Assembly (NCBI GenBank): GCA_951406725.2 | Contig: OX597817.1 | Span: 65,844,001-65,908,000, forward strand | DNA length: 64,000 nt | Direction of reading: 5' to 3' | Source: Octopus vulgaris | Lineage: Eukaryota | In this document: one piece after another, positions 1 to 64,000 of the stretch | Layout: the number at the start of each line of letters is the position of its first letter | Numbering within the stretch: position 1 is the stretch's first letter | Position numbers and translations under genes: made by a program | Notes under the pieces: model-generated | Database searches by the model: none | What the model was told of the DNA's origin: nothing | What the model saw: only the letters and a program-made list of their open reading frames with translations

Positions 1-1
1 A

Positions 2-380
2 CCAAACTGTGGAACATGTGCCAACAAAATGGAAGGTTCAGAATTCCATTTTATACAAGGACAAAAATTTAAAATTAAAACTGACTTCACTTGTGCCTCT
101 GAAAATCTCATCGACGTCATAACATGTTCCGGTTGCAATAGGCACTATATAGGCTCAGCATGAATGTCCCTCAGACGTAGATCTACACTATGCAGACAAA
201 AAATCTATCACCCCCAATATCATCGAGTACCACTCAGTAATCACATAGACAGATGTGCTAAGGAACGCCAACCACAATTCACAATATTCCCACTTTCCCA
301 ATGCATGGAAAGGACCTCAACTCAACAACGACTAAATAAAGATGCCACATTTATTGAAAAATACAAACCAGAACTTAACA
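2..380 (+). pseudogene. Penelope-like element GIY-YIG endonuclease remnant (3' end of ORF, cut by window edge)
   Basis: Frame +2 reads PNCGTC...FKIKTDFTCASENLIDVITCSGCNRHYIGSA*MSLRRR...HIDRCAKERQPQFTIFP...FIEKYKPELN: Cys linker, GIY-YIG-like motifs and one in-frame stop. Same family as 7927-8310. Confidence 0.85.
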
Positions 381-769
381 TGAATATATCATGGAATTCA
401 CAAATAAAAAAAAAAACAATAAGAAAAAAGGAAAAGAGTTTTTCTTCCCCTTTGCTAAGAAATATTATATACACTGAATATCCCTTTAGATAATAAAAAA
501 AACACATTATATTCACTGATTATACCGCTTGAGCTATACTTTCCTGCATAAACACACAACTTTCATACCTGCTAGTATGAAAGATTAAATCTAAAATTAT
601 TATGATTTCATAACATTGAGTCATGATTAACGAAGCGAAACCGGTCTCTATTATACGTCGGTTTTCAAAAATAATATGTGGAAAAATAAAAATCAAGTTA
701 AGTCATTTTACTCAACTTTACCTCTGTCCGCCACCAATATTGGAATCGTAAAATCATTAGGAAACCGTT

Positions 770-2363
770 AAAAGCACATAAAATCATCATACTGTACAAT
801 AAATAAGAATAAAAGCATATAAAATCATATTAAGATACGTACAGTAAATGTTAAGATACACACCGTAATGTAGTGTAGTAGGTTGAATCGTCAGCGTGCT
901 ACTATTAGTCAAGAATCATTCAAGAGAAAGTGTTGTCTTTGGTTAAGGACCTGAAGAAAAAATATCCAGATGAGGAAGATGTTGAGTCCAAGGCAAGTCA
1001 AGGATGGTTTGTGAGATTTAAGGAGCGAAGAAGTTGTCACTCCATTAAGAAGTAAGGTGAAAGTGCATCAGCTAACGAAGAAGCAACAGCGGAATTTCCT
1101 AATCCATTAGAAAGTACTGTAAGAAGAAGGGGATTCATTTTAAGATTTTACTTATCTTAGATAATGCTCCTGGCCATCCGCAAAACACCGGAGATTTGGA
1201 CCTCAACGTTGGACCTCAACGTATACCTCCCTCCGAACACTACGTCACTTCTGCAGCTAGTGGATCAGGGAATAATTACTATCTTCAAGACTTGGCTGGG
1301 TGAAGTTCAGGGAATGTGGAGTGTTGTTATATGGGAAAAGGTTCTCATTAAAGATGAAAGGAAGCGTTACTATATGAAGCGTACGCCGCGGCAAGCAGTA
1401 GCTGCAACTGATCTTGATGAGTCCGTGACTTTTGGAAGAGATACATCTACAAGGCTGTACAAAACATAGCAGCAGCATGGAATGATGTACAGAGCACGGC
1501 TATGAATGGTGTATGGAAGAAGCGATGCCTGCAATTCGTGAATGATTTTAAGCGGTTTGATAATGTTGCCATCAGCAAAACTACAAGCAAAGAACTGGAA
1601 ATGGATTCGGAGGAGAATTTCAGATTTATCTGATAGAGCTTCACGAGCAGCAAGATAAAGAAGAGGAAGTCGAACCTGAGCCACGTCACTTTACCATGCA
1701 AGCATTTGCATATATCGAAAAAAGTTTTTCTATGTTCGTGGATATGGACCCAAATGCTCAACGCTTTTCCAAGACTATGAGGGCTTGTTACAAAGCTTTT
1801 GCTCCTTATAATGTAATCCTTGAGGAAAAGAATAAGAAGACAGTTCAAGGAGCTCTCAACCGGTTTTTTAAGCGCATCGAACAACAAGAACAGCCAGAGA
1901 CAGCTGTTGACGTTGACGATTCACAGCCATTTACATCCGTAGTGTAAACCACCAAATTGTATGTACGTATTGGTAAATTTTAAATAATTTAGTTTTTTTT
2001 TTACTATTGCAAAATAATAAAAATTACTGAATTTGTTTTTTAAGCTTGAAAAATGGCTCTTATTTTACCATGTCTTACTGCAAACCGTATTCATAGATAA
2101 AGCGTCCGCACCGCCAAATTTAGATTACTTTTATTTTTAATGTACTGTATTAAGAAATAAAAATTATTTTTTTTGTAAGCTTAAAATAGGTTTTTATTAA
2201 TCATGTATTACTGAAAATGCATTCATAAAGTACAGAATGGGAATGGTCATTATCGGTTTAGCCTAGAGACAAGTGAACTCTGCCTAGCCTAGCCTAGAGA
2301 CAAGTTAATTCGACTTAAGCCGTGTCTCCTGGAACCAATTAACGACGTCGGGTGAGGTATGCC

Positions 2364-2365
<2 letters not shown>
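770..2365 (+). mobile_element. Decayed Tigger/pogo DNA transposon (CENP-B HTH and DDE_1 remnants, right TIR)
   Basis: ~920-1100 reads IQEKVLSLVKDLKK...KASQGWFVRFKERR...GESASAN; ~1140-1290 reads KILLILDNAPGHP and YLPPNTTSLLQLVDQGII with frameshifts. Ends in GAGGTATGCCTG, the reverse complement of the Tigger1-like terminus CAGGCATACCTC. Left boundary approximate. Confidence 0.85.
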
Positions 2366-2411
<46 letters not shown>

Positions 2412-2414
<3 letters not shown>

Positions 2415-2713
2415 TCTTTTACTCTTTTATTTATTTCAGACATTTGACTGCGGCCATGCTGGGGCGCCACCTTTAGTCGAACAAATCGACCCCAGGACTT
2501 ATTCTTTGTAAGCCTAGTACTTATTCTATCGATTTTTTTTTGTCGAACCGGTAAGTTACGGACACGTACGCGCGCACGCACACACACACATATATACGAC
2601 GGGCTTCTTTCAGTTTCCGTCTACCAAATCCACTCACAAGCCTTTGAGTAGAAGACACTTGCCCAAGGCACGAACCCGGAACTATGTGATTGGGAATTAA
2701 GCTTCTTATCACA
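2412..2713 (-). mobile_element. tRNA-derived SINE, family A (partial)
   Basis: Reverse complement of the 17494-17904 and 43134-43558 element (GGATTTGGTAGACGGAAACTGAAAGAAGCCCGTCG; ACTAGGCTTACAAAGAATAAGTCC). Confidence 0.85.
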
Positions 2714-2778
2714 ATTTCGGTTTTGTATTTGGTTTGCTAGATTCTTCATGTGAATTCGTGTGCTGAAGCATATTTTAT

Positions 2779-3025
2779 TGTCTGAGAAGAGTCATTCTCT
2801 TTTAGTGCTTAATTAATTTAACACATTAACTGATTTCCACTCATTTACTTATTTATTTCTACTAAAATTTCCGTTGCGACTTGCAACCTTTTCAATAGTC
2901 GTTGACACTTGAAAATGTTGTAAGTCGCAACGAAAATTTTAGTAAAAATGAATAAGTAAATGAGTGTAAATCGGCGAATGTGTCAAATTAATAAGGAATT
3001 AAAAGAAAACGACCCTCCCCAGACA
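2779..3025. repeat. Fold-back inverted repeat, arms about 117 bp
   Basis: 2779-2895 is the imperfect reverse complement of 2909-3025. Same sequence family as 46943-47162. Confidence 0.85.
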
Positions 3026-3803
3026 CTATATATGAAAAGAATAAGAATGATGTCTTTGAAAATTGTTTTTCAGCTTTAATGATAGGATGTTCACAAATCA
3101 TATTGTGCCTGTTTTTCTAGTGGTCAGATGTTTTATATCTTTAAAAAATGGTCCTTGATATCGGACTGAGATTTTTGCTTGAAAGCAATTTCCAAACTGT
3201 TCATATTTGGTGTCAGAGTTCTTTTAAAGTAGTCTTAGTATTAGTCCGGGTATTGGTGGGGGTGTTACAAACTTATATATACATTGACACGCACACCTCA
3301 CATACACGCAAAGACTTTAACTCAGTTTCCGTCTATCAAATTCACTCGCAAGACGTTAGTGAAAGAGGCTTGTCCAACATGTCATGCAATAAGAGTAAAC
3401 GCGAATCCACGTGGAGGCGACAGATATATATGTATACTCAGTGGGTATTTGAGCAATGCGTTCGTGGATAGGAAATGGGTCTGATGTGCTGCTCATGAAA
3501 GAACAATAACTCTTGTACTATGCATATACACCTGTTACCTATTTATTCTATCTTTCATCACATTGCTTACAAAGGCGTATTCTTATAAATGAAAACAACG
3601 CATTGGTAACACGAAACTAGGGCACAATATTGATCTGTAAGCCTTTAATATACTTGGTAGTATATAATGGTTGTAAAATGAAATATTGTGTCCTTGCTAG
3701 CATTTATATCTGTGCATATATATGTATGTATGGACGTTCGTATATGTAAGTACAACGTTTGTTCTGCATATATATATATATCTGTATTTATGTACTTTGA
3801 TAT

Positions 3804-3862
3804 ATTCAACCGATGACAGTAAAACTTATTTAAAGCAAAACCAGAAATCCTGGATCTTGAAT
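3804..3862 (+). ncRNA. Hammerhead ribozyme-like motif (U4C core variant, stem II eroded)
   Basis: ATTCAA-CCGATGA-...-GAAA-TCC-T-GGA-TC-TTGAAT: 6-bp stem I, near-palindromic stem III and AUC triplet. Confidence 0.55.
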
Positions 3863-4078
3863 TATTCAATAATATTTTTTGCTAGTCTATTTTGTCCCTC
3901 TATCTTATCTCATGGTACGATTCGAACATTTAACGTGGTTTTTAAATTCAGGGTTTTGACTGCTATTTCGACATAGTGGTGTCTCTCAGTTGTAAAAAAT
4001 TATCACCTTTGTACGGTATTTTTTCCCATGCTGGCCACTTGATAATATCGATATTTAACTATCGATATTATCCTTATT

Positions 4079-4177
<99 letters not shown>

Positions 4178-4188
4178 ATGTATGTATG

Positions 4189-4248
<60 letters not shown>

Positions 4249-4251
<3 letters not shown>

Positions 4252-4455
4252 GGTTGGCCAAAGTCACCTGACAGTAAATTAAAACCATTTAATTCTAAGA
4301 TATATTTATGTTTAACAGAATGAAGTCAATAAAAGCATCTAAATATGAAAATCGTTCAAATTGAAGTCCTTCATAATTGGAATGAATAAATGAAATTGAA
4401 TATTACGTATTTAAGGAATTTTGATTTACTGTCGGGTGACTTTTGGCCAACTCTG
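4249..4455. mobile_element. Tc1/mariner-type MITE
   Basis: About 32-bp TIRs AAGGGTTGGCCAAAAGTCACCTGACAGTAAAT / ATTTACTGTCGGGTGACTTTTGGCCAACTCTG, flanked by TA, with no ORF. Confidence 0.85.
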
Positions 4456-4526
4456 TATATATGTGTGTGTGTTTTTGCACACACCACATATACATATACG
4501 TACATATACATATATAAATACATAAA

Positions 4527-4584
<58 letters not shown>

Positions 4585-4715
4585 GTAAATAATTAGACTT
4601 CACACACACATACACACACACTCATACACTTACACACTTACACACACACTCACACACTTACACACACTCACACACACACACATTCACACAACACACACTC
4701 AATATACACAACACA

Positions 4716-5935
4716 CACGTATTTACATGGAGCACAAAAATACAAACAATATGTAGAAAATATGTAATTTCTTAACTCGGCAGCTGTTTCAAGGAGTTAC
4801 GTAATAATCATAATAATTCTAATTTGCAGATGAAATATACAAAAATGTCATGAGTATGCAACAGGTAAGCAGTCAGTTTGAGGTATTCCAATAAGTTCGG
4901 CTTACCTCATCACGAGTAGATTGGCAAAAGTGGTTCATGTGATACTGCAAGCAGATATAAACAGTAGAAGGAAGAGAGGAGGAATGACAAGAACGAAAGG
5001 CAGGGGGAGAGAGCAGGATTTGTACAACACAGAAAGGAAGAAACACGGGTAGACAAAAAGAGAGAGTGGAAAGAGTGGGAGAATTCTACGACAAAATGAG
5101 GAAGGAGGTAGAAGAAACAGAGAGAGAGATAGGGAGAAGGTAAAATAGGTTCGGTGAAAGCAAAGGTTACTAGTGGTCAAGGTAAGCTATCTGAGCAGAT
5201 AGTGAATCAGTTATGGGTGGCAACTGGTCAGACGGAGAAACAAGAAGAGATAAGCAATGAAGGAAAGGTACTAGGGTTGGGGTAGCGGAGGAAGAAAGTA
5301 TGTTGAGATATGGAGAATATTGTACCAGAAGAAAGGGAGAACAGAAATAGTACTACATAGCAAAATAACTAAAGAGCTTTATCCGTAATTTAGAGAAATC
5401 ATAAAGACTTTACGTAATGAGCAAATGTGGAATAAAATTGGTGCTCACTCAAGAAGATTACATCAGAGAACCTATTGAGTAAATGTAGAATATATAAATG
5501 CCGGGTAATAACCCAATGTTCTCACCAGGCTAGGGTCTACATCAAAAGCACCACTGATTTCAAGCGTCACTACCGGGCTCACTTGCATTCATTCTCAAAT
5601 ACAGCCTCTAAACTATTTACCTCTCTATACCACATCAAGTCCCAGGACATTCCCTATACCTTATACTGATCCATAGACTGTAGAGCTTCCCTGTACAACA
5701 CTAACTATCGTATTTTTTAAGTTACGTTGCTAGAAATCTTCGTCATCATAATACCTCGTTACTCAATAAATTCCCTAACGTAATCTCGTGTAAGCACAAA
5801 TTTTATTCCACATTTGCTCATTACGAGTCTTTGTTATTTCTCCTAATTATGGAAAAGCTTCCTGAACGGTGTCAAGTTAAAAAATTACATATCTTCATAT
5901 TTTTCTGTACTTTTTGTGCTTTATGTAAATATATG
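4716..5935. mobile_element. Second PLE family: GIY-YIG 3' remnant (+, about 5485-5830) preceded by an inverted copy of its 3' end
   Basis: Reads RIYKCRV...RVYIKSTTDFKRHYRAHLHSF...SKLFTSLYHIK...LLNKFPNVISCKHKF. 5375-5482 is inverted to about 5759-5860, and 4716-4797 is inverted to about 5858-5935. Confidence 0.7.
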
Positions 5936-5990
5936 CGTACACACACACACACCACATATCTATCTATCTGTGTGTGTATATATATACATT

Positions 5991-6076
<86 letters not shown>

Positions 6077-6176
6077 TAATCCAAACATGAAAACACAAAG
6101 GGAAAACACAACAACGCGAGGACTTGGAACAAGTATAGTGTTATTAGACGCTCAGGAAAGGAAAGAAAGAAGGAGG

Positions 6177-6211
6177 ATTTAACGTTTCGAGCGGAGCTCT
6201 TCGTCAGAAAC
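6177..6211 (-). ncRNA. Minimal hammerhead ribozyme motif
   Basis: Minus strand GTTT-CTGACGA-A-GAGC-TCC-GCTC-GAAACGTT-AAAT, inside a unit of about 220 bp (6073-6285) next to (TA)n. Confidence 0.65.
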
Positions 6212-6461
6212 AAAGAAAAAGGAAAGATCCAAGGAAGGAAGACGGAGGAAAAAAAATCGCCGACGATACACACGCGGTCACATATTGAATGGGTGAAGGG
6301 AATGGGTGAAGAAAAAGTTCTTTCAAAGACAGGAGAGTGCAAGAGAAGGAGGTATGTGTGTGTATGTGCGCGCGCGCAGGTGTGTGTGTGTATGTGTGTG
6401 TGGTTGGGCTTAGTATCGTTTAAGGTCATAGGAAGAATGTATAGTAGGAGTAGCTCATACA

Positions 6462-6530
<69 letters not shown>

Positions 6531-6535
<5 letters not shown>

Positions 6536-6748
6536 AATTAAGGACTGAACACGAAAAAGTGGACAGTCAACATGCTAGATATAGACGTCAAATCGCCATT
6601 CTCCACAAAAAGTCTATGTTCTCAGATCAAACTCAACACAAAAGTTTGATCTGAGAACATAGACTTTTGTGGAGAATGGCGATTTGACGTCTATATCTAG
6701 CATGTTGACTGTCCACTTTTTCGTGTTCAGTCCTTAATTGGTATATAT
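6531..6748. repeat. Near-perfect palindrome (arms about 103 bp, 9-nt loop)
   Basis: 6531-6633 versus 6643-6748 differ by one A in a homopolymer run; loop is CAACACAAA. Confidence 0.95.
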
Positions 6749-6835
6749 AAATATTTTAATCTTCGGATTCTTTCTTTAATATGCTAGACCACTGGTTCTA
6801 ATTGATAAATATCAATTTTTACCCTAAATTTAATG

Positions 6836-6895
<60 letters not shown>

Positions 6896-6906
6896 ATATA
6901 TATATA

Positions 6907-7140
6907 CTAGCAGAGATACCCAACGTTGCCCGGTTACATTTAATTGAAGAATTAGACTTTTCTGTTATATCTTCTGTAATGAACTGGAATACCTATGTTT
7001 CGAATTTCATCAAAATTGCAGATGAGGGTTATTTCCCTCTTTACACACCCTAAAAAAATTGTAATCGTGCCACATGTATCCCATACTACTGATTTTTATG
7101 CGCATATTCTAAAGTTCCAGTCAGATTGAATCTGTTAAAA
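6907..7140 (-). mobile_element. Possible Helitron 3' terminus fragment
   Basis: A|CTAGCAGAGATACCCAACGTTGCCCGG resembles the CTAG-plus-hairpin end at 53151. No 5' TC end identified. Confidence 0.4.
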
Positions 7141-7899
7141 AGATTTTGCTCATGAAAAATGAAGGTCATGAAGCTCTAAAATGTGAGAGTTAAGGCCCCT
7201 GTTGGGGGTGGGCATCTTAATGTCAACCAGAGAAGTTGAATTGTTGAGAATCTTTTTAACTTGGGTCTTATATGTATTGTTTGAACTTCTTTGAAATAGG
7301 AAATATATGTTCACTGGGTTTGTAAAAGAGAGCAAAGCTACAGGAAACCAAAAGACGAATGATCACAATAAGCAGTCAGTTACCCTACCCTAGTCGTTAC
7401 CACTGCCAATGTAGGATTCCTCACCATCCAGGTGACAAGCACGGCCGTAAGATGCATTACGAATATATAGCAATTGGAAGAGCGTGACCCAACTGAAATC
7501 AACATTAACAACTGTGTGACATGAGGGCTAAGGAGAAATTAAAGTGTCACCTCTGGAGTTTGCAAATGACCACTATACTGATACGTAACTGGACAGAATA
7601 AATTTAAAATCTATAAACGTCTTTGAATAACCAGTCACTCATCTGGTATGAGTTCTTCGTTTTGATTGTGAAGCAGCAGTAGTAGTTGAGAAAGGAGGCA
7701 GCGAAGAAGAAGAATGCAAGAGTGGTATGACAGCAGTAAGATGTTTGTTGAATTCTCTTAAATGGTCAAGTCACCTAAAAGTGACCCCTTGTGGTTGTAA
7801 TAGTAGTGATTGGAATTGTTCTGAATAAATTAATGGATAGTGACTATTCTGAATATATCGCTTTTTAATATTTGCGTGTGTATTATTCTAAGGCCCTTG

Positions 7900-10567
7900 T
7901 AAAAGTGTCATTTGTGGTCGATGCATTCAAAAGGGGTTTATATTTTGTGATAAAATATGACTCTTTATTAATACACTGAGTACAGGTTGCATCGTCCCTG
8001 AATTTATAGAGGGGAAGATTCTGAAGCTGGGTTGTTTGTTATTGGCACAAATATCGATGTGTTCGCTGAATGCTATTTCCCTGTATTCCCGAATTTTGAT
8101 CTGGGATCTATCTAGAGCCATCCTTTGACGTAGAGTGTTTTTAGTTTGGCCTATGTAATGCTCTCAACACCCAGAGCAAGTTAATGCCTATGTTAGGTTC
8201 TCCGAAGCACACGTGAAGTTGCTTTCCACTGTAAAACGTTGATCCTGTTTGAAGGAGAACTCCAGTCCCTCAATTAGGTTGACGCATATACCACAGTTAG
8301 GTCTTCCGCATATTTATACTGATGATGGCTTCAGTGTTGTTGTCGAGCGTACTTGGGCTTGACTTTTCATAGATTTGGGTTGTCTTTTGCTCTTTGTGAT
8401 GGTGTGCATTTGGAAGTTTAAATTCATTCTGTAGTCCCTTTTTAGTAGGGGAATGTTCTGGAGGATGAGGTCGAAGGCTTCATTGTTAAAAGGGTTGTGT
8501 GTGGAGATGTATGATAGGGCTTTCGGTTGTAAATCCTTCTTTAATTTGGGATGCCTGAGTTTGTGATGTTGAATTGTAGGGCACGTTGAAAGCCTATATT
8601 AGTTAGTGATGGAGGGTAGTTCCTGGTAATGAGTGTATCCTTTAGTTCATGTAGTTGTGTGTCCCTGGTGCTTGTATTAGAAAATATCGTACAAATCCTT
8701 TTTGACAGCTTGAAAAGGATATTCATTCTAGTGTATCTGTTTCTATTTCGTTGTCAGATTTCTTAATGAGGATGTTAAGGAATGGAAGTTGTTGATGGCT
8801 ATATTCTATCGTAACTTGAATGTTTACGTCAAGTTCATTTATAAGTGCTTAAAATTCTTTAAGTCTCTCAATACTTTCAGGCCAAAGAATCAAACAGTCA
8901 TCCAGATACCTCTTCCAGTTAATTTTCTATGTAGAGTGAGAATGTGTTGCCGTATTTTTCTAGTACCTTACGATACAGACTGATTTCTAGATATCCCATG
9001 ACTAGGTTAGCAAAGGAAGGAGCCATTCTCGTACCCATCGCAGTCCCCGATTTTTGTAGATAGAAGTTGTCTTTGAAGACAAAGTAGTTATTCTCCAAGA
9101 TGAATTTTAGCCCTTCTGTTATGAATTCTTTTTTGATGCGATGTGGGAGTTCGTTGGATTAATTCTCTAGCCAGAATTAAATTGCCTCTATTCCTAGGCT
9201 GTTGGGGATATTAGAATAAAGGTTAACTACATCGAAAGATACTAGTAGGGTGTTTTTGCTTATTGTTTTAGGGAAGTGATTGAGCATATCTAGGTCGTCT
9301 TTTATATAGCTTTTGACATATTTGAGGAATGGTTTTAAGAGGGTATCTAAAAGGCGGTGGGTTTCGCATGCGGGACCTGCTATTATAGGTCTTAATTTGA
9401 GGTCATTAGGTGTAGGGACCTTGATTATTACGTCTGTGGCAGGGTCAACGTTACTTAGTTTGTCACTTTTGTGTAACTTAGAAATACCATAAAATTGACT
9501 GGATTTACTTTTGAAGTTGGTCATATAATCGTATTCCTTGTCGGTGAGCCATTCTCTGTATAGGCTTAACATGGATTTTAAGTTTCTCATTATTTTCTGC
9601 TGACAGTAGTGTTGGACCTTTTCATAATATGTTGTGTCTTCTAATATGGGTAGTACTAGAGTTATATAGTATACCATGTCTCTTAAGACAACTGCACTTT
9701 TTTTATCAGCCACTTTGATTGTTATTGTTTTATCATCATTTAATTTGTTCAGCTCAGCCCATTCTTTTTTGCTGAAGTTTGGCTTGTGCTTTTGTTTGGA
9801 TATATGTTGATGTGGGTAATTCGAGATGTATTCACAGAAATGGTTAAAAAGTTTTGTTCTTACCTTTTGAAGGGGTGTAGTTACTTCTATTTTGGACTAA
9901 CGATTCGTCCTCGTTGTATTTGTCGTATAGTTTCCCAGCGAGTCGTAATTTTCTACAGAATTCCGCGACGTCTTCTTTCATTATGTTGTAGATGGGGCGT
10001 TGTGTAAACTTGAGCCCTTTGGAAAGCATGTTGATTTGGTTTGCTGTTAGTTCTTTGTGAGTTAGATTGACGATTTTTATCACTTTTGGTTTTTCCTGTC
10101 TGTTTGGTGCTATCTCGTATCTCTGTGTTTGCGTATTGTGTCTAAAAAATGATTGAGGTGATTGGGACGTAGCTACTATGTAGTTGCTCCTTGTCGTTAT
10201 GGAGTGCCCTGTTGTGATTTATGTTGCGGATTCTTGGAAGGGTATTGAAAGGTGTGTCTCTACATTCCCTGTTCGAATGTGGTGTTTTATGGGGCCGTCG
10301 TTGGTAATTATTACGTGTGGTATGGGTTTGTTGTGCGTGGTTGTTTAGTCGATTGTTAGAACGAAAATTTTGTTGGTAACTCCTTATATGGGCAGGCTGC
10401 AATGTCTCTCCTGTGGGCAGTGATTTTTCATTTCTCTGTTTGATGTTGAGGTACTCCCGATGTTGTTTCGCTGGTTGGCTACAAAGTTAGGGTTAGGTCT
10501 TGTATTCTTTTTTTTTTTGGTAGGGTGATGGTTGTTTTTTAAGATAGGTGTGAATCTGTTTGAATGT

Positions 10568-10568
<1 letters not shown>
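7900..10568 (-). mobile_element. Near full-length decayed Penelope-like retroelement (RT plus GIY-YIG)
   Basis: Collinear fragments: IVNLT..LSKGLKF (9844-10083); ADK, FYGISKLHK, LRPII, SYIKD, LVSFDVVNLYSNIP (9177-9713); GTAMGTRMAPSFANLVMGYLE (~8985-9050); WKRYLDD (~8895-8917); thumb region (8541-8726); CGRPNCGIC...FTCASENL...CSGC..HYIGQT..LRQRM (7927-8310). Multiple stops and frameshifts; 5' end abuts (TA)n. Confidence 0.93.
9177..9713 (-). pseudogene. PLE reverse transcriptase fragment
   Basis: 178-aa open fragment with PLE RT motifs (KLHK, LRPII, SFDVVNLYSNIP); part of an interrupted ORF. Confidence 0.9.
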
Positions 10569-10615
<47 letters not shown>

Positions 10616-10627
10616 AAAATAGTTGAG

Positions 10628-10689
<62 letters not shown>

Positions 10690-10730
10690 GAAAAAAGATT
10701 AGATATTTATATAAAAAAAATTTTATATAT

Positions 10731-10987
10731 AAAAGATGGATGTGGAAATAGCACATTTCAATTTAAGGAGGAATTTAATAAAAATTTTATAAAAATTTCT
10801 TCGTTTGTTCTTGACCCCCAGACAGCAGATAAACTGTTTTTACTTCAATTTTTTATGAATTTTTAGTGATAGCTGATAAGATAAGATTCATCAAGAGCGG
10901 TAATATTTTCTTTATATGATTTTTTAAATAATTTTTATTAAATTCCCTCTTAAATTAAAATGTCTCATACTTACTTTCCACCTCCAT

Positions 10988-10992
<5 letters not shown>
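10731..10992. repeat. Short unit with inverted ends of about 65 bp between (TA)n tracts
   Basis: AAGATGGATGTGGAAA..TTTAAGGAGGAATTTAATAAAAATT versus AATTTTTATTAAATTCCCTCTTAAA..TTTCCACCTCCATCTT. Confidence 0.7.
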
Positions 10993-11029
<37 letters not shown>

Positions 11030-11047
11030 CTTATAGATAGATAGAAT

Positions 11048-11156
<109 letters not shown>

Positions 11157-11933
11157 AATTTAGAACAAACAGTAAATTGTCATTACTCGGAGTTTCGAAA
11201 GTAAGAGTGAAGAGCTACAATGCATTCTCGTCGGCTATTAATGGCAATGGACGCTATAAAAAAAGGCGTTGAATAAAAGGGAAGTTACTCTGATTTGTAG
11301 AAAAAGAAAAATGAAAAAATACACGCAACTATATTCTAACGATACATAGACATAAGCCTCCTGCATTCATAACGTCTACATACGTACACACCCACACAAA
11401 CATGTATACGTACATGTACATACACACACAAACATGTATGTACATGTATGTACTCATACATACACATATCCACTTACAGATGCAGACATGTGTATATATA
11501 TGTGTGTGTGTGTGTGTGTACGCAACTTCATCCTCATATACACATAGGTGTTTGCATGCATACAAGTAACATAATACATATATATTTAGACATTTATACA
11601 TATTAATATACGTATATATATATATATATATATATACAGGTATACATTCACACTCCCGCATACACGTATATACATATAAAAGTTAAATAATGATGGTAGA
11701 AATTAATATTAATTAATTAATATCAATTTAAACCAGTGGCCCAGCATACTTTAAAAATCCGAAGGTTAAGAAATTATATTACATACATATATAAGAGGAA
11801 TAATCACCAAGGTGGACTCCTAATATGCTAGAAGAAGACGCTAAATCGTCTTACCACGAAGAATGTGCTCTCAAGAAATTTCAGCAAACGCTAGAATATA
11901 AAACGAGCAAGACAAATGAAAAGATAGTAATAA

Positions 11934-11998
11934 GCTATATACCTTGATTTCGTTGTTAACATTCACGAATGTAAATGTCCGCAGCTCTTCAGTGCAGC
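11934..11998 (-). ncRNA. Hammerhead ribozyme motif (intact core, slightly eroded stems)
   Basis: Minus strand GCTGCA-CTGAAGA-GCTG...CAAC-GAAA-TCAAGG-TA-TATAGC. Confidence 0.6.
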
Positions 11999-12535
11999 CG
12001 TTAACTTTTGAATAACCAAGCAATAATAAATTTCTGAGCGAAAATTAAACAGAAGCAGCACGACAGGTTTCTACTCAAAAACCCGGGTTCGTGTGTATCA
12101 CTTCAGGCTAGAAATGGGAAGGATGATTTCTCTTCGCAAATACTGATCGGGTACAGACAGTGTGTCATTAGCCAGCTGGAGGAGATGTCTTCCTGGGACT
12201 ATAAACTACAGTAGCAAAGTCCCATATGGGGCAGCTACATTTAGGTGGCAAATATAGTTCACGATGTCGTGCTGCTACTGTTTAATTCTCGCTCAGAGAT
12301 CTATTATTGCTTGTTTCTCCTTTTTCCAGATCAGTGACTTTTTGTCACTAGAAAAAGCATACGTACATATATATATATACACATATATATATGCATTTAC
12401 GTGTATGCAGGAGTATGAATGTATGCTGTATATACATACATACGTATATCTATATGCCTAAATGTCTAAATATATATGTATTATGTTACGTGTATGCATG
12501 CAAACACCTATGTGTATATGAGGATGAAGTTGAGT

Positions 12536-12579
<44 letters not shown>

Positions 12580-12836
12580 CGTATGCGTGTGTGGATATGC
12601 GTATGTATGAGTACGTACATGCACGTTAGTGTGCGTATGCGCATGTAGGTATACATGCTTGTATGAGTATGTACGTATGTAGACATTATGAACGCAGGAG
12701 GTTTATGTCTATGTATTGTGAGAATATGGTTGCGTGTATTTTTTTAATCTTTTATCTTTTTTTTCTTTTTCTACCTATTAGAGTAACTTCCCTTATATTC
12801 AACGGTTTTTTTAACACCGTCTATTACCATTAACAG

Positions 12837-12887
12837 CCGACGAGAATGCATCGTAGCTCTTCGCTTCGACATTCGAAACTCCGAGTA
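12837..12887 (+). ncRNA. Hammerhead-like motif (U4C variant); mirror copy at 11184-11234 (-)
   Basis: CCGACGA-GAATG...CATTC-GAAA-CTC-C-GAG-TA. Stems II and III pair; stem I is weak. Confidence 0.5.
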
Positions 12888-12974
12888 TTATAACTTACTA
12901 TTTGTTCTAAATTCTAACATATGTAAATAATCCTCTATTTAAATAATATGGAGGTCTTATTCTTTTGTTACCAC

Positions 12975-12992
12975 TTCTTGTTCTTCTTGTCT

Positions 12993-13030
<38 letters not shown>

Positions 13031-13051
13031 CTTGTTGTTGTTGTTGTTCCT

Positions 13052-13125
<74 letters not shown>
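12975..13125. repeat. Compound trinucleotide microsatellite (GTT)n(CTT)n(ATT)n
   Basis: Read directly from the sequence. Confidence 0.95.
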
Positions 13126-13128
<3 letters not shown>

Positions 13129-13674
13129 CATACACACATACATACATATATACGTATATATATATATTTATATAACATATAATACAATATAAATAATATA
13201 TAAATATATATATGCATATATACATACATTTATGTACATACCTACATATATATGTGTATATACATGCATATATGGACACAGGACATCAAAAAAAAGTTAA
13301 ACACAATGAGAAACGAAAACATAAAAACAACATGGAAACGAACATTTTTTCGGACAACGAAAAAAAAACCAGAGAAAAGAGACATACAACATAAAGAATA
13401 TTCCCCTTCTTCAATTGTGCCTGTTTCAACTACTCCACGTTACGAAGGCAAAGACAAGACGCAACTTCGTTGAAACAGTCCTTCCCGCAAAGCAAATTAA
13501 ATAAATTTGGGATTTTTTGCGGAGGGTGAAAGTGGTAACAAGAACTGGACAATGAGAACAAAACAGTAAAAGCAATAAAAAAGTAAAAACAGTAAAAGAC
13601 AGAACCATGAGAACAAAACAGTAACAACAAACGATGAGGGCTGTTAAGTCAAGACGATGGAAAAATTTCTCATG

Positions 13675-13730
13675 CTCGTATCACCGTGATTTCGAACTTT
13701 GAGAAATACTCTTTGTTCATCTTCAGCGAG
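13675..13730 (-). ncRNA. Hammerhead ribozyme (type I, intact core)
   Basis: Minus strand CTCG-CTGAAGA-T-GAAC(aaaGAGtatttCTCaaa)GTTC-GAAA-TCAC-G-GTGA-TA-CGAG. All three stems pair; AUA cleavage triplet. Confidence 0.85.
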
Positions 13731-14528
13731 TCTTACTGCCCCCGAGAGTATAGAGTTTAATCATTTCAACCAATGTGTACGATGACCATTTTTAATATCG
13801 CAGCAAATTAAAAAAAGGTGATCAAAGTGAATAAAAATTATTTGAATATAAATGAGGATATTATTGTTTATAATAATATCAGTTGGTTAGCATGCGTCAA
13901 AACCCATAACGGTAAAAAAAAAATTATCAACTAATAATTACGGTATGTTTGACCTTTTTAATTTTCGATTATTTTCGTCATTGGTACAGGATTTTAGGAT
14001 GTTTATTCCTTTGCCCACTTTCACCTTTGTGTTTAAGAGAAAATTTATGGTTTGGTCATTTTGACAGCTATATTTAACATTCCGGTACTACCTGTTAGTA
14101 CTCTTAATTATTACTTGATGATTTTTACTATTGTGGGTTTTTTAGGCATATTAAACCACTGATATTATTATAAACAACAATATCCTCATATATATCTAAA
14201 TAGTTTTTATTCTCTTCGATCACCTTTTTTAAATTAACTGCGGCATTAAAAACGGTCATCATGCACATTGGTTGAGATGAATAAACTCTATAACCCTGGA
14301 GTCAGTAAGACTCGCTGAAGATGAACTAAGAGTATTTCTCAAAATTTGAAATCATGGCGATACTTCTGACGTCTTCAATTTTCGATTATTTTCGTCATTG
14401 GTACGGAGTCTTAGGATTTTTATTCATTTTCCCACTTTCAGCATTGTGTTTAAGCGAAAACTTGTTTGGTCATTTTGACTACTATATTTAAACATTCCGG
14501 TACTGCTTGTTAGTACTCTTAATTATTA

Positions 14529-14529
<1 letters not shown>
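13675..14529. mobile_element. Non-coding inverted plus partial-tandem unit (A'-B-A-B), PLE pLTR-like
   Basis: 13678-13940 is inverted to 14104-14363; 13945-14112 is directly repeated at 14365-14529; ends at (TA)n. Confidence 0.8.
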
Positions 14530-14582
<53 letters not shown>

Positions 14583-15488
14583 TTACGTTCTTATACACAT
14601 CCTTTAATATCTTATACCTGGACCTAGAGGCGTGGGTATATACGTGTGTGTATGTAGTGATGGGCGCGCGTATATACATGTGACCGTGTACGCGCGTAAT
14701 GTCCGTGTATATATGCGGATATTCTGGTGTATGTATGTGTGTGTGCGCGCGTGCGTGTGGGTGCGTGTGTGTTTATGTACGTGTTTACACGCGAGTGCGT
14801 GTGCATGCTTATATGCTTGGAGGCGTATATGTACGCGTGTATGTGGGTGTATGTATCCATGATGATATGTATATACTAGAAGTCCATTTAATTCAAGGAA
14901 CCAGATTAAATGCTCATCAGCTCTGATTTACAACGCATTAAGTCCCCAGACGAAACTGTTGATTTACTGTTGATTTACTGACAATTCTACAACTAAACTT
15001 TATCAATCTCCTGACCACCATGCTTGGTCCGTAACCTCTATACACTCCTTATCTTTACATTCTTTTACACTTTTATCATGGTCTTATCAGATTTTTTTAC
15101 TTTTATTTCTATTTCTATTTTTACTTTATAACCTTATGCCTTTACATTTATTTACATTTCTTTATATTTCTCTATACCCCCTTTACATCTCCTTACAACT
15201 CTTTATATCTTTATCCTCTACATTTTTATATTATTCTATACTTACACTTTTTATACACTTTTTATCCCTCGTCCCGAACTCTCGCCCCTCCATCTTCACC
15301 TCTATATATGTATTTATTTATTTACATTACCTCAACATCCAATTTTCCTCATTCTACATTGAGAGAAGAAAGAGATGGACGCTTCAATTCTATGCTGCTG
15401 CCGCATTATGTCGTACGTGAATGAGAGGATTTGCATCCCCAACCAAGAATTTTTGATGTAACACATGTCCTTGCGGAAGCTGTTGTGC

Positions 15489-15566
15489 GCGGCTGAAGAA
15501 GGCCACAGACATACATTATGCATTGTTATAAATCTGTCTAATAAAGGCCCGAAACATATGTACCGC
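15489..15566 (+). ncRNA. Hammerhead ribozyme (type I, intact core)
   Basis: GCGG-CTGAAGA-AGGCC...GGCCC-GAAA-CATATG-TA-CCGC. Palindromic stem III ACATATGT and GUA triplet. Confidence 0.85.
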
Positions 15567-15604
15567 TGAATCCTTCGCATCATGTTTTTATTTTATTTTG
15601 ATCA

Positions 15605-15664
<60 letters not shown>

Positions 15665-15991
15665 TCATATATATACATATATGTATAAAAATATCTATAT
15701 ATGTTTGCGAGTGTGTGTTTGCCTCTAAATATATGCAGATATATGTGTGTATGTATATATACATCTGTATGTGTCTTGCCAAGTTGTGTTTATCTGCATT
15801 ACTACCTCCATATCACCTCGTTTTTAGATTTCTCTTATAGCCACTCTCAACGCCGTGGGCCTTGCCCTGGATGAAGAACTCAGGGTTTAAGTTGAATTTC
15901 ATTTGGGCAACGCTGCGTGTTTTCTATACTGACCATGCCTAGCTCTACCTACTGCCTGCATATGCGTGTGCGTATGTGTATGACTGTGTGC

Positions 15992-16042
<51 letters not shown>

Positions 16043-16269
16043 ATCATCAATCTACTTACCATATTCCAATAATATCCATCAAAGTGATCACTTCCAAAGT
16101 AATATTGTTACTGACCCAGTCATCTCTGCCAAAACAGAACTGTCTGACAAACCTTTTGGGAAAATTTCCCATAAAGACAGATTTTTCAAGAAAGTTTCCC
16201 ATCAATCGATCTGATAAATTGTTGTTCGTAGCTTTCTGTAGATGCTACTGTTGTTGTTGTTGCTGCTGC

Positions 16270-16324
<55 letters not shown>

Positions 16325-16807
16325 CTTATTGTTACTACTGCTACTGCTGCTACTGCTTTATGGAGGTGGGGACTTTTTCCCCATCAGTGAAACAACAGAC
16401 TAACAGTCAGACAACACAGTATTGAAATCTACGTGATAAATTGTTTTGAACAGCAGCAGCAAAGAAACAGCAAACCGCAACAACAGCAGCAACAACAATA
16501 TCATATCTTCAGTATTTATTGTTTTTCTTGTTCTTGTTCGTGTTTTGACTCGACTCATTTTGGCTGTGTCTAAGCAGAACTATGATCAAAGGCTTTCCAC
16601 TCATGACCGTCCTGTTTATTCAGTTATATTTAAAAGGAAAAAGAAAAGAAGGTAAGGTTCGTTATTTGAAGTAAATTTGGCAGATCATAAATTTAGAAAG
16701 TATTTGAATTATAATATCTATGGTCGGGGGTATAATTTGGGGGAGATTTTGGCTGCAATGTTTAGAAGTTCATTAGACCAGGTGGAGCCTGTCTTGTTTG
16801 TATAAAG

Positions 16808-17034
16808 GGTAAAGACCCCCTTCGGTCATGAATGACTATGGGATTGCACCTAGAAAGTTACCCTCCTAGACGCAAGTCCGGGAAAGGTTGTTTATGGAAG
16901 ACCAGCAGTCGCCTATGCATACCAGCCTTCCCTCTCCACGCCACCAGTGTTATCCAAGGGAAAGACGTCGCAACTCATTTCTACAGCTGAGTGAACTGGA
17001 GCAACGTGAAATAAAGTGCCTTGCTCAAGAACAC
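16808..17034 (-). mobile_element. SINE family C (CORE-like), head missing
   Basis: Matches the 41405-41650 part of the complete copy. Confidence 0.8.
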
Positions 17035-17493
17035 TAAAAGTTATTACAAAAGGAGTGGAGAAGGAAGAGGAAGAATTTAGAGTGGTAGTGGTTGTCGTGT
17101 TGTTTATATTGTTGTTGCTGTTGTTGTTGGTGGTGGTGCTGCTGCTGCTCCTGGTGCTCGTGCTCATGCTCGTGTCGAAAGAAAATCTATAGCGACATCA
17201 TGAACCCCACAACCAGCAGAAAGCAGAGAACTTCAAGCCAGCCTTAACGAGAGATGCGGATTGGGGAGCTTTATTAGGTCACACAATCTGCATTAAAATA
17301 GTCCCCCAACTCTCCCTCAAAATTACAGCCCTATCATTTTACCAGAAAGGATACAGTGAATTGTGTAGCTCTACATATATTATGCCTGAAAATAAGATGA
17401 GATGATCATGGCTGAAAGGTTCACTCGATTGGAAGAGAGCAAGAGGAAAACAATAACGATGTAGTTATAGGAACTCTTAAAAAAAAACAAACA

Positions 17494-17904
17494 GGCGCAG
17501 GAGTGGCTGTGTAGTAAGTAGCTTGCTTACCAACCACATGGTTCCGGGCTCATTCCCACTGCGTGGCACCTTGGGCAAGTGTCTTCTATTATAGCCTCGG
17601 GCCGACCAAAACCTTGTGAGTGGATTTGGTAGACGGAAACTGGAAGAAGCCCGTCGTATATATGTATATATATGTATGTGTGTATATGTTTGTGTCTGTG
17701 TTTGTTCCACCCACCCACCATTGCTTGACAACCGATGCTGGTGGTTTACGTCCCCGTAACTTAGCGGTTCAGCAAAAGAGACTGATAGAATAAGTACTAG
17801 GCTTACAAAGAATAAGTCCTAGGGTCGATTTACTCGACTAGAAGGTGGTGCTCCAGCATGGCCGCAGTCAAATGACTGAAACAAGTAAAAGGGAGTAAAG
17901 AGAA
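17494..17904 (+). mobile_element. tRNA-derived SINE, family A (full length)
   Basis: Pol III A-box-like TGGCTGTGTAG and B-box-like GGCTCATTCCC, internal microsatellite and (GTAAAAGA)-type tail. Closely similar to 43134-43558. Confidence 0.9.
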
Positions 17905-18198
17905 TAGTCATAGATGAAGTATCTTTTACACTAGGCTTCTTCAATCAGATCTGACTTGAGGTTAATCAGCAACGACAGTGTTAATAACATCAAGAACAGT
18001 AACAACGATAACAACAGAAACAGTAACTAGTAGTGATCAAACGAAAGACATTCTAAGCTGTCACTTATCCTGCTGGAAATAGCTGCCAAATCTCCTTCAA
18101 CTCTCATTATGTTAGCTTGAAAATATAGATAGATACATTTAATAAAGTGAAGCAGGACATAAAAACATAAATGAACTACAACTGCAACACCCACAATG

Positions 18199-18660
18199 TG
18201 GAGGCGCAATGATCCAGTGGTTAGGGCAGCGGACTCGCGGTTGTAAGAACGCGGTTTCGATTCCCGGTCCGGGCATTGTGATTGTTTAATGAGCAAAAAC
18301 ACCTAAGCTCCACGAGGCTCCGGCGGGGTGTGGTGGTGAAGCCCGCTATATTCTTTCACCACAACTTTCTCTCACTCTTTCTTCCTACTTCTGCCACAAA
18401 GCAGAGGAACCATGGTGTGGTAAACTTTCGGACACTAGTCTAGATTGCGAATCCTCTGCATCCCACGATGGTTCAGCTCTCCACCCGTTAAAAGCCACCG
18501 TTTACGGAATGAGGATAACAACGTAGCTCTCGCGCCCATGCAACCGCCGGCCTATCGCGTGTGGTAGGCAAATTTTCATGTTGCCACACGCATTCTTAGT
18601 AGCTTAGAGTAGGCTCGAATTAGAGATTATTGTTGTGGCTAATGGCGTGAGTCCTGATTG
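18199..18660 (+). mobile_element. tRNA-derived SINE, family B head with a distinct tail ending in (GAA)n
   Basis: 18199-18390 matches 60234-60425; the downstream part differs. Confidence 0.8.
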
Positions 18661-18828
18661 GAAGAAGAAGAAGAAGAAGAAGAAGAAGAAGAAGAAGAAG
18701 AAGAAGAAGAAGAAGAAGAAGAAGAAGAAGAAGAAGAAGAAGAAGAAGAAGAAGAAGAAGAAGAAGAAGAAGAAGAAGAAGAAGAAGAAGAAGAAGAAGA
18801 AGAAGAAGAAGAAGAAGAAGAAGAAGAA
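18661..18828. repeat. (GAA)n microsatellite
   Basis: Perfect run of about 56 units. Confidence 0.98.
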
Positions 18829-19179
18829 GGACAATGACAAATTAAGAGGATAAGTAGCAACCAACAACAACAATAGCATATTTAAGTCAACGTCAATTAC
18901 GACAATTTCTGGCAAAACAACAATGGTAGAAATAGAGTTTAAAGAAAATTTCAACTGTGTCTATTTTATTTTTGACCTCGCAGGTTGACAGACGGTACAG
19001 AGGCTTCCTCGATCGCTTGAACCATTTTTAAGTCGGTAGATTCCTGATGGTGCTCCAAGTTTTCCCATCATGACTTTTAAGTTTCGAGACACTCTTTGCA
19101 ACAATAATGCGATGTGTGTGTATGTATGTGCGCGTGTGTGTGAGGTGTGTGTATGTATGTATGTATGTATGTATGTATG

Positions 19180-19210
<31 letters not shown>

Positions 19211-19249
19211 GTATTTATGTATGTATGTGTATGTGCAGATTTGTATGTT

Positions 19250-19785
19250 TTGTTTTATGTATGCATTCTCATGCATACAGCTGATAAACTTCTGGAAAGT
19301 TTCACAGATTTTTACAGTTCCTGTGATGGCTTGAATCTGTAGTCTTCGAATCAGCATTCTCATTTCTGCATTTGAGAAGCGTAATTCTCAAGATTGATAT
19401 TTAGGCAGTGTGTTACATACCCCAATAATGTATGTATGCATGTATGTATGTATGTCATTGTTCAGTTTTATTTCAAGATTTCTTGTCAATAGAGAAAGAG
19501 CCGGTTTCTAACCTAAAGTCAAGACTCCTTCGTTGGAATTTCAATATCAACAATAGGGTATTTTTATTTATTTGTATGTATGTATGTATGTCTGTATATG
19601 TGCAGATTTGTATGTTTTTTTTTATGTATGTATTCTCATGTATGTTTTGTTTTATGTATGTATTCTCAGTTGCATATCTAGGTATGCTCATATATATTTA
19701 CATAATAAACTGCTAGAAAGTTTTACAGATTTTTACAGTTCCAGTGATGGATTGGATCTGTAGTCTTCGAATTCGCTTTCTCCTG
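19250..19785 (-). mobile_element. Two 3'-end fragments of an RLE-type (R4/CRE-like) LINE in (TACA)n
   Basis: 19250-19428 and about 19690-19785 read ..RMLIRRLQIQAITGTVKIC.TFQKF, similar to the LQK..LLGT..I C-terminus of restriction-like-endonuclease LINEs. Confidence 0.55.
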
Positions 19786-20067
19786 TATGTATGTATGTAT
19801 GTATGTATGTATGTATGTATGTATGTATGTATGTATGTATGTATGTATGTATGCAATAGGAAGTGAAGAAACCTTAGCTCTCTTTAGAACCTCCTTGTAT
19901 AAAAAAAACCTGAAGTACATTTGGTTTCTTATCCTCAACTTCTGTTGTGTCACTGGTGTTATAGCTGTGGGTTCAAAAAAATTCACGCATTGGAACCTCT
20001 TGGACTATTGGACTCTAAGAAGTGGTCTTACTTGCTCACGAGTCGACTTTCACCGTGTGCGCGCGCG

Positions 20068-20100
<33 letters not shown>

Positions 20101-20597
20101 AAATATGCGTTTGCATGTTTGCATTCTGTATTGAAAACACGACTGTGTTCTAGTTTTTTCTTTTTATCAAGTTTAACTTATTTTCATATTTCCGAATGAG
20201 AACCTTGAAATTTGTTTGGAACAGTAATGTTCCTAAATCTACCCTTAAAGTTTATAGACATGCACCGTCACATCTTCAGGATGAAGTGTTGCTGGAAGTT
20301 GTAACAGAGAGATAAATGTGAGGAGCCATTACCGCTGAATATTTGAATTTTTGACTGTTACATTTGTACGTTATATATGCCGCGCCTAGTATAAAAGGCA
20401 AGATATTTTTATATGATTTTCCTGTATACATGTGTGTATGTATATATGTGTGTTTGTATATATGTATGTATGTATGTAATTACAAATATATATCACAACA
20501 TTTTACTAAATATAGATAGATCGACAAATAATAGATAGACAGAGAGAGAGAGTGTGTGAGAGACCGACAGACAGACAGAGAGACAGACAGACAGAAG

Positions 20598-20684
<87 letters not shown>

Positions 20685-20740
20685 GGATGGATGGCCACAT
20701 GTGTGGATAGCTAACTAGGTAGAGAGAGAGATTGATTGAT

Positions 20741-21067
20741 TTTATTTTGGTCGAATCAGTTCCTTGCTCCTCTGTGTTCCATCTGCAGATGCACAGAATC
20801 ATCAAGCAAGTTATGACTGAAAATTTATGGGATTTTCACAAGGTACTGTGATGAAAAGAAAGTATGACAAGGAGAAGATAATCCTTCTTCACTTTCTTTT
20901 TTTCCTTGATTTTATCTCCTTTATATTTTCTCTCCTCAACTACGCGCTCTGATGAGAAAACTATATATAGTGAAATCCCATCATTTTCTAGTCATAACTT
21001 GCTTGAAGATCCTATGAACCTACAGGTAAAATTCAGAGCAGTGAGAAACTGACTCGACCCAAATAAA
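20741..21067. repeat. Diverged inverted repeat (20741-20839 / 20970-21067)
   Basis: CAAGCAAGTTATGACT..ATGGGATTTTCAC versus GTGAAATCCCAT..AGTCATAACTTGCTTG. Confidence 0.8.
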
Positions 21068-21181
21068 TTACACTAATCAGTACTATCAGACTAAATACCT
21101 CTCGTTTTCGACGTTTAACACTAAACGGATGTGTGTATGTGTATTTCTGTGCGCGTATGCGCGTACGTACGCGGGCTTATA

Positions 21182-21212
<31 letters not shown>

Positions 21213-22086
21213 ACGTATGTATGTAGTAATCAGATGACGATTCATTCCGCTTATATCTTCAAGCTTCACGCGTTCTTTTAGCCAATAGAATATTAACTAC
21301 TCTCTAAACGAAAAGTATGTATGTATATATATATACATATATACAGACGCGCGCACACACACACACATACACACACACATATATACTCTACCTCCGGTAT
21401 TTGAGTACTCTTTTTCCACCTTGTTTCACATTTATGTGCTTACTCTGGCATGTGTGTGTGTGTAATCGATATTTTCTCTGTATCATCATTATGACATTTT
21501 GCCAGAGTAACAGAAAGGAAAGAAGGAGTTTAAAGTAGACAAAACTCTGTAGAAATTAGGGAAGAAGATGGATAAAGTGGGAAGACGATGACTGAGTTGA
21601 CATTTTGTGATTTTAAGCAAATTCTAAAGATTTCACTAAAATTCTAATGCTAAGTTCAGTCGATTTTGCTAGACGCAATATAAAATCAAAAAGGAAAACT
21701 TCAATCATTACTAATTGTGACTGAGGGTGCGGAAGTGTCTATATTGCACGATTGTCATGGTTTCGCATTTAGCACCAAAAACACACTTGATTCTCCTCAA
21801 TCAAGTCTACTAGTGACTTTCAACCAATGCCTGTGTTCGTTTCGGTGCCCAAGCTGCACTGAGAAAAACGAATCAAGTGAATACAATTTGTTTTACAAAA
21901 ATAAGTAAAGAACATTAATACTCATAAGATCTATTAAAGTGGCCACAAGCTAAAACCGTACAGGCAAAATAGAAATATATAAAAGAAATATATGTAGTAA
22001 GGGCGAATTTTTAAAGACACCAGGACGCCATGATAGATCGTTAGCTACTACACGTATTTTTTTCTCTCCTTGTTTTTTTCTGTGTA

Positions 22087-22124
22087 TCTTTCTGTCGAAG
22101 AGCGTAGGCTCGAAACGTAAAAGA
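22087..22124 (+). ncRNA. Minimal hammerhead motif (A6U variant)
   Basis: TCTTT-CTGTCGA-A-GAGC-GTAG-GCTC-GAAACGTA-AAAGA; 5-bp stem I. Confidence 0.6.
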
Positions 22125-22224
22125 CTTTTTCTATTCTTGAGCGCTATACTAATACATTTGTTTGTTTGTACTCCACCTGCCTTCGTCCTTTGTTTATTTT
22201 CGTAAACTTTCCCTTTATATATAT

Positions 22225-22490
22225 ATATAATATAAATATATGCATATATACATACAAATATGTACATACTTACATATATATGTATATATAGATGCATATA
22301 TGGGTACAGGACATCAAAAAACGTTGAACACAATGAGAAACGAAACATTTTGTTTTTATGTTTTCGTTTCTCATTGTGTTCAACGTTTCTTTTGATGTCC
22401 TGTACCCATATATGCATGTATATATACATATATATGTAGATATGTACATATATGTATGTTTTTATATGCATATATTTATATATTATTTAT
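22225..22490. repeat. Fold-back palindrome (arms about 120 bp)
   Basis: ATGCATATATGGGTACAGGACATCAAAA..CGTTGAACACAATGAGAAACGAAA versus its reverse complement from about 22358. The arm is homologous to 13210-13330. Confidence 0.9.
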
Positions 22491-22532
22491 ATTATTATAT
22501 GATCGAACACCACGCATCCTTTTCCAAGTAAG

Positions 22533-22581
<49 letters not shown>

Positions 22582-22617
22582 TAATTGAGATTCTCTTGGG
22601 AATTCTCTGATATTTTT

Positions 22618-22701
22618 TCGGCTGACGAGTACGAGCCATCTGTATTCACTGCATTTTTTGTAGCTTATTAAAGATGTCCTCGTACGAAACGATCGTACCG
22701 A
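22618..22701 (+). ncRNA. Hammerhead ribozyme (type I, fully canonical)
   Basis: TCGG-CTGACGA-GTACGAG...CTCGTAC-GAAA-CGATCG-TA-CCGA. 7-bp stem II, palindromic stem III ACGATCGT, predicted cleavage after A22697. Confidence 0.92.
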
Positions 22702-22726
22702 GATTTTAATCCATTCTTGTTGCTTT

Positions 22727-22769
<43 letters not shown>

Positions 22770-22784
22770 CAGAGGCTGTAGTAG

Positions 22785-22862
22785 AAGACACTTGGCCAAG
22801 TTGTCGCGCAATGAGACTGAACCATGTGGTTGGAAAGCAAGCTTCTTACCACACAGCCACGC
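22785..22862 (-). mobile_element. SINE family A head fragment
   Basis: AGAAGACACTTG..ACTGAACC..ATGTGGTTGG..AAGCAAGCTTCTTACCACACAGCCAC. Confidence 0.7.
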
Positions 22863-25800
22863 TGTTTCTGTTTTACAATCTAAGTCTCGCACAATGTGTC
22901 CGTCAGTAGCAGCAGTGTCAACAATAATACCTACACTACGCCGCTACCATCACCACTATCAGCATAGAAAGCAACACTCTTGCCACTAGCACAATGCTAT
23001 TTCGTTCGAACTCGTTAGCAAAAAAGAGGCCTTTAGGCAAAGGCACAAAGTTGCATTGTTTACGACCTTGAATACTTTCATTGCCAGAGGCAATACGAAA
23101 GAAACAAAAAGATCAATACAGATAAATTCTTTGCAGATTTGAAAATAGGGGGGGGGGGGAGTCGACAACTCCAATGTAGGACAAATGTACCTAAACAGCG
23201 TATACAAAGGGAGAAAATATGGGACAGAAGTGACTTTGAGCGTTATAAAGATAAAACCAAGACGTTTTCAATCATCGTAAGCTTCTTCAATGTTTACCCT
23301 TAAGGTTACATGGGGCAGTAAGCGACAAAGTTTCGAATTATATGTAATAATGTTGAAAGAGTATGAAGAGATTCTCAAATTCAAACCTGAACTGGCCGGA
23401 AGCTCAGATGTCATCCTAGCGAATTTCTTGAAAATCCTTAGGGTGGGGGAGTCAAATGAGAGTTATGTCAAAACAAACTCAGGCATGCAGTTATGTTTCT
23501 TCCCTTCGTTTCTTCCAATATTTCTCCTTCTGATTCTTCATCAAGAAAGAAAAAAAGTCATGTCAAGAAGTTATCCTGGAGGCCACGAAGTAGACGAAAA
23601 CCAATGATGTTACAAGAAGGCTTGAGTAGACATCAAAGAACTCGCTACCCACCATCACAACAATGTAATAAAGCAATAATGTTCACAAGAACTAAAACTA
23701 TAACCATAACAGCAAAACCTACAAGCCCAACTATTACAACAAAATACAGTGAAGGTCTAAATCAATGTTTCTGAAGGTGAGTGTGGCAATATTTTGGTGG
23801 GGCGTGGATTACTTCAAAATGAAGCAAGAGAATAAAACTAGCAATAAAGTTTTAATTAAAACTTCCTTTTAATGTAGATAGCTTATATATTAACTGTTTT
23901 TATGGTGAGGCACACGTTTCTGCCTTTCTTTTCTTCTTTAAATCAAAATTTGGCGTAGAACTAAAACGGGTAAGAAACCAGGACCTAAATATTTGATTAA
24001 TTACTGTTAATACGACTGAATTTTCTAATTATTAACCTCATCTTTTACGGGTTTATTTACATTCTTGAGTTATAAACTTCATCAGTTGGTTGGTTAAATA
24101 ACACTACCTGGTCCTTGATGCCTTAAGCGGGGTTCACTTTTTTGCAAGCATTTGGATCAGCCCTTTCCTTCACCAATTACAGAGACGTTTCTTTTCTTTC
24201 TGACTGAGCTACAGAAAGAGTAAAATTCATATCTGCACAGTTATTTCGATAAGTAGAATCTCCTACGTATCGTATTCCTTAATTCTATACTGCTATATGC
24301 ATTTCCTTCTCGTACCATATATATTCAACCTTTTATTAAGAGCATTTGATATTTTCAGATAACTGAGAAACACATTCGAAACGAAAGGTTAATGGAGCAG
24401 GTACCTAGAACTCTCACTAATTCTCTTCCAACTAGTAAATTCAGCAATGGCATTAGTTTAATATAGCTGCTTTTACTAACAAATAAATCTTGCAACAAAT
24501 AAATCGTACGTGCGTCAGTGGCTTAGGGGATAAGGACATTACTACTAATTGGCCTGAAAATAAAGGTTTCTAATTTCAGGCCAAACAGGGGCTATATCTG
24601 GAATAATTCAACTGATGAAGATCTGAAATTGAGTCAACAGCGTGTAAATATACAATCTAAAGATAAGATTTTGTTGCCCTTGCTTAATATCAGTTCATCT
24701 GGGATTGACGAGATCTCTGATGTTCCAACTGTGACTATTCTGGCATCTTTTCAGGCAGTATGTCTTTTGGACTACTTTACCGAGTGTATCGTTCTATAGG
24801 TATGAATCGAGGAATATTTGACTGATATTTCAATTATATTCGAGTAACCATTGAGTAGCTCCGTGCTGGCTTGCAAAAAAGGTGAAATTAAAGTATTTCA
24901 ACAAGTGAATTACTTGTACAACATCTTCCATTCCAGATATTAGCTGGAATCTTCACATCAACAGATATTTTAAGAAAACAATGGAGACAAAAATATTTTA
25001 TTCAATATAACTCACCATGCTGGTTGAAAGTCGCGCCGCGTAATCCTCTGCAGTATTTAGCAACGCCTCTGTATGGTCTTAGTTCAAATTTTGCCAGGAT
25101 CAATTTTTCTATCATGTGATCAATAAAATAAGGATAGTAAAATCAAATAAAAATGTTGCCTTTTTTACTGAGACATTTGTAAGTAGATTATCTATGCATA
25201 CCCACAAATGTCAGGTTTTCAATAGTGAATGAAAACTTTTTGTAAGTAGTTCGTTTATTCAAATATTTCCATTTCAGAGAAAAACAGCCCTCTTCATATT
25301 CTCCTGTTGGTGACACAAATGTTATCAGCTAAAATATCTTTTGGCCGCTCGGTTGTGGACAGAATTTCGCTCTTTTTATCGAAAAACATATAACTGGACA
25401 ATTACTACGAGATGTCACTTTCTAAATAAATTTGCACGAAAGTGAAGGTTTGTAGACTTTAGATTTCAACCGAGCTATAAACTCCTTCGAGGTATAAATG
25501 CTTCAGTATTAAGGCTTATTGTCGTGTGATTTTATCCCGTCTATGACCATCTTCCACATATATCTCTATGATCATCAATACAGAATAACACAATTATGTG
25601 AAAGCTATTCACTGATAGCAGTTCAGGCTTTAAAAAAGACACAACAGTCAGAGAAAGTCCATTTTTTTATTAACTACGCTGCTGACATATCCGATCCTCT
25701 TCCGGATGCAATTACTCGAATGTAAGGCCTTGCTGTTCCAAGACTATAGCTTATCTGTTGACTTCTTCCAGATAAAATTGCTTAAATATCAAAGCTACCT

Positions 25801-26348
25801 GGTCTAAGATAGCTATAGAACTAACTTTTTCCAGACACAATTGTCCGATTATCAAGACTTAACATCACGAAGTTTATCTTATCTATTGACCTTTAGAAAA
25901 TTATATGAATTCCTTTACCAATATAACGGAAGTACTTTGGAAATTTTAAATCTTTTCTCCAATTCCTTTCAATAAAACAGCTTTTTTTTATATTTTTCAC
26001 TTTTTTCATTATTTTTCGAACAACTGAGAAATTCAGTTCCATTTAGAATTGCTCTCAGAACTTCTAATTCAAGCCATTTATCATAGTCTTACTATCTCTC
26101 ATATTAATATTTTATTTATCTAATAGCTTTTTCCTGCACATTTTTTTTTACTACCTTGCTCTACAAATCTAATTCGATTTTTACTTCACTTCTGACGTCA
26201 GAAATATTTATTCAGCTGGTTACATATATATCTATAGTGCAAGAGTTTTATAACCTACTGGCCAGAACTATATACATATACAAGATTATGCAATCACATA
26301 CAGAGTTGATTATGCGCCATCAGCATGTGTACGTATGTATGAGTGTGT

Positions 26349-26397
<49 letters not shown>

Positions 26398-26426
26398 AAT
26401 GTATATATATATATATATATGTATGA

Positions 26427-26467
<41 letters not shown>

Positions 26468-26709
26468 ATATACATACTCACAAACACACATACATTCATA
26501 CACATTACACATTCATACATACGTGCATACACATACACACATATATGCAATCATGCATACATACCATACATATACATATGAAAATATGCAGTTGCACGTA
26601 TATGTGTATATTCACATACACATATGTATGTATATTTATATATATATATATATATATACATTATACATAAATACATATATGTATATATACATGTGTGTAT
26701 ATATATATG

Positions 26710-26740
<31 letters not shown>

Positions 26741-26896
26741 ATGTACGTATATGTTCCTTTATTTGATAAATATGTTTTTTTATACACACACATACACATA
26801 AAGACATAATATCACTTATTACAGGAAAATGTGTGTGAGTGAGTGAGTATATGTGTGTGTGTATGTGTGCGTGCGTGTGTATGTGTGAGTGTGTGT

Positions 26897-26970
<74 letters not shown>

Positions 26971-27119
26971 ATGCCGTACCAGTATTGATATTCTTCAGCG
27001 AATCTATTAATATTCAGCTGTAAAACACCATTATTATACTGCACTACTATTATTAATGCTATAACGTATTAATATTTATATTTGGGTTAGAACAGTGTGT
27101 TGGGAAAGTCTGTGAAGTG

Positions 27120-28435
27120 TCGGGGAGAAATATGCTGTTGTACTTTTATGTTCTGAGTTCAAATAAGGTTGACTTCACCTTTTATCCTTGCTGGTGGGGG
27201 TCGATAAAATATTTATTATTCAGTCAATTACTTATGATTGGTATAGCACAAAATGTGTGTGTGTTGGAAGTGCTATTATTAGGATTGGCGAAGGCAGCGA
27301 GCTGGCAGAATCGTTAGCACACCGGGCAAAATGCTTAGCGGCATTTCGTCAGTTCTGAGTTGAAATTCTGCCGAGGTCGACCTTGCCTTTCATAATTTCG
27401 GGGTCAATAAAATAAGTACCAGTTGAAGCCTTGTACCTATAGTAGAAAGGATTATTCGTATTGACTAATGCGGCGAGGTGGTAGAACCGTTAGCATACCG
27501 GGTTAAATGCTTAGAGGCATTTTATCCGTCTGAGTTCAAATACTACCGAGGTCGACTTTGCTTTTCTTCCTTTCGGGGTCGATAAAATAAGTACTAGTTA
27601 AGCACTGCATTCGATGAAATCGGCTTATCACGTTCCTTGAAATTGCTGGCCTTGTGCCAAAATTTCAAACTGTTATTACGATTGACTAAGGCAGCGATCC
27701 AGCAGAATCATTACTGTCCCAGATAAAATATTTAGCGGCCTCTCGTCCATCTTTATGTTCCCAGTTCAAATTCCGCCGAGGTCAATCTTACATTTCATCT
27801 TTTCGGGATCGATAAAATAAGAGCCAGTTGAGCATTGGGGTCGATGCAATTGACTATCCCCCTCCCCCAAATGTCAGGCCTTGTGCTTATAGTAGAAGGG
27901 ATTATCATTATTTGCAAGGAAGATTCCACCGAGGTTGACTTTTCTTTTCATCCTTTCGATCGATGAAATAAGTACCAGATGAGCCTTGTGCCTATAGTGG
28001 AAGGGGTTATTTGTAAGGCTGCAAGCTGGCAGAATCGACGGAAAAATGCTTTGTGTTATTAGTTCCGGTTCTTTACTTTCTGAGTTCAAATCCAATGAAG
28101 ACCACCCTTGTCTTTCAAGGTCGAGAAAATAAAATTTCCAGTCAAGTGCTGAGGCCGATGGCATTGACTTACCCCTTTCCAACAAAATAGCTGGTCTTGT
28201 ATATAAATCAGAAACCACTAGTCGGCGAGATGGCAGAATCGATAGCACGCCAGACAAAATATTTAGCGGCATTTCGTTCGGCTTTATGTTTTGAGTTCAA
28301 CAGCCACTGAGGTCGACTTTGCCTTTCATTATTTCGGGGTCGATAAAATAATTGCCAGTTGAGCACTGGGGTCGATGTAATCAACTTACCCCGTTCCCCG
28401 AAATTTCTGGCCACGTGCCAAAATTTGAAAACATC
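27120..28435 (+). mobile_element. Head-to-tail cluster of about 7 SINE-like family D units
   Basis: Recurrent GCTGGCAGAATCGTTAGCA..GAGTTCAAATTC.GCCGAGGTCGACTTTGCCTTTCATCCTTTCGGGGTCGATAAAATAAGTACCAG at about 27120, 27292, 27468, 27688, 27920, 28016 and 28222. Other copies at 28830-29035(-), 29500-29700, 42005-42200(-), 48025-48235, 52680-52820(-), 55750-55955(-), 57400-57520 and 61228-61440(-). Confidence 0.85.
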
Positions 28436-30204
28436 ATTATGAGTGGTATAAAGGCAAATACCACAATATCATTCTTAAAGGTGATAAGCTAGTTGATACC
28501 AGAATATAATTATTTTGGGTGACAAGGCAGTAGATAACAGAATCAGACAAAATGTATTGTGATGTTAAGATACGGCGCTAAAATCTATAGCTCTATGATG
28601 GTTAAAGTACCAGTAATATGCTGTTGAAGATTTAATCGACACTTCACTTCCTTTGTATTTGTGTCTTTGTACCACTGTTAAAAATCCTAGCTGAAGGTGA
28701 TAGCTCTATGGTTAGCAGAATGGGAAGAGTAACAGACAAAATAATTGCCGTATTTACGTTACATTTCTTTGCATTCCGAGTTTAAACTATATCGCAAATG
28801 AGTTTCCCTTCTTTTCTAGAGATCGGTAAAATTCTTTCTAATTTTGGCACAAAGCCAGCAATTTTTAAAGGAAAGAGCAAGCCGATTACATTGACCACTG
28901 CTCAACCGGTCCTTTTTTTTTATCGATACCGGAAGAATGAAAAACGAAGTCGACCTCCGCGAAATTTGAACACAGAACTTAAGGAATCGAAAGAAATACC
29001 ACTAAGTCCGACATGTTAAAGAATTTGCCAGCTCGCCGTCTGGGATCGATAAATTAGTAACAGTTATATAGTGGTATGGATTATGTTGATAATGCATTTC
29101 CTTATAGTTTGTTGACTTTGTGTCAACATAAGCAATAAATGTTATTAGGAGAGCCACTAATACCTCCTCTTCCCTTTTCAAGACTGTAAGGAGTAATTTG
29201 GAACAGATTTGATTGCTATTTCTAGCAGGTCGAGACACTTTTAGGGAGTGCCCCTCGGTAGGTTATTTGTGCGCGCGTGCGTGCATCGTTAAGCTTACAG
29301 TTGTTGTAGTCGTAGTTGTAAATATTCTTGTTATTACCGTAGATGTTTATTTAATGCATGGTAAACCCCAATCGAGCAGGTCTGTGAACAAAAAACGGTC
29401 ATCGTAATCCAGCCACGACCATCTCGTCTTTCTTAGTTATGTAGGACTACACTACCTAATATGTCATGTCTTAATCTAGAAAATTAGAGGGTAATTTAAG
29501 GGCGAAATGTTTAGCGGTATTTCGTCTGCCGTTACGTTGTCAGTTCAAATTCCGCCGAGGTCGACTTTGCCTTTCATCCTTTCGGAGTCGATTAAATTAA
29601 GTACCAGTTACGCACTGGGGTCGATGTAATCGACTTAATCCGTTTGTCTGTCCTTGTTTGTCCCCTCTGTGTTTAGCCCCTTATGGGTAGTAAAGAAATA
29701 GGTAATTTAAGGGAGATTCATTTTTTTATTTCAAGCAGATCAACTTACTATCTTGCCCTCATCCCTCACGTTAGCTCTTGTTATGTGTTACAGTATCAGC
29801 AGCCATAAATGCAGCAGCTGTTATAGCTGTGTTTGATGTTAATATTAGTGTTGCTGATGTTACAGTTATCATTTTTTTATCTTCTGATGTTACAGCTGTT
29901 AATGTCGTTATCGTTGTTGCTGTTTCTGTCGTGGTTACATTCCTATTATGTGCTGCTGTTACACCTGTTTATAGTGCTACTACTAATGTTACTGTCCTGT
30001 TATTGCTGCTGTTACACCTGTTAATGTTGCTGTTATTAATGTCACAATCCACTTATGTGCTGCTGTTACACCTGTTAATGTTGCTGTTGTTAATATTATA
30101 ATCCTCGTATGTGCTGCAGTTATACTTGTTACTCTTGTAATTAATGTTAAAGTCCTGTTATGTACTGCTGTTACTAATATAAATGTTATTGTTGTCGTTA
30201 TTAT

Positions 30205-30508
30205 TACAGTTTTGTCATATGCTAAGTTACACCTGTTAATGTTACAGTTTTGTCATATGCTATGTTACACCTGTTAATGTTACAGTTTTGTCATATGCTA
30301 TGTTACACCTGTTAATGTTACAGTTTTGTCATATGCTATGTTACACTTGTTAATGTTACAGTTTTGTCATATGCTATGTTACACCTGTTAATGTTACAGT
30401 TTTATCATGCTATGTTACACCTGTTAATGTTACAGTTTTGTCATATGCTATGTTACACCTGTTAATGTTACAGTTTTGTCATATGCTATGTTACACCTGT
30501 TAATGTTA
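30205..30508. repeat. 38-bp minisatellite, 8 units, within a degenerate halo (about 29830-30780)
   Basis: Unit TACAGTTTTGTCATATGCTATGTTACACCTGTTAATGT starts at 30205, 30243, 30281, 30319, 30357, 30395, 30431 and 30469. Confidence 0.95.
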
Positions 30509-31018
30509 CTGTTACTATTCTGGTATATGCCGCTGTTACACCTGTTAATGTTGTTGTTACAATCCTGCTATATGCTGCTGTTACACCTGTTAATGTTACT
30601 TTTGCTGTTGTTAATGTTACAGTCCTGCTATGTATTGCTATTACAAATATCAATGCTACTGTTGTTGCTATAGTTACAGTTCAGGTATATGCCGCTGTTA
30701 CACCTGTTAATGTTGCTGTTGGTAATGTTACAGTCCTGATATATACAGTTGTTACACCTGTTAATGCTTCGTTTCTATTAATGTTACATTCCTAATATGT
30801 GTGGCTGTTGCTGTTATTATTATTGTCACAACCTTGTTATGTGCTGCTGTTGTAATTAAAGTCTTCTTACCCATTAACACTTTTGTCACTGTTCCATTTG
30901 ATTAAGTTTCTCTTATTACTGTTAGTCATGTTACAATTGTTAATGTTGTTTGTTGTTAAAGTCATGCTATGCACCGATGATACAGCTCTACTGTTGTAGT
31001 TGTTGTTCTTCTTCTTCT

Positions 31019-31083
<65 letters not shown>

Positions 31084-31109
31084 CGAGAGGAGAAGGAGGA
31101 GGAGGAGGA

Positions 31110-31985
31110 TGTTCTTGTTCAGCTCCAGTCGGCCCCGATTGAACAGACCTTTGGTCAAAAACATTTCAAACGTGATCATCCCGTCTTTCATTTAAAATAT
31201 ATTTTTCAACTGCAATATCGAATTCCAATGTATTCAACATTATTTTAAAAGTAGCAGTACGTGATTTGAGGGAGAATTAGTAGTTATTTCTAGCTGGTCG
31301 AGCTGACACTTACGAGCCACCTTATTATCTCCTGTCATCGCTTGTGTTATTATTGTGGCTGACCTTGTTGTCGTGGTTAACATTTAGTTCCTGTTATCCC
31401 TGAACGAATAGACCGATGCTAAAAGACGTTCCAGCTGTGACCAACCCACCATTTAAAAAAATTCTAGAGCTATATCGGCGAGTGTATCCTACATTTTCTT
31501 TTTAATATAGTTCAGTGTTGACTTATTGGTGTTATGCTGCTATTTCTAGCAGGTCAAGTTCGTATTGATACTGGTGCTGTACTCCAAAAAGAAGGGCGAG
31601 CTATCGGCTTCAGACAAACCAACAATCGGTTGTTGAGAAGAAAACAGTCTGTCTTGCAATGTGAAGAACGTAACTCTCAGAGAAAGAAATAAAGTAGAAC
31701 TGTAGCAGAACTGGCAGCTGTCTGTTGGACTGTTAGTAGTTGTTGTTGTTGTCGTCGTTATTGTTTAGCCCCAGGTCAACTCAGACTCAGCAAACTTATG
31801 ATCAAAAGTATTCCAACTATAATTAATCTCTTTTCTTTTCCTTCTTTCTTTTTTTCTTTTTTCTCTTTTTTTGGAGGGGGGGTGAGTATATAGGAACAGA
31901 TTATCTAATGCGTCCTACTCGTTATTAAGATGTGTGTGTAATTTGTGAGAATTTGGTTGTTATTTCTAGCCTGGTTGACTCACTG
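31110..31985 (+). repeat. Three copies of an old dispersed repeat of about 200-250 bp
   Basis: Pattern TTTAGCCCCAGGTCA..CAGACCT.TGATCAAA..TTCCA..ATTTGAGGGAGA..TTGGCTGCTATTTCTAGCAGGTC. Also at about 16555-16790, 29190-29490, 36225-36460 and 49520-49690, and inverted at about 18050 and 56310. Confidence 0.65.
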
Positions 31986-32118
31986 TGGTTTGTCAGATTC
32001 TCTAGGGGGGTGTTTCTAGCTGCATTGAATGAACAGACTGACAGGCAGGCAGACAGACAGACAAACAGACAGACAAACAGACAGATGAGCGGACAGACAG
32101 ATATGAAAGTAATATAAA

Positions 32119-32498
32119 AATAAGAGCACTCAGCACAAACCCGCGCCAAGGAAAACACCAACGTCCCCTCAACGATTAGCCAGAGATGATTTTTAAAATG
32201 TGAATATCTGAAATAAATTCGACTGCTCTCACAAACGAGAATACTAAAAATGAACCCGACCGTTCTCAAAAAAAAAAAAGAAAAAAAAAAGGAAAAATAA
32301 TCCAGAATCCTTGTTCGGTACCGGATCGATCCCAAAATCTAATCAGTTCGTGCCAGTCACGGGGTCAAACATCCCTGGAAGTTTTATCCGAATCCATCCA
32401 GCGGTTCTTGAGATATCTTGTCCACAGACAGACAAACAAACAAACAAACAAATACAACTGAAAACAATACCTCCGCCTTCGCTAAGGCGGTAGTACTA
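32119..32498. mobile_element. Helentron-associated / DINE-1-like non-autonomous element
   Basis: Starts AATAAGAGCACTCAG..AACCCGCGCCAAGG, has internal (CAGA)/(CAAA) microsatellite, and ends in the hairpin TACCTCCGCCTT-CGCT-AAGGCGGTAGTA. Confidence 0.6.
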
Positions 32499-32752
32499 AA
32501 AGAAAGAGATGAAAGATGGATCAGCGGGTAGATGAGGTAGAAAGATGGTTTGGAACGAGTTGGATCGATGACGGATATAAAATAAAAACATGGGGAGATG
32601 GCGAGGAAAAGGGTGTAAGAAGGAAAGAGATTAAAAACAAACGGAAACATAGAGGAGATAGTGAAAGGAAAGGTGGTGAAGGATTACAAATTTCTAATCC
32701 CAAATTTGAAAATTTGGGATTAGAAAGGAAGAGGATAGGAAAGAAAGTGAGT

Positions 32753-32769
<17 letters not shown>

Positions 32770-32783
<14 letters not shown>

Positions 32784-34720
32784 AAATAAAAGAGAGAAAA
32801 TAAAAGAAATGTGAATAATGGGTATGTGTAAATATGTACATATGTATGTATTTATATGTGAAATTTGACGTGTGTATATGTGTGTGTAAGTGAGAAATAA
32901 AGAGAGAAATGTTTATAGGATTTGTTTAGGAGATGCTTGTGTGTATATGCGTGAGAGCAAGAGACACGGAAAGAGACTGAGAGACACGGAGAGAGGTGTG
33001 AAGATATGTGAATGTAGGATGTTTGAAAGAAATTGTGCGTGAATGATATTGTGTATGGAGGTATGTGAGTGTGAATCAGATAAATGTGTGAGAGAGAGAG
33101 AGAGAGGGACAGAGAGAGAAATATGTGTGTGTGTGTGTAGATGTAACATGTTTGAGAGAAGTGTTTGAAAGAAAGCAATGTGCATAAGAAAAAGTATGTG
33201 TATGCGTAAGATGTGTGTGCGTGTGTGTGTGTGTGTTTCGCAAATGTGAGAGATGTGTGTGAACATACGTGATTGAGAGATGTGTTTTGAGACGGAGATA
33301 TATGTGCGTCAGATACGGTATATGAGAAATATGCCGTGCGAGTGAAATGTGAGCGTAAGGTTATGCATATGCGTGAGATAAATGTGACATGTGTGTCAGG
33401 AATGTGAGAGGGGGGGGAGAAAGAAAGAAAGAATGAATGAATGAATGAATTAATGAATGAATGAATGAATGACAGAGGGATGTGTGTAAGAAGGCTGTAA
33501 ATATGAGATATGTGTATAAGAAAGATGAGTATATGTGAGGGATTAGTGTAATATATGTGTCAGAGATGTGTTGAAGAGAGATAGGTATGGAAGTTAGAGA
33601 GATGTGATTTATGTGTGTGAGATAAGTGTGATATGTGAGAGAGGTAGAGACGGTGACAGAGACAGAGAAGACAGATGTGAAAGATGTATGAGAAAGATGT
33701 ATGTCAGTAGCGTGTATGTAAGAAGGATTAGAGTGTGGGTGATTACGCACGTAAGAAATGTGTACGACAGTGAAGTGTAAGAGAGATGTATATGAAAGAT
33801 GTGTCAGAGGATATGTATGGGAGTTGTGTATGACAGAAATATGTATGAGAAGTATGTGTGTGTGTGACAGAGATGACTAAGAGAGATGTGTATGACGAAG
33901 TTGTGTATGACAAATACATGACAGATATATATATACATACATATATATATATATATATGGGAAAGGCGTGTGAGTGAGGTGTCTGGCAAAGAGAGATGTG
34001 TATAGCGAAGTTGCGTCTAGCAGGTGAGTATGAGAGATGTGTATGACAGGGACATGTGAGAAGTGTCCATGAGAAATGTGTATGACACATTTCCGATGGG
34101 CTCCTCTCAAAGAGAGCTGTGTATGACGGATGTGTATGGCAGAGGTGTATGTGGAGTTGTGTATGAGTGATCTGTATGAAAGAGACGTATAAGTGTTCAT
34201 GAGAGAAGTGTATCAGAAATGCACATCTGCCATACACATCTTTGTGTGTGTATGGCAGATGTCCATGAGTGTTGTGTATGAGTGATATATATGACAGAGA
34301 TGTGTATGAGGGATGTGTATGCCAGAAATATATGATAGGTGTATATGAGTGATGATAGGTGTATTTGAGAAGTGTGTATAACAGATGTAAATGTGAAATG
34401 TGTATGACAGATGTGTATGAGAGGTATATGCAATATATATGAGTGTTATGTTTGAGATGTGTGTATGAGATGTGTCTGAGCAATGAGTATGGTAGGTGTA
34501 TATGAGAGATGTGTATGTCAGAAATGTATATGAGAGATTTGTATGACATAAGTGTGTACGGGTGATGTGCATATAAGAGAGGTGTATGGATATGTATGAT
34601 GGATATGTATAAGCGAGACAAATCATTGTGCGTATGTGTGCGAGAAAGAAAGACAGACAGACAGAAAGAAAGAAAGTGAGATAGCTGCGTGTATGAGATA
34701 TGTGTTAGAGATGTGTGAGA
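32770..34720. repeat. C-poor low-complexity tract (GAGATGTGTATGA-like)
   Basis: Degenerate repeated motif; accounts for the spurious long minus-strand ORFs. Confidence 0.8.
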
Positions 34721-34887
34721 AAAATATTTAATAAAGAGGCAAAAAGAGGCGGGGAGGGAGGATATGTATCGGGTGTGTGGTGGGGATAAAAAGTGACTGA
34801 TAGAGAGGAAGAAGGAAAAAAGAAAGACATTTGTGATAGAACTGTATGTATGAGTTATGTGCGTATATGTGTGTGAGAGAGAGAGAG

Positions 34888-35239
34888 AAGAAAGAAGAAG
34901 AAGAAGGAAGAAGAAGAAGAAGAAGAAGAAGAAGAGAGAAGAAGAAGAAGAAGAAGAAGAAGAAGAAGAAGAAGAAGAAGAAGAAGAAGAAGAAGAAGAA
35001 GAAGAAGAAGAAGAAGAAGAAGAAGAAGAAGAAGAAGAAGAAGAAGAAGAAGAAGAAGAAGAAGAAGAAGAAGAAGAAGAAGAAGAAGAAGAAGAAGAAG
35101 AAGAAGAAGAAGAAGAAGAAGAAGAAGAAGAAGAAGAAGAAGAAGAAGAAGAAGAAGAAGAAGAAGAAGAAGAAGAAGAAGAAGAAGAAGAAGAAGAAGA
35201 AGAAGAAGAAGAAGAAGAAGAAGAAGAAGAAGAAGAAGA
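34888..35239. repeat. (GAA)n microsatellite, about 350 bp
   Basis: Read directly; about 100 uninterrupted units from about 34937. Confidence 0.98.
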
Positions 35240-37098
35240 GAGTGTGTGTACAAACGTATGTGTTAGGGGATTTAGATGTGATATTTGCGTACGAAGAAGA
35301 CATATACATGACAGATATATGTTTGAGGGTGGCAGATGTGTGGATGTGCGAATGTGTAGATATGTGGATGTGTGTAATGAATGCAATGTATATGCTAGAA
35401 AATACATACATACATACATACATACATACATAGACGTGTGTGCTTGTGTATGTATGTATGTATGTATGTATGTATGTATGTATGTATGTATGTATGTATG
35501 TATGTATGTATGCATGCATGTATGTATGTATGTATGTGTTTGTATGCGTGTGAACATGTATGTCTGTGTATAAGAACAGTAAAGGAATTAGAAAGAGAGG
35601 GGGAAATTGAACCAGAGAAAGAAAGAAGACAGAGAGAGATAGAGAGAGAGACAGAGAGAGAGATAAGAGAGAGCGCAGAAAGAGAGATGCAGATAAAGAG
35701 TATGGAAGAGAAAAATAGAGAGGGAGAAGAGAGATGCAGATAAAGAGTAGGGAAGAGAAGAAAAAAAGGGAGAAAGAGAAGACGAGAAATAGAGAAGTGA
35801 TGATAGCGTTTGGAGAGGGGGCGATGAACGGTGAGGGTGAAGGGTGTTGTATTTGTGAGAAAGTAAAGAGATGAATTCAACAATTGAGAGACGCTGTTCA
35901 ATGAAGAGAAGGAGGAGGAGGAGGCGAAGGAGAAAGAGAAGGAGAAGGAGAAGGGTGAGGAAGGATGCGAAGCTGTAGAAAATGTGTGTAAATGATGAAG
36001 ACGACGAAAGCAGTTCCATCACTGTAGGTTTGTTTCAGCATCCAGGTTAGTCAATCCATCGTTGCTGCTGCTGTTCATGTACTTGTTGTTGTTGGTGTTG
36101 TTGTTGTTAGCGTTACTGTTATTGTTGTTTGTTGGTGATGGTCGTGCTGTTGTTGTTGTTGTTTATTATTGGCGGCGACAATTCTGACGTTGTTCTGTTG
36201 GTACAGTTGTTGCTTTTGCTGTAGACGTTTAGCCCTAGGATTACCCTGATCAGACCTATGATGAAAGACGTCAGTCACTAGCCATGACCATCACACCATA
36301 TATTCATTCCTTTTTTTTTTTTCTTTTGATATAGTGTATCCACGAAAACGTTATCCAATGTGTCCTTCCTTTTTTCATATATATAATATATATAATATAT
36401 AAGACGATACGCTGTAATTTCAGGGAGATTTGGCTGCAATTTTTAGCAGGGCCAGCGACCGCGTTGTATATTATTGGTATTCCGTGTTATTTGTTGGGTG
36501 TTGGTCCTTGTTATCGTTGTTTTTGTTGTGGTTGTTGGTTATGGTTATTTAGAAAGGGGTTGTTAGCAAGTAATATTGTAGTTATTGTTACTGTTGTTGT
36601 TGTTATTGTTGTTGGGGGGGCGATTAGCGTGGGGATGACGTAGTGATGATGGTGGTGGTAGTGGTGGTGGTAACACTTATAGTGCTGTTGGAGCTGTTCA
36701 TTGGTTTTGTTGTGTTTATATATATGATGATGTTCACGATGATGATGTTAACAAGACGGCGGCGGCGGAGGCGGCAGCGGCGGCGGCGACGAGACTATAG
36801 AGGTCGTGATGGTGGTGACTACAGTATTTTTGAGGAATACTTAGAGCTGTCAGTCTGTACATATAACATCAGGACACGGATACGTTTGTATGCCTTGTAT
36901 GTGCGCAGCTGCGTGCGGGTACGCACGCGTGTGTGAATGGGTATGTGTAAGTATGTAAATGTGCGAGTCCGTGTGTGTGTGTGTAATTGTGTCTATGAAC
37001 ATATGCACACTGTTTCTATGTGGATATACACGAGTTAAATAGGATTACGCGCATGTGTATATAACGGGTGGTGTTGTGGTATAGGTGAATGTGTGTAC

Positions 37099-37176
<78 letters not shown>

Positions 37177-37731
37177 ACATGTAGATAGAAGTGTATATAT
37201 TTACGTTGGTGTATGCTTAAGTATGAATTAATAAGTATGTATATGTGCATGTGTGTCTGTTTTTAATGCTATTCATGTATGGGAATGTATGCGTATAAAA
37301 CAGTACATAAATATTTAGTTACATATGCGTATACCTATATAAGCATATACGTGTATATTCATGAGGTACTGTTTGTGTATATATGTATGTGTGTGTATGT
37401 GTTTATGTATGTATATATGTATGTATATATATAGAGAGAGAGAAAGAGTGAGAGAGAGAGATACAGATATGTGTATGTATGTATGCATCTACGTATGTGT
37501 ATATGAATGCTTATGCATAAGTGAATATCAGCTTATAAATGCGCATGTACATATACGTTCATCTGTTTATATATTTGTGTGTGGGTGGATATATGACTTC
37601 AGTGGATATATATATGACTTTCATAAGTATATGTATACGTCAGCATACACATACGCATGCTCACACACATACACACACAAAAATGCACACACAGACACAT
37701 ACACACACAGATCTATACATCAAGTTGTCTG

Positions 37732-37772
<41 letters not shown>

Positions 37773-37916
37773 CATATACATAATCGTGTACATATGTATG
37801 TACGTATGTGTGTGTAAGTGTATATATATATATATACATTTACATATGCATAATCGTGTACATATGTATGTACGTATGTGTGTGTGAGTACACACACACA
37901 CACTGCACATATATAT

Positions 37917-37962
<46 letters not shown>

Positions 37963-37969
37963 TATATAC

Positions 37970-38030
<61 letters not shown>

Positions 38031-38907
38031 CATATATATGTGCATATACATATATATTCGTATACATATGCATATATACATTACATTCACATACACACAC
38101 AGACATATATGCATGCATATATACACGCATTAAAAACTACCGCACAGTGTTGAGAAGCATGTGTGTGTGAAAGAGAGAGAGGAGGACAGAGAGTGAAAGA
38201 GACAGCACCTTGTGATTTTAAGGGTCGACCTTTTGATATCTTTTCTATTTTGGTCCCTGTCCAAGTTTCTGTCATTTACTTCAAAGAAGCTGACAAACAA
38301 GCGCAGACCAACTACCGGGGCCCCCAGCCAAATCACCCTCTAACAAACCCTTACTCTCTGAGGAAAGGCGGATGTGGAAAGCAAAAGTGATGGTCATGGC
38401 TGGATCGTTTTGGTTTGCTTGATCCGGGCTTACTTGGATGGGGTAAGCAATGAGAACAGCGATTAAAGCGAAATAAGGATATGTAACGATAAATGCTAAG
38501 TTAAAATAGTAAAGACGAAATTCGCAGAATTAAAAAAAAAAAAAACGGATTGTAGTAAATTTTCAGAATGAATAAACGAATGCAGAATACAGAAATGAAC
38601 GAATAATTTAGTGAACGGATACAGAATAACAATTTGTTATCGATGTCCAGCTGGTATTTCCCTCTACAATATATATTTCATATAAATATTTATGCCGATG
38701 TATGTGTGTGTGTGTGATTATACTTATACGCGCGTGTGTGTGTGTGCTTATACTTTATATATGCCTATATTATATATATATATACATATATGTAGACATA
38801 CATATATATACACATGCATATACATACATACATATTTATATATATATATATATATATATACATATATGTAGACATACATATATATACACATGTATATACA
38901 TACATAC

Positions 38908-39020
<113 letters not shown>

Positions 39021-40198
39021 TATATATATATATGTATATGTGTGTGTATATATATATATATATGTATGCACGCATATCTACATGATGTATGTAAACATGT
39101 ATGCAAAGATATGTATATGTAGGTATTTACAGTTGTGCATTCACGTGTATGCACGCACAAACATATATGCACACACACGGCTATATATATTCATACACAT
39201 GCAAACACTAGCACATACCCAGTTTTTTTCTTTCTTTAAATTTCACTGTTCTACAATTCACACACACGCACACACACATACACAAACACACATACACAAA
39301 CACACATACACAAACACACACACACACACACACTCACGCACGTGTGTATGCTTTGATATATAGTATATAAGCGTGTTCGTCGTGTGTGTGTGTGTGCGCG
39401 CGCGCGCGTTATGCACGCACATTTATATACGTGTGTGTGTATGCGTGCGTGTGTATGTGTGCGTGTGTGTGTGTGTGTGAACTATAGAAATTTTTTAATT
39501 CATTCAAGCGTCATGTTATTTGTTACTGCTACTACAGCTGTAGCTATTGTTATTGTTATAGTTGTTGTTTTAACCCAAAACAGCTATAACTGAGCTACAC
39601 ATACACAAACACACATCAAAAGCACACACACACACTTCACGCACGTGTGTATGCTTTGATATATAGTATATAAGCGTGTTCTAAGTCGTGTGTGTGTGTG
39701 TGCGCGCGCGCGCGCGTTATGCACGCACATTTATATACGTGTATGTGTATTGCGTGTGTATGTGTGCAGTGTGTGTGTGTGTGTGTGATAGAAATTTGGT
39801 TGTTAATTTCCAGCAGATCATGTTAAGTTGTCTATAAATAGTATATTGTTATTGTTATGTGTTGTTTTGATGGTTTTGTCCTCGTGGATATAACGAAGAT
39901 TGTGATGGTATATCACCTAAGATGGTTATGTGATTTTAGGAAGATTTGGTTGTTATTTCCAGCAGATCGGTTGCCCAAGTTGTCTATAAATAGTATATTT
40001 CTTATTGTTTGTGGTTGATGGTTTTGTCCTCGTGGATATAACGAAGATTGTGATGGTATTGAAGATGGTTATGGTTGTAGTGGTGGTGGTAATGGCGCAA
40101 GTGTTCATGTTATTGGCGGTGATGGGTTGATGCTGTTTTATGATTTATTGTTATCGGAACAATTATCGTCATTATAACTGTTCCTCTGTGTGTGCGAA

Positions 40199-40279
<81 letters not shown>

Positions 40280-40377
40280 AAGGAACAATTATAATGACGA
40301 TGGTTGTGACAATAACAATAAATCATAAAACATTATCAAAGCCCCATCTTCGCTATTATCGCCAATACCACCGCCAA

Positions 40378-40420
<43 letters not shown>

Positions 40421-40786
40421 GTATTGCATATTTGTATGTAATTTAGCGTAATATATTAATTGCATACTATACAATATTGAGGTAATGAAAGAAAGAAAGA
40501 AAGAAAGAAAGAAAGAAATTACTTGTTGAGGTTGTGTCCTAAACATGTGTGCCAACCAGTTCTGGAAAGCTTTCTGAAACAATTGGCTGTCATATTTTTT
40601 TGTATTATTCTCCCCGTTTAGATATCTCCTTAGCTATCTTTCACTATGTTTCTGAAATTCTCACTTTCCTGCATGCCTGTCCATCTGCCTTTCTTTCTAT
40701 CAAGGTCCATCTATTTAGCTCTCGCTTTCTCTTTCTCTCTCTCCATATATGTGTGCGTTTGTGTGTATATACATATATATATATAT

Positions 40787-40927
40787 AGGAAGGGCATCCA
40801 GCCGTAGAAACACTGTCAGATCCGACTAGGCCTGATGAAGCCTTCTGGCTTCACAGACCCCAGTTGAACCGTCCAACGCATGCTAGCATGGAAAACGGAC
40901 GCTAAACGATGATGATGATGATGATGA
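40787..40927 (+). mobile_element. 3' tail of a retroposon ending in (GAT)n
   Basis: GGAAGGGCATCCAGCCGTAGAAAC..CCAACGCATGCTAGCATGGAAAACGGACGCTAAACGATGATG, an RTE-partner-type tail from recall. Confidence 0.6.
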
Positions 40928-41404
40928 TATATATATACATATGTATATATAGAGACAGACAGAGAGACAGAGAGAAATACAGGCATGTCAAATGCCATAC
41001 AACATAAATTCTTGATTTATTAGAATTATCTCCAGGTCTAGAACATATATCATAATTACCAAATAGCAACTAAGACTAGCTCCACTTGAGAAGTCAAGAT
41101 AAGATTCAAGGATTCTCCAAAGCTGACATGGCATTCAAGAAAAGGAGATAAGAGGACGGGTGTGGGTACGCATTTCTGCCTCAACAGATATCATCAGTGC
41201 AACATTTGATCAACCTTATATCCAGTAGCCAAAAAAAAGTAAAACACATTTATTTATGGCTTAGGTAATTTGCAAAATGAGCTAAAAGGAATAACTCAGA
41301 GCCACTGGCATATATTTGAATAACAGACAAATGTGGGTATATCAAATACCATACAACATATATTCATGATTTATTATCTTTGCCTCATATATAAATAAAA
41401 GAGT

Positions 41405-41730
41405 AGAGACCTCCTTCAGTCAAGAATGACTATGGGATTGCACCTAGAAAGTTGCCCTCTGAGGCACAAGTCCATGCAAAGTTGTTTATAGAAGCCCAGC
41501 AGTCGCCCATGCATACCAGCCTCCCTTCTCCATGCCGTCAATGTTATCCAAGGGAAAACAAAGGCTGATACAGCTTGGCACCAATGATATTGCATTTCTA
41601 CAGCTGAGTGAACTGGAGCAACATAAAATAAAGTGTCTTGCTCAAGAACTCAGCATACAGCCAAGTCTGGCAATTGAACACACTACCTCAAGATTGTGAG
41701 TCACATGCTCTAACCACTGAGCCATGCACC
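41405..41730 (-). mobile_element. tRNA-derived SINE family C with CORE-like domain (full length)
   Basis: Minus-strand head GGTGCATGGCTCAGTGGTTAGAGC..GTTCAATTGC, then TCTTGAGCAAGACACTTTATTT..GCTCCAGTTCACTCAGCTGTAGAAATG, resembling the CORE consensus. Head fragment also at about 50600-50748. Confidence 0.8.
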
Positions 41731-41734
41731 ATAT

Positions 41735-41773
<39 letters not shown>

Positions 41774-41784
41774 TATAGATAGAC

Positions 41785-41852
<68 letters not shown>

Positions 41853-42445
41853 GCATACACATACACATACACATACATGTGTGTTTATCACCAAGCACTT
41901 ACTACCCTATGTTAGAGCTGATGTAATTTAATGTAATATGCAGGCAAGTATTCATGTGTAAAATCTACTGGCAAGCAATATTAATAGTTAAATATTGATC
42001 TCATATTTTGGCACAAGGCCAGCAATTTTAGGGATGGCCTTAAGTCTATTACATCAACCCCAATGCTCAATTGCAATTTATTTTATTAGTCTTGAAAGCA
42101 TGAAAGGCAAAAGCCTCAGCAGCATTTGAACATAGAATATAAGTTAGAAAAAATTCTGCTAATCATTTTTTCTTAGCATGGTAACAATTCTGCCAGCTCT
42201 CGGTGTTATTAACAGTTAAATATTAAAAAATTTATAAATGCAAATTATCATGCACATGCATGTGTTGTTGTATCTTGGTATGGTCATCTTTGCCAGTAAG
42301 AAACACATGCACTGATTCTACTTCTCTTCTTTTTATTATTATTAGGCAGCTATTTAACCAGTTGCTTGAATTTATCATTGGCCCTACCAAGACACAACTA
42401 TTTCAACACATAGTCTCACAACAGGAATCTTAGAAAACATACATA

Positions 42446-42481
<36 letters not shown>

Positions 42482-42561
42482 TGTATGTATGTATGTATGT
42501 ATGTATGTATGTATGTATGTATGTATGTATGTATGTATGTATGTATGTATGTATGTATGTA

Positions 42562-42650
<89 letters not shown>

Positions 42651-42824
42651 GATAGATTTCTGTCAGTTTCTGTCTACCAAATCCATTCACAATGCTTTGG
42701 TCAACCTGAGGCTATGGTAGAAGACACTTACCTGGAACCATATGGTTGAGAAGCAAGCTTCTTACTAGACAGGCACACCTGCTTTTACATAAATGCATAC
42801 ACATATATTTACCTACAAATAAAC

Positions 42825-42896
<72 letters not shown>

Positions 42897-43133
42897 ATAC
42901 AGACACACATGAACACACACACATGCTATCTATCTATCTATCTATCTATCTATCCGCTCAGTCGAAGTCGACTCTCAGTTACTCGTTGGATTAGTGTCCT
43001 CCAACCACGTCCTCGTGTTGTTGTTTTTTCTTGTTTGTTCTTCTTTGTTTGGATTCACTATATATATATATATATTACACATATATATACATATATAAAT
43101 GAATAAAGAATATTAATACTAATGAGAAATATA

Positions 43134-43298
43134 GGTGCAGGAGTGGCTGTGTGGTAAGTAGCTTGCTTACCAACCACATGGTTCCGGGTTCAGTCCCACT
43201 GCGTGGCATCTTGGGCAAGTGTCTTCTGCTATAGCCCCGGGCCGACCAATGCCTTGTGAGTGGATTTGGTAGACGGAAACTGAAAGAAGCCTGTCGTA

Positions 43299-43339
<41 letters not shown>

Positions 43340-43558
43340 TTGTGTGTCTGTGTTTGTCCCCCTAGCATTGCCTGACAACCGATGCTGGTGTGTTTACGTC
43401 ACCGTAACTTAGCGGCTTGGCAAAAGAGACCGATAGAATAAGTACTAGGCTTACAAAGAATAAGTCCCGGAGTCGATTTGCTCGACTAAAGGCGGTCCTC
43501 CAGCATGGCCACAGTCAAATGACTGAAACAAGTAAAAGAGTAAAAGAGAAAGAGTAAA
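43134..43558 (+). mobile_element. tRNA-derived SINE, family A (full length)
   Basis: TGGCTGTGTGGTAAG (A box) and GGTTCAGTCCC (B box). Partial copies at 42650-42780(-), 45565-45770 and 53385-53505(-). Confidence 0.9.
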
Positions 43559-43764
43559 GCGTATACTAATGTTGGTGGCGTCAAGCTAAAGCCATATAGG
43601 CAAAATAATTGGATATATATAAAAAATGTATAAATAATAAAAGTGCCTTTTTTAAAAGACACCAGCTTTGCCGAACATAGGAGTTAAAACCCTCTTTAAT
43701 TTTCTGTTTTGCACTCTCATACAGCTGGTTAATTCATAAATCACACACACACACACACATACAT

Positions 43765-43950
43765 AGTGCAAGCCAGCAAATTAAAGATTCATCTGTAAAA
43801 AATGTTCCCTGTAGTGTACATCTAGATATTTGTGCAAATGGAAAATCCAAAATGTTTCCTTTTCCAAATTAAAAGACAAGAATAATCAACAGCAAAAAAT
43901 CAACAGAGGAATACTTTATAGAAATTTTAAAATCCAAAACTAAACCAAAA
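43765..43950 (+). pseudogene. PLE GIY-YIG C-terminal remnant
   Basis: Reads SQQIKDSSVKNVPCSVHLDICANGKSKMFPF..EEYFIEIL..LN, homologous to RSQIKIREYREIAFSEHIDICANNKQPSFRIFP at 7927-8121. Confidence 0.7.
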
Positions 43951-44379
43951 ATAGTCAATGCCATTACTAAAAACAACTTCCTCTATGCGCATTAGTCCAG
44001 AACATGTACATTTGTATAGTTCAACAATGAAAGCGCTTACACCCCATACACACAATATGAAAACTTCTTTCCATAAGGTTCCTGTCATTCTATATTACAA
44101 ATAGTTAACAACATTTTTAAAAAATACTTCTTTAAATATTGTGACTTTATGTAACTCTATCGAGATAGTTTGCAGCAAAAACTTAAATATATATATATAT
44201 ACTAAAATTGAATGGAGGTAAGAATGAGTACATTTAGACAGCTCTACTTTGTACTCTAAGATATTCTTATATATATTATATTTATAGTTTTATTTATATA
44301 TATATACATATATATATATATTCTTTTATTCTTGTATTTGTTTCAGTCATTTGACGGCGGCCATACTAGAGCACCACTG

Positions 44380-45415
44380 TAGTGGGTGCTTTTTACGTAC
44401 CACTGGTACAGGGGTCAGAGGAGGCTGACAGTGGCCATGATTGGTTGGTGCGTTTTATGTGCCACCGGCATGGAAGCCAGTCAAGGCAGCACTGGCATCA
44501 GCCACGTACGGGTGGTGCTTTTTACATACCACCAACACGGGTATCACAACTACAATTTCCATTTGATTTTTATTTTAATGTTGATGTACTTGACTCAGTA
44601 GGTTTCCTCAAGCACAGCAGGTCACCCTACGATCCAAGGTAAGCACAGCTGGCCATCCTGCAATCCAAGGTACATTGAATGGGCTGGGGTTGGTTATGTG
44701 AAGCTGGTGTAGGATACAGCTATGAACTCACTTTATTTGTCAGGTCTTCGCAGTCACAGCATAACTCCAGAGGTCTTGGTCTTTTGTCATTGCCTCTGTG
44801 AGGCCCAACGCTCAAAGGTCATGCTTGACCACCTCATTCCATGTCTTCCTGGGTCTAACTCTACCCTGGATTCCTTCAACTGTTTGGGAGTGGTACATCT
44901 TCACACATCTCTCCTCAACCATCTGTAGTACATGACCATACCAGCGCAAACATCTCTCTTGCACGCCACATCCCATGCTTCTTATGTCCAACATTCCTCT
45001 CAGGGTGCTTAGACTCTGTCGTGTACTCACTGACATTACACATCCAGTGGATCATACTAGCTTCATTTCTTTCGAGCCTAGGCATGTCCTGTGCAGTCAC
45101 GGCCCATTTTTCACTGCCGTGAAGCATGGCAATTCACACACATGCATTGTACAATCTACCTTTCACTCTGAATGAGAGACCCTTTGTCACCAGCAGGAAT
45201 AGAAGCTTTCTAAACTTTGCCCAGGCTATTCTTATTCTAGTGGTGACACTTTCTGATCATTCACCCCCACTACTAACTTGGTCACGTAGGTAGCGGAAGC
45301 TATCAACTGCTTCTAGTTTCTCCCTCTGGAGTGTGATGGAATCTGTTTTCTGAGCATCTGCGGTGTCTATTGCCCCTGTGCATCAGACATACACGAAAGC
45401 TATCTTTTCAGTCTT
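44380..45415 (-). mobile_element. RTE-clade LINE 3' fragment
   Basis: LEAVDSFRYL..RIRIAWAKF..KGRLYNAC..MLHGSEKW..RLERNE..LRWYGHV..GRVRPRKTW (frameshifted), followed by a probable 3' UTR. Confidence 0.88.
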
Positions 45416-45443
45416 CCTTTAATGTTACTTTGATATCTATCTG

Positions 45444-45480
<37 letters not shown>

Positions 45481-46206
45481 GGAAACTCAAAGAAGCACAT
45501 TGTATATATATATATATATACACACACATACACACACACACACACATATGTATATATATGTATACACATGTCTTTGTGTCTGTGTTTGTCCCCCACCATA
45601 ACTTGACAACTGGTATTGGTGTGTTTATGTCCCTGTAGCTTAGCAGTTTGACAAAAGAGACCAGCAGAATCAGTACCAAGCTTCAAAATACTGGGATCAA
45701 TTAGTTTGACTAAAATCTTCTTAATGTGGTGCCCCAATATGGCCACAGTCTGAAACAAATAAAAGAAAAAATCTATACATACATACACACACATACACAC
45801 ACACATACATACATACATACATACATACATACATACATACATACATACATACATACATACATACACACATGGTGGCTGCCCCCTCGTTATAGAGTATGGC
45901 CATTGCATGAAGCTTAATCAATGTTGTTATTGTGCAATGCCTGTACAAGAAGATTTTTTTTTAAAGTGAGGTAAGGCTATGCACTGAGTCAATCCCACTC
46001 ACTAAGCAACAGCAGCCATAATCCGAAAAGAAGAACAAGTCAACATCATCGGTAACCACTGAGCCGCAGGTTTTATGTCGGAGTTATCCCAGTTATCTGA
46101 GTTACCTTCTCCTAGAAGGATACCCTAAAAAAGGCTAGGAGTCCTTCACTCCTAATGGTTTAACCGCGTGATTGGGTATTCAGTCATACATACATACATA
46201 CATACA

Positions 46207-46237
<31 letters not shown>

Positions 46238-46942
46238 GTACATACATACATACATACATACATACATGCATACATGCATACTTACAAACATACATACATG
46301 TTAATTCATAAGCCATGGATGATCACAACTTTAAAATTTAAATAGTGACTGGTTTGTTCAAAGGATGATAAAAAGGACAATACCCATTTTTTGCTAACAC
46401 CCTTTCTTTATGACTTTTTTACTGGGTGGGTTACCAGTCGAAATAAGCTCTAAAACTCGAAACAGGAAGTGTGACATATATAAATACACACAGGCATACA
46501 TATATACATACATGTATATACATACACACATACATAAATACATACACACACTGACACATGCATATATTCACACATGCATTCATATACACACTCATATTCA
46601 CATATACATGCATACATACATACATACATACATACATACATACATACATACATACATACAAGCATAACATATTTAAAAGATGATTTACATTTCACCAATA
46701 CTACATTAATATTTATGAATAGCTATTAACATGATTGTCTCCATTATTCCCATCAATCACCACCATCCAAGACATAATGAAGCTTCTAAACATTAGCCTC
46801 ACCTACAATAAGTAGCTTCTAAATCCCCCTCAAACCACACCCTTTCTTTCTTAAAAAAGAAAAGGATATATTCAACAATGTAGTACTAGATATACTGAGC
46901 CCGAAAAAAATATAAGCAGGATTTAGCTGAAATATTTTGACC

Positions 46943-47162
46943 ATATTCTGTTGTGTCTGGGGAGAGTCATTTTCTTTTTGTGCCTTATAATGTAACACAC
47001 TCACTGGTAAAATTTCCACTTATTGTTATTTTCCTAAAATTTTTGTTGCGTCTTGCAATAGTCTTTTCAATAGTCTTGACTCTCTAATGTAACACCCTCT
47101 CTGGGTGCGTTACATTATAAGGCACAAAAAGAAAATGACTCTCCCCAGACACAACAGAATAT
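46943..47162. repeat. Inverted repeat (46943-46999 / 47105-47162), same family as 2779-3025
   Basis: ATATTCTGTTGTGTCTGGGGAGAGTCATTTTCTTTTTGTGCCTTATAATGTAAC matches its reverse complement. Confidence 0.9.
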
Positions 47163-47911
47163 TCTTCAACACACAAACTCATATAAAGAATCTTGCAAAA
47201 GCGAAATTTTGACCATAGTTATGCAAGATAAAGGCTGATCTGGGACTACACAACAACATCAACAATAACACTTAAAACCATCATCAACCACAATACTAAT
47301 ACACTACTACTGACTTAACCAATATCATCACACCATCAATGCCACTAACATCTTACAGAGACCGGAAATGTTCATACTATCAATGAAACTTTCACACCAT
47401 ACCATCCACATGACTACTGGCATACACCATTTACATCATGACAACCAGATCATATACATGAGCAACCATTTGATATCATTTACACTATTAACATGATGAA
47501 CAATATCATGCCATTTATACCACTTTAGTCATACCAGTAATATGACATATAGAATCATATTATTCACACCATTGCAATCATATCAGTAGCACAAACAACA
47601 TCATACCAGTTACTCCTCCTACTGCCATATGATTATAATCAATGGCATTGAACTTGTTCATATTTACATTACAACATCCATACTATTAACATTACCAAAG
47701 ATATATATAAATACAGTAATGCCACCACTGTATCTCTAGCTTTATCAACACCAAATGTCATACCATCAACAAAACTACTATCATACCAAAAATACTGGGT
47801 TGCAAACTATATTTCAGGTTGTAAAGTACACTAAGAATATCTAACAATATTCTTTGAACAGAGTAACACAAGGGTTCCCTTCCCCCCCATTTCTCTCCCA
47901 TCTCTCACTTA

Positions 47912-47947
<36 letters not shown>

Positions 47948-49311
47948 ACACACACACACACACACACGCATCTTTTCATTTATACAACAATGTACAACTA
48001 TATCAATATCATACCACAAACATTTAAGCTGGCAGAATCATTAGCAACCAGAGCAAAATGTTTAGTGGTATTTCACCCATCATTACTTTCTGAGTTCAAA
48101 TCCCTGCTGAGGTTGCCATTGCCTTTCATCCTTTTGGGGTCGATAAATAAGTTCCAGCTGAGCACTGGGATTGATGTAATCAATTTAACCCCTATCCCGA
48201 AATTGCTGGCTTTGTGCCAAAATTTGAAGCCAATATCATACCACTAACATAACCAGTAATATCATACCATCAATTAGACCAATTCCATATCACTAACATA
48301 ATCAGCAATAAAATTATAGCACCAACACCAATATCACACCACTAGCATTGTACCATTAATGGAGACAATATCATAATATTGGACACAGGTAAAGAATGGA
48401 ATGGTCAAAGCTGGAATGCTTTCATTCACAGGTCTGCTCACTCAGTGCTGACCTAGGGTGGAACAGAAGCAAATATACAAATAACAACATAAAATCAGCA
48501 TCATACAAACACTGATATTATACCAGTAATAAAACAAACAACAGATCTTGTTCTACCACCAGTCATGCAACAACAAGCAACCAATGAAATCCACTTACTC
48601 CTTTTAAGCAAAATTGGTGCTGTTTTAGCTGTTATGTGGTTGCTCAATCTGCTCAAATCATTCAAATAAGATGAAGGGATTATGGGATAATTTGATCTTA
48701 GATACACTTCTTAGAAAAAAAAAAATCTTACTGGATTGCCACCATTAGAATGTCTTTCACTAATGGTCTGTTCAATGCCACCACTAACAACAACAACAAT
48801 CACTGAGGCATAATGAAGGAATTATGAGATTGTACGATGTTAGATACACTTCCTAAAAAAATTCTACTGGATAGCCATCTCTAGGATGTCTTTAACTAAT
48901 GGGCTGCCTACTACCACCACCACCAGCAACAACAATAACGACTATCTGCCTCTGTACCAGCAACACCAAAGAGTATCAAATACAACAACACACACAGAAG
49001 ACAAAAAATTCTAATAATAACAAACAACACATCTACAACATTCACAACACATATAGAAAATGAATATAAGTTAAACAGAGCAAAACAACATACAACACCA
49101 AAGACTCTTCACATGCTAACAGTAAAACAGCAACACTAGAATGCAAACAATATATTGAAGTCATTATGACTGTAATACTTGAGCCACCACTTCACTACAA
49201 CAAATCACAAAGAACATCATTCAGCCTACTTCACACCAGAAGAGCTTTCATGTAAACCAGATCATCATCATCATCATCATTATCATCACCACCACCACCA
49301 CTAACAACACC

Positions 49312-49358
<47 letters not shown>

Positions 49359-51327
49359 CATCATCATCATCATTTAATGTTCACTATGTTTGCTTCTGCT
49401 GAACATAGTCATACTGGAATATACTAAAGAGCTGAGGAAATGTAGCATAGTCAAAATGCTGCACTGCATCCTATATGATTAACCTTTACATATTGTTGTT
49501 GCTGTTGTTACTCTTGTTCTTGTTTGACCCTAGGTCAACTCTGATAATGCTGGCCAATGATAAAAGGTATCCTGGTTGTGATCATCATGTTTTTTCAGGT
49601 GTATGGTGATTATATTATCAAATGTGTCCTTTTCTTGTTTGAGAAGGTTGACTTTGAAATTAATTTGGCTGTAATTACAGCTAAATTTTTTTCAAACCCA
49701 ACCTTGCAGTTTAAGCGACTAAGTAGTGTCCCTACTTCAACCCAGGAAATTCAAAAGTACGAAGTGTATTCTTCTACTAGCTGGTGACATGATATATCTG
49801 GAACACCAGATCTGTTGTTCCTACTTCGACATCCAACCTGCATGCCATAGTATTACTGATGTAAGGTAAACAGCTCATCAACACCACTAATACTACAGCT
49901 CATATATAACTAGTAACAGTATGATTGCATAAACAACAGCAATTTCCCACCACTGACATAACCAATAATATCAAAACATCAACAGCACAAATATGACACC
50001 ACTAACATAACAAACGACAATTTCATACCATCAACATAACAAACATAATGCTGCTAACATAACATTGTACCATCAAAACTAATGGTATTTCACTAACATA
50101 ACCAAGGACAACATCATACAATAATCAACATCATACCATCACCATTATAACATAATAAACAACACCATACTGTTGAAAACGCTATTATCATACCACTTAC
50201 ATATAAAAAAAAACATAATTATACCATCAACAATACCAATATCATACCACTAACATAGCCACCAACAACATCTTACCATAAGCATCACAAATATCATATC
50301 ACTATCAAGAGCATTAGGTTAATTCCAATGACATATGCACCAACTTACCATCAACATCATTAGTGTCATACCACTAACATAACAATCAATAGCACTAACA
50401 TAGACAACAACATACCACCAACTTCACAAGCCATAGTTGTCACTCATGAATGATATGACCTGGTAGCATGTACTATGCTTTTGCTCATTGCTTTAGGTGC
50501 CTGTGTTGTGAATGGATATAGACTACTCTAGGTCCTCTCATCCTTGATCCAGTGAAACAGTGATGATATGTCAGCAGGTGGTAAAGAAGACTGCACCAAC
50601 AGCTGACTGGTATATTTTCAGCTGAGTAGACTGGACTAATACGAAATGAGGTGCTTTGATAAAGGACACAATGTGATACCCAACCCAGGAATTGAATTCA
50701 TGATTTTATGATTGTAAGCCCAATAATTTAGCCACTAGGTCATGTGCCTTTAAATGTACTTAATTATTAATGGAATCCCAACACCACCACCAACAACAAC
50801 ATGATAATAGAATAACCAACAACACCAAACAGTCAGTGAAGTCAGTGTAACATAACAATATTATTACCAACAACACTAACATCATACCACTAACATATCC
50901 AGGATCACACCAATGACAATGTCATAACAACATCATAACCAGCAACATTATCATACCATTAGCAACACAAATATATCACTATGATGACCATTGACATACA
51001 TCATCAAAAAATACAGTACCATATCACTAATGTAATTAACAACATTATACCATCAACAATACTAATGTCCTACCATACTCACTTCTAAAAACAACATCCT
51101 ATCATCAACAACACCAGTATCATACTACTAACATAATCAACACTAACAATGTACCATTAATAATATCAATACCATATTACAAACATAACTATCAGCAATA
51201 CCAATATCAAATCACTAGCATAAACAGCATCATACCATGACATTAACATAACCATCAACAACACAAAAAATTGTATCAATAATGGTGTGCCATCAACAAC
51301 AATATTGTGCCACTAATATAGCCAAGA

Positions 51328-51634
51328 GTGGAGGTACACAACCTAGTGGTTAGAGCAGTGGACTCGTGGTTAAGGGATCACAGGTTCGAATCTCAGACCA
51401 GGCGGTGTGTGTATTTATGAGTAAAACATCTAAGCCCCATGCAGCTCCAGCAGAATGTAATGGCGAACTTCTGCTGACTCTTTCATCACAACTTTTTTCA
51501 TTCTTTCCTGCTGCATCTAGCAGCTCACCTGTGACAGACCGGTGTCCTGTCCAGGTGGGGAACCTATACGCCAATGAAACCAGGAAACTGGCCCTTATGA
51601 GCCAAGCATGGCTTGGGAAGGAACAAACAGCAAC
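51328..51634 (+). mobile_element. SINE (family B-like head, third tail type) with 13-bp target-site duplication
   Basis: tRNA-like head with GGTTCGAATCT B box; flanked by AATATAGCCAAGA (51315-51327) and AATATAGCGAAGA (51635-51647). Confidence 0.85.
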
Positions 51635-53150
51635 AATATAGCGAAGAAACAACACTATACAACCAATAGCACCATCATGCAATCATACAGATAACATAGT
51701 CATCAATATCATACCATCAACAATATTTTTATCATAATACATGATCATAATACCATCAACACCTATATCATAGTATTACTGTAACCAAGAACATATCGTA
51801 GCATCAACAATTCTAAATTGTATCACAATTTGGAACAGCTACATATAAATATCAGCTAAACAGTGTTCAAGTCTTACTTTGTCATCTTTGATGAGGAAAA
51901 ACCTATGAGCCACTACAAAACAAAAGAAAAAGAAATAGGTGGTCATAATTGGTATGACTTTGATCTGATTGGTATGAGATTAAACAGTAAGCCAATAACA
52001 TAATACAATAACACAATAGCATCAACCAATTTAACATTATATCAATAATACAATCAAAATCACTTTTGATAAAATTAATACCATACCAAACAAGAGCATC
52101 ACACCAACACTAACATCAGTACCCATAATATAGGCAACAATAACATTGTACTACTAACTGTAACAGTATAATATCACTAACATAACTATCAACAATGACT
52201 ATGTACCATTAACAACATCATATCATCAACAGCACCAACATCTTAGCACAAAGTTAACAGACATCAAGCCATCAACATAACCAACATCATACCATCAACA
52301 ACACCAATAAAATGCCATTAAATTAATCAACATCATATTGTAAAACACATCAATATAAGGTTAATATAACTATGACTATAACGCAATTAATAACACTATT
52401 ATTATACCATTTGTATAATCAATAACATACCGTCAATAACATTAATATTGTACTGCTAACATAATCATTACCATTATACTATCAATAATATAAATGCCAT
52501 GCTATTAACATAAACAATAACATCATGCATTCATATAAAAAAAAAACAACATCATAACACTAATATAAAATATAGCACCACACCATCAATAAGACCGATA
52601 TCATACCACAAACATAATCAATAACATACAATGAACAACACTAATATCAAACAAATAATATGAACATTAATTTTTTGTACTACAGGTGCAAGGCTTGAAA
52701 TTTTGCAGGGAGGTGGCTAGTTGGAACTTATTTTATTGACCCCAAAATGATGAAAGGCAAAGTCAACCTTGGTGGAACTTGAACTAAGAACATAAAGACC
52801 ATTCTGCCAACTTGCCAACTTAATAATAGGAATAATAATATCATACAATTATACATAGCTATAGTCATAAAACTACCATAAACATCAATGAAATATATAA
52901 AAAAAAAAAATACCATAAGAAAATCAGTCAATATCACCACTAACATAACTATCAACAGCAACAATATCATACCACCAACATAATAAACATCATACCATCA
53001 ACACCATCAATAAAATATTACTAAATTAATCAACAATATGCTAGTATCAAAATACTATCATAATCATCAGCAATATTATACCACTAACAATAACAAAAAA
53101 AACATCAATAACACCAATATCACAAGGCTAGCATAGCAAATATCATACTA

Positions 53151-54123
53151 CTAGCAGAATTTCCCGGCGATGCTCGGGGCTGAATTGCTTGAAAGTACTG
53201 TTAATGATTGCACTGAATCATGATGATTATTCAGGCAAATAATGATATAAGTTTACGGCGAATGAATGTATTTGTAAGTGTATAGAAAGCCGTGTAAAGG
53301 GGTTCCTACCCCCTCGTAGAATGTTGTAAGAATTGAATGCGAAGTTGCCTTGAAAAGAGCCATGTTATTGTTCTCATATCCACTGATAAGGCTTTTGTTG
53401 GTCTGAAGCTACAGCAGAAGACACATGCCAAGTTACCACACAGTGGGACTGAACCCAGGACCATGTGTTTGGAACGTAGTTTGTTACCACACAGCCACAC
53501 CTGCCCCTATGTATGTGTGTGTGTGTGTGTGTGCGTATGTGTGTATGGGTAGATATATTATGCATGTATATATGTGTATATATATATATATGTGTACATA
53601 TTACATGTACATCTATATATATACATCTACACATAAAATCTACACATAAAATACAAAATACAAAGTTATATCTTGATATCGCTAGTGATATCAATACTCA
53701 AAATATATAACAGACTGGAATTGTAGGCCCGTCTCTTGCAATTTCGATCAATTGGATCTTGTCCTCCCTCTTGTATAGAAGTGTACGGCTGCAGTGAAAT
53801 TCATTTTTGGACTTTCTTCTATCGAAGGCATTTTAACAAAAATGCTTCCGTAAAGACGGTGAAAATATTGTCAATTTCCCCAAACAGGGACACAATTCAA
53901 TTTTTAAACAATAACCAAAGCCCCTTCTACGAAAGGGGAGGGTTACGGTTTACAATTATTTAACAAATGCAACACAACAACGTTTCCCTGACGAGGAACC
54001 AACAAACGTGATTACAATAGTCAGACTAATAATAATAACAACAAACCTTTTTAATTTATCCCCATTTATGTGAAACCACTTATTCAAGTTCAAGTCATTG
54101 ATGCAATTTTATACAAATTGCTA

Positions 54124-54182
<59 letters not shown>

Positions 54183-54604
54183 ATAAGGGTGAAAAATTGA
54201 ATATTAATTTGATTAATATGAATTGAAAACCAGTGGTGTAGCATATAAGACCATAGCGGATCTTCCTCTAGCAAAAAGGATGACCAGTATGGCTCATCCC
54301 TGTTATGTAAATACTTTCGCTTTAATTGTTGCACACTTGCAAAGACAAAGTAGGAGAAAGTGTGGTGGTAATGGAAGGAGTGAAGCACTTGAAATGAAAG
54401 AGGCAAATCGTAAAATATTGAGTTTTCTCGAATTTTTGCTTAATTGGGGGTCAAATTGAAAAAAAACTTTACATGCCATGACCCAATCGAATCTACTTGG
54501 AAAAATCATAGGTAAATTCCAATTGAAGAAATTCTATATTGTAGAATTGTATTAAAAAGAAACATGGGAACAGGCAGAGAAAATCTGCCTTTTATCATAA
54601 GAGA
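53151..54604 (-). mobile_element. Non-autonomous Helitron with a nested SINE fragment
   Basis: Minus strand A|TCTCTTATGATAAAAGG ... CCCGAGCATCGCCGGG hairpin, AAATTCTG, CTAG|T: 5' TC, subterminal hairpin, 3' CTAG, A|T target and no TSD. Confidence 0.8.
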
Positions 54605-55399
54605 TTAACAATGAGTGTACTCTAACATAACCAATGATATTATACCATTTACGAAATTGTTAGTATATCACTAACATAACCAACTACAACACTAAGCCAT
54701 CAACACCAATCTTGTAGTACTAACATAGCCATCAACATCCTACCATAAAAAAACTCCAGTATCTCACCATTCATATGACCAATGAAAGCAACAACATACC
54801 ATCTATAATATAAATAAAATATTAACATAACCAACAGTATCATTCCATTGACAGTGAAAAGTTAATGACCAATAACATTGCACATAACATCAAGCCATCA
54901 ACAACACTTGTACCATAAAACAAACATACTCAACGATACCATTAAATCTAACATCACTAATGTTATACGATTGAAATGCTAAACAACATAATACTATTAA
55001 TGAATGCAATATAAAACCATATACATAACTAGCATCATATCATACTTTCATCAACACCTGTATCATACCTCTATCATAAGCAAGGAGAATATGCCATCAA
55101 CACCATCAATGTCCTACCACTGACATAACTAAGAATATATAATCAACAACTTCTTTATCATATGACTATCATAACCACCAACAATATCATACCATCAATA
55201 TAAACAACAGCTCCAATACCATGCTACTAACATAACTAATTATAACATACATTCAACATCAAAGTATCATACCATTAATCTAAGCAACAATAACATTATA
55301 TTATCAATTGTACCAATATCATGTAACTAACATAACCTACAGCATCAACGATATCAAGAAATATAATACCACTAACATAACTGATGACATCATACTCTT

Positions 55400-55665
55400 C
55401 ATCCATCTTTTTCCCTCAATATACCTAGGAGAATCGTTGGGATAGTGTCCTCGGTACCTCCTCCACAGGTCCCTGTCAGAAGCAGCTGTTATTACACTTT
55501 CCAGCTGGCTTCCCAAGCGTGACCAACTGAGACTATAGGTATTAGCCAATCACCTCATTCTTGGTCTACCCCTCGGTCTCCAGCTGATTGCTCAGTTTGA
55601 ATAATGTCTTGTAATTCTTTCCTGCAATATTCCTATTACATGTCTGTAGTACCAAAGCTGTGGTT
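55400..55665 (-). mobile_element. RTE-like LINE extreme 3' fragment
   Basis: QLWYYRHV...RPRGRPRMR*...SWSRLG......AASDRDLWR. Confidence 0.65.
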
Positions 55666-57280
55666 CGACCTGGAGAGACTCCCTGGTTTCCGAGTTATAC
55701 ACCCTGTCATATCATCAACTCCCAATATCATGCTAGTAACATAATTAACAATCCTTTCTACTATAGGCACAAGGCTAACAATGGGGGAGGGGTCCAGTCG
55801 GCTATATTGACCACAGCATTCAACTGGTACTTACTTCAACTCCCGAAAGAATGAAAAGCGATGTCAGCCTCGGCGGTATTTGAACTCAAATTGCAAAGAC
55901 GGACGAATTGCCGCTATGCATTTTGTGTGGCGTGCTAACGATCTGCCAGCTCGCTACCCTAACATAATAGACAATAACAACATACTGTCAACACCAAAGT
56001 CACACTACAAACTTAACCTGCGCCATACAGTTTCATTATTTTGCTCTTGGTTAACTATGATTAACAAGACTACATATTAAGACATTCAGTTAGAGTTATA
56101 TTTTCTTTTCTGTTAGTGTATGGGAAGGGTTATCTAAAACTACGATACCCAATGTCACCCAATTGCAGCATTTGATCTGAAAAGGTTTTGGTTGCTATTT
56201 GTAAGATCAAGAGCTTACAGGCTTTAACTTGTTTTCCTCCTAGCTCTGATGTATGCTATTTTGGTACTCTTAAGAACACCAACAGCACCATCGCACCAAC
56301 TGCACTAGCTAACTTGTATTTCGCTCGATCTAAAAGAAATAGCAGCCCAAATCGCCTCCGAATCACACTTTAATGTCTTAGAAAAATACACGCCGGGATA
56401 GCCTCAGATGGAATGCCTTTGGCAATAGGTAGACTCAATGAGGCTGATGTATGGCTAAACAAGAAGCATAACAGTAAAGTGGAGTCTGAGGGAGATTAGG
56501 CTGCTAATTCTAACAAATCGCCCTACCGCATTGAGGCCTCCTTACTGTGGCTGTGCGACTGGCACACAGAAGTTACGTATCACAGAACTGCTTGATTACA
56601 GCTAACCTGGGGTTATACCACCACCACCACGACCACCAACACCACCAACAACAACGACTAAAACATTAACAGCAAAAATAAAAACAAAAAAAAAACAGCA
56701 GCTGCATCCAGCTCTACAGTCAGAAAACAAACAGAGCAACTTAAACGATATTGACAACAATTGCAGCAACGACAACAATGCCAACAATATGAACTACAAC
56801 AACAATAATCAATGAATCAATTTTCAACCTATAGACCTCTGCACAACCAACAGAACTAAACAACAAAAACGACGACGACGGCAATAATAATACCCAGCTA
56901 CCTACAAGAAGAAAAGATAAACTAAGATGAACACAGTTTCTGAGGAGAAAGAGAGAGAGAGAGAGGAAAAGAGAAAGAGAGTGGGTTAGGAGAGAAAGAA
57001 ATAAGTGAATGAGAAAGAAGAGGCGGAGTGCATTAGAAAGTGAAGTACTTTTACCAACCAGCCCTTCACTTCATTTTCCCCCCTCTCCGTTGACAAAATA
57101 CATCATGTTTAGTCTGTTTATGTCGGTCCTCTTTGATGCTTAAAATCTCCTCCAAATTCATTTTAAAATAAACAAAATTTACAAAGCATAAGTATTCTAT
57201 ATTCAGACTATCGAGATGGGTCAATAATTATCGAGAGAGCCAAATTACACACGCACATAACACACACACACGCACACACA

Positions 57281-57334
<54 letters not shown>

Positions 57335-57693
57335 CATACACACTCACACACACACACACACATATACATGTACACATATATATATGCAATCATTTACAGT
57401 GTTGGAACGGATTGCTTTGCGGTAATCGTTCTGGTACTCTACGATCTGAAGTCAACCTACCTTTCATCCTTCCGAAACCAGTAAATAAAATACTAGTTCT
57501 GTACTGGGGTCGACTCTTCTCCTTTATGCACTCTTTCTTTCTCTCTGTCTGACTTTCTCTCATCTGAAAGAAACCGACTGAGGTCAGACTTGACGAGGGT
57601 TGGCGTGTACCAGTTTTAAAAATGTTCAAGTCACGGCGTATATCATGAGGAGGTCCTTTGAGTTGAGGGTACAAAGCGAGGCAAAGCATGCGT

Positions 57694-57732
<39 letters not shown>

Positions 57733-57910
57733 GCGCGCGCGTATGTGTGGGGTGTGTGTGTTTAGGGGTGACCCCAGCTAAAGGTAAGCTCAGACTAAGT
57801 TTGATATTATAAATATACCTATCCACTCTACCCAGCTTATTGAGTATTTTACCACATAATTTTTGCACTACGTAAAATATATCATCGGTATATTCTACTG
57901 TTATATTACG

Positions 57911-57978
<68 letters not shown>

Positions 57979-58014
57979 GGAGAGAGAGACAGACAGAAAG
58001 ACAGACAGACAGAC

Positions 58015-58084
<70 letters not shown>

Positions 58085-58159
58085 GCACACATATATACAT
58101 ACATGCACAACATACACACACATACACTCACACATGCATATATATGTATGTATGTGTGT

Positions 58160-58192
<33 letters not shown>

Positions 58193-58200
58193 TATACATA

Positions 58201-58273
<73 letters not shown>

Positions 58274-58275
<2 letters not shown>

Positions 58276-58448
58276 ATAACCTTTTGATAGGATTCATAAA
58301 CATTTAATGCACGTTTTCACAAATCACATGTCTCTTAAAATCACAGTCCGTATTCCTGAAATGATTACAGTGTAATCATCTCAAGAATACAGACTGTGAT
58401 TTTAAGCGATGCATTAAATGTTTATATCTTCCATCCAAGGATTATTGT
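58274..58448. repeat. Fold-back hairpin next to (TA)n
   Basis: CTTAAAATCACAGTC.GTATTC.TGA.ATGATTAC versus GTAATCAT.TCA.GAATAC.GACTGTGATTTTAAG, plus outer AAACATTTAATGCA/TGCATTAAATGTTT. Confidence 0.85.
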
Positions 58449-58829
58449 TGCTGTTACTATATTTATCCAACATTATATCGATGCAGCTCGATGCAACCCC
58501 AAAAACCTGGTTCACCAGTCAGCATCATTAGACTGACCGGAATAATGGAATAGGAGCTTTATTTGCATATTCAAAACGTTTCCCATAAACAAATTTAAAA
58601 GATATATATATATTTACTCAGGGCCTCCGTATCTCTCATGAGACTAATATGGTCATGGATATTTTATGTAAGAGATGTTATTGCTTATACATGCAAGACT
58701 CTCATCTCCATGCCACAGAGCCGGAACAGATACCGTTAAGTATACCATCCAACGCTCCAGCAATTCCACTGATCATCAACATGGACAGGTACTGTATTTG
58801 TCTACGCCAAAAGAATGAAAGGCGAAGTT

Positions 58830-59777
58830 TACTTCGGTAAGAGTTGAATCCAGAGCGCAGAAGTTTTGTTTATTTGAATAAAAATAACTTCAGCAGGTAC
58901 GCACAGTCTGAGTAGAACAAGATTTGAAGTATGACGAGGAGCGTCGTCTAAATGCAAAAATTCGTAGAAACATTTGTCAGCGAGGAAGAAATGTTCGACG
59001 AAACATTCAAGAAACAAATCTTGTGTAACCCAAGCATTTCTGTTATATTTCTCTGTAAGAAGCAGACTAGATTTGCAGATACCTTTCATTGCTCTCTCAA
59101 AGCAAATGAAACAGCAATGGTTTCATATCCCAGTCTTTTGTGGCATTTGCTCCTAGTAACACAATGTGAAACGATCTTTTGCTGTTTTATACTCTGGTGC
59201 ATTTTCCCCGTTTTTAAGATAAAAGCTTCTAAAGGAAATACTTTCATAATAGCCCATATTCATCTACGTTAACAACTAGATTTGGTGAATATTTACTTCT
59301 TAGAATATTCTTCAATTTTACTGCAAATTACGATGTAGTTTGAGTTACCAACATAAAGTGAATCTCCTGTTACCGAATGCTCGAATGCTATGGAGATTAA
59401 ATCGTTTTTCTTTTTTAACTTTTCACCCGTGAGAAGCAACAAACGTTTGAATAACTTTTTGAGCTTCTTGTTTCAACTGCTTAAATATCTTTGACATCTT
59501 TTGCTGTATAATGGGCTTAGGAGAGTGGTGCATGATGCTGTGATAAATGAACACAAACACTATTTTTTATGATTTTACTGTGTGTACATGTTAGTTTAGA
59601 AGCGTTAAGCTCTTGTAAATTTCTTTATGACAACTTTTATTTTATCAAATTGATTCATCGTAGGTTTTAAAGTGCAAGTCTAATGATTCTGCGACAACAC
59701 TTTTCATTTCTCTTTCTCCTACTCTTTACAATCTTTAGTTTGATGTCAAATGATATTGCTTTACACTTACGTGACAT
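58830..59777 (-). pseudogene. Decayed Tigger/pogo transposase
   Basis: MSRKCKAISFDIKLKIV (N-terminal HTH), KQQKDRFTL, NRNAWVTQDLFLECFVEHF and LLHLDDAPRH (DDE_1), with many frameshifts. Confidence 0.8.
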
Positions 59778-60233
59778 GAGATAAAAAGTATACTGAATTA
59801 ATTTTAAAAAAAACAACAAAATTACTATATTTTAAGAAATTACGAAATTGCTACACAAGTGTTGCAACGTTGCACAAGAAAATGCTCAAGTATGCAAAAT
59901 CAAATCGATTGAAATTGATAGCTGTCTTTTGTGCGTGCAAATGAAAACTACGAGATGGTTCCTTATCAAGAGGTTCAATTTTAAAAGGTAAATTTCCGGG
60001 AGTGCCAAAAAACAGAAATGGTTTTTCCCACGTTTCTTTGGCAGTTAAACTTCATTACCAGCTTCGTTATTATGAGGTTTCATTCATTCTAAGAGGAAGC
60101 GTAAAACGAGTCGCTGGTGTTTGTACATGTATATACATACATACATACACATACTACATACATTCACATACTACATACATACATAGACACACGCACACAC
60201 ATACACATACATATACATACATACGTGTGTGTG

Positions 60234-60619
60234 TGGAGGCGCAATGGCCCGGTGGTTAGGGCAGCGGATTCGCGGTCGTGGGATCACGGTTTCGATTCCC
60301 AGACTGGGCGTTGTGAGTGTTTATTGAGCGAAAACACCTAAAGCTCCCCGAGACTCCGGCAGGGGATAGTGGCGAAGCCTGCTGTACGCTTTCACTATAA
60401 CTTTCTCTCACTCTTTCTTCCTGTTTATGTAGTACCTGTATTTCAAAGGGTCAGCCTTGTCACACACTGTGTCATGTTGAATCTCCCTGAGAACTACGTT
60501 AAGGGTTCATGTGCCTGTGGAGTGCTCAGCCACTTACACGTTAATTTCACGAGCAGGCTGTTTCGTTGCTCGGATCAACTAGAACCCTCGAACCCACGTC
60601 CTCGTAACCGACGGAGTGC

Positions 60620-60622
<3 letters not shown>
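60234..60622 (+). mobile_element. tRNA-derived SINE, family B (full length)
   Basis: TGGCCCGGTGGTTAGGGCAGCGG..GGTTTCGATTCCC head with A and B boxes, body, and end at (TA)n. Confidence 0.85.
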
Positions 60623-60707
<85 letters not shown>

Positions 60708-61479
60708 CTTGAACGTAAATATTTTAACCGCTAGTTCAGTCATGTGAGATGCTAGTTCCTTTCCTTTTCACTCTCTTATTAGATATGTATTTGACAAGTC
60801 AGTTAGAAAGGTGCCGGTAATTTAACAATGTCAAAAGCTCAAATCTGTTGTCGAATTCTATGACATGGCGATCTTGAAATAAGGTAATGCCTAATATAGA
60901 CAAACATACATACACATACATGCAAACATGCATGTAGGCAACCATGCATGCATACACAGACATAATGATTGCTTCATCTTATCAGATGATAGCCGACTCA
61001 TTATTCATCGCTTATTCAACTTCTGTTTACTGTCACACGACCATGTACTTTAGGATTATTCATAAGACCAGCTAATGATTAACAATGTCACAAGAAAATA
61101 TCACTAACAAAACTTAACGTATCTTATACACCGATTATGTCTGCCTGTACTACGTGTCTTTGTAGCCTAGATTTTGACTATGTGCTTTGCTGTACACTGT
61201 ATGTAAAATATCTGTATCCATAAATATTGGTTTCAAATTTTGGCACAAAGCTAACAACTCCGGGGATGGGGTAAGTCGATTACAGCGACCCCAGTCCTTA
61301 AACTGGTACTTATTTTATCGACCTCCGAAAGGATGAAAGGCAAAGTCGACCTCGGTGGAATTTAGACTCAGGACGTAAAGGACGAAATGCCGCTAAGCAT
61401 TTTGCCCGGTGCGGTAACTTTTTTGACAGTTCACTGCCTTAATGTATCTGTAAATATTACCAGAGCACATCCACGGTTA

Positions 61480-62760
61480 TCACTTTTCTAGCTCTCCAAA
61501 TCGTTGTTCAGAAAGGCAGGTTCAGAAAGGCGACTTTATGTAAACCACGTTTGAGGCCAGCATTTTAAATCTGTCCTGTCTCAGACATATTACATCATTC
61601 CTTAAAGGAATGCATTCCGAATGATCACTGGCTCTTCGCCGTTGGTAACATTTATACCTGGAGATTTTAAATTGTCTTTTTATACAGCCCACGCATCTGT
61701 TCTGGGCTTATTTCATGAACTCTTTCCATTTTCCGTAGAACAGCTGTTCTGGGGTTCGTTAACTGATCATCCTTACATACCTGGCCAACACATTTAACAG
61801 GTGATGATCAATGTTTTAATGTTGGATTTTTCAGCAGAATCTCCTCAGATCAAAAATTCATTTTATTCTAAACTTGAAGTGGATTTCTACATAGCATTCT
61901 TGATAAGGAAAGACAATTGAAAGTTATTTTGGTTCGGAAAATCAAAGGGCGCAGTGGTATAGTGAAGTCCTTTTTGTCATAATAAGTTTAGTTGAACAAA
62001 TTGAACGTCCAACAGCATAAACTTGCGTTATGAAGATTCGAATACCGCTGCCATGTGGACAAAATGCTTCTATTTTCTTGGATTATGCTCTAACAGACAT
62101 AACCATCGCAGGTTCATAACGCCATTTCATCAGTCCCAAAGTATGAAAATTTGATATCTTCAATGCACGAATTGAAATGCAGCATGAGGCCTTGTTCACT
62201 TTGGCACTGGACATGTTAATAGCGATTTCAATTTCCATGATTTCCTTCTGGCAATCTAGATAGCTTTCTTTAAAATAACAAGGCTATATTGGTTCATCCT
62301 AGATCCAAATATAGTCAGATAACCCATTTCATAGCGATCCAAAAAGATTATATTCCAGTTAATATTTAATCTACGTATGCAGGATAGCACCGAATGCGAC
62401 ACTAGTTGCAAACTGGTTCGAGAAAATTTCAAGTTTCGAAAAGTTTGCATGAATGATATAAAAGCTCGTAAAGATATTAATGTTGGCATAGATAGACATT
62501 CGAGAAACTGTCTCTAATGAATTTGATGATCCTAGCTTTGACGATACCTGAGAAAACTTTAGGGACCAGGTGTACTGTTTGAGAGTTGAGTTGCCTGGTT
62601 TCATGGAAAAAAACGCAGTGATTGGACTAATGATAAATAATGCTACTATGACCAGTAACTGAAAACTATTCACTGAAGATTTTGGAATCTCCTGAACAAT
62701 ACTATGATGAAGCGCATCGCAAATGTTATCAGGGAAGTGGGGTACACTGATCAATACAAG
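61480..62760 (-). pseudogene. Highly decayed hAT (ZMYM1-like) transposase, tentative
   Basis: Ordered fragments across frames: SCIRRLNINWNIIFL (like Q.S.CIRYV..I.E.FL), CQKEIMEIE..*HVQCQS (like YVHC.AH), AFCP (like LC.TRW), LPTAKSQ*SF..LRND..QDRFKML (like the dimerisation motif). Confidence 0.5.
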
Positions 62761-63006
62761 TGGAGGCTTAAATTATATATGTTAAAGCAAGAGATTTTGT
62801 GGAGAATTTTTTCATATTTTTTTAATTTATTTCTGTGTAGATTTTTGTGTTTTATACATTTTTAATTTGTCCATTTATATATGTCACGTCCTTCATCCCT
62901 TCCTTGCTTTTGTATAATTTTTCCGTCCCAACAAGCCTTCTTAAACCCTGTTACTTTTTTGTATCTCTTAGTTTCCTTATAGCTATTATAGAAATGGTTA
63001 TCGCCG

Positions 63007-63052
<46 letters not shown>

Positions 63053-63122
63053 ATGATACGTACAAATGTGTTATATTTTATATTTGGAATCCATGTACTT
63101 ACTACCGGGTCAACCAATTTCC

Positions 63123-63425
63123 TTAGGTACCGCGGGCCTTTCGAACAATCCTTGCAGTTCCTAATAGAACAGATTTCTGTATTAATACACTAATCTCAAT
63201 AAGGGAACTACTAAGTCTGTAGTTAACGGTTACTGGGGCGACTAGAACTACTGGGATTACTTTTTCAGAAATCCTCCACAGCCTTCGTATTTTCCTAACA
63301 AAGTTCTGGTATTTTCCTATTTTCTCTTGTTCTTTAACAGCTACATTCATATCAGCAGACACAGCCATATCTATGATGATGCACTCTCTTGTCTGGAATA
63401 TCTGGTTGTCTTGCTTGAATTTTGC
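63123..63425 (-). mobile_element. R4/Dong-like LINE restriction-like endonuclease 3' fragment
   Basis: QPDI..IIDMAVSADMNVAVKEQEKIGKYQ...IRRLW...KVIPVVLVA.VTV...QKSVLLGTARIVRK: PD..D-type RLE domain and C-terminus. Confidence 0.85.
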
Positions 63426-64000
63426 GGCCGGTTAGTCTGAACAGTCTGTTATTGCAGTTTTTTTTCCTCGTTATATATGCAATTATACACATAACCTATA
63501 AACAAGCAGTTTTAAGTGAGTTGACAGTGTTAGATTATTTAACAATTTAATGAATTAGCATGAATCAAAATTCTTTTGTTTCTTTCCTGTTTTAGAAGGT
63601 TACTTGTTGCTACAAGTAACAGCCACACCAATTGCATAATCTACTATAGAGACAGCTGCTGACTTTGTGAATCACTATAATCCATTAAACAGTAAAACAT
63701 TGGCTGTTATATTTTGAGGATATTATACAAGGGGCTTTTGAAGCAGAAGCAATTTTTTTTTTTTTTACATAGAACTGATTCAGTCTAACTACAATATGTA
63801 GGCGTACATAATGGTAGAAACAGTATATTGTCATTCCTTCAAATGCTATGTTTGAAAATTCTATTCACAATATTTCCTGCCATTGAAGTTGCATTTCAAG
63901 TAAGGAGACTGTTACTACCCATTTATCTCTACCTATGTAACTCAATTTATGTAACTCTAACCAATCAACTATTTCAATGCATTCTTCTGATAGTTTATTT

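Follow-up and report, generated by a model that had tools for sequence, protein, structure and literature searches.

Does an inverted repeat that stops at the predicted cleavage site of a hammerhead ribozyme record the end of the RNA from which it was reverse transcribed? The question is raised by an A'-B-A-B element within the window, by which we mean the whole 64,000-nucleotide stretch analysed here, microsatellite-rich, animal-type DNA of 31-41% GC with repeats that resemble those of cephalopod or penaeid genomes. The original prediction, made from the letters of the sequence, had read the stop at 14363 as a possible record of reverse transcription of a self-cleaved or circular RNA of about 420 nt. 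Our analysis leads to the verdict that the feature is real, that the flagged junction likely reflects later decay, and that the architecture is one already known.

The predicted order of segments was borne out by BLASTN and pairwise alignment. The inverted segment A' (13671-13940, minus strand) begins at the B/A boundary and extends to 4-8 nt past the predicted cut; its portion 13678-13940 is the reverse complement of 14105-14363 (83.0% identity over 264 columns, E 3e-74). It meets segment B1 (13941-14104, plus strand), which in the family follows the cut site, at an inversion joint (13940-13947). B1 is followed by the direct, pseudo-LTR-like copy of A (14105-14362, plus strand), by B2 (14364-14530, plus strand), and by a (TA)n microsatellite (14529-14581) at the 3' end of the element. 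The two B segments are direct repeats (13950-14113 and 14367-14528; 86.7% identity, E 2e-51), and the last 9-11 nt of B2 are the AT-rich start of A. The end of B2 is likely the primary start of reverse transcription, and the (TA)n run is likely the insertion target. The end of B forms a 7-bp hairpin (14084-14102, repeated at 14499-14517, plus strand; -5.8 and -5.5 kcal/mol), the 3' arm of which contains the microhomology partner of the inversion joint. The B-A period, predicted to be about 420 bp, measures 415-417 bp, and the repeat unit has 422 nt at 31% GC. A and A' differ at 39 of 258 positions and B1 and B2 at 18 of 161 (Fisher p 0.31); this divergence marks the locus as old and, being similar for the two pairs, is compatible with a single event. 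No further copy of A or B was found within the window by the same two methods, and no displaced B' lies to the left of the neighbouring repeat.

The minus-strand hammerhead at 13675-13730 likewise stood up. It has a stem I of 4 bp, a CUGAAGA core with one bulged U, a stem II of 4 bp, the GAAA core, and a near-palindromic helix III; cleavage is predicted after A13679, that is, between 13679 and 13678. A strict type I descriptor, which this motif fits, has two matches in the window and none in 100 dinucleotide shuffles. The core of the minimal hammerheads of Penelope-like elements (PLEs; CUGANGA, GAAA, NUH, and helices I and II) is present in the A' copy and absent from the twin, and the minus-strand motif also has the extra base after position 9 and before stem II, the G10.1-C11.1 pair, a helix I within 4-5 bp, and the palindromic helix III of that class. 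By computed energies, the hammerhead fold is not favoured in the monomer (-7.0 kcal/mol when constrained, -11.3 kcal/mol unconstrained), and helix III forms a self-duplex at -11.9 kcal/mol. Since the monomer fold is disfavoured and helix III can pair with a second copy, the hammerhead would likely act as a dimer. Rfam returned no hammerhead among its nine matches in 13600-14530, and none among the matches listed for the whole window (150 of 217). The plus-strand twin at 14311-14363, described at the outset as eroded, is indeed so: it differs from the intact motif at 5 of 53 positions, and its stem II is broken.

No ORF of at least 100 aa lies within the element, in agreement with the lack of coding capacity first noted. 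None of four short frames has a Pfam match. A frame of 56-59 codons, in which both internal indels are multiples of three, starts from an ATG at the beginning of stem II and runs through B; a profile search with it returned no protein at E up to 0.001. We rejected this frame as a gene: a similar frame is open in 8-9% of shuffles, the substitutions fall 5/3/5 over the codon positions, 47% of neutral simulations stay open, and neither Pfam nor the profile search gave a relative. A viroid-like rod fold of the monomer was also considered and discarded, the fold being no better than that of shuffles.

We then compared the locus with other copies of its family, taken as contigs of four public runs (X1, X5, X17, and X22) aligned at 80% likeness; public runs account for 19 of the 24 rows listed as containing the stretch, and the listings of the comparison covered 15 of 195 joints, 24 of 1072 loose ends, and 32 of 8029 pieces. 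No RNA data set is among those listed as containing the stretch; run X22 is RNA by guess only, and its contigs were kept out of claims on expression. Many other family copies align to the element, and summed contig depth, which is no copy number, suggests tens to a few hundred of them. Exact-pattern scans for family copies gave no match in metagenome contigs, viral contigs, or prokaryote genomes. Four kinds of joint among those listed lead from where A' ends to where B starts on the opposite strand. The joint from 13677 to 13942 occurs in all four runs (two contigs in X1, three in X5, one each in X17 and X22), and the others lead from 13677 to 13960, from 13677 to 14374, and from 13678 to 14365. 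One X17 contig connects 14363 to 13943 through the two letters GA, which restore the 3' strand of stem I. In other family copies, the hammerhead is thus followed by this strand of stem I and then by B. Read-through from B into A is seen in X1 record 4 and in joints from 14530 to 14134 and from 14526 to 14157. Read-through in both directions indicates that a non-coding unit of about 420 nt makes up the family. The B1-A joint of this locus is covered by near-identical contigs in two runs (X1 record 5 and X5 record 25; no change in 231 nt and five changes in 245 nt), which indicates a locus common to two organism labels. None of the 32 listed pieces bridges 13940/13941 or this locus's own 14363. 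Four of them stop at 14114-14126 with unmatched letters beyond, which may mark a recurrent 3' end or a break of the alignment at a T-run. The comparison listed no site at which many molecules start or stop, contigs being unable to reveal the ends of molecules.

These contigs bear directly on the flagged junction. The similarity of A' and A does end at C14363, one base past the predicted cut, and to that extent the original prediction holds; a junction at which B restarts (14363/14364) was not borne out, since other family copies read on from A into B. Contigs of X1, X5, and X17 carry extra letters behind 14363/14364. Of the 32 listed pieces, eight span 14363 with at least 37 nt on each side, and seven of the eight are longer than the window by 3-8 nt, an excess that includes other indels, such as a 3-nt gap in B2. 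Relative to the family form, this copy lacks about 6 nt at 14363-14364 (the 3' strand of stem I and the start of B2). The missing letters lie between two short TA repeats, and B2 is back in register with B1 after the gap. Given that family contigs in all four runs read from the hammerhead straight into B, the stop at 14363 is likely a later loss of about 6 nt and not an RNA end. This largely amounts to the private deletion that the original prediction had named as its refutation. The loss may not be strictly private: in the four contigs with the joint from 13678 to 14365, the intervening letters fall outside the 12 of 34 rows listed, and a subfamily may share the short form.

A weaker form of the cut-site idea survives at the inversion break, where two joints that had not been noted before lie at cut+1 to cut+8. 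B1 starts at about cut+1 (13941, one base being lost in this copy), give or take about 2 nt, and A' has its outer end at 13671-13675, or cut+4 to cut+8. The 8 nt past the cut in A' match the post-cut letters of the family at seven positions, and one family contig (X17 record 9) aligns out to 13672. At the inversion joint, GAGTA occurs both where B starts and, as the reverse complement, where B ends; a 5-nt match between random pairs of ends arises in 1.1% of trials. Within B1-A-B2, antisense GAGTA sites occur only at 14103 and at its repeat, 14518. A break at the cut corresponds to about 16 of 420 positions, or 4% (about 1 in 25), for one locus and noticed post hoc, and this value would be higher if the choice of landmark were allowed for. 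A single decayed copy does not suffice to prove that the RNA was cleaved by its ribozyme.

The outer ends of the element are less regular. On the left, A' abuts a different and much more abundant repeat (13400-13667, its left limit unmapped), which is cut short at about 13667 where A' ends and has a summed contig depth one to two orders above that of the element. Loose ends behind 13667 number 31 in X1, 50 in X5, and 4 in X22, and nearly all of the 24 loose ends listed come from this neighbour. The rest of this repeat was not found within the window, so that the left end may have been trimmed later rather than being original. On the right, the element ends inside (TA)n, 174 nt past the cut of the twin, and exceeds the left end, with its possible trimming, by about 165 nt; the tail of PLEs measures 30-40 nt. 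No word of at least 6 nt is common to 13640-13677 and 14520-14620, and we thus found no target-site duplication. In other copies, the continuation of 13400-13667 may open a reading frame, with an ATG just before the break, and the segment could be the 5' part of another retroelement. By eye, 13269-13340 resembles 22303-22350.

From the layout, the read-through of the family in both directions, and the joint positions, we infer a mechanism of insertion. We give an even chance to the reading that the locus is a decayed insertion of a non-coding hammerhead repeat, made by a PLE reverse transcriptase acting in trans, the inverted arm of which arose by twin priming on uncut RNA. The template would have been an uncut RNA two units long, A0-B1-A-B2. 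A first cDNA, primed at a nick in (TA)n, would have started at the end of B2, about 170 nt beyond the hammerhead, and copied B2, A, and B1. A second cDNA, primed at the other target end, would have started 4-8 nt past the cut of the upstream hammerhead and copied A0 into A'. The two cDNA ends would then have been joined over GAGTA, with 3-8 nt around the break duplicated. The ribozyme fold may have favoured a break at this place by stalling the first enzyme, and cleavage would not be required. After insertion, the copies would have drifted 11-15% apart, and the twin would have lost its approximately 6 nt.

Twin priming is suggested because, in element coordinates, the inverted arm ends (cut+4 to cut+8) next to where the direct part starts (cut+1). 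An uncut template is needed because A' reads through the cut; with the family form of A-B2 doing the same, at least one template hammerhead is uncut or religated. The 5-nt microhomology at the joint and the single-event-like divergence of the copies are further points in favour. In L1, twin priming yields neighbouring breakpoints, a duplication of a few nucleotides, and microhomology at the joint (PMC11702581, PMC2837659), and the inversion breakpoints are described as having deletions of 1-10 bp (22 of 32) or duplications (10 of 32) in addition to microhomology (PMC11702581). A reverse-transcription start on the downstream side of the ribozyme is in line with the green anole element and with four other hammerhead-like remnants of the window, whose ends lie 33, 45, 96, and 107 nt beyond their cuts (cut positions approximate). 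For the anole element, Frangieh et al. (2024, PMC11167929) report that reverse transcription starts internally, downstream of the hammerhead, that unprocessed RNA is the main substrate in vitro, and that RNA-seq reads neither begin nor end at the cut. On the other side, twin priming is established for L1 and not for PLEs, and L1 twin-primed inserts keep a target-site duplication, whereas none of at least 6 nt is present here. The searches of the short frames against Pfam and of proteins with a profile of the B frame revealed no autonomous partner, and mobilisation by a PLE rests on the architecture. Finally, the model does not explain why the break falls at the ribozyme, the coincidence of about 4% given above.

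That coincidence is addressed in part by a doubtful alternative, run-off and fold-back on an RNA that was cut by its ribozyme. Here the template B1-A-B2 starts at the cut and its second hammerhead stays uncut; the 3' end of the cDNA folds onto the GAGTA complement at the end of B1, recopies A as A', and joins the target. B1 does begin at about the first base after the cut. The GAGTA end of the cDNA has just the two complementary sites named above (14103 and 14518), A' begins beside the former, and Arkhipova et al. (2013, PMC3846280) describe a proposal of self-priming for PLE ends in head-to-head arrangement. This scheme nevertheless treats the position where A' ends, cut+4 to cut+8, as a coincidence of its own, the start of B1 can be placed no more precisely than about 2 nt in a copy decayed by 11-15%, and the cDNA end could also pair over 5 nt with the complement of stem I at 14314. 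Three points count against the cutting step itself: the hammerhead fold is not favoured in the monomer, minimal PLE hammerheads cleave poorly in vitro according to Cervera and de la Pena (2014, PMC4209133), and the anole reads do not start or end at the cut.

Unlikely, in our judgement, is a purely later origin, in which a canonical head-to-head insertion A'-A0-B-A-B, or another DNA rearrangement, lost A0 between two GAGTA words and the cut is irrelevant. Its starting point, inverted pLTRs placed head to head around a palindromic joint, is the commonest PLE form, and decayed copies often show deletions mediated by microhomology (both PMC3846280). In this locus, A' starts at the hairpin end of B, where a head-to-head joint would be, and other deletions have occurred (at 14363 and in the left flank). 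Given the start of A', only three registers offer a microhomology of at least 5 nt, namely 14095, 14329, and the cut (in the family form), and a break that lands at the cut therefore needs no ribozyme. Register 14329 would, however, have offered a longer match (6 nt), and a deletion gives no account of why A' ends beside the start of B1. Loss of one whole palindrome arm is also less usual than loss of the palindrome centre.

Very improbable, and already largely refuted, is the version of the original prediction, in which the stop at 14363 is the end of a self-cleaved or circular 420-nt RNA where reverse transcription began or jumped: similarity does end one base past the cut, the repeat unit of the family has the size of a retrozyme and can be permuted circularly, and the four contigs with the short joint would fit, but a circle or tandem makes the cut seamless, as it is in family contigs of all four runs, the 6-nt loss between short TA repeats accounts for the twin and leaves B2 in register with B1, and the circular fold of 13941-14362 (-70.4) equals the mean of 40 shuffles (-70.4). 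One decayed locus cannot separate twin priming, fold-back, and late deletion. That the break at cut+1, with its built-in fold-back partner, reflects ribozyme action at all seems to us improbable.

As to its class, we file the locus as a non-autonomous PLE-type insertion. The PLE-like or retrozyme-like framing given to it initially was sound with respect to the hammerhead type, the inverted and partial tandem copies, the (TA)n 3' end, and the unit of about 420 nt at 31% GC. It is neither a proven retrozyme nor an autonomous PLE, since it does not have two intact units and has no ORF, specifically none for the telomerase-like reverse transcriptase and GIY-YIG endonuclease of autonomous EN+ PLEs. 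According to two accounts (Craig et al. 2021, PMC8557442; PMC3846280), an inverted copy on the 5' side with a partial tandem, palindromes at the inverted joint, and a bias for (TA)n are PLE traits. The locus resembles EN+ PLE insertions in the 5' inverted copy, the partial tandem, the hammerhead in the repeated end, the AT-rich or (TA)n target (with the left end adjoining another repeat), the short palindrome at the 5' end of the repeat, and the greater length of one end. By comparison with them, it has no reverse transcriptase or GIY-YIG ORF and no direct A beside the inverted arm. Its extension past the shorter end is about 165 nt instead of a 30-40-nt tail, and it has none of the target-site duplication that is often, not always, present in PLE insertions. 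With minimal PLE hammerheads, as described in PMC4209133, the motif has in common the type I form, the short helix I, the extra base between positions 9 and 10.1, the G10.1-C11.1 pair, and a palindromic helix III suited to dimers. It differs in a longer near-palindromic helix III (5 bp per side) and in a helix II of 4 bp with a distal 3-bp hairpin. The same paper had already noted pairs of motifs on opposite strands 100-700 bp apart.

In animals, non-LTR retrozymes occur as tandem units of 150-450 bp (Cervera and de la Pena 2020, PMC7229834) that likely derived from pLTRs (Li et al. 2026, 10.64898/2026.07.22.740005). The locus is like them in its non-coding unit within that size range, low GC content, type I hammerhead, and likely derivation from a PLE pLTR. 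Unlike them, it comprises about 1.4 direct units in which the direct hammerhead is broken, with the intact hammerhead lying in an inverted arm. Poseidon PAc of the green anole (PMC11167929) also has an ATG at the start of stem II, an insertion 3' end downstream of the hammerhead, and an ATT-rich sequence at the B/A boundary. PAc is autonomous, however, and its reverse transcription starts about 85-92 nt past the cut (111-118 minus 26), compared with about 170 nt here, where the short frame bears no sign of selection and has no relatives. Twin-primed L1 insertions (PMC2837659, PMC11702581) share the inverted upstream piece, the neighbouring breakpoints, the duplication of a few bases, and the microhomology at the joint, but belong to another class of element; poly(A) and a target-site duplication are absent here.

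By itself, the element is one more decayed hammerhead-bearing repeat, of which the window alone has several. Its value as a lead concerns the role of PLE hammerheads in cells and the origin of inverted ends. PMC8557442 calls the function of these hammerheads unclear, and PMC11167929 reports cleavage to be dispensable in vitro. Our literature search, in which subscription papers were thinly covered, gave no report of PLE inversion breaks located at the hammerhead cut. The position of breakpoints relative to the cut can be tallied in a family with tens to hundreds of copies, which bears on both questions. If true and general, a hammerhead that sets where inverted PLE ends form would be the first defined role of the ribozyme in integration.

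Several other features of the window were recorded. A 150-bp insert between two (TA)n runs at 22581-22731 (plus strand) carries an intact-looking type I hammerhead (core at 22622) with a 7-bp stem II, a palindromic helix III, and a fold of -25.9 kcal/mol; the insert extends 33 nt beyond the predicted cut, a textbook tail length. The segment 15487-15607 (plus strand) has a hammerhead-like motif (core at 15493) with a palindromic helix III that the strict descriptor missed, and ends at a (TA)n run 45 nt past the predicted cut. Minimal hammerhead-like remnants at 6073-6460 (minus strand, core at 6207) and 22081-22217 (plus strand, core variant near 22086) end about 100 nt past the cut, in (TA)n.

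Insertions in head-to-head orientation seem common in the window and involve several repeat families. A large inverted repeat at 11154-12916 has arms at about 11154-11680 and 12350-12916 (79-91% identity in pieces), with an inverted pair (12014-12065 and 12265-12316) and a palindrome (11694-11735) in its interior. Fold-back palindromes of 80-250 bp lie at 2776-3028, 6521-6754, 22303-22406, and 58331-58409, several of them flanked by (TA)n. Two dispersed families are SINE-like in size: one of 130-200 bp with about ten copies (27275-29644, 41989-42199, 48027-48236, 52719-52798, 55766-55958, and 61221-61440), and a second at 2413-2713, 17493-17906, and 43133-43550. Degenerate tandem repeats, about 107-160 bp in period and 66-73% identical, form an array at 29884-30851. 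Finally, the segment 951-1469 (plus strand), which we take to be perhaps a remnant of the Tigger/pogo type, contains a frame (1161-1466) with a weak match to DDE_1 (E 0.003, below the curated cut-off).

Follow-up and report, generated by a model that had tools for sequence, protein, structure and literature searches.

We identified a type I hammerhead ribozyme motif in a short island between two TA microsatellites of Octopus vulgaris, and we propose that this island represents 139 bases from within a longer, highly repeated hammerhead-bearing element, likely 5'-truncated and likely placed in its TA microsatellite by a recent insertion that used the enzyme of a Penelope-like element (PLE); we put the probability of this reading at about 0.85. 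The window, by which we mean the whole 64,000-nt stretch analysed (contig OX597817.1 of assembly GCA_951406725.2, positions 65,844,001 to 65,908,000), consists of AT-rich animal DNA, and its tandem-repeat listing has 172 rows.

When both strands were searched with a descriptor, no type I hammerhead in the window was stronger than that at 22622-22697 (+). The catalytic core CUGACGA (C3-A9) occupies 22622-22628, with no extra base ahead of G10.1, and is followed by the G10.1-C11.1 pair (22629/22685), the GAAA box (22686-22689) and a GUA ending in A17 (22695-22697), which sets the predicted cut at 22697/22698. All of these nucleotides, which lie on the + strand, had been reported by the first-pass annotation and were found where it had placed them. 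The elements of the type I core (CUGANGA, GAAA, NUH and G10.1-C11.1, with three helices and helix I open) are all present, and the identity of the motif as a type I hammerhead is confirmed at the level of sequence.

The ribozyme accounts for 88 of the 152 nt of the island. Both the descriptor search and folding gave a helix I of 6 bp, including one U.G pair (22616-22621/22698-22703, +), which extends beyond the TCGG/CCGA stem described earlier. Helix II (22629-22685, +) consists of a proximal part of 7 bp (22629-22635/22679-22685; pair probabilities 0.92-1.0 in folding), a 1x2 internal loop, the 5-bp extension CATCT/AGATG (22637-22641/22672-22676), a large internal loop and a 5-bp terminal hairpin. 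The earlier description of stem II, of its extension and of the palindrome ACGATCGT (22689-22696, +) was borne out. This palindrome forms helix III, which within one molecule is limited to 2 bp and a GAUC loop, as the full 8 bp needs two molecules; with this short helix and a core that is predicted to pair with the palindrome, the ribozyme does not deserve the label "perfect" that it had been given. By eye, we also noted a possible pairing of 22668-22674 with 22704-22710.

The motif is rare in randomized sequence: 300 block-wise dinucleotide shuffles of the window yielded no type I motif whose helices reached 6, 7 and 3 bp and, in 7 of the 300, a loose version (4, 4 and 2 bp). No Rfam hammerhead match reached the gathering score anywhere in the window, and a permissive listing for 21500-23500 (60 matches at E<=10) contained none either; the 57-nt length of helix II is the probable reason. 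The Rfam miRNA matches, which fell on the hairpin at 22292-22417 and on TA runs, were dismissed as chance.

The island lies between a (TA)23 microsatellite (22534-22579), seen in the sequence and in the tandem-repeat listing, and a 38-nt AT run (22731-22768), an (AT)n microsatellite whose first bases overlap the end of the element; the two borders are as previously annotated. The (TA)23 on the left is likely part of the insertion target, and a target-site duplication is unreadable within (TA)n. Contig alignments define the body of the copy as the 139 nt at 22596-22734 (+; GC 36.7%), a 5'-truncated piece of a longer high-copy element, in which 22698-22734 (+) holds the 3' strand of helix I and the 37-nt stretch up to the common 3' end of the copies (22729-22734). 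Ahead of the body are 16 nt of filler foreign to the parent (22580-22595), the last 9 nt of which look like 22598-22607 in inverted form (8 of 10, judged by eye); the fold pairs the two, and the filler may be a tiny snap-back at the 5' junction. Neither a second copy of the island nor the flanks of its parent were found elsewhere in the 64-kb window.

To find relatives of the island, we checked 12 sampled words against public sequencing runs. Among the 24 runs listed, 20 contained 75-83% of these words, under three organism labels and from 10 studies; none of the 20 is labelled RNA, and 13 of them are guessed to be RNA. The filler would touch about 16 of the 122 words, a proportion that would fit the absence of 2 of the 12 words from every run. 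We then aligned 22566-22746 to the contigs of four runs (X4, X5, X6 and X10), and obtained 475 aligned contigs in X4, 344 in X6, and 2 and 11 in the two smaller runs. The whole body, 22596-22734, was matched with one difference each by a 331-nt contig of X5 (record 18) and a 204-nt contig of X10 (record 1), which come from runs with different organism labels.

These contigs do not stop where the island does. Upstream of 22596, the same 30 letters, which are not those of the window, occur in X5, X10 and X6, related letters follow the body downstream in X5, X6 and X10, and record 18 extends 119 nt upstream and 73 nt downstream of the matched body. The flanks of the parent beyond the body, known from 30-letter loose ends, are non-TA sequence common to the contigs. 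Because records 1 and 18 continue into these common letters, the parent must extend past the island on either side, and because the long contigs leave the window sequence at 22596, we regard 22580-22595 as filler. In 22587-22593, there is no cover in X5 and X10, and the summed depth is low in X4 and X6 (37 and 119). The earlier description implied that the island is a unit in itself, a reading at odds with a parent that passes both of its ends and with 16 nt of non-parent sequence inside its borders.

Among the 26 distinct records listed (there were 842 others), 12 run into the TA flank, to 22739 or beyond, a count to be read with the TA flanks of the query in mind, as these favour TA-ending records; eight end at 22728-22734, five end earlier and one is TA only. 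PLE insertions may have two alternative 3' ends set apart by an optional tail of 30-40 bp; in the aligned stretch, the 3' ends of the copies form one cluster, at 22729-22734. Records 24 and 25 (1038 and 528 nt) pass from TA into other DNA for hundreds of bases. At the 5' side, record 20 (737 nt) departs from the window sequence at 22613, and loose ends with varied letters occur at 22682, 22707, 22709 and 22712, one of them starting with a TA run. The first-pass annotation had proposed a check of copy number and of conserved boundaries: the contigs point to a repeated family with a common 3' end, and the 5' boundary is not conserved. Helix I is predicted to extend further outward (22598-22603 with 22713-22718), and the copy in the window starts 2 nt ahead of the outer edge of this extension; the departure of record 20 is near the inner edge of helix I. 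The 5' ends possibly favour helix I edges, for which these few records are too few as a test.

Summed contig depth, which is not a copy number and includes edge effects, peaks at 22713-22726 (521,000 in X4 and 222,000 in X6), as compared with 68,000 (X4) and 109,000-121,000 (X6) at 22615-22628, a ratio of about 7.6 in X4 and about 1.8-2 in X6; long single records have a depth of about 37-56. We read this profile solely as many copies, in which 3' ends outnumber cores. No backward joint and no record fitting two places occurred among the listed records, the longest spanning record being just 331 nt. Among metagenome and viral contigs, the exact 3'-half motif had no match. Two metagenome loci fitted a gapped core pattern, neither of which resembles the island family by eye; metagenome contig L002 has a hammerhead-like core at 486-550 with the ends of helix II paired.

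The state of the copy bears on its age. The intact CpG-rich stems had earlier been taken to suggest recent insertion or selection. The single difference in 139 bases from long contigs of two runs with different organism labels agrees with the former, and the same difference makes selection unnecessary as an explanation of the intact stems. The body has 8 CpG dinucleotides, as compared with a window median of 2 for stretches of this size, yet 171 of 3194 such stretches have at least 8; the intact CpGs would reflect the youth of the copy.

To ask how the ribozyme would behave as an RNA, we predicted its folding with ViennaRNA, a nearest-neighbour method that leaves out tertiary contacts and Mg2+. 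At all four lengths tried, the active monomer fold had a probability of 0.0002-0.0004, and it lies 4.4 kcal/mol above the best fold. This best fold is a locked one: the ACGA stretch in the core is bound to UCGU in the palindrome, with a probability of 0.41-0.84. Two copies of a 99-nt core were predicted to co-fold as a double hammerhead with an 8-bp helix III (palindrome pairs at 0.87-0.94), a weak dimer with an estimated Kd of about 2e-4 M, and in a context of 139 or 155 nt, intermolecular pairing of the palindrome fell to 0.04-0.08 as other pairings won. The lone ribozyme is thus predicted to cut itself poorly and to need a dimer or the help of a protein. Since the monomer is predicted to misfold, the cleavage of a passing transcript, which had been suggested earlier, would be weak, though possible in principle. 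Lunse et al. reportedly described dimer cleavage of small PLE hammerheads. Metazoan type I motifs are, as a rule, weak as monomers and active as dimers (PMC4209133; PMC7229834).

All four variants listed leave the core untouched. With C22694T, found in three of the four runs, the palindrome still pairs with itself through G.U (-5.8 versus -10.0 kcal/mol); ACAATTGT, found in a loose end shared by four contigs, is again a perfect palindrome (-6.4 kcal/mol); and G22702A turns the U.G pair of helix I into U-A. The variants fit the structure, which lends it weak support, as there are just four. Because the palindrome variants are also plain CpG transitions, they are no proof of structural selection.

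The arrangement of the copies resembles that expected of PLE-type insertion: 5' truncation varies and the 3' end is common, the cut site is 33-37 nt from that end, the 3' end is internal to a longer parent, and a bias for (TA)n is seen in 12 of the 26 listed records. PLEs are known for 5' truncation, a bias for microsatellites and hammerheads in their pseudo-LTRs (PMC8557442), and they make up 6.83% of the Octopus vulgaris assembly (PMC13282606). The Poseidon PLE begins reverse transcription at an internal site of its RNA, beyond the 3' side of the hammerhead, with uncut RNA as the main template, and its ribozyme cleaved only in the presence of protein (PMC11167929). As a PLE copies uncut RNA from a start downstream of its hammerhead (PMC11167929), a copy can span the cut site.

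We therefore propose a model drawn from these precedents, in which a GIY-YIG endonuclease would nick (TA)n, the reverse transcriptase would start within the RNA about 33-37 nt past the ribozyme cut site, copying would run back through the uncut ribozyme and halt at 22596, and repair would add the 16-nt filler at the junction. The ribozyme would serve the processing of the parent's RNA; it is predicted to be locked as a monomer and to be released by protein or by pairing into a double hammerhead, which tandem transcripts would allow. The lone copy in the window is likely a passive passenger. We saw no ORF, tandem unit or pseudo-LTR of the island family, whose parent is visible as 30-letter loose ends, and no DNA similarity between the island and the decayed PLE of the window described below.

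We considered three other accounts of the island. One is that the 152 nt make up an entire minimal mobile element and spread as such, which would suit the clean TA borders, the intact ribozyme and the common 3' end at about 22729-22734. However, 22580-22595 is foreign to the family, the long contigs continue on both sides with common letters, 5' ends differ among copies, and three T6 runs on the + strand (22613, 22654 and 22724) would stop Pol III. Records 1 and 18 in particular appear to refute this account largely, and we consider it very improbable. Just as improbable, in our judgement, is a cis-acting ribozyme kept by host selection to cleave an intron or a long transcript at this place, in the manner of the conserved intronic hammerheads of amniotes (mentioned in PMC7229834). 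The intact core bases and stems and the high CpG content would be in keeping with such a role, but a single difference from the long contigs of the family accounts for this intactness, relatives with decayed CpGs exist (the X4 loose end at 22707), and the monomer is predicted to be locked. Furthermore, of the 190 ORFs retained by filtering from 629 stop-to-stop frames of at least 45 aa, 150 were compared with Pfam; this gave two sub-threshold matches and no host exon.

A mover other than a PLE, such as a LINE-driven SINE, the 3' end of a LINE or a TA-targeting DNA transposon, is somewhat less remote though still improbable. LINEs also leave 5'-truncated copies and microsatellite tails, and no PLE ORF is tied to the island family. 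Against such movers, the window has no tRNA gene, the T6 runs are internal, and the 3' end is inside a longer parent instead of at a poly(A) or repeat tail. We searched the island element for a terminal inverted repeat and a tRNA-like head, and both are absent; a tRNA-derived Pol III SINE was rejected with the zero tRNA genes of the window and the internal T6 runs. In addition, animal type I hammerheads accompany PLEs and retrozymes (PMC4209133, PMC7229834). We thus favour insertion by a PLE enzyme.

As for the class of the parent, the island can be compared with two known systems. With the pseudo-LTR hammerheads of EN+ PLEs (PMC4209133, PMC8557442, PMC11167929), it shares a type I fold, a palindromic helix III suited to dimers, mostly single truncated copies genome-wide, a 3' end downstream of the ribozyme and a microsatellite target; its 7-bp helix II is close to the 7-8 bp of Schistosoma PLE motifs. 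It differs from EN+ PLE hammerheads in a helix I of 6 bp rather than 4-5 bp, a 43-nt extension of helix II and the lack here of a family ORF. In contrast to PLE minimal motifs (PMC4209133), the island has no extra base between A9 and G10.1, which the motifs of the window at 22092 and 6207 do have. An assignment to the minimal PLE hammerhead, which as defined in PMC4209133 has an extra unpaired base, a helix I of 4-5 bp and hardly any loop 3, was rejected (no inserted base, a 6-bp helix I, a tetraloop present), as was one to the canonical loop-loop metazoan type I motif with a 6-bp helix I and a 4-bp helix II (the island has a 7-bp helix II with a long extension, and no Rfam match).

Animal non-LTR retrozymes are tandem repeats of 150-450 nt with one hammerhead per unit (PMC7229834; 10.64898/2026.07.22.740005). 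They are low in GC, do not code for protein and give abundant monomers of circular RNA. The island is like them in its 6-bp helix I, its 2-bp helix III with a palindromic tetraloop and its GC content below 50%, and dispersed solo copies and a proposed mobilization by PLEs are known for them as well (same sources). It is unlike them in that no tandem array lies at this place, has a helix II of 7 bp rather than the canonical 4 bp, and is a partial single copy. Three features, namely a helix I of 6 bp, a tetraloop-capped helix III of 2 bp and the lack of an extra base before G10.1, resemble retrozyme motifs and set the island apart from the minimal PLE motifs of the window. We lean slightly toward a short, non-coding retrozyme-type unit as the parent, at somewhat better than even odds, with an autonomous PLE whose pseudo-LTR is the island family only slightly less likely. 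A preprint argues that retrozymes derive from PLE pseudo-LTRs, often as solo copies (10.64898/2026.07.22.740005), and both readings of the parent therefore belong to one known class.

We hold tentatively, and consider rather doubtful, the further idea that the parent belongs to an undescribed retrozyme family, active to this day in an octopus-like mollusc and producing circular RNA. The lock would keep monomer circles uncut for reverse transcription and would open only in multimers. If this were true, the many young copies, whose 3' ends lie at a fixed point some 35 nt beyond the cut, would be a natural map of where a Penelope enzyme starts and stops on a ribozyme template. PLE-end and retrozyme hammerheads are known in thousands of copies per animal genome, which makes one extra copy ordinary. 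The insertion ends of a young, abundant family could nevertheless show how far from the ribozyme a PLE begins to reverse-transcribe, and the weakness of such ribozymes could be examined through the predicted monomer lock. Our literature search, with subscription journals mostly outside it and repeat libraries excluded, found no description of a cephalopod hammerhead family like that of the island, and the searched text of an octopus repeat paper (PMC13282606) makes no mention of ribozymes.

The window contains other elements of related kinds. Three further hammerhead-bearing inserts, at 22092, 6207 and 13678-14530, end at TA runs. A five-way DNA alignment of the hammerheads of the window was uninformative, and the island is unlike the three other inserts in DNA; the hammerheads of the window are of different families. 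The motifs at 22092-22119 (+) and 6207-6181 (-) are minimal PLE-type hammerheads with an extra base before helix II, a 4-bp helix II and an ACGT palindrome. TA runs, at 22216 and 6072 respectively, follow some 100 nt downstream of them, and the motif at 22092 has a U at core position 6. The insert at 13678-14530 is a separate hammerhead family, with about 1.4 units of a 417-nt repeat, (TA)n at 14530 and an inverted partial copy ahead (arms 13678-13905 and 14136-14363, 85%). A complete type I motif survives in the inverted copy, at 13726-13679 (-), and the direct copy at about 14315-14362 is more decayed. This insert looks like a retrozyme-type PLE insertion.

At about 7930-10550 (-), we observed a decayed, near-full-length Penelope-like element with RT and GIY-YIG, the start of which adjoins (TA)n at 10570. 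A search with its RT piece (9180-9896) gave 70 matching proteins, some with mollusc names; many of them are about 730-760 aa long and carry both RT and GIY-YIG domains. The RT remnant alone had no RT match in Pfam and was identified through these homologs. By eye, a C-terminal cysteine motif and an endonuclease remnant suggest that this PLE is of the Neptune type. Two near-perfect long palindromes lie between TA-rich runs, at 22292-22417 (arms of 28 and 30 nt) and 6535-6740 (76 and 26 nt), and the former is a head-to-head pair of a repeat end that also occurs at 13271-13334. Both palindromes fit inverted, 5'-truncated PLE pairs. Just beyond the island, 22772-22860 is a piece of a SINE-like repeat with five further copies in the window, which we take to be a common octopus repeat, and a compound minisatellite with periods of 21-54 nt occupies 29934-30766.
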